Shown here one piece after another: positions 1 through 64,000 of a stretch of 64,000 nucleotides of DNA (the stretch's first letter is position 1; each line of letters opens with the position of its first letter). The notes under the pieces are model-generated. The model ran no database searches and was not told the DNA's origin. It saw nothing but the letters and a program-made list of their open reading frames with translations. Location of the stretch: assembly GCA_951406725.2 (NCBI GenBank), contig OX597832.1:1860001-1924000 (forward strand). Reading direction: 5' to 3'. The position numbers and the translations under genes were made by a program. Origin of the DNA: Octopus vulgaris. Its lineage: Eukaryota.

Positions 1-335
1 GTCTTCCCATCACGAGTAGAAGTAGTGGGGGAGAATCATAGCCATGTGTTGAGAGGAATTTTCTGAGATTTGAACATGGGTGTTATGATCAACATCCTTA
101 CACAACCCTTATTAAGAGATCTCTTAAGTGGATGGGCTACTCAACTTGAAGAAAAATCCAGCTGGACCCCAGCTGCAAGGTTATGCACTGTTTATCTTGA
201 TATAAGATCACCATGTCGCGCACACATGTTTGTGATGCATGTGCCTGGTGTACCCTTATCAGACTGGTAATCATGATGATTATACTATATTTTACTCCAG
301 TGTTACTTTGACGGCATGCACTGCTCTCTCACTCT
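1..335. repeat. Interspersed repeat fragment, family unresolved (possibly a LINE 5' region on the minus strand)
   Basis: Higher GC than flanks and no credible ORF; resembles a common octopus-type repeat from memory only. Confidence 0.3.
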
Positions 336-529
336 CCGCGCTAAATAACAGGGATTCAGCTCCGCGGTGAGTAGTAGGGATTCAGCTCCGCGGTGAATAT
401 TGTTGATCAGCCTTCTGTACAGACAGAATACTCAAAAAAGATACATTAGTGATGAAAACTCATTCCACTCATAAGGCTTTGCGATTCCGTACTGCTACTG
501 TTTACCTCTCGCTCAGAGATTTAATATAG

Positions 530-530
<1 letters not shown>

Positions 531-614
<84 letters not shown>

Positions 615-628
615 CATACATACATACA

Positions 629-660
<32 letters not shown>
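531..660. repeat. Compound microsatellite (TA)n(GA)n(CATA)n
   Basis: Read directly. Confidence 0.97.
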
Positions 661-661
<1 letters not shown>

Positions 662-1522
662 CAGATCATCCCATAAGTTCTATCCGATTTTACCTTTTTA
701 AAATTAAATGAAATTTAATAGTCTTTTAGAATGTCTAATGGAATTAAAAATTATTTTTATACATTTGTGTACATTTAAACTAATTAAATATATTTTACAG
801 AATAATAGAATTAAAATTTCTTTGATTAAAACCCTTTCTAACATGGAAGTATCCAAAGAGCATTTAAGGCACATAATGCTTTATGAGTACAAAAAAGCAA
901 ACTCTGCAGCCGAAGCAACTCGAAACATACACTCAGATTATGGGAAAGAACGCTTGAATGAAAGAACTTGCAGAAGATGATTTACAAAATTCAGAAGTGG
1001 AGATTTCAGCCTTGAAGATGAAGATCGAACAGGACGTCCAGTTGAGTTTGATGATAAGCTCACTGAGGCATTACTGTCAGGCGTTTGAACCAAGCTTTGA
1101 AGAAAAAAAGACCCGCTTTAGTGAATCGAAAAGGAGTGATGTTTCATCAGGACAATGTGCGACGCCACAATGCAAAGATCACATTACAGAAGATCGAAAA
1201 GCTTGGTTGGGAAAAAATTCCTCATCCACCTTATTCACCCGACCTTGCTCCTTCAGACTGCCATTTGTTTAGTAGTTTACAGAATCATTTGCGGAACAGA
1301 ACTTTTGCAAGCCAGGAGGAGGTCGAAACTGACATTTCAGAGTTCTTCGCTTTGAAAGCAAAAGAGTTTTACATTGATAGGATTACAAATCTTGTAGATA
1401 GATGGAAGAAAGTCATAGATAATCAAAGAAAGTACATTGATGATTAAATTTCAATTAAATATAACATATGATGACTTGTTTTCTTTATTAAAAATTCGGA
1501 CAGAACTTATGGGATGACCTGA
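661..1522 (+). mobile_element. Internally deleted mariner (DD34D-type) DNA transposon
   Basis: TIRs tcagatcatcccataagttctatccga (661) and tcggacagaacttatgggatgacctga (to 1522), TA on both sides; N-terminal HTH region MEVSKEHLRHIMLYEY..AAEATRNI; C-terminal FHQDN and HPPYSPDLAPSD; middle of the transposase deleted near 1075-1085. Confidence 0.93.
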
Positions 1523-1526
1523 TATA

Positions 1527-1562
<36 letters not shown>

Positions 1563-1841
1563 TGTATGTATGTATGTATGTATGTATGTATAGCAACATT
1601 TATATCCAACTTAACGTGGATTCAGGAACTGATGTTGCAAATAGCCATTGGGCTTATGGAAAAATAATTAGCAGCAACAGAAACTGTTATGCTGGACACA
1701 AAGATTGCCTCTTGTTATAATGTGTGTGTCTCTGTGTGTGTGCGTGCCTGCGTGCGTGTGTGTGTGTGTATGTATGCATTTATGTATGTATGCATGCATG
1801 TATGTATGCATGCATGTATGCATGCATGTATGTATGTATGT
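1523..1841. repeat. (TA)/(TATG)n and (TG)/(TGCA) microsatellites around a short unique spacer
   Basis: Read directly. Confidence 0.9.
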
Positions 1842-2572
1842 GAAAGTTTTCAGAAAAAAACGGATACAAACAGAATACTCACAAAAGATACATTAAAAAA
1901 AGATACATTAAACAATTACGTGCTTTTCACTGTTTTTGGGTTTCCAGATACACCTGTTATAAGATAATCCTTTTAGAGGAAGTTGTTTTAGTACTCGTTT
2001 CGACTATTTCCAATATAGTTTCAAATTCCAATGTTGAAAATGCTCCTGTATTCAAACTCCAAATTATGAACTACGAAAAGCAAAAGAAGAAGAATTTATA
2101 AGAAAAATCTAAAACTAGACTGGAAATAGTCAACACCGCTACTAAAAAGAAGTCTATACAAATTATGTGTTATAAACACGTGAGTCTAATCAGTTGAAAG
2201 CAGCAAGAACCGATTAACACAACACCATTCAAGCGGTTTTCAGTTCAATATTCTATATACTGTTATTTATAGTTTAACCTACCTCGAGTACCGTTAAAAG
2301 CGATTTATTTCAAATCCCTCAAAACTTCTAATTTACACGTTTTAATGTTTATGGAACAGATTTCCTTCTTTAACCTGTTAAGTATTCCATGTTGGAATCA
2401 GTACATGTATTAGAAAAATATTATGGGATACTGTTTTATGGTATAGGGTAAACCCTGACTGGCACTTTTTTCTATATAATTCACTCTGTTATATCCTTTA
2501 GTTACTCTTTGCTACGGCGCTTTTGTATGATATATTTTCATCAATATCTAGGTATTTATTGCACTCATCGAA

Positions 2573-2905
2573 TTAACAGACGAGACAGAGAGATGAATGA
2601 TGTAAAGTTTCGTGTTGGGGAACAGATTTTCCGTATACGATTGTTAAATATGAATACTTCTCTTGGGCAAATCCCATCCCTTTCTTAACAGGAAAGGTTG
2701 TCACTAAATACAGTTGTTCATTAGCATCATATTTCGAACATAGATTATCCACTAAGAATTTATGGGTTACATTAGTGGTTCTGGCTGTTATAGGCCCCAG
2801 CACATTACCAATGGTTTCAGCGCAAAGATAAACAGAAGCAGAGAGAGACAGACTGTCTCCTTGATATATTCTCTTTGAAATATGTATAATAACGTAGACA
2901 ATCAT
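2573..2905 (-). pseudogene. Decayed RT fragment of an R4-like non-LTR retrotransposon
   Basis: IYQGDSLS..NVTHKFLVDNL..GMGFAQEKY parallels IFQGDSLS..SHLFYMDDL..GMEFGLEKC of the element at 56797-58794. Confidence 0.7.
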
Positions 2906-2975
2906 TCATGTCCAGTTGCAAGTCTTTTGTGGGCCTCAGGCAGCATGTATATATGTGTATATGAATAAACGAACA

Positions 2976-3264
<289 letters not shown>

Positions 3265-4379
3265 GTGCCAGTGTCAGTATGTATAAATATATGTAAATAT
3301 ATATATAAGTATATATGCAAGTATATATATACAATTGATAAATGATCAAATGAATAAATTACTATATTCGATTTTCGATCACTTGGCGCCAGTCTATCAG
3401 TATGATTCAACCCTTACTCTTATTTAGTTATTTATTATTGTTTGTTGTTGTTGCTGTTGTTGTTGTTCTTGCTGCTCTTATTTTAATTGTTTTTCTTTTC
3501 AATCGCTTAGTTCTTCATTTCGTTCATCTTCGTCATCTTCTACTCTCAGATTTCCTGTTGTTTGGAAATTCGCCTATAATAGCAAATCATTCATGAACCA
3601 AGATAGTTACAAGATTGCACGAGAGAAATAAAACCAATAACAGTAAATAAATAGACTGAGGAAGTAACGGACAGACAGTTCGTGTAAATAACAAATGAAT
3701 AAAACACCCGAAAATTGCTGATGCAGTCCTTTTTATTGTTGTTCTTGATGATGATGAGGAGGAGGAGGAGGAGGACGAGGAGGAGGGCGGAGGACGAGGA
3801 GGACGAGGACGAAGACGAGGAGGAAATATGATGGATATGGCAGCGAGATTTAGTTTTTAGTGTTGCATTTTGTATGCGGTGAATTGGTAGAGGCGTTAGC
3901 GAGTTGCATAGAATAACTTGCGATATTTGTTTCTGCTGTATATGCTCCGTGTTCAAATCCCATGAATGTTAAACTTGCTATTCATCCTCCCCGGATCAAA
4001 ACATAAAATGCTGATCAAGTACTTGTGACAATTTCTCTCACTCTCTCCTCTTAATTTGTCTACGTTGCACTTTGCGAAGGATTATAGGGAACCACTAACA
4101 CCAACCTCTTTTTTTTCTTTTTCTGAGAAATAAAAACAGGTTCACCCAGTGGTTAGTAAAGCCTGATATTGGAACAGTTTAAGGAATGACCAAAGTGCAG
4201 TACAAAACAAAACATAAATAAAGAGGAAAAAAAATTGGGGGGCTTTTATTATTGTTCATTTTTTGTAGGCTATTTATTTAATGAACTAAATTCTGTAGCA
4301 TACATGTGTGTGTGCATGCGGTGTGTGTATTTATACACATACATATAAATATACATACATATAGATAACAAATTCAGTC

Positions 4380-5200
4380 CAAATCTCCTCCGGTGTTTCG
4401 GCCCAAAATCAAAAATTGTCGTTCAGTTTGTAGATCAGCTGTGATGGCCACTCCCCCTACTCCACGTGTTCTAGAGTCAGCAAGAAGCTCGCTCTGCTTT
4501 ATTTCCATTCTGCGTGTGGCTGTTGCCCTCAATCTCCCTGTTATTTCCAGTTGCTATAAGGTTTGTTTTTTTTTTTACAGACTGCCCGTGAAAACCCAGC
4601 AGCCACCTCAGCTGAGTGCAATAAGATCTAAAGCATTTGACCAGGTCTTGGTTTTAATGAAATTCTTCTTCGGACCTTTCTCACAACCATCTTCCCATGA
4701 GACCTTCAGTTCAATTGTAATAATCTTCATGGCCTTCTCAGGCCACATCACTAGGTCAGACTACTGGAGTATTTAGATAAATTGAGAAAAGTAAAGTTGC
4801 CTCCACAGATCGAACCTCCTCTCATAATTATGCAGTTTGAAGGACTCTCATTTTAGGCTTTTTGGAACACATTGACTTCTCCTTTCTAAGACGAACTGAA
4901 AGCTGGGGTTGACCTTGTATCAGGCAGGGCTTCTCTCTTCTCCCCCGCTCAAAGAGGTTAGCCAATACTTTAAGGACCTTGTAGCGGTGCTATCTATATC
5001 TTCCATGGCTAAATTTTATAGCTCTTTGCCTTCATCATTTCTCCTTCTAGGATCTAGCCTCATCCTGTATCATATATCTCTTTTGTTTTGCCTCAGATTT
5101 AATACCATGATCTTGCGAACGAGGTTGCTAGCTGCACTAAACCATTCCAATCTTGCCTGAAGATCATGCCTTTTCAGAGCCCCCGACCTTCCTTGATTGC
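4380..5200 (-). mobile_element. Decayed 3' part of a HERO-like (RLE) non-LTR retrotransposon
   Basis: Minus-strand translation gives HGRYR*HRYKVLKVLA (RH-D/N motif), SDLVMWPEKAMKIITIELKVSWEDGCE (PD..ELTVPWE motif) and KAERASC*L; many stops. Confidence 0.65.
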
Positions 5201-5360
5201 CATCTAGTCTTTCTAGGAGTCAGCAGTCTTCCAGGGGATTTGCTATTAGATACATCTACCTGAGATTCTATCACGCCCAGTCATATACTTATGACTGTAA
5301 CTTTTGACCAGGAAAAGAAGTTGTGTCAGGTGGTGTTGAACTTTCATCCAGACAGACAGA

Positions 5361-5740
5361 CTGTTGTTTGGAAATTCGCCTATAATAGCAAATCATTCAT
5401 GAACCAATCATGTTTGCACTCCTCACACAAAGACGTATGAGATGGCTTGGGCATGTTAGCCGTATGGAAGATGGCAGAATCCTCAAGGACATACTCAACG
5501 GAGAGCTTGCTAGGGGCACTAGGTCTTACGATACAAGGATGTTTGCAAAAGGGGCATGAATGCCTGCAACATCAATATTACTAATTGGGAAGCAGTTGCC
5601 AGCAACCGTGGAGATTGGCGACGTACCGTAAAAGATGGAACACAACGGAGTGACATAGAGAGAGAGGAGAAATGGAAAGACAAGATTGCACGAGAGAAAT
5701 AAAACCAATAACAGTAAATAAATAGACTGAGGAAGTAACG

Positions 5741-5749
<9 letters not shown>
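5361..5749 (+). repeat. Chimeric duplication: copy of 3555-3601 + copy of RTE 9510-9790 + copy of 3609-3678
   Basis: Near-identical matches to both donors read by eye; CCAA and ACAAG shared at the switches. Confidence 0.93.
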
Positions 5750-5960
<211 letters not shown>

Positions 5961-6278
5961 GTCGAATGGAAGGATATTATTAGCCATATATTCTGTTCAA
6001 AACATACAACTAGTTTCGCCATATTCTGGATCTTCAAAAAATTTGAAGTAAAATCATTGTTCCACTGGCACATATTGATTCTCAAGTGAATGGACACAAT
6101 CATTGCATTGGTATGTCAGCATTTTTAAACGCCGCTGCGTGCAACTCGATAGCATGCCATGCATTCCTGTGCATTTTGGTCACCTCACTTTGCATAATAG
6201 TTTTACCCTTTCAAATGCAGATCGATCTCAGTTTTTCTAACGAGCTGAGTTGTAACAACTTAGTTTATTTTGTACATA

Positions 6279-6500
6279 TCTATATATATATAAAACTGAG
6301 AATGTGTGTCTGTCTGTCTGTCTGTCTGTCTGCGTGTTTCCCTGAAACTTGAGAACTACACAACCAATTTCATTCAAATTTTACACATGCCTTACTTAGG
6401 GTCCATGTAGTGTCATGGGCAAAAATGTTTAACTTCTTGTCTAGGGCGAGCCCACAGCAATATCATATCTTCTCCACTATTTTAGTATTACGTGTTAAAA
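6279..6500 (+). mobile_element. Probable non-autonomous Helitron 5' end
   Basis: A|TCtatatatatataaaactgagaatgtgtg(tctg)n..gagaactacacaaccaatttcattcaaatttt, the layout of microsatellite-bearing Helitron 5' termini. Confidence 0.55.
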
Positions 6501-6733
6501 CGTATGTATATGGATGTGTGTATATATATATACATGTATATATATAGCTGTATATGTATACATGTATATGTATAGCTGTATATGTATAGATGTATTTCTA
6601 TAGATATACATGTAGTGTATACATGTATGTCTAGTTGTATATATATACAGATGTACATGTAATAAGTACACATATATATACACATATATACATGCATACA
6701 TATATACACCCATACACACACACACATATACAT

Positions 6734-7060
6734 AGGTACAGGTGTGGCTGTGTGGTAACAAACTTGGTTCCAAAACACATGGTCCTCAGTTCAGTCCCAC
6801 TGTGTGGTAACTTGGCATGTGTCTTCTGCTATAGCCTCAGACTAACTAAAGCCTTGTCAGTGGATTTTGTAGACAGAAACTGAAAGAAATCAATTGTATG
6901 TATATGTATGTATATATGTAAGTCTATGTGTGTGCCTTTGTGTTTCTCCCTCATCAATGCTTCACAACTGGTGTTCGTTTATTTACATCCCCATAACTTA
7001 CTGGTTTCACAAGAAGAAACTGATAGAATAAGTACCAGGCTTATCAAAATATAAAAAAGC
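6734..7060 (+). mobile_element. tRNA-derived SINE, family A (diverged)
   Basis: A-box-like gtggctgtgtggt, B-box-like agttcagtccc; homologous to copies at 13169, 21834 and 32605. Confidence 0.85.
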
Positions 7061-7116
7061 ACTACGCAGTGTCTCATATTTTTGTTTGCCCACTCAGTTG
7101 TATCTATCAATTTATC

Positions 7117-7119
<3 letters not shown>

Positions 7120-7208
<89 letters not shown>
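7120..7208. repeat. (GT)n microsatellite
   Basis: Read directly. Confidence 0.97.
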
Positions 7209-7211
<3 letters not shown>

Positions 7212-7301
7212 ATACATACATATATACATATGGATTTCGTAGACAGGAACTGAAACAAATCAATCGTATATATATGTATGTATATATGTAAGTGTATGTG
7301 T

Positions 7302-9998
7302 TTTGGTATTGACAACATGAATGACAATGGTCAGAGACTACTTGAATACCATAACCTGTGCATCACTAATACATTCTTCGCCAACAAGAAATCACAAAAG
7401 GCATCTTAGAGACATCCAAGATCTCACCACAGGCATCAGCTGGATCTCATCATTACACGAAGATCCTTTCTGAATTCTGTTCAATTGACCCGTAGTTACC
7501 ATAGCGCGGATTGTGACAGAGATCATTCACTAATAAGAAGCAGGGTGAGGATTCTGCCTAAAAATGTCCATCACTCCAAGAAAATGGGACAACCACGCAT
7601 TAACACTGCCAGAACCTCGGACCCTACACTGCGACAATGTTTTGCTGTTTCTATCAAAATGGCCCTCAATGGCTGCCCAACCTCCTCTGATGAAAGTAGG
7701 TGGAATTATATCAGGGAAGCTTTGTATACCACATCAATAAATAATTTCGGCATGAGAGAAAGGCAAAACCCAGATTGGTTCAATGCTGGGCTCTCAGAGC
7801 TGGAAACAGTTATCGAAGCAAAGCGTGCAGCTCTGATGCAATACTAGAGGGATTCTTCTACAAAGTCACTCGAACAACTCAGAAAGGCAAGAAACAAAAC
7901 CCAACTGACTGCCAGATGCTGTGCAAATAGGTATTGGCAGGAAATTTGTCAGAGTATCCAGTCAGCTGCTGACAGTGGCGACACCCGTGGGATGTATGCC
8001 GGTTTGAAGAAGGCCCTCGGTCCATCCGCAACCAAGTAAGCCCCTCTGAAATCAACTAATGGAGATCTCATCAGGGACCAAAACAAGCAAATGGATAGAT
8101 GGGTGGAGTACTACCAGGATCTCTACTCAGGGGAGACCAAGGTAGCAGAGGCTGCAATCGAGGGTGTCAAGATATTGCCAGTCATGTGCGAACTTGACAG
8201 TTTGCCATCTATAGCAGAGCTCACCAAGGCTATTGACTCCCTAGCAAGTAACAAGGCTCCGGGAAAAGACGGCATCCCCTTAGAGATCATCAAAACCGGC
8301 AAAAACACCATCCTGCTTCGGCACCTTCATGAGCTTCTGTGTCAGTGTTGGGAAGAGGCTACAGTCCCTCAGGATGTGCCGGATGCTAACATCATTACGC
8401 TTTACAAAAACAAAGGTGACCGTGGTGATTGTAACTATTACCGTGGAATATCTCTTCTAAACACTGTTGGAAAGGCCTTTGCTCGCATTATCCTGTCCAG
8501 GCTACAACTGCTTGCTTCTCAAATTTATCCAGAATCAAAGTGTGGCTTTAGAAGAAGGAGATCAGCTATTGACATGATATTCTCCATACGCCAACTTCAG
8601 GAGAAGTCCAGAGAGCAGAAAATGCCATTATATATGGCCTTCATTGATCTGACAAAGGCCTTTGACTTGGTAAGTAGAAAAGGCCCCTTCATCCTGCTCC
8701 AAAAAATCGGATGTCCACCAAGGCTGCTGAGGATCATCAAATATTTCCATGATGATATACAAGGCACCATACAGCACAATGGGTCAACATCAGCCGCCTT
8801 CCAAATAAAAAATGGGGTAAAGCAACGTTGTGTCCATGCTCCTACATTATTTGGCATCTTCTTCTCGCTGCTGCTGTCACATGCCTTTGAGACATCAGAT
8901 GATAGAGTGTTTCTGCACAGTTGAAGTGATGGGAAACTGTTCAATCTCTCGCGTCTGCGTGCCAATACCAAAGTCAGAAGCATCCTGATCAAGGAGATGC
9001 TATTTGCTGATGATGCCACTCTGGTATCACATACAGAAGAAGCCCTACAAAGGCTCATCAACTGTTTTGAGCAAGCATTTATCGACTTTGGCATAGTTAT
9101 CAGCCTCAAGAAGACCAACATTATAGGTCAGGCTACATCGGACATCCCAAATATACATATTGGAGACCACAGACTACAGGAGGTGGAGAAGTTTACCTAT
9201 CTTGGCTCTACCGTCACCTACAACCTATCCCTTGATGAGCTCAATATACGCATTGGCAAGGCAACTGCTGTGATGGCCCAACTCTCCAAACGTGCATGGG
9301 ACAACAATAAGCTGACCAAGACCACAAAAATGAAGATTTACCAGGCATGTGTACTTAGCACTCTACTGTATGGAAGTGAGACTTGGACGCCATACACACG
9401 CCAAGAGCGTCGCCTAAATATCTTTCACCTGCGCTGCCTCCGGAAAATCCTTCGCATCAAATGGCAGAATCATGTCCCCAACAAACATGTCCTCAAGCAA
9501 GCAGGAATACCAAGCATGTTTGCACTCCTCACACAAAGACGTATGAGATGGCTTGGGCATGTTAGCCGTATGGAAGATGGCATAATCCTCAAGGACATAC
9601 TCAACGGAGAGCTTGCTAGGGGCACTAGGTCTTACGATACAAGGATGTTTGCAAAAGGGACATGAATGCCTGCAACATCAATATTACTAACTGGGAAGCA
9701 GTTGCCAGCAACCGTGGAGATTGGCGACGTACCGTAAAAGATGGAACACAACGGAGTGACATAGAGAGAGAGGAGAAATGGAAAGACAAGAAAAGAGGTC
9801 AACAAGAAAGTATGACATTACAACCAGCCAGGCAAAGTCTTGCTACATTTGCGGCACCTGCCAGAGGGAGTGTTTGTCCAGGATAGGACTACACAGCCAC
9901 AGCAGGAAATGTATTAGGACATAAAATGTGAAAGCCTGACTAGATTATTTTATGCGCAACTCCATTGTCTCCCGAGACAAAAAGGATGCCAACAACAA
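7302..9998 (+). mobile_element. 5'-truncated, decayed RTE-clade LINE (APE C-terminus, RT, C-terminal zinc finger, (CAA)n tail)
   Basis: NDNGQRLLE..ITNTFF..DLII..DHSLI (APE); YRGISLL, FIDLTKAFD, GVKQRCVHAPTLF, LFADD, FTYLGS, LLYGSETW (RT); CGTCQREC..H; tail ccaacaacaaca; stops and frameshifts. Confidence 0.95.
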
Positions 9999-10005
9999 CA
10001 TATAC

Positions 10006-10280
10006 GGATTTCGTAGACAGAACTGAAACAAATCAATCATATATATATGTATGTATATATGGAAGTCTATGTGTGTGTCTTTGTGTTTCTCCCTCATCAC
10101 TGCTTCACAACTGCTGTTCATTTATTTACATCCACATAACTTACTGGTTTCACAAGAACAAACTAATAGAATAAACCAGACTTATCAACATAAAAAAAGC
10201 ACTAGGTTGTGTCTCATATTTTTGCTTGCCCACTCAGTTGAATCTATCAATTTATCTTTGTATGTGTGTGTGTGTATATA
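10006..10280 (+). repeat. Direct duplicate of 6862-7125 (SINE A 3' half plus flank)
   Basis: Colinear similarity including the non-SINE flank gtgtctcatattt..tatcaatttatctttg. Confidence 0.9.
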
Positions 10281-11424
10281 TAGCCTTAACTCCCAAATTT
10301 TAGTCATTTCTTTTATGATCCAAAACTAGGTCAAAAGTACTGAATGGATCTTTATGAAAATTTGAAATTATATTCTATGCATAAGGGCCATATTTCCCCC
10401 ATGACAATTCATATATTTTTGCTGTTGATGAAATTTTAGCCATAGATATTAGGCACAAATGAAGTAATATTTATAAAATTTCATCTTCTTACAAGTTAGA
10501 AAGACCCTGCCATGGGGACTTAACACCCACAATTTTGTCATTTTATTTAAGCAAAAGCGAATACATTTGTGCTCTTGGAAGCTGTAGGGTCACCCGAGCA
10601 TAAAAGTTGAGCATTATTTCTAATTCAATGGCACAACAGTGTAACAGTTTGCTTTGACATACACTTACATTGTGATTTCTGCAATGTGCTGCATAAATTG
10701 TCAAGTAAATCAGAGGCATCTTTGCCTCTACTGATTCAGTTGCAAAGTGTTGAGTAAAGTTATTTGATTGCAGACCTCCTTTCAGTCTTTTTATTATCAC
10801 TGGGTCACACATAGTCCCCAGATGGTAACATTGATTTCAAGGTCTTCCCACATGAGTGACTGGTTATTCAAAGACATTTATAGATTGTAAATTTATTCTG
10901 TCCAGTTACGTATCAGTATAGTGGTCATTTGCAAACTCCAGATGTGACACTTTAATTTCTCCTTAGCCCTCGCGTCACATAGTTGTTAATGTTGATTTCA
11001 GTTGGGTCACGCCCTTCCAACTGCTATAGATTCGTAATGCATCTTACGGCTGTGAGGAATCCTACATTGGGAGTGGTACCGACTAGGGTAGGGTAACTGA
11101 CTGCTTATTGTGATCATTCGTCTTTTGGTTTCCTGTAGCTTTGCTCTCTTTTACAAACCCAGTGAACATATATTTCCTATTTCAAAGAAATTCAATCAAT
11201 TTAAAAAGATTCTCAATTTAAAAAGCTTAAGTTAAAAAGATTCTCAAAATTCAACTTCTCTGGTTGACTTTAAGATGCCCACCTCCAACAGGGGTCTTAA
11301 CTCTCACATTTTAGAGCTCCATGACCTTCATTTTTCAGGAGCAAAATCTTTTTAACAGGTTCAATAAGACTGGAATTTTGGAATATGCGCATAAAAATCA
11401 GTAGTATGGGATACATGTGGCACG

Positions 11425-11590
11425 ATTATAATTTGGTGGGGCGGGGGAGTGTAAAGAGAGAAATTACCCTCATCTGCAATTTTGATGAAATTCGAAACAT
11501 AGATATTCCAGTTCATTACAGAAAATATAACAGAAAAGTCTAATTCTTCCATTGAATGTAACCGGGCAACGCCGGGTATCTCGGTATCTA
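11425..11590 (+). mobile_element. Probable Helitron 3' end with subterminal hairpin
   Basis: accgggcaacgccggg GC hairpin at about 11561-11576, about 12 nt before a degraded CTA(G) end running into (TA)n. Confidence 0.55.
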
Positions 11591-11612
11591 TATATATATA
11601 TATATATATATA

Positions 11613-11652
<40 letters not shown>

Positions 11653-11653
11653 C

Positions 11654-11713
<60 letters not shown>

Positions 11714-11719
11714 CTTTGC

Positions 11720-11761
<42 letters not shown>
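11589..11761. repeat. (TA)n microsatellite
   Basis: Read directly. Confidence 0.97.
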
Positions 11762-11764
<3 letters not shown>

Positions 11765-11765
<1 letters not shown>

Positions 11766-13058
11766 ACGGGAAGGTTTACGAAAATAAACAAAAGACGAAG
11801 GCAGGTGGAGTACAAAGAAACAAATGTATTAGTATGGCGCTCAGGAATACAAATAGAAAAAGTATTTTACGTTTCGAGCCTACGCTCTTCGACAGAAAGA
11901 TACACAGAAAAAAACAAGGAGAGAAAAAAATGCGTGTAGGAGCTAACGATCTATCATGGCGTCCTGACTCGGACAGTGGTCAGGGGAGATAACAGGGTCA
12001 AGTGACTTCCAAAACGGAGGTGCCCCCAACACGGGGAGTGAGGGAGCAGAGAGAAAGAGAGAAGCGGAAGAGGGAAGAAGAGAGAAGAAGAGAGAGAAGA
12101 GGGAAGAAGGTGGAAGAAGGGAAGAGAAGGGAAAGAGAGTAGAGGTGAAAAGATGAAGGACTGAAGAGAAGTAGGAGTCAGGGGGAGGTTAGATGAAAAG
12201 GGGGGGAAAGTTGAGCCCAAATGGCGTAAAAGAGCGAAGAGAGAAGATTAATCCCTGTTCACGGCGCAAGCGGGAATCCGGATGGCCTCTGTGCAAGGAC
12301 AATCCGAACACAGACAAGTGTTGCAAGGAGTGACCGGTGGAGCGGAAATGGCATGAGACTGGAGTGTCATTGCCGAGGCGGACGTCTTGGAGGTGTTCCG
12401 CGAACCGGTCAGCCAAGCGGCGTCCCGTTTGTCCGATGTACAGGGAATGGCAGAGAGAGCAGGAGATGCAATAGATGATATTGCTGGAGGTGCAGGTGAA
12501 GGAGTCGATGATGCGATAGGGTCGATGATGGGTGCCGGTGAGCATGGTGGTGTTGGAGAGGTAAGGGCAAGTGCTGAAACGTGGGCGGGAGCAGGGGAAC
12601 GAGCCAGGTTGGGAGGTAGGATCAGGGAAGGAGCTGTGGACCAAGAGGTCTCGTAGGTTATGGGCTCGTTTGAAGAAGGGGAGGGGTCGGTTAGGGAAAA
12701 GGTGTGAAGTGGACGGGTCGGACTGGAGATGCCGGAAAGCTCGAAGAATGGTGCGTTGGAGAGGTAGGGTGGTGGGGTGGTAAGTGAGGGGAAAAGGTAG
12801 GCGGGAGACTGCAGGGCGGGTTCGGGGGGGAGAGAGCAGATGCACGGTCTACGGAACGTGCTCTGGCAAGGGAGGTGTGGATAGTGGTGAGGGGGTATCC
12901 ACGTAGGGTGAAGTGGCGAGCCATGAGTTGAGACTGAGTCTCAAAGTCATGGTCGTCACTACAGAGCCTACGTAGACGGAGGAATTGGGAATAGGGGATG
13001 GAAAGCTTGGTGTGTTTGGGGTGGGAGGAAGAGAAGTTTAGGTATGAGTGTGAGTTTG
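11765..13058 (-). mobile_element. Penelope-like element family P1, 5'-truncated (thumb region, GIY-YIG nuclease, pseudo-LTR)
   Basis: SHSYLNFSSSHP..SIPYSQFLRLRRLCS; TCTSSNIIYCISCSLCHSLYIGQTGRRLADRFAEH; terminal repeat with hammerhead motif. Confidence 0.93.
11864..11899 (-). ncRNA. Minimal type I hammerhead-like motif (CUGUCGA core variant)
   Basis: Reverse complement CTTT-CTGTCGA-A-GAGC-gtag-GCTC-GAAA-CG-TA-AAAT. Confidence 0.65.
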
Positions 13059-13168
13059 TAGTAAATGGAGGTGGTAAGAGTGGAGTGCTGAATGCTATGC
13101 ACACACACACTCACACACATATAGGTACATATTTATGTGTATGTGTGTGTGTTATATATTCGTGTATT

Positions 13169-13548
13169 CTTTTATTTGTTTCAATCATTTTGCCTATGGC
13201 CATGCTGGAGCACCGCCTTTTAGTCGAAGAAATCGGTCCCTGGACTTATTCTTTGTAAGCCTAATACTTTTTCTATTAGTCTTTTTTGCCGAACCGTTAA
13301 GTTACCGAAACGTAAACATACTAACATCTGTTGTCAAGCGATGGTGTTGGGGTCAAACACAGACCCAAACACACAAATATATACAAATATAAATATATGT
13401 ACGACGGTCTTCTTCGCGTTTTCGTCTACCAAATCCACTCACGGCCAGAGGCAACCGTTAATGACACTTGCACAAGGTAAGGTGCCACGCAGTGGGACTG
13501 AACCCGGATCCATGTGGTTGAGAGGCAAGCTTCTTACCACATAGCCAC
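13169..13548 (-). mobile_element. tRNA-derived SINE, family A
   Basis: Full-length homology to 21834-22233. Confidence 0.9.
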
Positions 13549-13561
13549 ATACACTCACACA

Positions 13562-13587
13562 GATATACATATATATATATATATTTA

Positions 13588-13684
<97 letters not shown>

Positions 13685-13693
13685 GTATATATA
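13562..13693. repeat. (TA)n microsatellite
   Basis: Read directly. Confidence 0.97.
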
Positions 13694-15215
13694 CTCCCGC
13701 CCATGCTGCCGCACTTGCCCTTACCTCTCCAACACCACCTTCCTCACCGGCACCCATCATCGACCCTATCGCATCATCGACTCCTTCACCTGCACCTCCG
13801 TGACATCCGTCTCGGCAATGACACTCCAGTCTCACGCCATTTCCGCTCCACCGGTCACTCCTTGCAACACCTGCCTGTGTTCGAATTGTCCTTGCACAGA
13901 GGCCATCCGGACTCCCGCTTGCGCTGTGAACAGGGATTAATCTTCTCTCTTCGCTCTTTTACGCCATTTGGGCTCAACTCTCCTCCCCTTTTCATCTAAC
14001 CTCCTCCCCGACTCCTACTTCTCTTCACACCTACATCTTTTCACCCCTACTCTCTTTCCCACTTCCTCCCTCTTTTCCCTCTACTCTCTTTCCCTCTTCT
14101 CCCCTACTCTCTTTCTCCCTGCTCCCTCACTCCCCTTCTCTCCTCTCCGCCCTCCCTCCTCCTTCTTCCCACACAACTCTCCTCTCTTGCCCCAACTCCT
14201 ACTTCTCTTTACTCCTACTTCCCTCCTACATCTCTTCACTGCTACTTCTCTTCACCCCTACTCTCTTTCCCTCTTCTCTCTTACTCTCTTTTTCTCTTCT
14301 CTCCTACTCTCTTTCTCTCTTTCTCCCTCCTCCTTCCCTCTTCCCTCCTCCCCTCCTTCCCTCTTACTTTCTTTCTCTCTTCTCTCTTTCTCTCTTCTCT
14401 CTTATTCCCTTTCTCTCTCCTCTCTTATTCTCTTTCTCTCTTCTCTCCTACTCTTTCACTCTCTCTTTCTCTCTTCTCTCTTACCTTCTCTTTCTCTCTT
14501 CTCTCTTACTCTCTTTCTCTCTTCTCTCCTCCTCTCTCTCCTCACATATACACCTTCCCCTCCCTCGTAAACCCACCCACCCCTACTCCACCTTCCCTAT
14601 CCTTCCCATCCCCCCACCCTATCCCACACCTCTCCCCCACATAACTCACCTCCACCCCCAGCCGAACCCACACCCCGCCCGTGCCTCCCCCACCTCCCCA
14701 CAACATCACACCACACTACACTACACCATACACTATTACACGCCTCCCTCACCTCCCCACAGCATCACACCACACCACACTACACCATACAACATTACAC
14801 ATCACATCACAACACACCACCCACACACCCATCCCCACATCTTCACACCTACACATACATACACACACACGTCCAGACCACAAGCCCTCTTTCACACGCA
14901 CATACATGCACTCTTATACACACACGCACCTTTGTGTTGGGGTCTCCGTGTTAGAGGTCATTTTGACCTTGTTATCTCCCCTACTTTTCCCCTCTCGTCT
15001 GACCATTTTGTCCGAGTCAGACGCCATGATAGATCGTTAGCCACTACACACTTTTTTCTCGCCTTGTTTTTTCTGTATACCTTTCTGTAGAAGAGCGTAG
15101 GCTCGAAACGTAAAAGACTTTTTTCTATTCCTGAGCGCTATACTAATACATCTGTTTGTTTTGTACACCACCTGTCTTCGTCTTTTGGCTGTTGTTTTTT
15201 TGTAAACTTTACCTT

Positions 15216-15216
<1 letters not shown>
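13694..15216 (+). mobile_element. Penelope-like element family P1, 3' fragment with expanded CT-rich and CA-rich UTR and pseudo-LTR
   Basis: Inverted homology to 11765-12600; GIY-YIG motifs lost by a deletion near 13799; same terminal repeat. Confidence 0.9.
15081..15116 (+). ncRNA. Minimal type I hammerhead-like motif (CUGUAGA core variant)
   Basis: CTTT-CTGTAGA-A-GAGC-gtag-GCTC-GAAA-CG-TA-AAAG; stems I and II pair perfectly. Confidence 0.7.
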
Positions 15217-15247
<31 letters not shown>

Positions 15248-15328
15248 TAAGGGTAGAAACTGATATTAATCAATTAAAACCAGTGGCCTAGCATATTTTT
15301 GTTTAAAAAAGATAAAAAATTGTGTATG

Positions 15329-15389
<61 letters not shown>

Positions 15390-15395
<6 letters not shown>

Positions 15396-15581
15396 TCCAA
15401 ACATGAAAACACAAAGAGAAAGCACAACAACGCGAGGACGTGGAACAAGTATAGTATTATTGAAAAGAAGGAAAGGAGGATTTAACGTTTCGAGCGGAGC
15501 TCTTCGTAAGAAACATAAGAAAAGGAAAGATCCAAAGAAAGGAAGACGGAGGAAAAAAATCGCCAACGGTACACAAGCGGT

Positions 15582-15586
<5 letters not shown>
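15390..15586 (-). mobile_element. Solo PLE pseudo-LTR-like unit, family P2, with mutated hammerhead (15480-15514)
   Basis: Homologous end to end to 20710-20918; flanked by (TA)n on both sides; core reads CTTACGA. Confidence 0.8.
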
Positions 15587-15635
<49 letters not shown>

Positions 15636-16173
15636 CATACATATATATAGTATATAATAGATATATAGATATATATATATGCATACACAGCACACACACA
15701 TACATATATATAATTCTTTTTCAGATCTCGAAGTATATAAAGCTACAGATAATAGTAAATGTTAAACTGAAAAGCCTTTTGAATAGAAAAACTCGAAAGC
15801 TACTTGTGGGACTGGAATCGACATCTGTCGACATGGCACGTCTGCAGGAGATGTAGGCTCGAGTCCGACGGGCAACCTTCACCTTTTTCAATCCAAAAGA
15901 TTCCAGTTCGTTTTATGTTGACTCAGACACAGTTGTTACACGTAATAGCTTGAGACCATAATCCTGTCTTTTTTAAGACCAGTTTATAACTCGAACCAAG
16001 CACATTGAAATATATAAGGGTGTATCGAGGACTAAAAACGTATTACACATATATCTACATTGTAAATATGAAACTATATTTTTTATAGCTGTCTGGAACA
16101 CTTTGGACCTTGGAGACAAATGTCTCGTTTACAGATGTATTAAGATGTGTCATGTAAAGTGTATGGGAACATA

Positions 16174-16226
<53 letters not shown>

Positions 16227-16229
<3 letters not shown>

Positions 16230-17860
16230 TAGACATCGCGCTCGACTTGGACTCCAGTACATATAAGCCCTGCCGCAAACTAAACGAAAGGCTAACGTGC
16301 ATCAACACAGCCTCCTACCACCCACCCTGGTGAAGGATGTTAGTAAGAGGATCGCGAACCTTTCCTCCAACCAAGTTATTTTCGATGCAGCAGCTCCTTA
16401 CTATAACGAGGCCCTAGCTGCTTGCGGATTTAGTGACCGCATCTCCTACATACCGGAACCCAACAACCGCGGAAGTAAGCGCCGCTGAAATACCATTTGG
16501 TTTGCCCCACTTTGTCTCTTAACACAAAAATGCCCGTTGGTGGAATATTGCTTAAATTAAATGATAAGCATTTCACTAGCTCCCATAAGTACGGGCCCAT
16601 TTTCAACAGGTACAACGTTAGAGCCTCTTTTAGCTGTGCCCTCAATATTAAGAGCATTCTTGTTAGCGCCCCTAGGCCATGGGAGGAAACAAGATGTTCA
16701 TGCAGGGGCCGCAACAAATGCTCGGTGGGAGGCCACTGCAAAGCCAAATGGATTGTCTATGAAGCCGAAGTACTAGCAAACCATGGCAATACTACTAGTA
16801 GATGCAGCAGCAGCCGTTGATACGGGAACAGAACCAGCAACGCCGCCACCATCGCCACAGTTGACAACATTAACAACAATAACAGTAACAGCACCAGCGA
16901 AATCATTGGCAGTTCCCCCAACAGCATCGACACTAACAATAACATCAACATCGCCATCAGCAGCAGCATTACGAACAGCTTCCTTAACGTTCACAGAAGC
17001 AGACCTGACAGTCCCTATAGCAGCAACAACAGGTCCAGTGCCACCGCCAGCTATAACGACAATAATAGCGATAATGGCAACAACAGCAGCAGCAGCGACA
17101 GTGGCCCTAGCAGAAATACCAGCAGAACCACAGCTAATGACATCTCTAGCAGCAAAGGTAACTCTTCCACCAATGACGAAGACCATAATAACAACAACAG
17201 CACCTTCACCATCACCGGCTGTGGTGATACCGACACCACCACCCCCACCACCTCCAGCGACGCCAACACCAGCAACAACGATGACGGCGGCAACAACAAC
17301 AGCAACACCAGCAGATACAGATACAGCGCCGACAACACACGCCCATGGAGATACATTGGATGTTCACTGGCCAGCCACCTCTGGCAACTGAGAGACGATG
17401 GGATTCCATACTCGATCTCATGGAAAATCCTCGAGAACCCAGGCCCCAATATCAACGGGACAAAATATTGCAAATTATGCATAGCTGAACGGGCGATAAT
17501 TTTAAAGGATTCCCACGAACTAGGGAACATCCTTAACTCCTGAACGGATATTTTTGGGCCATGTTTACATTTCAGGAGGTTTCTGCTAGCCTTTTGGAAC
17601 CCACAAGATGGCGGTACAGCTGGAAGTCGATAACCGATAACCAAAGGAGATATTTCCCATTGGTACTTTTGAATAGTGAGGCTTAAAGAGGTCTTGAGTC
17701 AACAGGTTTTGGGATCTGACGATACGCCATAAAGCTAAACCCTTTATGGACGGGAAACCTGAGGTAATCCCATAAACCGGCCTTCCCCATTTCTAATATA
17801 TACTACTCTGTAACTTAGAGTGTGCTTCTTTTGGATTTATATTTTTACAGACGATATATA
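16227..17860 (+). mobile_element. Penelope-like element family P3 (distinct clade), decayed, 5'-truncated
   Basis: FLDI.LDL..STYKP.RK; SKRIANLSSN..FDAAAPYYNEAL..CGF; IFNRYNVRASFSC; CSCRGRNKC..GHC..IVY; YIG; ISWKIL..CKLCIAERAII; hammerhead in the 3' region. Confidence 0.85.
17711..17771 (+). ncRNA. Type I hammerhead ribozyme
   Basis: Stem I GGGAT/ATCCC, core CTGACGA, stem II ccataaag/ctttatgg, GAAA, stem III CC-tga-GG, GTA cleavage triplet. Confidence 0.82.
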
Positions 17861-17864
17861 TATG

Positions 17865-18213
17865 TGACCGTTTTCTGTGCACAGTTTGTCACAGACTATG
17901 CCTTTCTTTCGCTACACTCAAGTCTCATCTGCGAAGCCGCGAAAAGCGAATCTCCACCAACTATTCTGCCTATATGTCTGTGCACACCTTTCAATGCAAT
18001 GTATGCCGGAAGGTTTGCAAATCTAACGGAGGCCTCAAAAGATATTTTAAGATCCACAAAAATCAGAACTTATCTGCAGCTCTTGGTGATCCAAATCGGA
18101 TCTGCAATCTATGTGGGTGTCTTTTCAAAACATTGTCTAGTTTGAAAAGCCACATCAGCTGCTGTGATCGTTCTAAGGTATAGGTACTCTGCATAAGGAG
18201 TAGATAACCACCA
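17865..18213 (+). mobile_element. 3' fragment of a LINE (RTE-like) encoding two C2H2-type zinc fingers
   Basis: CNVCRKVCKSNGGLKRYFKIH and CNLCGCLFKTLSSLKSHISCC, short UTR, then microsatellite; the RTE at 9850-9915 has a similar terminal finger. Confidence 0.55.
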
Positions 18214-19047
18214 TGTGTGTGTGTGTAGCAAATAGTGAGGGATTGTAAATCCGGGCATAATACTTTATAAGCTCTCCAGGCAAACTATATTACTTAGATT
18301 AGTGGAGAACTCCAAGTAATCTTTTGGTAGGGTCCCAAGTTACGGTTCCTCACAATTCTATATTGTAAATCGGTGGATGGACTTCAGATAAACTAGGCTT
18401 TTTTTTACAGAGAGTGATATTTAAGAAACAAGTTTAAAATAATGGTCATTACATTTAATTACTATATTAGAACAAATTTGGCTCACAACTGTCTCCAGTA
18501 GTCATTCACCCTACTTGTAACATCTCTAAATATATCGATATTTATACCCTGATAATAAGACCTTTCATTACGTTTATTATATGAATAAAACAAGAATCCT
18601 TCGCACTCTAACATTATTCCCCCACTATGCTAGATTAAAACTGAAAATTACTGTCTTAGACTGAATCACGTCCATGAAAAACCCTTATCAAATTTCATCA
18701 CATTGGCGGGAGAATGTTTGACCTATATACAAAGCTAATATGGCAATGGGTGCTGACCCATGTTTGTGACTATCCTTCTCTCAAATTTTGCAACACAATA
18801 CCCGCTACTACTACTACCTTACTTGCTCCCATCCCCTTGTAACCTGTCTTTCTCTGTTCTCTATTCTATTCGAACATCCCAATCTTCCCTCACTTTTCCC
18901 ACACAATAGCAGTCGATAACGATACGACGCTATGTAAAGCTTCACTGAAATATATACTGGTGAAGATGTATGCGAGCAGCGAACATAAAAACATTTTCGT
19001 CTTACCTCTAGGTAGAACATCGTAAAAATGGACAACCCAGAATTGAT

Positions 19048-19123
19048 AAGCTAGGACCCGAGTTTCGCACTTTCGAAAAAACGGTTGTTATCATAAATTT
19101 GATTAGTCTTCATCAGCTAGATT
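19048..19123 (-). ncRNA. Type I hammerhead motif with long loop 2
   Basis: Reverse complement AATCTAG-CTGATGA-AGAC-(35 nt)-GTGC-GAAA-CTCGGG-TC-CTAGCTT; core intact, stem II damaged. Confidence 0.72.
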
Positions 19124-19507
19124 CACCTGTGACGAAAATTGTAAAATATCTCTACATCTTCCTAGTATATTCGGATAAACGCTTAGCCGTTAACAACCGA
19201 TATTAGTGAAGTTTTACATGGCGTTATATCGTTATCGACCGCTATTTCCAGCAAACATTAGTGCCTTGTCGTAATACTATTTCTTATTTATAATTCTACC
19301 TGTACGGTGCTCTATTTGGCTGGAAAGGGATACTATCGTATTGCAATATTTAAATTTTTTAAGATAAGTGTTAACCACTCGGATTATCTTGAATGGGACA
19401 CAATTTTTATAGAAAACTTTTTCACTGATCTCGGTTGTTAACGGCTAAGCGTTCGGCCGAATATACTGGCAAGATGTAGAGATATTTTACAATTTTCGTC
19501 ACAGGTG

Positions 19508-19583
19508 AATCTAGCTGGTGAGGACGAATCAAATTTACGATAACAACCGTATTTTCGAAAGTCCAAAACTCGGGTACTAGATT
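19508..19583 (+). ncRNA. Type I hammerhead motif with long loop 2 (core mutated)
   Basis: AATCTAG-CTGGTGA-GGAC-(35 nt)-GTCC-AAAA-CTCGGG-TA-CTAGATT; stems I and II perfect, two core substitutions. Confidence 0.68.
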
Positions 19584-19838
19584 ATCAATTCTGGGTTGTC
19601 TATTTTTACGATGTTCTGCCTGGAGATAAAATGAAAATGTTTTTATGTTCGCTGCTCACATACATCTTCGCCGGTATATATTTCAGTGAAGCTTAACATA
19701 GTGACGTATCGTTATCGACTGCTATTTCCAGCAAACATCGGTGTTTTGTCGTACCACTAATTCTTATTTATAATTCTGCTTGTACGGTGCTTTATTTGGC
19801 TGAAAAGTGGTACTATTGTATTGCAATGATATTTAAAA

Positions 19839-19884
<46 letters not shown>

Positions 19885-20709
19885 TTTGTACATATATATA
19901 TATATGGGGGGTATAGGTATTTATTTGTAAAAATGTTATGGTGTGACGTACTGAATGACATACAAAAAACTTCTCAGTTAAATGAAAGTTTGTGTTAGTT
20001 GGTGATAGAAAACATTATCCTGTGCGTAACTGTCGCCTTCCCTACAAACAAAGAATATGATTTACCCTAGGCATATAAATTAATTTTGGAAAATTTAATT
20101 CTCAATTTCCCGAAATTGTCTCCCAGGCTCTTTGAGATTCATTAATGATTACTACTGAAGGGTAATTTCAATTAATTTGAAATTTTCTTGCGTCCGTTAT
20201 TCTGTACGCTGTTATTTATTTATATGTTATTGCATAACTTGAGTTGCTTTCTAATAACATTTTTTTAAAATTACTAACATTCAAATACTCTGCGTAATTT
20301 CTTTTTATATATAAAAACTTGTCCAATTAGTCAAAGCAAACTGAAGTAGAATCTGCTGTGCTGATGATGTTCAATAAGACTAAAACATGATCGTAGCTAT
20401 CTCTCTTACTTGCAAGCAATAATCAGATTTTCGCCTCGGAATGAGGATATTTTTTTGTGACATTTATTCTTAATATCTTGAAACTAACATTCGCTAACAA
20501 TTAATGTTAGCTTTTTGTTTTCTCTGTTCAACTGAGAAGGATATATCAATTGAGCTTTTTTTAAGTACGCCATACATTCTATGGTTCCTAAGCTTATTTG
20601 GTTAAATTCATGTCATTGACCTACTTAAATCATTCTTTTTACCTAATTTCACTTATTTTTCTTATATATATATGTGTATATACATATATATATATATATA
20701 TATTCAAAA

Positions 20710-21029
<320 letters not shown>

Positions 21030-21443
21030 TATGTGTGTGTGTTCACATATTTATACACAAAATGTTCCTTTAAATATGTGTTAGTATATGTTAGCATGAA
21101 TTTATAAGGATCGCGCCCTCTAAATCTTTTATTTTTTGCAAAGAAGACCTAAAATATGCTGCATCTATCTATCTATCTGTCTGTCTGTCAGTCTGTCTGT
21201 CTATCTGTGAATTTAATACAGAATCGATCAGCTCTTTTCTCTCTTTGTCATGTGTTCATTGCCAATAAATAGATTATCGAATCAATTATCCCCACCCCCA
21301 CCATCACCACCACCACATCTGAAATTCCGTAAAGAATCTATTAAGGAGAAAAAATAATTTTACAATGACGTAGACAGATTGATATAGCGATGTAATTGCA
21401 TACGTCGTGTTTTACTTTAAAGTAATGTTCTCCTGAACAATAC

Positions 21444-21474
<31 letters not shown>

Positions 21475-21833
21475 GAATACAATTCTTTGGTTTGATCCAC
21501 TATTAAATATCTTATCATTTTGCTTAACTGATTGAGAAATCTTGTTGTTACTTCCATTTCTAAGTATTGATTTCCTTCATTTAGCACAAGGCTATATGTT
21601 ATTAGAATATCGGGCTACTGTAAAGTTAATGCATTCCCCAAATAAGTAAAAAAAAGGCTTGTTTTTTTTTTTTGACCGGGTATCCAAACTACGAAAAAAG
21701 CATAACTCACAACGATATTACCATATTTCCTAGAAGTTTTGCTGTAATCTTCAATCAGCTCCATTAGTTCTTGAGAGTGATTCTGTCCATAGGTGATAGA
21801 CCAGTAGTTGAGAAGGGGAGATAATTTCAAGAT

Positions 21834-22233
21834 TACTCTTTTACTTGTTTCAGTCATGTGACTGTGGCCATGCTGGAGCACCGCCTTTAGTCGGGCAAAT
21901 CGATCCCAGGACTTAGTCTTTGTAAGCCTAGTGCTTATTCTATCGGTCTTTTTTGCCGAACCGCTAAGTTACGGGGACGTAAACACACCAGCATCGATTG
22001 TCAAGCGATGTTTGGGGGACAAGCACAGACACACAAACACATACACACACACATATATATATACATATACATATATACAACGGGCTTCTTTCAGTTTCCG
22101 ACTACCAAATCCCCTCACAAGGCTTTTGGTCGGCCCGAGGCTATAGTAGAAGACACTTACCCAAGGTGCTACGCAGTGGGACTGAACCCGGAACCATGTG
22201 GTTAATAAGCAAGCTACTTACCACACAGCCACT
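21834..22233 (-). mobile_element. tRNA-derived SINE, family A (well preserved)
   Basis: Minus-strand head gtggctgtgtggtaagtagc..ggttcagtccc, internal microsatellite, conserved tail. Confidence 0.92.
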
Positions 22234-23536
22234 GAAGTGTATAAAATTGGTCATATTTCATTCTAAAAAATGTTAGCTTCTTGAGAATATCTAACAATAA
22301 TCTCAAATATCTAAACATTTCCTACTTATTTCACAGTGCCGTCGTCGAATTCAAATTTTACCCTGCATAATAAGCAATGTTAATAACAGTGATCTTCATA
22401 ATAATAAATATTTTCTAGTGGAACAGTATTTTGTTTCAATATTTATTTCAATAAATATTGTCCAACAGAATAATATTTATTTCTGGGTATAAAAATTCTG
22501 ATCCGAAAATTAGGGGTTTCATATTTTAGTTTTGGAGGAAGTTTTGATTTTCCTGTATTTCCCAAGGGTGTTTGGCCAGGAAACAAAGTTGTCTCCCATT
22601 CAAGATAAGCCGAGTGGTTAACAATTATCATACTATTATTTCATTCATACCAGGAAAGTTGACTTTGTGAGAGTGGATGGGTTAAATGCCGAATATAGAG
22701 AAATGAAAATAGACATCCTCTTATTAATAAATTTTATTTACTAAAAACTTTATAAGTATTTACAAAAGGACATATTACACTAGTATTTAGTGATATTGGT
22801 TCTACATTTGTTTTCTACAGTAGCATATTTTTTTAGATTTGCTTACAACATAAAAAAGGCAAAAATAAACAAATTTGTTATGCACTTGAATATCAGTTAG
22901 ACCTATAACATTTTAAGTGGCCGCATGTTGTGACGGAGTTCGTTTTAATATAAGCATGAAATTTAATTCAAGTAATTTAAAAGATGAAAGGCAATAAAAA
23001 AATAAAGTTGCCCATATCAGAAAATGTTTTGTTGTCTTTTGAAATTAGCAATGACACAGCTGTTTACATTTTACGAAAAGTACTAATCGAATGTCTTAAC
23101 TTCATTTGTTGAGAACTTCATAACAGTATGCCAGTAAAAATGAAGCCAATGTACAAACGTAGACTTAAGACATTCAGGCACTGGTAGCAGCTGGTCGAAT
23201 CGGTATACTGTCTGGCTCAGAATAGCCAGTCCGTGTCTTGACACTATGATGATCAAGACACCTAACCCTCATTGGCTCTAATAGGCTTTAGATTAAATAC
23301 TTCCAGTATTCAGTCAGATCTCAGATTAAAATCTATCACATTAAAAAGAAAGGGTGTATAATATCCTCTCCACCCCCCACCCACAAAAAGAAGAAAAACA
23401 TAGGGTGTTGTCAACTGGAACGCTCTTGAGCATAGTTCATCTCTATTAGGACTGACCTAAGGCTACACAACAACAGCTAGGTAGAAGTTACTGTTGTAAT
23501 ATCAGTTATTCTATATTTAAAAAATGCTATGAGATA

Positions 23537-25704
23537 CTAGTCTTCGCTCATCCAAAAAAACTAAGCCTCACCCGATCAAAATGATCGACTGGAAGGAAGT
23601 CTTATCTAACCCCGATATGTCCAAACAATTTACTATTGAGGTCTATAACAAATTTCAATCTCTGTCTACTTCTGAAATGGATGCTGAGAACATTGAGGAA
23701 GTATACAGCAGCCTCATCAAATCAACAGAGGAAGTTGCACTGGCTACTCTTCCCAAAAGGAAGAGTAGGGGCCAGAGCAAACCTTCTAATTCCCCAAATG
23801 TCATCGAAGCCAGAAACCATCTAAAGTCTATATCACTAGCTTACCACCGTTCTCCATCCCAGACACTGAAGATCCAACTCATAGCTGCCAGGAAGAATCT
23901 TGATGAGGCTTACTTGAACGCCGAGGTCGAATTTATCAATGGCAAAATTAGTAAACTATCGAAAGAGCACATTAGTAAAAAACACCATCTCGCCTGGAAA
24001 TCCATCAAAGACCTATCAGGCAAAAATTCTGGGTCATAAATTAGAATTAAAGGGGGATCAGCTAAGAAGCGTTTAGAAAATTGGTCAACCCATTTCAAAA
24101 ACCTCCTTGGGAAGAATGCCAAAATCCCTGATAACCCCACTCTCCCAAGTGTGCCTATATCAGACACGCTGGACATCAACACCTCCCCTTTTACCATATT
24201 TGAACTAACAGCAGCCACCAAGCAACTAAAAGCCTCGAAAGCATTTGGTCCCGACAACATTCCGGCTGTGATTTGGAAGGATGATAGATTTCACACACTT
24301 TTGCTTAACCTCTGCAACCACACACTTTCCACCTTTGTCGCTCCAAAGATTTGGCACCAGTCTCAAATCATTCCAATACCCAAAAAAGGCGATTTGTCCC
24401 TCGTCACCAACTACAGGGGCATATCTCTAATGTCAATTGCTGCAAAACTGTACAACAAACTGATCCTAAATCGTCTTGTCCTTTTTGTTGAACCTTTGCT
24501 CCGAAAGAACCAAAATGGATTCAGACATGGGCGCTCAACGCTGAGCCAGATACTATGCCTGCGCAGACTTATTGAAGAATCAAAAGCATTTAATCGCGAT
24601 CTTGCAATGGTATTTGTAGACTTTTCTAAAGCGTTCGATTCTGTAGATAGGTGCAAGATGTTTGAAATCCTTAAGCTCTATGGGATACCAGACAAAATTA
24701 TTTCTGCCATCAAAGTCCTCTACACAGATACGTCTTCAACCATCTTAACCCCTGATGGAGAAACATCATCTTTCTCGATCGAGGCCGGAATACTGCAGGG
24801 AGACACACTCGCCCCATTTCTTTTCATCATTGTTGTTGATTATGTGCTACGTATGTCAGTTGATACCATCTCTGGCAAGGGCTTTGAAATAAAACCAAGA
24901 AGAAGTTCCAGACACCCAGCTGAGTACTTGACAGACACTGACTTTGCTGACGACATCGCTCTTATCAGTGATTCTCTCTCCAATGCCCAGTCTCTTTTAC
25001 AATCTCTTGAACAAGCCTCAAATTGTGTAGGTCTTTACCTTAATGAGACCAAAACTGAATACATAAACAAGTGCCTGTCCAACAGTGATTGCATCATCCA
25101 CACTCTCAACAGTGCACCTTTAAATATGGTTTCTGATTATAAATATCTTGGGTCATACATATCATCATCTGGAAAAGACTTTCTAACTAGAAAGGGTATG
25201 GCCTGGTCAGCCTGTAATGACATGCATAAGATATGGTCATCAAATCTAAGTAGAGACTTCAAACTTGAAATATTCAAAGCCACAGTCGAACCAATCCTAC
25301 TATATGGCTCAGAAACCTGGACGTTATCAAAGAAGCTTGAGAGGCGGTTGGATGGAACCTACACTCGCCTCCTTATGGGAGCTCAAAATCTCTCGTGGAG
25401 GCGCCATCCAACTAAAATGCAAATATATGGGAAATTACCACCTGTGTCATCTCTTGTGAAGGGTAGGAGAGTCCAGTTTGCTGGACATTGTTGTAGAGCT
25501 GAAAAAGAAGTAATTTCTACTCTTCTCCTCTGGAAGCCATCTACTCGCAACACCAGAGGGCGCACACTCTCCTACCCTGATGTAATCTCCAGGGATACAG
25601 GCATCCAGCAACAGGACCTCCGTAATGCTATGATGGACCGTGAAGTCTGGCGCAACATGGTAAATTCCATTGTCTCGACCACGGTCGAACAATGATGATG
25701 ATGA
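23537..25704 (+). mobile_element. Young 5'-truncated RTE-group LINE with (TGA)n tail
   Basis: One frame from about 23540 to 25695 with a single stop at 24037-24039; NYRGISL, QNGFR, VDFSKAFD, GILQGDTLAP, FADD, YKYLGS, LLYGSETW. Confidence 0.95.
24151..25695 (+). CDS. Reverse transcriptase ORF (514 aa) of that LINE; no endonuclease domain left
   Basis: ORF track plus the RT motifs listed above. Confidence 0.85.
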   Translation: MPISDTLDINTSPFTIFELTAATKQLKASKAFGPDNIPAVIWKDDRFHTLLLNLCNHTLSTFVAPKIWHQSQIIPIPKKGDLSLVTNYRGISLMSIAAKLYNKLILNRLVLFVEPLLRKNQNGFRHGRSTLSQILCLRRLIEESKAFNRDLAMVFVDFSKAFDSVDRCKMFEILKLYGIPDKIISAIKVLYTDTSSTILTPDGETSSFSIEAGILQGDTLAPFLFIIVVDYVLRMSVDTISGKGFEIKPRRSSRHPAEYLTDTDFADDIALISDSLSNAQSLLQSLEQASNCVGLYLNETKTEYINKCLSNSDCIIHTLNSAPLNMVSDYKYLGSYISSSGKDFLTRKGMAWSACNDMHKIWSSNLSRDFKLEIFKATVEPILLYGSETWTLSKKLERRLDGTYTRLLMGAQNLSWRRHPTKMQIYGKLPPVSSLVKGRRVQFAGHCCRAEKEVISTLLLWKPSTRNTRGRTLSYPDVISRDTGIQQQDLRNAMMDREVWRNMVNSIVSTTVEQ

Positions 25705-25729
25705 GTATTGCCTCCATAAAAAGTGGTGA

Positions 25730-26341
25730 CTTTTCAATATGCGCAAGGGTTTCCTGCTAGTGTCATGAAGGAACATAGACACCAACTTGCAATCCGTCTA
25801 ACCAACATTTTGAGAAATTCTTTAGACTCAGACTATATACCGAAACATTTCTTATTCCAATCTATCATCCTGATCTACAAAATGGCAAATAGGTCTCTTG
25901 CAGATAATTCTTACCCAATCTGGCTCACCTCATCTTATCAAAGTGTTTGAAAGAGTGATGAAATCAAGGATAACTGGGTTCTTGGAGAGTCACAACCTTC
26001 TAAATGTCAACTAGCATGGCTTTCGCAGTTTTTACCTCACATTGATAATGTTCTTAAAACTTTGGAATCAGGTTTGAACTCCGATGTCATATACTTTGAT
26101 TTCAGCAAAGCCTTCGACAGAGTTGGCCACAACATCCTCTTGTTAAAATTGGCCCATATTGCAATTTATGGTAAACTCTGCATTGGATTAAGTAGTCCCT
26201 AGTGAACAGAACACAAGTTGCGATCGGTGGAATCCACTCAAGCCCAGCACAAGTCACCAGTGATATTCCTCAAGGGACTGTTCTGAGAGCGTTTCTCTTT
26301 ATAGTCTATATAAACGACATCTCAAGTGTCATTAAGTACAG

Positions 26342-26346
<5 letters not shown>
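25730..26346 (+). pseudogene. Decayed CR1/L2-like RT fragment; resumes at about 27641 (IFADD)
   Basis: [43 protein letters not shown]. Confidence 0.82.
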
Positions 26347-26392
<46 letters not shown>

Positions 26393-26480
26393 TGTGTGTG
26401 TGTATGCATGTATGTATGTATGTATGTATGTATCTATCTATCTATCTATATATGTATGTATATACGTACGTATGTATACA

Positions 26481-26543
<63 letters not shown>
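26345..26543. repeat. (TA)/(TATG) microsatellite
   Basis: Read directly. Confidence 0.95.
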
Positions 26544-26545
<2 letters not shown>

Positions 26546-26773
26546 CTTAGAATAACTTAGAAAGGTTTTGGCCAGTATTGGCCCAGGCCATGTCTAACTT
26601 AATAGCACCACCTGGCGAAGTCTTTCAATTCTATATATATATAGAAGCACAATTAAGCAAAATCCTATGAAAGTACTGGTTAATTACCTATACAAAGAGT
26701 ATTGGACATTCTATTTAATATTCCATTGCAAGATAACTATATAAACTGTGGTTTATATATATTTTATTTATTA

Positions 26774-27643
<870 letters not shown>

Positions 27644-27899
27644 TTTGCAGATGACTTCACGCTTCAGAAAAAATTACAAACATCCACGAGTATTTTCCTG
27701 TCATGACGTTTAAACCTGATTTGAATCCAAAAGCGGAATCTATTTTTTACCATCACATCTAGATTTCAAGACACCCACTGCCACCATCACCACCTCCAAT
27801 CACTAATGGGTGATATGCGTGGACTTTAAGATGGTCAATTTTCTCCCGGTGTAACAAAGTGGATACTCCAAATATCAATACTTCTATATATGTAGGACA

Positions 27900-28537
27900 G
27901 AAGAGCCTGAGGACAACAATGGGTGACCAAAGAATGGCCACAGAAAAAATTAGTTCCAGGGTCTTCTGATGTGGTTGAAGAGCCTTTAGTTCAACCAGGA
28001 AATCATGAAGTAGGTGGTTAAAGCTCTTGATAAAGAAGGTGCGTGCTTTCACTGTCTGCAGCACATTTCCCGGTTTGAACAGTGAAAATATAAAAGCTGG
28101 AGTATTTGTTGGGCCTCGAATTACAAATTTGATGAAAGATGAGAACTTCGTAAATTCAATGCAATGAATTCAATGGAACTTAGCTCGTCATCTTCCTGAG
28201 TTTCAACTCTCAAGGAAATCAACCAAACGCAAATTCATGGAAAGTAGGCAATGATGTAATTTGTTCGTAGAATTTTGAGATTTTCACTAGTTTTTCAACA
28301 CAATTTTAAGAAAGTATTCTGATTTTGAAGAAAAACCTATTTCTGTGTGTTTGTATATTATGCTTTGTTCCTCATAAGCTGTTGAATGAAGAACAATGGA
28401 ATTATCTGGGTACAATGTCTTAAAATCTTGACGCGGTGGAAATAAATGCATGTCACTTTTGGATTCTGTATGTCAAAAACCCCTAGTTCAGGTCCAAATT
28501 TTTTGAGAATAGAGAAAATATATTTTGTACGCCTGTG
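27900..28537 (+). mobile_element. Decayed DNA transposon right end, Chapaev3-like
   Basis: VKALDKEGACF..FPGLNSENIKAGVFVGPRITNLMKDENF; ends ttttgtacgcctgtg|TTA (GTG end, TWA target); family name from memory. Confidence 0.5.
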
Positions 28538-29714
28538 TTATCAATGGAGAAGAAGACCGAACTGATCTCCTGTGCGTATGATTTAATCAAAAGATGTAAT
28601 CAAGAAACCTTATCATTTTCTATATTATTCTGTGTGCTGTGGAAATATTCTCCTTACTGATTCAATAATACACAAAAAAGTTTAAGGACAAACTTTGTCA
28701 GTCAAAATGATTATGTTGCAAAACTTCTGCAACAGAACAGACGGAGTTGACGGAGTTGTGCATCAACACATTTACCAATCAATGGATAGTTATTCCTGCG
28801 TATAAGTTATTTTGAAGTCCTAAAGGAACAGAACAGTTTTCAAGTGTTTGAGACAACGTGTATTCGATTGGGAATTCTATAATTTCCTTGAATTCAGTTG
28901 ACCAAGCTCTAACTTCATTAATAAACAATTAAAATTATTAATATGGAATTGATTAATTGAAATTATATACAATCGTTTGTTTGATGACTCTAAGGTATTC
29001 AAGACTGTTGATAAGAATTTGCAAGAAAATTGGAATGAAAGAAGTGGTTAATCGTGGTCATTTTGTCGTCCTATTTTCTATGCTGGTATTAGTTGCACAG
29101 GTCTGCAGTATTGCATCATATTTTCTTTGACTCCTATCATGTCGGATTCTTGGTTTAGTTTTCGTATGTCTTGAATACATTCCATTGTCAATAAACAATA
29201 CTCTTTTATATCCCGCAGGTGTAATTTATCAACTGAGTACACCATTGCGACTGTCTTCTTGCAGCCATCAGCTTATTCATTTATATCCCAACTGTTCTCT
29301 AACTATGCTCTTTAAATGCAATGGAGGAAACAGTACAGATTTCTCTTCATCTATTGTACATGTGTCCCTACAATCCACAATCACACTTTGTACATATGTT
29401 TCATAAAGTTTGCCTAACACGGAGATAAACACATTGTTGAAAATTGAGATTCAAATGCTTTCCGTTCCATTCCTACTCACTCCGCTGCCCTCACTACAAC
29501 TATTACCGGCCATAAGTATGTCACTTAGTTAATAAAAGCTATCCACAACATATAACCAATAAGATGAATACTTTGGTCTCTGATTGCACTGGAATTCTAG
29601 TGTTAATGACTCTGACCAATTCTTAAGTAAAACTGCTTCCAGATAATACAGGATTGCAGACAAAAATTTCAACAGTTATAAAAAATGTTTTTCAATATAA
29701 ATTGAATGAGATTC

Positions 29715-29934
29715 AATAATCTTTTCTACTATAGACACAATGCCTGAAATTTTGAAGGAGGGGGAATAGTCGTTTACATCGACCCCAGGACTCAACTACT
29801 ACTTATTTTATTGACCCCAAAAAGATGAAAGGCAAAATCGTTCACGGCGGAAGTTAACTCAGTGGGTCAAGATGGACGAAATGCCGCTAAGTATTTTGAA
29901 TGGCGTGCCAACAATTCTGCCAGCTCGCCGCCTT
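29715..29934 (-). mobile_element. tRNA-derived SINE, family B
   Basis: Minus-strand head aaggcggcgagctggcagaa; homologous to 36677 and 52215. Confidence 0.88.
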
Positions 29935-30194
29935 TGAATGAGACATGCTTCCTAATGCGTGTTTCCTAAACTCACACAAGGATACGAAAACCAATTATAT
30001 TGTTGAAGTGAATTTTATATTCTGATCACACCGCAAAAAGCCAATCCTCTTAGGTTCTTGAAAGGGAAGGATTTTCGAAGCAGCAAACATTTTATGCTGA
30101 ATAAACTGACTTTTCTTTCTTACTTTTTCTCCCTCCTACTTTTATCCCATCCACCCCTCCTACTTCAATCCCATCCACCCCTTCTCCACTTCAG

Positions 30195-32526
30195 GCTGTT
30201 GTTACCATTCCTCCAGATCTTCCTCTCTCTCTGGGGCAGAGCGCTCCCTCCTCAGTAGGAGTCTGCGTCTCATCCCCCTCAATCCATCCAGCAACGAATT
30301 TCGGACTCGTGCCGATATCCACAGCTTTGTGCACCGTGTTAGGTTGTGTACGCTTTTCCGCGACACTCCACCTGCTTCTAATGAGGACTGCTTCACCGAC
30401 ATGGGCCGCCAACCATCCCAGTGGACTCCAGCTCCTGGCCAGTTCCAAGCAGTCGATATTTTTGCGAGCGCCTGCCAACGCGCTGTGGACCGGTTTAACA
30501 TTTCCAGGCGTCCGATCATCTAAACATCTCCTCAGCCGAGCTCTCGGCCCTTCGATGTCTCCGACGCCGCAGTGACATCATCATAAAACCGGCCGACAAG
30601 GGTGGAACCGTGGTGGTGTGGCGCGCTGATCTCTACAAGGCCAACTCCAAGACACCTCCTTCTACTGCTCTCTGACCCCACGCCCAGCTACCAACAGACT
30701 GTGTCCTCCACTATCCGTGACCTCATCTCCTCCCGTCTCCCCCACCGCATCCAACCTCATTGTCCGCACCCCTCGCACCCCCATCATTTACTACCACCCC
30801 AAAATCCACAAGCCTAACAACCCTGGTCACCCCATCGTCTCCGCCTGCAACTGCCCCACCGAACTCATCTCCAGATATCTTGACCGTGTCCTTCCCCCTA
30901 GTAGCTTCTCTCCCCTCTCAAATCCATGACACCAGCCACGCGCTTCGTTTGTTCAACTATTTCTCCTTCCTTCCTGGCTCCTCTAAACTTCTCTTCACCC
31001 TCGACATCCAGAACCTTTACACGGTGATCCCTCACCACGAGGGGCTGCGTGCACTCCAACATTTCTTTGACCTTCGACCCAACCTCCAACCTGACACATC
31101 CACACCCGTTCGTCTGGCCGATCTTGTCCTCTCACTCAACTGCTTCTCGTTCGCGGATGATTTCTACCAGCAGATCTCTCAGGAGTGGCCATAGGAACGA
31201 GAATGGGCCCCAACTATGCGAACCTGTTCGTTGGCTACGTTGAGGCCCTCCTTCAAACGAGCCCACAACCTACGAGACCTCTTGGTCCATAGCTTCTTCC
31301 GTAACCCAACCTTCCAACCCGGCTCGTTCCCCTGCTCCTGCCCACACTGCCGCACTTGCCCTTACCTCTCCAACACCACCGTCCTCACAGCACCCATCAT
31401 CGGCCCTCTCACATCACCGACTCCCTCACCTGCACGTCTACCAATATCATCTACTGCATCTCCTGCTCTCTCTGCCCTTCTCTATATATCGGGCAAACGG
31501 GACACCACTTGGTTGACCGGTTCGCGGAACCGAGACATCCAACTCGGCAATGACACCCTGGTCTCGCGCCATTTCCGTTCTACCGGTCACTCTTTGCAAC
31601 ACCTGTCCGTGTTCGGATTGTCCTTGCACAGGGGCCATCTGGACTCCCGTTTGAGCCGTGAACAGGGATTAATCTTCTCTCTTCGCTCATTTGCGTCAGA
31701 TGGGCTCAACTCTCCTCCCCTCTTCATCTAACCTCCTCTACTCGCCTCTCTCCTCTCACACCTACTTTCTCACACCCACCTCTCCTCTCTTGTTCCGACT
31801 CATACTTCTTCTCTTCAATCCTACTCTCCTCTCTTCTCTTCACTCCTACCCGCCTTCTCTTTCCCCACTTCATCGTCACCCCCCTCGTAATCTCACCCCG
31901 CCCCTACACATTCCACCCCAACCTTCCCTATCCTTCCCCATCCCACTCCACCCCATCCCTTACACCCAGTCCCACAAACCCCACCCTCAGCCTAACCCAC
32001 ACCCCACCCTTGCTTTCCCCACTCTCGCCTCCCCACCTCCCAACACCATCACACCACGCCACACACCACTACACCTTACACCACCATACCACATAACACA
32101 TCACATGACAACACAACACATCACATCACAACACACCACCACGCACACATCAGCACTGGCAACTTTCCAGACCCACTTTTCATACATATACATACACACG
32201 CGCACACGTCAAGATTACCACCCCTCTTCCACACGCACATACAAACTCTTTTATACATACCCACGCGCACTTTCGTTTTGGGATCACCACTACATAATTA
32301 TCTCCCCTTCTCCCTAGCTCTCCTGTGTGACTCTTCTATCCGGTATTCGCCATGATAGATCGCTAGCCACTACACATTCTTTATTTTCTCTCCTTGTTAC
32401 TTTCTGTGTTCTGTGAAAGAGCGTAGGCTCGAAACGTTAAAGACTTTTTCACTTCTCGAGAGTTATACTAATACATCTGTTTGTTGTCTACACCACCTGT
32501 CTTCGTCTTGTTTTTTGAGAATTCTC

Positions 32527-32530
<4 letters not shown>
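30195..32530 (+). mobile_element. Penelope-like element family P1 with decayed RT, GIY-YIG and pseudo-LTR; large internal deletion near 31243
   Basis: IIIKPADKGG, PKIHKPNNPG.PIVS, LDIQNLYTVIP, GVAIGTRMGPNYANLF joined directly to FKRAHNLRDLLV; NIIYC..LYIGQT; hammerhead remnant at 32408-32442. Confidence 0.93.
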
Positions 32531-32586
<56 letters not shown>

Positions 32587-32604
32587 TACTGCATATCAAT
32601 TATT

Positions 32605-32822
32605 GGTGGGGAGACAAACACAGACGCACAAATATATACATAACGCGGAGTAGATGAAACAGGGACAACTGATGGAGGGGAATATTCTTTATATTGCATG
32701 TCTCGTTTCTCATTGTGTTTAACGTTTTTTTTATGTCCTGTACCCATATATGCATGTATATATACATATATATGTAGGTATGTACATATATGTATGTATA
32801 TATGCATATATTTACATATTTT

Positions 32823-32880
<58 letters not shown>

Positions 32881-33078
32881 ATATATATATATATGTACGT
32901 ATGTATGTATGTATATACTACTTCTTTCAGTTTCCATCTACCAAATCCACTCACAAGGCCTTGGTCGGCCTGAGGCTATAGCAGAAGACACTTGTCCAAG
33001 GTGCCACGTAGTGGGATTGACCCCTGAACCATGTGTTGGAGGGGGCCAAGGTTCTTACCACACAGCCACGCCTACATC
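32605..33078 (-). mobile_element. tRNA-derived SINE, family A, interrupted by an insert and microsatellite (about 32640-32910)
   Basis: Head at 33078-32920 and a short piece at 32605-32640 match family A. Confidence 0.8.
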
Positions 33079-35149
33079 TAGAAAAGATTATTTACGTACA
33101 ATCTATGCGACGATGCTCTTTTCTCTCTTTTCTTACTCATTGAGACGAAATTTAAGATTCTTAACTCATTGAGAAAACTGGACTCATTAAAGTATTCATC
33201 CACGATCTCTTCTAATTGTAACTGGTACTGGCCTTTGCTAGTTTCTTTGAAAGCTGAATTTTACCGTATCATTTAGAATGACTTTTGTTTTCGATACCTG
33301 CTTTAAATGCAAAGTTTACAAAACAAAATAGTGTAATAACTTAACGGTTACACCTGAAAGATATTCTCCTTGTGAAATACAACTTCATGCGTTTTTTATA
33401 AAGTCAGCAATTTCTAAGAAAAATATTGATCTTTGTAAGATTAAAGCAAATATTGTAGAAAACTGAAGTGATAAATCACAGAAGCATTCTTGTTATATTT
33501 TAATATCATTATTTACATACATATTGATTTTTCTAGAGACGTGCTTGTTATAATATATTACTAAGCATTGGTTCTGGTCACATGATAGTTTGCTTGTCTA
33601 GATACCAGTGAGAAATAGCAATAAATATTATAAATTCTATGTTTAGAGAAAAAAATGCAAGGAAATATGTACAGAAATATGTCATGACATCAGGTGAACT
33701 TGTTCCTAATTGCCAAATTGTGAGAAATATCATAAAATAATGATTTTAACTAAAAATTTATAAAGAAAAACATCTACCATTATATTCTCTATCAGTCATA
33801 TTTGTCATACATTATTTTCTTTATTCTTTATTTTAATGTTTGCTTTCGTTTTGTGTGTGTGCGTGCGTGTGTGTGCGCGCGTATGTGTGTTTGAAACTCA
33901 GACTAAAATAGATATTTACCAATTTGCTAATGAACACAAGATATTTCGGAAATTTCTCCATTTCCATTTCCTACGCACTTCAAAAAGATAATATTTGTAA
34001 GACGTAATTGCTTTAGAGACCTATCTTACACTCACTCTGATTTAATTTCTTTAATATTTTTCTGACAAAAGTTTCTAAGGTAGGTGCCAAATTATCTTTT
34101 TTTCTGCCACAAAAATATATTGTGTATATATCGATTAACTTGTGTCAGTACCCAAAGTAATATCGGCAATAAAAATAATAAAGCTGAAGAGGTCTAATAA
34201 AACAGAAACATATTTTTCCTTTCACCAATTGGCTTTAAAGACCAGATCCCCTCCAGCCTGCCTTGTTTATATTGCCTAGAATTGTAATCAACTGATCATA
34301 TTAGAGTTAGCTTTCTTTATTATTTTTAGATATTTGAACATTTCTTGAATGGGGCTTTAGTCAACAAATTACTTTGATAATTTTATTTAGTCGAAGCTTT
34401 TCAACTCACTGTAAAACATGTGTAATTTCCCAACATACGTGTATTTTGTTTACAGAACGCCACTTTGAAATATTTTCATTTAGCCATAATGTAATATAAT
34501 AATGTAATATAATGTAATGTAGTCAATGTCAATACGTACACACTACATTTCCTCGGTTTCTATACATAACCTTAGTTTTGTTATCTGAGTAAAATATGCT
34601 TTGTTAAGGACTTCCAGTATCACCAACACTTCTTTATATAGTTCAAAAATTTTGATCAACGAATCACATTCGACTAATTTCCATTGATTGCTATTTTTAA
34701 ATTTTTCAACACATCTACTCGTCAAATTTTTCGAATAATCTGTTAAAGATTTTGAATTCACTATGTAATGTATGAGGCTCTAATGTATTCCTGAAGTAAT
34801 GAACTTTCTTGATAAATACCACCAGTGGGACTTATTTTCATATGTAATTATACACATATGTGTGTCTTTTTTACCGTTTTAAAGTGTACTGCATCGTCAA
34901 CCTGAAAAACAATCTAAGCTGTAAACTTTAAAATTCGAGAACAGCTATAATCGAATAGTGTGACAACGAATTCCCTCTCCTCCCCAGTGTCTTTCATGGT
35001 TATTTTTTGTATTGCACGTCCCTTCAAAGTCCCTTTCATCAGCAGGTTCAGTCTTTTGTTTTTCCTATGTGCCTTGTTTATTTTCTTTGACTTGAGACCA
35101 AGTTGTGTAGTGATAGTATGAAAGAAGTGATAGGCAATGCAGCAGGAAT

Positions 35150-35460
35150 GGGATCGAGATTTCGTTAGGCGAAAAGTGAAGGAAGTATGGTCCACTATAT
35201 CGGCTAGACTGCAAAGAAGTGGCGGCGGCGGTGGCTGGTTGTGGATAGTATCCTTGCAGGAAGTACCAGATCATTTGATACGACTTAGCATCAAGACAAA
35301 GTCTCGGTTCCTGGAGTTGAAGGAATTGTGAGTATAAATGAATGAGTTGAGTTTCGGGGAAATCAAGATAGGAGTAGGTTTCGGTAGGTTTGTAAAAGAC
35401 AGGATGAAGAAATAAAGGTTGTAAGCAAAAACGAAGGCAGTACAATGTGCAGAGGGGAAT
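35150..35460 (-). pseudogene. Very old PLE remnant
   Basis: FYKPTETYSYLDF..YSQFLQL parallels SHSYLNF..YSQFLRL of family P1. Confidence 0.45.
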
Positions 35461-36363
35461 TCTAAAGCAGGATAGATGCTATCACAAACACTGGGGTTGA
35501 GCAGGTGTACAGTCATCGCTGCAACAACTGTAAGCACCAAGGTGGGTCCCGTGAAAATGGTCCTCAAAATAATTCATAAATCAACTGTTGTAGTTGGATC
35601 CCATTCTCTTATAACGTGTAGTATTAAAATTTTCATAAAAGTGTTTAAGGTGGAAAGGTATTTAAATTTAATCTGTTTCAGGATTGACAATAAGGTTTTT
35701 TAATTATTATTGAGCCAAAGGAAAAATTAGTGAGCCAAGTTCAGTCCTGATAAAATAGATTTATGATCAAAGGTGGTCCAAACGTGGCCTTCCCACTTTT
35801 CTCTATTAGAAACTATATTGTTCAGATGGTTGGATGAGATTTGAGAAAGATTTGGAAATTGTTTCTAGCAGAAAGTAATCAAACAAAGTAGAGGGTATTG
35901 ACTGTATACTTATAGAACTTATTTTCGTGTCACTGTTTCAATCGCTGTATTTTTAAAAAATTTTCTTTTTTCATTCACAACAAATAAAAATGCCAATGAC
36001 TATATTTGAGTCAATTTAATAGCCTCTGCTGTCCATCAGACCTGTACCAAAGTTAAAAAATCGTTTTGAACGATGAAGAGTAAAGAGCCAAACATTGAGT
36101 CTACAAAACTTTGCAGATATGTTTCGTTATATACTATAGTTGCAAATTTTCTTCCTTTGCTGTGTTTGTTAATTAACAACTAGTGAAATATATGAATGTT
36201 GCAGTTTCTTTGCTGACATATAAAAGTATGAACTTATGTTTTTGAAATCAATACGTTGCCACTTTAAAGCAGGCGTTAGAAAAAGATTTATTCTTCAAAC
36301 GAGTCAAAACCACGATTCAATTTTATTTGTAGCTTGTCAATTTTCATTATGTTTATTTATTTT

Positions 36364-36582
36364 AAGGCGACGAGCTGTCAGAATCATTAGCACGCTGAAC
36401 AAAATGCTTTGCGGCATTTCGTCCGTCTATACGATCTGTGTTCAAATTCTGCCATGGTTGACTTTGCATTTCATTCTTTCAGGAGTTGATAAAGTAAATA
36501 CCTGTCGAGCACTGGGGTCGATGCTACTGACTTTCCCCGTCCCCACAATTTCAGGTCTTGTGTCGATAGCAGGAAGGATTAT
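36364..36582 (+). mobile_element. SINE family B (diverged monomer)
   Basis: Head aaggcgacgagctgtcagaa, B-box-like gttcaaattc. Confidence 0.85.
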
Positions 36583-36676
36583 ATATAGTAATTTTGCTTC
36601 AAGTATTGTGCAACATCAATTCTCATTTTCATATAAATTTGTGGCATTGGTCCCTGAAGGTAATTTATTTATCATT

Positions 36677-37093
36677 AAGGCGGCGAGCTGGCAGAATCGT
36701 TAGCACACCGGGCGAAATGCGTAGCCGTATTTCGTCTGCCGCTACGTTCTGAAGTTCAAATTCCGCCGAGGTCGACTTTGCCTTTTATCCTTTCGGGGTC
36801 GATTAAATAAGTACCATTTACGCACTGGGGTCGATGTAATCGACTTAATCCGTTTGTCTGTCCTTGTTTGTCCTCTCTGTGTTTAGCCCCTTATGGGTAG
36901 TAAAGAAATAGGTATTTCGTCTGCCGCTACGTTGTGAGTTCAAATTCCACCAAGGTCGACTTTGCCTTTCATCCTTTCGGGGTCGATTAAATAAGTACCA
37001 GTTACACACTGGGTCGATATAATCGACTTAATCCGTTTGTCTTTCCTTGGTTGTCCTCTCTGTGTTTAGCCCCTTGTGGGTAGTAAAGAAATA
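36677..37093 (+). mobile_element. SINE family B, one head plus two tandem 184-185-bp units
   Basis: Units start at 36726 and 36911. Confidence 0.92.
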
Positions 37094-40000
37094 AGTAATT
37101 TATATATCATTTTTTATTGTTTTCTTTTTTTTATAGAATTTATATCTTTTTTCTAACTACGCATAAAATGCTTTTTCTGACTACGCATAAATGGAAAGAT
37201 TTGAAATTTATGTATATCCCAAGTATGCTAATTGTGCTAAGGAAGGGAATTGACTTCCATTGTGATCGAAAGCGAGTTAAAAGATTGCATTCACGAAAAT
37301 CCTGTTCGCTGGTGATCGACAGAAATTGGTGAATATTATTATAATCAAATATAACCTGTTTGCACGTCTCTGTAAAAGCCGAGGACCAGATAAATATACT
37401 AAAATGATATCATACTTTACGCTATGAAAAGTAGCTGAAGCTGAACGTCTGTTTCTACAGGTGTGTATAACAATGTACTCAACAATGTATATTCATGTGA
37501 AAATTTCCGTTTATATTTATCTGCTTCTTTTTTTTTTTTTCAATGAAATATTGTTCCCCCATCCTATTGTATTTCATAATCTGGTAACTACGCATTCGCT
37601 TTTGTTTGACCAACATAAAAGAAACATATGATAAACAAGAACACAAACCGACAATCTAATGTAGCCATTGGGTATGTAATCAAGTTGAAAGATAACAAAT
37701 ATGAGTAGAGTTCACAGACAAAAAACTCGCAAAAAGTAAACAAATTTTCCAGGAATGCATTTAGTGCTAAGATGCTAATTAAAATAACATAACAAAATAG
37801 AATAGCATGTTTTCCTCTATCCTAAAGAAAAGGTTCTGTTTGAAAGATAAAATAATTATTACAAAAAATATTATTTTCTTTTTATATTTTGCCAAGAAGA
37901 TTTTTTTCTGTTGAATTATTTTGTCTGGTTAGCGAAATCGAAGAAGCAGCAGGAAATCTTTAAAAGGTAGCACGAATAGTTTTTCTCTTGACAACTTTTT
38001 TTTTCTACTATATATCTTTGCTTAATAACCTTCAACACGATAATGGTAAGACAGTAGGTTAACTGTTGATATGATAAATTTCCTCACGAGCCACAGGGAT
38101 TTCCAAAACCACTGCTTAGCACTAGGTTTATTTGTGCTAAGCGGTTAAACATGAAATTCACATTGGATAGCATGACACGCGTCTATAATTAATGTTTTAA
38201 GAAATGAATTTGTAGGCTGGAGACAAACAAGCTGTTAGTCTCCAGTTAACCGCAATCACTCAACCAGTTAATGTATATTGCCTCGGTGTCAAAGCCTGGT
38301 TTCGCTTTAATTATGAAAATATGAAAATGAGAAATTAATGAGTTGAATATAATCAATAAAGTCTCCAAAACTGAGAGGAAAACAAATGTAAAGTAGAATA
38401 TTTAGTGAAGTTCATTTTATGGAGTTTCGAAGTCCAGTGTATCGTCGCTTAAACCTGATATCGATACCATTAAAGGGTGAGACACATTGGTAAAATTTGA
38501 TACATTTAACCAATAATAACGTTAAGATACGTACATCAGTCTATATTTTGAACATAACGCGGTTATTTTGATATGAGGAAAATAACAATTTAAATTTATA
38601 TAACTTATATGAAAATAATTAAATTTTTTAGGATCAAACGAAGAAGATGGCACTTCATATAGACATATCATTGTCAAACTTTTCAGTATAGTGATTTCTT
38701 TTGACGAAACACAAAAACAGTTTCGAAAATGAAGCATTAAGATTTTCCGACAAAAAAATCAGACTCCTTTTAATATATATAACATTGATCTATTTCGATT
38801 CACAAAAATCTGTTGTCTTTCTAGTCGTTTTAAGATGGAGCAGCCACAGTTAATCTATGCTTCGCTAAGGAGGCCTAATAATACCGAAACGAATCTGAAA
38901 TGTCGCGCTGATACTAATGATTTTTCTTATTATCTACTGCATTCCACATTTAACTAATTAAAATAAATAAACAATTTTGCTGTTATCTTCCCCTGACTTT
39001 TGTCCAGTTAGTCATTTAGAACATTGTAGCTCTCATCATTATATGTGTAATTTTAATTTTAAATTTATTAATACTTTTTAGCTTAGTACATCAAGCATGC
39101 TAGCGCCAACTTCAATATTCCATTCATTCTACTTTTGCCTTCACTGCCGTTAAAATTTTGTTTAATATCGAAACATCAAAAGAAATTATCATAAACGTTT
39201 ATTATATGGGCACATATTTCAACTGATTTCAGATATTATAATAAAGATCTATGTATATGTTTAAGTTTCTTTTTATGCTAAGTGCAGACGATGCCTGATG
39301 ATGATGATGATATGCAAGGTTACATCAAAAGACATGTATGCAATTATGAACATTTTAAACGTAAAAATCAATTTAGAATAGCTAGAATTAATTATTTATA
39401 ATTGTGTTTTTAATGTTTATACATTGAGCACTGTATATCAGAAGAAATTAAATATTTAAATCTCTGAGTGTTTCAATGTGAGTGTGTAATAGAAGAAATT
39501 ATATTGATAATAAAGTAAACAACTTAGTCATTATTATAATTATGTAACTATGTCTCATTTATTGACGTAATACCACACTAATAGTCAACAATTTCAAAAG
39601 TACAGCTTTCATCGTACAGTTCACAGAGGAAGATTAATATATGAAAACATAATCTAGATAATTTTACATCAAATTCCCCAAATACTCTACAATTTTATCT
39701 TAATTCTCTTTCAATCAAAACACAGTACAGACAGAAGTGTACCGCGTTATGCATGCCAGTTTCAAAAACCGAGCCATTTGTCCTCTTTTAGTCTTTACTG
39801 TGTATGATTTATTTCTTTTATTGTGTTTATTTTTAAATGTGCTTAATATGTCCATTCCCAGAGTGCTCGATCATCTTTAGAAGAAAATATGAAAACGGTA
39901 TCAGCTAGCGTAGTGTTCAAAGAAATTTGTTTTCTCATAACATTCCAAGTAAGCAATCCCTGTATCACAAAGATGGGTAGCATATATTCTATGCGGCGTT

Positions 40001-40889
40001 ATCATGGGATTAATGAGTTCAACGGCTCATACACGCAAGGTAAAAATATTTGTCTAAAAAATATCTGTCTAAAAAAAAAGCCAAGCAGTTTGCGACTTCT
40101 GATCTCAAAGTTTTATAGCATATTCTGTCGTTTAACTGTCTCTATACATCAAGCTTAAATATACCTTCAATTTATCTAACCATAATAAAAATATACCGGG
40201 CCTTCAAGAAATATTTCCTGAAATTGAAGTGGCGTTCAATCCTACAACGGAATTATCATTCATCTACAAAAAGGATTCGAACCGGGAACACAGTTTTAAC
40301 ATTATGAACTTAACTTCTGGAGGCTCCTTTCACCTTTCCACCATCTCCTAAAAGTTTTCTTGCTATATCTTGGTTATCTCCCTTTCAGAAACTTAAGACT
40401 ATTTCTAAATGAGTGGAATATGTATGTACAAGCGCATTTTTCTGCCCATTAGGGATTATACCTGTATAACGCGTGGTGTTAGTGGTGTTATGAGCTGCGA
40501 TGGAGCTATGTGGTGTTGGTGGAGGGGATTGCATATGAGGTGGACGGAAGTAAGGACTGCAGGGGCCTGTGACACAGGCACAGGGCATGCATGGACAGGA
40601 AGCACGTATGGGCAGTTCGAGCAGAGAGGGCAGCGAGACAAGATGTATTTAATTCGTGAGAGTGACCGCTGATTCAACAGGTAAGGCCTTTTGTATTTCT
40701 TTCTCCTGTTTGCTTCTTTTTTCTGTTGTCCTTTTCCTCCATCACACTACGTAATGTATGCACATTATATGTATGCTCACACAAACAGCACACATACATA
40801 TACATACATAATCTTGAAATAAAACTGAACAACTACATACATACTTACATGCATACATACATATATATATATACAATGGCACCTGTAGC

Positions 40890-42173
40890 AAAACATGTGT
40901 CGCTAAAAATATTATTGCCAAATAAAGTAAATTTGGACCTCAGAACTCTCTGCGTTCAATAAAACAGTGGCCCACAATGTGTTTGTAGTGCCAGTATTCA
41001 TACCAATATTTGGGCTGCTTGATTGGACGCTTGATGAGATACGAGTCATTGATGTGAAAACCCGAAAAATACTAACAAGCACACATAATTTCTTCATAAA
41101 TAGTGACGTAGACCGCCTTTACCTAAAACGAAAATAAGGCGGCAGAGGCTTAACAAATTGATCCAAAAGGCTTTTGAATCATATCCCTTCGGCAACATCT
41201 TTTCACTACCAAGTGTCGACGTGCATCCCTTGACCAAGTTTGTATACATGAGGCTAATAACATCATAAGACTTGGAAGGCAGCTCCTTGAGCAACATTCT
41301 TTGTCTGATAACCTAGAATACACGCCCAAAGGAGTTGCACGACTCTACCGCAACGTATTATCAGATAAAAGGATGAGCCTATATGAGAAGACAATGCATG
41401 GATATGTAAGAAAGTTCCGTCATGATAGTAACATCGATCATCAAAGCAGTTTATCATGGACCAACAGCTGGATTACTACCTCCCACTTTGAAGGGTATGC
41501 GTTTGCAATCCAGGAACAGGAAATATCAACCAAATATCTGATGCACAAAAGCGATAGAGATGCAGGAACAGCAGTAAAATGCGACAACCGATGGAGACTT
41601 TATGGAGTTCACACTGAAGATATCACTCATATCATAAGCAGTTGTCCGTAAATGTCATTACAGTATTATCTACTGATGAGACATGATGTTGTAGCTAGGG
41701 CACTATAGTGAAATCTGTCAGAAGGATAATCCCGAGGACAAAGAAATAAGAACCAACACTATGGTAGAAGCCATAACCACTAAAAAAAGGAATATTGGTG
41801 GAATGTACCAGTTAAAACCTCAATAAAATGTAAGCACAGCTGACCTGATAAAATGATTTGGGATAGAGAAGAGAAACTGAGCACAGTTGTGGAAATTAGC
41901 TGCCCAGCAGATGTTAGCATAAACATCAGTGAAAGAGAGAACACTTATGCTGAAGTATTGAGAAATTTCCAGTTACTCTATCCAGATTACAAGTTCAGGT
42001 TTACACATGTAATTATTGACGCCCTGAGATATGTAACACACCGCCTAAATAACAATCTTGAGAAATTAGGCTTCTCAAAACCAGAAACGAGAAATTTAAT
42101 TCGAAGACTACAGATCCAATACATCACTGGAACTGCAAAAATCTGTAAGACTTTCCAGAAGTTTATCATTTAA
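40890..42173 (+). mobile_element. Decayed 3' part of an R4-like RLE LINE
   Basis: DVDRLYL, EGYAFAIQEQEISTKY, zinc-knuckle remnant EDITHIISSCP, RHD, PD..VEISCP. Confidence 0.85.
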
Positions 42174-42239
42174 ATATATATGAGCATGTCTAGAAATGCA
42201 ACTATATGCATGAGAATACATACATAAAGCATACAAACT

Positions 42240-42324
42240 TGCACATACACACATACATACATGCATGCATGCATACATACATACATACATACACACATAC
42301 ATACATACATACATGCATACATAC

Positions 42325-42407
<83 letters not shown>

Positions 42408-42666
42408 AAAATACTTTGATGTTGATATCGAAATTCCAATGAAGGAGCCTTGGATCTAGGTTAGAAACAGGTTCTTTCTCTCTTTGCAAGAAATCTTGAT
42501 ATAAACTGAATAATGACATACATAAATACATACATACATGCATGCATGCATGCATGCATACATACATACATACATATATACATACATACATACATACATA
42601 CATACATACATACATACATACATACATACATACATACATACATACATACATACGTACATACATACA
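42240..42666. repeat. (CATA)/(TA)/(TGCA) microsatellites around a 105-bp unique insert
   Basis: Read directly. Confidence 0.9.
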
Positions 42667-42671
42667 TGCGA

Positions 42672-42997
42672 TGGTACGCCGTCGGTTACGGCAACAAGGG
42701 TTCCAGTTGACACCATCAATGGAACAGCCTGCTCGTGAAATTAACGTGAAAGTGGTTCAGTATTTTACAGATACGTGTACTCTTAACGTAGGCCACAGGG
42801 AGATTCAGCGTGATACAGAATGTGACAAAGCCGGCCCTTTGAAATACAGGTACAACTCATTTTTGCCAGCAGTGAGAACGGGAGCAACGTGAAATAAAGT
42901 GTTTTGCTCAAGGACACGACGTATTGCCGGAAATTGGACTCATGACCTTATGATCGAGAGCCGAATGCCCTAGCCACTAAGCCACGCGCCTTCACCT
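42672..42997 (-). mobile_element. tRNA-derived SINE, family C
   Basis: Minus strand ggcgcgtggcttagtggctaggg (A box), gagtccaatttcc (B box), then gtgtccttgagcaaaacactt central domain. Confidence 0.8.
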
Positions 42998-43024
42998 AAT
43001 ATATATATATATATATCTATATCT

Positions 43025-43078
<54 letters not shown>

Positions 43079-43233
43079 GCATACATACGTACGTACATAC
43101 ATACATACATACATACATACATACATACATACATACATACATACATACATACATACATACATACATACATGATATGGCGTCGAATTCAGTCACGTTTGAA
43201 TGAAGGAACTCACTATTTATCTTTCGTCTAATG

Positions 43234-43358
43234 CAGAGATGGGGAACTTGCGGCCTTCCGGGCCATCAAGTGCGGCCGTCTGCGGCCATTGGTATATTTT
43301 CTTTCTTTTTGACACTGAATATTTTTTGTCTAAAATCATTATACGCCCTAAACTTACA

Positions 43359-43397
<39 letters not shown>

Positions 43398-44806
43398 CAC
43401 ACACACACATACACACACACACATAAACGAACGGAACGATAACCGTGTTTAGTTATATCACTCCCAGAAATTGGAAACATTTTTCTTTGAATCCAGTGAG
43501 TTTAAACTCAAAGTAACAAGTATATAAAGGTAATATTTCCTTGTCAACTATACCAGCCTAGTGGGAGTAAGTGACATCGGGTATGATACACGAAGAGCTC
43601 CTATCTCATCCACCTTTTCATTGTGATCTCTGCTATGTACTTTACTTAGTAGTTGCATAGTCGCGCCCAACTTCATACTGACTTGATTTGTGAGACTGAG
43701 TTAGTTATAGCCTTATTTGAAACCGTAAATCCATCAGCGAGGGCATTAATTTTACAGACTTGCTTTTTATCATTGAGACATGATAAGTGATACAGTGATC
43801 GTATTCATTGCTACTCTATTAAGCCATCTGCACACTCTTTCAGACAAAACGGTCTTAGACAAGACACTATCAATCAGCGTCCGAAATAATGTTCTTGGAA
43901 TCTTGGTCATAACTTCAACAATAGTCATTATTTTGTGAGATTAGAAACCATCGATATTTGATATTATTTCTGCAACAATTAGGTAATGATAGATAATAAT
44001 ACTAATTACAGAAAAAAAATTATAGCTAATCTAGATGTTGTTCAGTCTCGAATGGTAGTAACAATTGCTAAAGTCAAAACCAAAAACATGGTTTTGGATG
44101 CATGTTTATTGTGTTTTATTTAAGACTGTTTTATTTGGGTCAGTGTGCAGCTGGCTTAACAAATTCATTATTAAACTTTTCATTTTTTTAAATTTTTAAC
44201 CCATAATCATGTCAAGAAAATTAAAATGAACTTTGAAAGAAGGAAACAGGATCTTCAATGAAGAATGGGAATTGCAAATTTTTTAGTAAATAGTGGAGGC
44301 AAAATGTCTTGCTTGTTTTGTGATACCGCAATTATAACAGTTAAGTAAATTCAATGCACAGCAACATTATGCTCTTCATAAAGACAATGAATATGCCAAA
44401 TTAGAGGGTGAGTCTCGAAAGATAGCATTGTAGAAATTGAAAGATGGAAAACAAAAGCAAAGACAATTTTCCAGTCTGTGATGCAGATTGGAAGCCAGCT
44501 ATAAAGTTTCATATTTGATTGGAAAAAAGGTATGCTATTCAGTGATGAAGAACCCATAAAGGTTTTTTATAAGATAATTTTTCAATTACTTATTACTTGA
44601 ATACAATGTACCTACTTAAATAAAATATTTGAAAAGTCATGCTTTCGATTTCTACACGCCTCTCTTTCTTTTATTAGATTACTAATAAATTACTTAGGAG
44701 ATAAAATAACTAAAAAAAAAGAAAAATGATTTGTTCAATGGCGCCACTATGAGGGATGATGAATTGTAGGGTGGCCTTCATGCACAAAAAAGGTTCCCCA
44801 TCCCTG
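43234..44806 (+). mobile_element. Internally deleted hAT (Charlie/SPIN-like) DNA transposon
   Basis: TIRs cagagatggggaac and gttccccatccctg; 8-bp TSD gtctaatg/gtctaata; transposase N-terminal remnant RIFNEEWE..CLFC..QHY at about 44210-44480. Confidence 0.9.
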
Positions 44807-45099
44807 GTCTAATAAATACTATCATCTAAAACTCATGCCATTAAAACAAGCTTGGTAAAAAAAATACTAGTTATCTCATTCGGATAAATACCACGAGGCG
44901 CTACTTTTGGAGAAGATCGTAGCTATAATCATGCAGTAAAAATCAACAGAAATTCAACACGTGTATGCCTGCTACATAAACGATGGCACAACAGGAAACT
45001 AGGATCATTTATCCATTTATCACTGTTCCCAGTCGCTGAACTACCGAGAGTAATTTCGGTGGTCTTTTGAACTGAATGAAGACGCATTAATTCTATAAA

Positions 45100-48000
45100 A
45101 AAGAATAGATAGAAAATCCCTCGAATGAGTATATAAAATGGACGAAGAGTTATTGGAATCTAAAGTATCCCAACTATTCCCATTTCAACCCCAAAAGTCT
45201 TTGTCGAGAGAAGACTTTGTTCTTCCTACCGGCCAACAAAATTTCACATTAAATAAAAGTGTGAACAGTTCAGTGGATACTTCTACTGAGAAGATCCTAA
45301 CAACAGGAACAATAATAAGAAAACTGAGGTAAGCATGCCAGAATTACAAACAGCAGTTACAAATGACCAAACAGAAATGAGGGAGGAATATAAACACCGC
45401 AAAGCGCAACTAATAGCAAAATTCAAACAAAACTTCATTTACATCGATAGACAATTATATGAAAGAGCTATTATGACAAACGTGATTTGGAAACCTACAG
45501 ACATGATGTTATCTATGATCGATCAAGTTGCTAAGAAACATTTAGCACAAATCGAGACTCTCACCTTTAAGACATTGAATGCTCTGCTATACTGAGCTGC
45601 TGCAGTTACCATTCGCAAACAGACTGATGCAACGGAAATCGATTGTAACGAGAAAATGGCAACAAAATGTATTAACTCTCACCAGACAAATGTCGAAAGA
45701 TCAGAAAAGATATTGAACAATGAGATACTATCATTAAGTGAAAAGTACATAATAAATTCTCAAACCACTAACTGCAACAATTTTGTAATAGTCGAGAACT
45801 GCCGTAAAGAGACACTGACGTGTATTTTTAACCTGTTAGTGTCTCTTTAAACACGACCAAGAAGCTGCAAATAAAAAACGTCGTTGAGCAAGGAGTTAAT
45901 ACAAAGGGGAACATCATTCGCAAGTTTACATTCAACTGATAAGCGATGTATTGCAGTACGAAATGTCATACCCTCAAGATTGTAAAATCCCCTCCCCAGA
46001 ATGATCCAGCTATTTTGAGGCAGAAATTTAGAATGTAAGTAAGCAATGCGACAGTGATGCAATGTGGTTAAATGAGCTACGGATAGAAGTAATATGTAAA
46101 CGTTTCTCATAGAATATCTAATATTACCAGTGAAACTCTAACAATTGTTGCAAAACTACCGAACGGAAAATCCTCAGGAAGATAACTGATTGTCGGTTAC
46201 TGATAGTGAAAGTTCAGTCTATGTATCAGTCCTTGATAACATGTTCAAAAGAACAAGGAACCCCGACTCGATGTACCACATTGGCTGACAGTTGCGCATA
46301 TAGCACCAGTTGTTAAAATCCAAGGACTGCATATGACCGAAACCTATAGGACGTGTTTGAATATCCTATATAAACTGCATACAGATTGCTTTGATGTATT
46401 CCTCCAGAATGACCGAAAAACACACAATATGGTGACTGTTGAGAAAGCTGGAGAAAAGAAAGTAGTTCGGGTTGTACCAAACGGAGCGACATCAACAAAG
46501 CTGATATTAAGGAAGCAAAGCAGCATCGCCAAAGTCTGCCAATTGTATGACTCTTCCTTACTCATGAACACTCGAGTCTCTACAGTTTGCTGAAGCCCCG
46601 TGTGTTATAGTCGATAGTCGACGCCATTAAAAGACTGACAAGTGGACCAGACAAGGATTATGGATACCAATAAACAGTTTATCTCCCTTATCACAAATGA
46701 TATGACTTGAATGTTGCATACATTGGTACTCAGATTAAAGCTAGAGTGAAGAGAAAATAGTTCTGCAGAATTCCGAAAGTATAAAAGTCAGATCTCTCTG
46801 CATTTAATAAAACAACAGTGCCAGTGCTTGTGCCAACATGCAGGATACTTGAAGGAATACGCTACCCGGACGCCAGAACTAGAAAAATACTAGCAACTAT
46901 TGTTAGTATCTTCAGCAGTGACAGAATATACGTCAAAAAGATAGAGGTAGAGGCTTAAGATCAGTTCAGAATACATTGAGTGCTGCATCATATCACTTAC
47001 ACAATACCTATTGGACAGTAAAACGAGAAATTATATCATGTGTGTTTTCAACAGTGAAAGTACGAGGTGGTATCAAAACGTTCCCTGATAATTCTGTAGC
47101 GTGCCAATACATATCAGCACACGGTTGCGTACGCAGTGAAAGCTAGCAGGGACCTTAAGGAGGCAGTGTGCTGAGTGGCATCGCTGTGTTTACTTTACAA
47201 GTTGTGAAATTTGTGTTTTTGTGATCACGTGTATATTGTAGTCTGTGATTTTGTTATAGACATCACGTCGAAATCTACCAAGATTTCCGTCAGCATACCA
47301 CTTATGACCTATCCTTCATGTCAAGGATCATCATCTGTAACGAGAGTTGGGTCTATGAGTACGACCCAGAGACAAAGCAATAGTCGTTATAATGGAAGAG
47401 TCATAATCGAAGAAGGTACGACAGATCTGCAGCTGAATCAAGAGCATGCTCTTCGTTTTTTCGATATCCAGGACCAGACCGTCAATCAAGAGTTCTATTG
47501 TGATGTTTTGAAGTGTATGGGGAAGGGCATTCAGCGAAAGTGACCGGATCAGTGAAGCGCGAAGAATTGAATTCTTCACGGCGACAATGCACCCAATTCC
47601 CGAGCTCTCCTCACTTATGAGTTTCTCACCATTTAGCACCTGCAGACTTTCATTTCTTCCCCAAGATGAAAAAGCAGCTCAAACGTCACCGTTCTAACAC
47701 TGTTGTCGAGATCCAGAGCGAATCGACTCGCATGCGGAAAATGACTTCCAGTCTGGATTCTCAAACTGGCGGGAACACTGCGACTGATGTATTGCTGCGC
47801 AGGTTGAGTATTTCGAAGAAGATAATAAAACTTAGGTAAAAAAGCTATATTTTATTAAACATAAGTCCGGGAACTTTTTGATACGACCTTGCAAGTTTAC
47901 ATCTGTTCTACATTAACTAACGGTGACTGAGCTGAGAGAGTTGGGAGAAAATTAATCATCATACCAGAAGAAGGTTAAGAAAGTTATCTCGCATGCAAGA

Positions 48001-48180
48001 GAATACCAACAACGTAGACAAGAACTGTAGTCTCTCCTGGACTTGTAATAGGTACATAGTATCTCCCCTAGCAAGCTACGTCCAGAAACAGGAGATAGCT
48101 ACTAAATATATGTTCAACAAGAGGAAGAATGATATTTCTAAATCTCTTCATTTTGATAGAAATGTCGATTGTACTATAGT
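45100..48180 (+). mobile_element. Very decayed R4-like LINE split by the mariner at 47061-47893
   Basis: TLNALLY*AAAV, LPNGKSSG, and SLSWTCNRYI..QEIATKY matching the 41301 element. Confidence 0.5.
47061..47893 (+). mobile_element. Decayed, deleted mariner transposon (second family)
   Basis: TIRs tacgaggtggtatcaaaacgttccc and gggaactttttgatacgaccttgca; NESWVYEYDPETKQ, TVNQEFY, LHGDNAP, LAPADF.FFPKMK. Confidence 0.85.
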
Positions 48181-49519
48181 AGTATGGCGTGTATGTTCGT
48201 TATCCATTGAACATGGCTCTATCCTCAATTGGATAATCTAACAAGAAGCACACTTTCTTATTAATTGATAAAAGTTACAGTTTACAATATTTTTAGATGT
48301 CTTTGCTAGATTATTCTATATCTTGTAGTTATATTGCAGTGTTGCAATACTTGTTTACAAAATATAGAATAACAAAAAATGTTTCAATATCTTGTTTTTT
48401 TCATAACTTTCTACAATAACCTAATTTTGCAATGAATGTTCAAATAAAACTTTCTGAGGGTCATAAAAATACAATAACATAATATAGCTACTGTACCGTT
48501 ATCTCGAACATCAGAAAATCCCTACCAGTCCAAAAGCATTTGACCGACTAATAGATAACCATTTATTTCACACATGCTAACAGAAAATTAACAGATGCTA
48601 TACATAGAATGTAACAGATGTTATCAAACGCATAGTACGAAATACATACTACCAGAGATTAATAGATGTTAAGCATATGATACGTAGCACACTTTGCCCG
48701 TAAATTAACAGATGTTAACCACACAATACTCACTATCTTGAACAAAGTATGCTATACAGGCTGCCAGACGATCTGATCTAAAACACAATGTATATATTAA
48801 TTAAGACATTAAATCGGGTAAAGCTGAAGGTATTAATAGATATCATAAAATATATTAGATCAGATTTCTGCAACAAATTAAGCTACAATTACTGAGAATG
48901 TGATAAGGAAGATGAAAATGTTGCCATTACTAAGAAAAAATTCACTGTTGAGGTTGTTAATCCTCAGCCGATTCTGGCTCAAACCATCTATGATCAAAGG
49001 TGTTATATCTACTACCATCACATAAGGTTTTTTTTTTTTTTGAAGGTGGGGAATATTAGGTCGAAGCCATATAATGTAATGCATCACTCCTTGTCAAATA
49101 CGGTAGTGTTCAATTCGAGAGAAATCTGGCTGCTATTTCTACAAGGTCGTGTAACTTCGTGGGGTTTCATTCGCTTGTAGTTTTAATTGTATATTATGTT
49201 CCCAGCAATCTCCGTGAAGACATTATAGTCAGATAGATATTTTTATATGATGCCAAGCAGATGTTGTGGCACAGATAGTTAAAAAGTTATAGTGTTCAAC
49301 GATATCTCATATTTCAGATGAAATATAAGCAAGATACGGGATTTTTTAAAACACAGTACTTTAGATTTAAAGAATATATTGAACATTGCAATTTGCATAT
49401 TTATTCTTTGTGAGTTGATTGCGTAAGAAAAATCAAGTTCTAAAGAAAAAGAAAACCGCATAACAACTCTGAAATCTGGTAGGTATAGAGGTGTCCTCCA
49501 ATACCTCACCAACGCATTC

Positions 49520-49730
49520 ATATTGGTTTCAAATTTTGGAACAAGGCCAGCAATTTCGGGAGCAAGTCGATTACATCGACCCCAGTGCGTAACTGGCACT
49601 TATTTTATCGACCACGAAAAGATGAAAGGCAAAGTCGACCTCGACAGAATTTGAACTCAGAACGTAAAGACGGAGGAAATGCGGCTAAGTATTTTACCGG
49701 CGTGTTAACGATTCCTCCAGCTTATCGCCA
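49520..49730 (-). mobile_element. SINE family B monomer
   Basis: Homology to the other B copies. Confidence 0.88.
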
Positions 49731-52214
49731 TCAACAACGCATTCATACTGACTAGCATTATTGATTAACAATTTATAACTCCAAATGCCTATCAGGATTA
49801 CATGGAACCTTTTTGCTTTCCCAAAATAAATCTTACCTTCCGCTTTATAAGAACATCTATTCAATGAAACTTTCTAGTAAGATCAGAACCATATATTTTC
49901 GAAGAAAAATTAATTAAAATTCTTCCAGTTTACAATTTTTGTCTCCAGTTTGTTGAAGAAATTCTCGCGAAGAGTTTGACTGTTGACTACTTCCTAAAGT
50001 TTTTTAACAAGCTAATAACCTCCTTGGGAAATACTAATTTCAGTTGTTTAGCTTCGTCATAAAGGTTAGCCCTAAAACACACATAAACACATAATGCTTC
50101 TATGCACATATGCACACACGCAAATGTATATATGTGTTTATACAAAGAGAAGAAAGAAAGAAAGAAAGAAAGAAAATGGTTAATTCAAAAACATTAGACT
50201 ATTTTCCTGTGGAGAAGAGGCAAAAACTGGAAACTCGAGCTCATTCGTCAAACGATGTTTTTAAACTGCTAATATAAAGTAGTACTTGCCAATCAATATT
50301 TTGGGCACTGCACAGAAAGTTTTTAAAAATCATAATGCTTAGATGTCTACGTTCAGACTAAGGGAACAATTATGAAGTGACAATTCAGTAAAATCAATGC
50401 TCAATATTAAAGACAAACGAATGAAGCCATAACGTTTAGTTTAAGGTTTGAATATATCGATATTCACGTGTTGGAAATGATAATTGCTCAATTCTCTCTC
50501 TTCACAGGCAAAAAACTAGAATTAGCAATTGCAGTTATATGAACAGTGCAGTAGGATACAGGATACAAGAGATACTTTACAGATGATGAAAAAAACATAA
50601 TTGAGAGCATCACTACTCAGCCAATTAAAGCGCAAGTGGCTCTAATGAGGCTCGGTCGAAAGAAGAATCATCGTAGAATAGATGAATAAAGGGTTGATTG
50701 ATTGTCGCATTTTAAGTTTGCATTCTTTACATGAAAAAAACCTGTGTATAGATAATACTAAATTGCTGTTGATGACTTCGTTTTCTTTTCCTTTTTTTTT
50801 TGTTTTTCATTGTTTTTTCACTACACAGAATTAACAATTTCACATCATACACATATATGTATGTGTCATGTGGATGCGGCTACGTTTGCACTTACATGAG
50901 TTGGTGTGTTTGCACGTGTGTGTGTGTGTTCGTATTGCGTGTATGTGTGTGCTTGTATTGCGTGTGTGCGCGCGCGTGTGCACATAAATATATACGCATA
51001 TATCTTTACAGATATATATATGCATATTGGAATTTATACGGATATGCGTTCTATGTGTGTGTATGTATGTTTATGTGCGTGAGCTTACGTTCACACATAC
51101 ACATATACATTATATACACACATATTTATATACATATGTATGTATGCATGCATATATGTATGAATAAACATGTCTACATCATCTTTTAGCAAGGATTTTT
51201 CCCTGTTTTTAATGATATGAGGAAATAAGAAAGGAATGATATTTGTTTCTGTTTAGATAATAATTCATTGCAGGTAACAGATATTACGGTTTTGTTTAAT
51301 TTTTAAGAAAGCTGCTGATTTTCTACAAAGCTCCAGTGAGACACACACTGTAATACTACTCCCAAATCTGGGGGGGGGGGGGCTTTACAAGCATATTCTC
51401 CACAGTATTTAAAAGAAATGTCATTTGACAAGGAGCCACTTATCAACAAATCCCATCCTCTAACCCACAGACCCAGTATCACTTCAACTTACTCTGCCTC
51501 AGCAACGATCCCTGCTCCTAAGAGTTAGCTAGTTTTGTAACACCTTCAGCCAAGCACATTCGTCTGTCATCCCGTTAGCTATTCTCTATTTTTCCCTCAG
51601 AGCCCTACACTTAATCATCCCAATCCTTCCTTCCAGGATATTGACCCCCTGAATTTTCCTTCTCATCCACTTATATTTCACAGGCGTTAACTTTCAGCTG
51701 TTCAAATTGAACATCAATCATCACTATCAGCAATCTCCAAGGACCCGAAAGGGTTATTAGCACGCTCCTTTTTTCTCCTGGGACAAACAAAAGAAAAATA
51801 TGTAAAAGTTTCCACTCATGTTGTTTGAAACCGATAATACTTCTGCAAAGTAATGTAACTGTCTTTGTATCCCTTTTGGTACGCTTCAAAAATTCACGCA
51901 TAGATGCGTTCATCTGAACTATCAGCGAGAGAAAGCTGATTTGGCAAAGAAATATTGTCCAAATAATCCATCCTCTCATTCTGTCCTATTCATTCATCTT
52001 ACACAAATTAAGTTATGGAAATTCCTTTGGTTCCATGGTTCGTAACCATGAAAGATTAAAGAATATCAAGAAGCTAAAAGAGTTAATTAATCAAATGCAT
52101 CGTATTGAAAGGAAATTTGGTAATAGGCAGCTCTTTCTGAAGAATGTGTGATAATATGATGTTTCGAATAACATTCAAGTTTACTCAGAACGACTACAAT
52201 ATAGTGTCATAGTT

Positions 52215-52800
52215 AAGGCGGCGAGCTGGCAGAAACGTTAGCACGCAGGGTGAAGTGCTTAGCGGTGTTTCGTCTGCTGTTACGCTCTGAGTTCAAATTC
52301 CGCCGAGGTCGACTTTGCCTTTCATCCTTTCGGGGTCGATTAAATGAGTACCAGTTACGCACTGGGGTCGATATAATCGACTTCATCCGTTTGTCTGTCC
52401 TTGTTTGTCCCTTCAGTGTTTAGCCCCTTATGGGTAGTAAAGAAATAGGTATTTCGTTTGCCGTTACGCTCTGAGTTCAAATTCCGCCGAAGTCGACTTT
52501 GCCTTTCATCCTTTCGGGGTCGATTAAATAAGTACCAGTTACGCACTGGGGTTGATGTAATCGACTTAATCTGTTTGTTTGTCCTTGTTTGTCCTCTCTG
52601 TGTTTAGCCCCTTGTGGGTAGTAAAGAAATAGGTATTTCGCCTGTCGCTACGCTCTGAGTTCAAATTCCGCCGAAGTCGACTTTGCCTTTCATTCTTTCG
52701 GGGTCAATAAATTAAGTACCAGTTGCGTACTGGGGTCGATCTAATCGACTGGCCTCCTCCCCCCAAATTTTCGGGCCTTGTGCCTAGAGTAGAAAAGAAT
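52215..52800 (+). mobile_element. SINE family B, one head plus three tandem units (184-bp period)
   Basis: Units start at 52264, 52448 and 52632. Confidence 0.93.
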
Positions 52801-53760
52801 ATGGTATCATAGTTATACTTTTTAGAGTTTATAGATACTATGTCATATTGAAAGTTTAACTCTGTGATATAATTATTCGGTAAATTTTTAACTATATTAA
52901 ACATATCTACAGTGTGGATTATTCACATCATACAACCTGGTATTTTAATTAGAATGTTATAAAACTACACACGTAGTGAATTGTTAACACCCCCACCCAT
53001 CCCGATAATGTAGCAAACTAGAAACCGTGGCGATACAACAAGATCTGTTCGTGTTTACAGCTCTATACATATTCTCTATGAAACAAATTTCACAAAATTC
53101 AGCATCATTTGAAGCAGCAACATAAATAATCTTTACAGTTGATTCAGAGTAAAAGCCTTCATCGTGAAATAATTTCAAACATTTTGTCTCTTTGTCACGT
53201 AAGGAATCACATAAAAACTTTATACCTATAGTTAAATAAATAAAAGAAATCTGGTTTAAATTTTCTTGCATCTGTATTAAGATTCATATGATGAATATCG
53301 TAGAGTAATAAGTTCGCATTACATAGAGCTTCAGACGTGTTTCGCTTCCTATTTGAAGTTATTTCATTTTACTTAACATCAATAAGATCCTGTAGGAAAG
53401 TATACTATCATAAAATCTTATTTCTTCTCTCTCTCTATGCAGATCACAGATTTTTGCTTATGTAAGAAGACAATTTCTTTAGTGTTGGTCTGTTTCGGAC
53501 ATATCTAAAGAATAAAGAACAAAATCAAAAAGTTCAGAAATTTTATGCAGTTCATTTGCGTAGTAAACAAAATGATAATCGTCATCCTAAAATTTCGAAG
53601 TACGTGATTATCATTCAGTTATAAGAATCTCAGGTGCAAGCATTATAAAACACAAAACTTTTGGTAAGTAGTTATTTAGATGCACACATACGTAACACAC
53701 TCAGTAATGACATGAATTGAACACACTTAAATGCTTAAGCCCACTCTTCAGTGATAAGAC

Positions 53761-54385
<625 letters not shown>

Positions 54386-54418
54386 AAAAATATAGCGGCG
54401 TACGTACGCTTTGGTCTA

Positions 54419-54467
<49 letters not shown>

Positions 54468-54480
54468 ATACATATATGTG

Positions 54481-54546
<66 letters not shown>

Positions 54547-54971
54547 TATATACATATATATATACATACATATAAATATTTTTCTATCAGTAATTAAAAA
54601 TATAACAAAGTAGATTGGTTCTTTTCAAGGCCATGATCAGCGCTCTCATTGATCGCTAGTAGTATTAAACACATTTGACCTCTGCTGACCCCAAGGGGGT
54701 GAAGCCGCTTTGATCTCCTTATCGCACAGGAATGCCTATTGCTGATCTTTTCTACTTACAGACCTGAGGAATTTAATGTATTCACCAAGCTGTCTTTCTT
54801 GCTCCTACTATTCCCTTAAACACTCACATATTCATGATCATTTCAAGATCAACACAAAAGTTGAAACTAAACTACATTCAATAATACCTTTTAATAATAA
54901 ATGAAAATAATAATAATCATGAAAACTCATGTCGGATCAGAGGAAATATCAATAATGACAAATAGTAGTAA

Positions 54972-58969
<3,998 letters not shown>

Positions 58970-59035
<66 letters not shown>
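58970..59035. repeat. (TAA)n between the two R4-like elements
   Basis: Read directly. Confidence 0.98.
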
Positions 59036-59036
<1 letters not shown>

Positions 59037-62000
59037 GCGGTTGGAATCTCCTCATGCTCTAATTTATGATACATCTAATGATGGTGTCACAATAAAAACA
59101 CTGGTAATTGCGCAACCTGATAATCGCTACCTCATATGAGTGACAATGAAAAAACAAAATATTGTGAATAACGTTGGTAATGAAACTGAAGCCAATGATG
59201 GTTATAGTGTTACACCCGGCAGGCTCAGAGATACTGGTCCGACTCTAGCCTATTGTTATCCAGCACGGAACCAGCACATACGGTGTAGATGGAACAAACA
59301 AATCAATGGTGTTCATCTTAGGGGATACCAACAGCGTATGTATAATCAATAGAGAGAAAGAGGATTGTTTTAACGTACGGAACAGAGATTATGTGATCAA
59401 GCTAGAGCAATAAGAAAACATCGATGGTTCACAGACGTAGAGCTGGAAAAAGTAATTTCATAGCAGAAAACAGAGGTGAAATCTCTAAAAAACCACAGGG
59501 AAGAAACAGTGATAGCTTGCTCGATGACAGACAAATAGATGGTTTGGAAGAAGACAATAAAACTAATGGTGTCATGACAAATGGGCAAAAGGAAATCTAC
59601 GACAGAATAATGGCAAGGCTACAGGAGAACGATAGCGACATCATTTGCAACATTAAGAAGGTTGATCGGTGAAAATTGAACCAAGAAACGAAAGAATGTG
59701 AATGAAATTCTGAAATACATCAGAACAAACAACATCACAGAAACAAATAATTTGATCAAAGCAACGAGTATTGTTATAGCAGAACAATACTTGATGTCAA
59801 AAAAAAAAAGAAATATAATAGGAGTGACAAAAGAAAAGATCCATGGTGGAAAAGAAGAATACAGGTAGAGTTAGATATGCTCTCGAAGGACATTTCTGTG
59901 TTAGACCGAAAAGGGAAGGGAGAGCTTAAAAGCGAACAAAATTACAGGGCACTGAACAGGAAATATAATATTGAAAGAAAGGGCCTGAAAGTGGTAATAG
60001 AAGAACTAAAACAGCGTCTCGTTACAAAGAAAGCAAATATGGTAAGATACGACCAAAGAATAGGTTATTCAGAATAAATTAGAAGAGATCGTACAAAGAA
60101 ATAAATGGAGAGTGTACAGATGAAAAGTTGATACCAGATAACATTGAAAGTCAAACGTTTTGGAGTGACATCTGGAGCAAAGACAAGGAGCACAAAAAGG
60201 ATGCTGAATGTTTGCAAGAACTGAAACAAACAGTAGTCTGTCCAAAACAAGCAGAACTAGTCATTTCAGTTAGGGAAGTGAAGAAAATCAGCAAAAAATG
60301 GGCAACTGGAAGGTCCCGGGACCAGATAGAGTTCAAGGCTACTGGATCAAAAGATTGATGTCATACACGACGAATAGCTGCACAACCCAGCACCTTGTTA
60401 AATGCCGACCAGATAACACCAGAATGGTTGACAATGGGTAGGACAATGCTGTGTTTGAAAAACATCGAAAAAGGCAATACAGTAGACAATTAGAAGTCGA
60501 TATCCTGCTTGCCACTCATGTGGAAGTTATTAACTGGAATAGCCAATGTACGGACATCTGGAAAAAATGTAGACCTGCTACATAAACAGAAGGGTTGCAA
60601 GCGTAAGTGCAGAGGTACCAAGGATCAATTTCTGGTAGATAAAACTGTACTTAGAGACTGCAAGAGGAGGAAAAGTAACTTAGCCATGTCATGGATCGAG
60701 TATCGTAAGGCGTACGATATGATCCCACATTCTTGGATTATGGAATGTATGAACCTATTTGGTATTGCATCGAATGTTGAGTGATTGCTTGGAAAAAGTA
60801 TGGCGAAGTGGAGGACGGAACTGACAGCATATGGAAGAAGCTTAGAGACAATAAAATTCAGGAGAGACATCTTCCAAGGGACTTTGTACTGTAAATGATA
60901 CCACTAACACTGATTCTGAAGAAAGCAAAGGCTTGGTATGTATTCAAAAGCCACCAACAAAAAGTCAACAATATGGATGACCTCAGACTTTATGGTAAAG
61001 ATGAATCCCAAGTCAGTTACCTCGCTGATACGGTACATACTTTCAGTACTGATATCAGAACTGAGTTCGGACTGAAAAAGTGTGGTGTGTTGGTCTTGAA
61101 GAAAGGCAAAATCGAATGTACGGACGAGCTAGCGGTACCGTCGGCGAAGGTTATGAAGCAGATAGAAGAGACGGGCTATAAGTACTTGGGGATATTGGAA
61201 ATGGATAAATTGATGGCGAAAGAAATGACAAAAAGTTAAGGTGGAATACTTGCGCAGACTGAGACTGATCCTTAAATCGAAATTAAACGGACGGAATAAG
61301 ATTGAATCTATCAACACCTGGGCGGTTTCACTCCTTTGATATAGAGCAGGGGTAATCGCATGGACAGTAGACGAACTAAGCAGCTAAGTCAGAAATACAA
61401 GGAAGTTGCTTGCTAGATATGGGTCATTCCGCCCAAAAAGTGACACAGACAGACTGTATGTACCAGGAAAAAAGGGAGAAGAGGGCTGATTGGATGCGAA
61501 CACAGAATTAGAGCAGAAGAAAATAACATAGCATGGTATGTAAAAAATGCCACATAACCGCTGTTATTGGAAGTAAGGAGGTCAGGCTTGTGTAGGATGG
61601 ATGATTGCAAAGATAAAACAGTGTAGAAGCACTTGAGAATGAATGAAACTGGAAATAGGTGGATAAAGAAAAGAATGCATGGACAATTTCATAGGGATGC
61701 TGAAGATAAGACAGAGAAAAAGATGGCTATGGTTGACTAAAAGTTATTTAAAACTGGAAATGGATGCTCCCATCTATGCTGCCCAAGAGCTAGCACTAAA
61801 AACCAATTACATCAAATACAGAATAGACAACACATCAGCAAGTGATAAGTGAAGAATTTGTGGGCAAAATGGTGAAATTGTATGGCATATTACCAGTCAA
61901 TGTATGCCTCTAGCCCAGAAAGAATATAAGGGACGTTATGACAATACAACAAGGATTGTCCATTGGACACTTTGCAACAAGTAGGAACTTGACAGAGCAA

Positions 62001-62505
62001 ACAATTGGTACTAACATAAACCCGAAGGCATCATCGAAAATGATAATGCAAAGATCCTATGGAATCTTATGATTCAGTGCGACCATGAGATAGAGAATAG
62101 GAAGCCAGACATAGTGTTAATTGAGAAAGAAAGCAAACGCTGCTGGATCATAGATATAGCATGCCCAGCTGACTACAAGGTATGCGATAAGGAAGGAAGA
62201 AAAGTCGATAGAGATGACAAGCTAACTTGAGAGATTAAGCAGCTGTGGTCGATGAAAAAGGTGGTAGTACTACCAATATTGCCAGGGCCCTGGGAACAGT
62301 GAGTAAAAGTCTTGAGAAGTATATGGGACAAATAGGGGCTGCAATAAGGGTGGGGCACTTGCAAAAAAGCAGCACTGCTTGGAACCGTTCGAATACTCCA
62401 GTTGGTGTTCGAAAAATAAGGGGTGTTACCGTAGTTCGCTGGTAGTGAACAGCTGGCAACGTAGTACATCTCCAGCGTTAGAATCTGTGCAAAGACAATA
62501 AATAG
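59036..62505 (+). mobile_element. Second, older R4/Dong-like element (different family), apparently full length but heavily decayed
   Basis: [69 protein letters not shown]; many stops and frameshifts. Confidence 0.9.
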
Positions 62506-62506
62506 C

Positions 62507-62682
62507 AAGAAGAAGAAGAAGAAGAAGAAGAAGAAAAAGAAGAAGAAGAAGAAGAAGAAGAAGAAGAAGAAGAAGAAGAAGAAAAAGAAGAAGAAGAAGA
62601 AGAAGAAGAAGAAGAAGAAGAAGAAGAAGAAGAAGAAGAAGAAGAAGAAGAAGAAGAAGAAGAAGAAGAAGAAGAAGAAGAA
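62507..62682. repeat. (GAA)n microsatellite
   Basis: Read directly. Confidence 0.98.
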
Positions 62683-63224
62683 TGCAGAAAAAAGACGCTC
62701 AGATAGTATGTCCTGCATACCTGTATTACATACAAATAAGAACCTAGCTCTTTTTTTTTGCATTTTAAATCTGGATTTTCTGACATAGACGGAAAACAAT
62801 TAATATGACTCCACAGTAGAATTATGAGAGCTTGAGAATATCAGTAGGTAACATTGTTAAAGAAATTGAATGAACATTCGTTGCGTAACATCTCTAAATC
62901 TATACTTGTAACCATTTTAGTTGTGATTATGTGACCACTAAAGAAATTTGACATACCTTAAAATGAATGACCATCACGAAGTTCAATATAGCATAAACAC
63001 TGTGTATAACAACAAAATTAAACAAAAAAATTTATGATTAGAAATGTATAACCTAATAGTTTTATTTCCATGAAGAGAAAATCGAATGTGCATTTTCTAT
63101 TTTTTATTTTTATGTAGTATTTAGTATTTTTACTTTTTATATATTTATCTATTGTAATTTTCATCTTTAGCATTTTTAAAAGATTATTCTGGCACGAAGA
63201 AATTAATATTATTCTTGGCGTTAA

Positions 63225-63443
63225 AAGGCAGCGAACTGGCAAAATCGTTAACACGCCGGGCAAAAAGCTTAGCGATATTTCGTCCGTCTTTACATTCTGA
63301 GTACAAATTGTGTTAGGCTCGACTTTACCTTTCATCCTTTCGGGGTTGATATAATATGTACCAGTTGGGCACTGAGGTCAATGTAATCGACTTACTCCCA
63401 CTCCGAAATTGCTGGACTCGTGCCAAAATTTGAAACCAATATT
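63225..63443 (+). mobile_element. SINE family B monomer (diverged)
   Basis: Head aaggcagcgaactggcaaaa; homology to the other copies. Confidence 0.85.
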
Positions 63444-64000
63444 ACTCAAGGCGTCAATTTTAGAGCATATTTTTTGGAGCCTATTTAGCTTTTGTCTTTT
63501 GGAAACAATGGCAGATTCTGCTGTTCGTTACTTGACAACACCACTGCCGGTTCCCCCATTTGTGATTAACTCTCAATCAAGTCGTGCATTGTCATATTCA
63601 GGATTTCTAGAGTCCTCTTTCGTGCCATTATGTATTCATCCCAGGCAAGCATTTGACATCTCTTAAGAACTGATCCGATTTATTGGCAAAGTTGCAAACC
63701 TGGGCATTTTCTATGCCCAGGGCTAAGAGAAGACTGAAATCAGAATGTAGTATACGTTCCCCAGGAAGGAGTGATGAGGAACACTTGAGGAGGTAACTCT
63801 GGGAGCTATGTTAAAGGGCTTTGGTAAGCAGTAGACTTTCCAGGTGTAACTTTCTAATTCTTCTAGGAGCATCAAGAAAGCAAATTCCAGTTTCTCATTG
63901 TGAGCTTGGATTCAACATTGTATGATGTCTTCAGGAGATTTAGACAGAGAGGTCATGCTCTTGACCCTTTATATGCTTGAGCTTGTTTCCAATGTTAATG

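What the first reader, a model, noticed from the sequence alone, without database searches (positions are those of the whole stretch)
5350..5750. Three-part templated chimera joined by microhomology from loci 1.8 kb upstream and 4.1 kb downstream
Seen: 5361-5407 copies 3555-3601, switches at shared CCAA into about 277 bp of the RTE at 9510-9790, switches back at shared ACAAG to 3609-3678, and exits through GACAGACAG into the (GACA)n tract it sits in. Seven donor bases (3602-3608) are skipped. The RTE piece carries the same frameshifting lesion (gcactagg-tcttacgatac) as the local copy and differs from it at about 4 sites. There is no tail or TSD. Inference: serial template switching (FoSTeS/MMBIR or polymerase-theta-like repair) at a microsatellite break using nearby DNA, not retrotransposition.
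Basis: partly seen in the sequence, partly recalled or inferred. Interest (0 to 1): 0.72.

Follow-up and report, generated by a model that had tools for sequence, protein, structure and literature searches.

The report
Three-piece repair patch in a microsatellite
A 389-base stretch inside a short GACA repeat is built from three copied pieces of nearby DNA (two from one spot 1.8 kb away, one from a dead jumping gene 4 kb away); it is likely the scar of one repair accident in which a polymerase hopped between templates, a known and ordinary kind of mutation.

Summary
Observation confirmed. 5361-5407 and 5680-5749 equal 3555-3601 and 3609-3678 (117/117). 5403-5685 matches the local dead RTE at 9509-9791 (279/283). 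Junction overlaps are 1, 5 (6 if 5408 mutated), 6 and 9 nt. The flanking donor is single-copy. The local RTE is the donor: it shares a 16-nt deletion (0 of 28 other copies) and five non-majority bases. The lesion is not private: a third carrier lies 1.77 Mb away, but it cannot be the donor. Public contigs carry the left junction in 2 of 4 runs, then follow the intact donor without the RTE piece. This is probably graph collapse, but an older RTE-less allele (two-step history) is not excluded. The RTE junctions have no independent support. Best reading: one serial template-switching repair event, MMBIR/FoSTeS-like (0.62). The kind is known (complex MMB-TI, local n-jumps). In 1.08 Mb of this genome there are 22 local-copy clusters, including another patchwork, and the scan noted similar scars elsewhere in this genome. 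Low interest.

The parts
5349..5360 (+). left stub of the CAGA/GACA tract (3 units); junction 1 follows with 1 nt of overlap
   Evidence: present on public contigs of X19 and X4
5361..5407 (+). piece 1, exact copy of 3555-3601
   Evidence: 47/47; genome search
5403..5685 (+). piece 2, copy of the local RTE 9509-9791 including the 16-nt deletion; overlaps ACCAA(G) and ACAAGA at its ends
   Evidence: 279/283
5680..5749 (+). piece 3, exact copy of 3609-3678, ending in a 9-nt overlap with the tract
   Evidence: 70/70
5741..5901 (+). host microsatellite: (GACA)n running into (AGAT)n
3555..3678 (+). donor A, single-copy sequence; holds both internal microhomologies close together, and GACAGACAG at its end
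7302..9999 (+). 5'-truncated, stop-interrupted RTE-type LINE; 9509-9791 is donor B
6281..11612 (+). 5.3-kb unit containing the RTE, with a paralog at G000:C19:3637919-3642722 that also carries the 16-nt lesion

Best explanation
The 389-nt insert is a patchwork of three same-strand copies of nearby DNA joined at 1-9-nt overlaps, likely made in one germline repair event in which a broken or stalled end in the GACA tract primed on nearby DNA and switched template three times (MMBIR/FoSTeS-like). The likelier direction (inferred) is leftward. The right-hand end anneals by its 9-nt GACAGACAG match to 3670-3678 and copies to 3609. It jumps by ACAAGA to 9786-9791 and copies 277 nt of the dead RTE. 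It jumps back by ACCAAG to 3597-3602, copies to 3555, and joins the left stub with 1 nt. The short skip in donor A follows from where the two matching words lie in it. Shown: the pieces, donors and overlaps. Inferred: a single event, the direction, and a break in the tract. It has no function that I can see.
For: Donor A is single-copy among the matches found (3 matches, all in this window). The local RTE is the best non-self hit (99% against 92% or less) among 40 scored of 1687 candidates. Chimera and local RTE share a 16-nt deletion absent in 28 of 28 other aligned copies, and five non-majority bases, two of them in 0 of 28. The third lesion carrier lacks 9743-9791 and three of these bases. 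Overlaps of 5-6 nt at both internal joins are unlikely by chance (p about 0.006 and 0.002). The pieces are compatible with one age: 0/117 against 4/283, Fisher p=0.33. One substitution sits exactly at a junction (5408), as in the 'microhomeology' of PMC8421209 (section 10). Junction 1 is on public contigs of X19 (788 nt, 0 differences) and X4. A second, independent event landing inside the same 124 nt is a priori rare at about 20 local copies per Mb (inference).
Against: In one search the one listed joint, seen in X3, X4 and X19 (3 of 4 runs), goes 5407 to 5680 through the donor's 7 bases, i.e. without the RTE piece. In X19 and X4 this path lies on a contig that also holds junction 1. No listed row shows junction 2, 3 or 4 (32 of 2410 pieces and part of the loose ends were shown). 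Junction 1 has only 1 nt of overlap. The empty site was not seen. The sequence alone cannot tell DNA from RNA templates.
Confidence: 0.62

Rival explanations
1. Two nested events: 3555-3678 was first copied whole into the tract; a later break inside that copy was patched with 277 nt of the RTE, both ends pairing to it by ACCAAG and ACAAGA.
For: Contigs of X19 and X4 read junction 1 followed by the intact donor sequence, which is the predicted intermediate allele.
Against: The same contigs stop matching at 5749 (side 70; last-bin depth 28/29 of the contig's depth). The X19 contig runs 92 letters further, which fits the donor's right flank up to its GAG repeat at 3770 and not the tract, where 31-mers become repeated by 5784. 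So these contigs have lost links to high-copy repeats, and links to the RTE would be lost the same way (inference about contig simplification, recalled). Piece A is not older than the RTE piece (0/117 against 4/283).
Confidence: 0.2
2. RNA-templated patch: a reverse transcriptase primed at the tract by GACAGACAG on a + strand transcript spanning 3.5-9.8 kb and jumped twice within it.
For: All three pieces are on the RTE's sense strand; RNA-derived patches without tail or TSD are described (class 2 TSIP, PMC5110952, abstract and section titles).
Against: No splice signature (no GT after 3601 or 9791) and no tail. No transcript evidence was obtained. Two internal jumps are needed.
Confidence: 0.07
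3. Junction 1 is the joint of a 1.8-kb tandem duplication (3555-5360) whose second copy later collapsed by a deletion between GACAGACAG and the tract; the RTE patch came separately.
For: The X19 contig path (left flank, junction 1, intact donor, probably donor right flank) is exactly such an allele.
Against: It needs three events. In X3 two contigs run over the right end of the laid stretch, which hints at a fork at 5749/5750 as in the assembly (indirect).
Confidence: 0.05
4. The RTE piece, or the whole insert, is an assembly error.
For: Junctions 2-4 have no independent support in the rows shown; one of the laid runs may be the assembled sample.
Against: Junction 1 is in two runs with different organism labels and studies. 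The RTE piece differs from its donor at 4 sites and keeps the family base at 5477 where the donor is derived; a copying artefact of this assembly would be identical to its source.
Confidence: 0.04

Closest known systems
Complex microhomology-mediated templated insertions (MMB-TI 'CM' class; PMC8421209, passages and section 10 part 1)
   Same: Insert made of three templates, microhomology or microhomeology at the joins, germline variant; 33 and 26 such complex events were reported in two human genomes.
   Different: Here all pieces are in direct orientation, the templates lie 1.8 and 4 kb away (the yeast events cited there are within 100 bp), and the host site is a microsatellite, a class which that study filtered out.
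Local n-jumps and bridges/cycles of templated insertions (PCAWG; PMC7025897, passages)
   Same: Copy-and-paste string of local templates that returns to the host chromosome, with copy gain of each piece.
   Different: Those are somatic, defined by read and copy-number data, and mix inverted and non-inverted joins; this one is 389 nt, inherited, and has no inverted join.
Polymerase theta-mediated end joining with templated inserts (PMC4032859, passages)
   Same: Iterative priming and extension; 1-nt homology at one join.
   Different: Inserts there are short and copied from DNA flanking the deletion; here the pieces are up to 277 nt and kilobases away.
Class 2 templated sequence insertion polymorphisms (PMC5110952, abstract)
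   Same: A patch without poly(A) at a presumed break.
   Different: Those come from distant regions; this one is local and tripartite.

Membership tests
Complex templated insertion (MMB-TI / local n-jump) | Insert copied from two or more identifiable templates that remain in place | tested here: met
Complex templated insertion (MMB-TI / local n-jump) | Microhomology at the junctions | tested here: met
   1, 5(6), 6 and 9 nt; chance rates
Complex templated insertion (MMB-TI / local n-jump) | All junctions phased on one molecule and arisen together | tested here: inconclusive
   Contigs show junction 1 only and then the donor path; ages compatible, p=0.33
Complex templated insertion (MMB-TI / local n-jump) | Pre-insertion (empty) allele known | tested here: inconclusive
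   No empty site in the listed rows; flanks have no paralog in the genome searches
Pol theta-mediated end joining | Short insert templated from the immediate flank of the break | tested here: not met
   Templates 1.8 and 4 kb away, 389 nt in all, against PMC4032859 passages
Pol theta-mediated end joining | Genetic dependence on POLQ | not testable with these tools
   needs mutants
LINE retrotransposition (TPRT) or chimeric retro-element family | Element 3' end or tail at the insert's end | tested here: not met
   The RTE piece ends at 9791, about 200 nt before the element's 3' end at about 9999
LINE retrotransposition (TPRT) or chimeric retro-element family | Target-site duplication | tested here: inconclusive
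   Both flanks are CAGA/GACA units
LINE retrotransposition (TPRT) or chimeric retro-element family | Dispersed copies of the chimera | tested here: not met
   Donor A sequence found only at 3 places, all in this window; lesion 20-mer at 3 places

The most novel reading that the evidence does not exclude
The patch was built in steps and the intermediate still segregates: other individuals carry the RTE-less copy at the same microsatellite. That would be a rare natural series (empty site, simple patch, re-patched patch) showing that tandem-repeat tracts in this genome break and capture local DNA repeatedly.
Probability: 0.2. Interest if true: 0.45.

Novelty: new member of a known kind. Interest (0 to 1): 0.2.

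Why it matters
As a single locus it matters little: it is a neutral-looking scar between dead elements. Its value is as a clean example, because a private deletion and diagnostic bases pin the donor among more than a thousand family copies. It also hints that kilobase-range template switching is a routine source of local duplications in this repeat-rich animal genome. Two full-text searches found no paper on this for cephalopods ('octopus' + 'templated insertion'; 'cephalopod' + 'microhomology' + 'structural variant'). A population survey of such patches could test whether multi-template inserts arise in one step.

Tried and rejected
(1) Dispersed chimeric element or SINE: rejected, donor A has no other copy among the matches found. 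(2) Another RTE copy as donor: rejected for the 28 aligned copies (the best 28 of 38 non-local scored matches, of 1687 candidates) and for the third lesion carrier. (3) Filler at the truncated end of the decayed element in 4400-5348 (minus strand): rejected on age; that element has many stops, no DNA match elsewhere and only 27-44% protein matches, while the insert is about 1% diverged. Its identity as a restriction-like-endonuclease LINE remnant rests on a recalled motif; Pfam and PDB gave nothing. (4) Back-splicing or a circular RNA: no GT at the donor ends. (5) Residual depths in table 3 (X19: 9.8 not-A at 5554, 15.3 not-C at 5582, contig depth 7.5) could mean that the RTE piece is present in X19, but X4 shows 0 at 5483 and 5554, and other family copies can carry these bases: not used. 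(6) 'Ends near tandem repeats' is confounded by masking, which itself cuts matches: not used as enrichment. (7) The C5 cluster that looked like a six-part chimera is a tandem array of a repeat. (8) No cover at 4620-5341 in X3 and X4 and beyond 5217 in X20 proves nothing.

Full report
Observation. Self-alignment gives three abutting matches: 5361-5407 = 3555-3601 (47/47), 5403-5685 = 9509-9791 (279/283, no gaps) and 5680-5749 = 3609-3678 (70/70), all on the + strand. The insert sits between a 12-nt CAGA stub (5349-5360) and a (GACA)n/(AGAT)n tract (5741-5901). Junction overlaps are 1 nt, 5 nt (ACCAA; both donors continue with G, the chimera has T at 5408), 6 nt (ACAAGA) and 9 nt (GACAGACAG). 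Random position pairs in 3400-10000 share at least 5 or 6 nt with p=0.0063 and 0.0022. The window holds no N.

Donors. A genome search with 3540-3700 found 3 matches: the donor and the two copied pieces; the tool warns that it skips very common words. The RTE piece has 1687 candidates, 40 scored; the local copy is best (99%), the others 92% or less. In an alignment with 28 of those copies, chimera and local copy alone have a 16-nt deletion (two other copies have different, partly overlapping or neighbouring deletions), and they share five non-majority bases (carried by 1, 0, 0, 1 and 4 of 28). Of their four differences, three are derived in the chimera (5408, 5554, 5585) and one in the donor (9583).

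The lesion is not private. The exact 20-mer occurs three times. The third carrier (G000:C19:3.64 Mb) is part of a paralog of window 6281-11612 (88-92% by blast; 120 substitutions in 2376 aligned RTE bases). It lacks 9743-9791 and has the family base at 9557, 9589 and 9688, so it split off earlier and is not the donor.

Independent data. Four contig sets were laid on 4620-5750. X19 has one 1228-nt contig matching 4620-5407 with no difference, and an X4 contig starts at 5349 (side 59; bin depth 31/38 of its depth). So junction 1 exists in 2 of 4 runs, from different studies and organism labels; either could be the assembled sample. Against my reading: X3, X4 and X19 then pass from 5407 to 5680 through the donor's seven bases, with no RTE piece, and no listed row shows junctions 2-4. 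The X19 and X4 contigs also fail to match at 5750, and X19's 92 extra letters fit the donor's right flank to 3770 better than the tract, where 31-mers are repeated (28 times at 5784 in the 1.08-Mb sample). I could not see those letters. I read this as two near-identical copies collapsed into one path once links into very deep repeats were dropped (recalled behaviour of short-read contigging). A real RTE-less allele or a tandem-duplication allele would look the same.

Mechanism. Shown: pieces, donors, overlaps, no tail, internal RTE fragment. Inferred: one event of serial template switching from a break or stalled fork in the tract. Leftward synthesis is likelier because it starts on the 9-nt match and ends on the 1-nt join. 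The pieces are compatible with one age (0/117 against 4/283; Fisher p=0.33), and about 1% total divergence makes the insert younger than the 4-6% spread of the nearest family copies. Some of the three chimera-side changes may be synthesis errors (inference). Confidence 0.62; nested two-step 0.2; RNA template 0.07; tandem duplication then collapse 0.05; assembly error 0.04.

Base rate. In five blocks, 1,084,000 bases in all, one containing this window, pairs of at least 40 nt and 97% identity run at 190 per 1e10 bp2 at 0.1-2 kb, 69 at 2-10 kb (inflated by one tandem duplication) and 6.6 between blocks. After dropping multi-copy sequence, 60 local pairs form 22 clusters, against 14 far pairs. 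Of the 22, one is this finding, one an 8.7-kb tandem duplication, one a repeat array on inspection, one a 99.5-100% identical multi-junction inverted patchwork between (AT)n tracts at G000:C1:50108304-50109963, and one a two-diagonal inverted cluster. The 17 single pairs were not inspected, and some may be element ends. Local copying is therefore common here, and complex patches occur at roughly one per Mb in this small sample.

Known kinds. PMC8421209 (passages; section 10 part 1 of 2) reports three-template germline insertions with microhomology, 33 and 26 complex events in two people. PMC7025897 (passages) defines local n-jumps and bridges or cycles of templated insertions. PMC4032859 (passages) describes short flank-templated inserts of pol theta. 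PMC5110952 (abstract and section list) describes class 2 patches. No supplements were read. Other papers were seen only as search listings. Searches for cephalopod cases returned 0 papers. That the animal is an octopod is my inference from genome size and repeats and is stated in unchecked notes; I did not test it. Earlier notes of this scan report similar scars elsewhere in this genome (8 of 663 fitting notes shown) and none near this place.

Verdict. A real local templated insertion of a known kind; the one-step reading is likely but unproven. Interest 0.2.

Noticed in passing
window 6281-11612; G000:C19:3637919-3642722 (L038-L039): A 5.3-kb unit between TA runs, starting with a GTCT-microsatellite head and ending in a short GC-rich hairpin (followed by CTAGT in the paralog). 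It has a paralog 1.77 Mb away that carries the same nested RTE. It looks like a non-autonomous Helitron/Helentron-type element that moved with its RTE passenger (resemblance recalled, not tested), or a segmental copy.
   Followed up: partly
window 7228-7301 and 10002-10074: The RTE is flanked by a 74-nt direct repeat (93%), also present in the paralog: possibly an unusually long target-site duplication. 6862-7135 is a further 91% copy of 10006-10275.
   Followed up: partly
window 4400-5348, minus strand: Decayed coding remnant directly left of the tract with a D-x(n)-E-x-K-like motif and 35 weak protein matches in the genome, many on contig C31; possibly a restriction-like-endonuclease LINE (recalled). 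Pfam and PDB gave no hit.
   Followed up: partly
G000:C1:50108304-50109963 (L078): A second, very young (99.5-100%) multi-junction patchwork with inverted pieces, bounded by (AT)n tracts.
   Followed up: partly
G000:C12:20175704-20192867: Near-identical tandem duplication with a period of about 8.7 kb; recent, or an uncollapsed haplotype.
   Followed up: no
window 3400-3900: Donor A lies in single-copy sequence next to a GAT/GAG-rich tract, with a polypyrimidine-CAG at about 3549 on + and a GT donor-like site near 3420 on minus; it could be part of an untranslated exon. No RNA data were obtained.
   Followed up: no
window 958-1447: Mariner/DDE transposase fragment (DDE_3, E 7.7e-06, below the curated cut-off).
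   Followed up: no
window 18905-19210 and 19421-19726: 306-nt inverted repeat pair at 91%, MITE-like or a fold-back.
   Followed up: no
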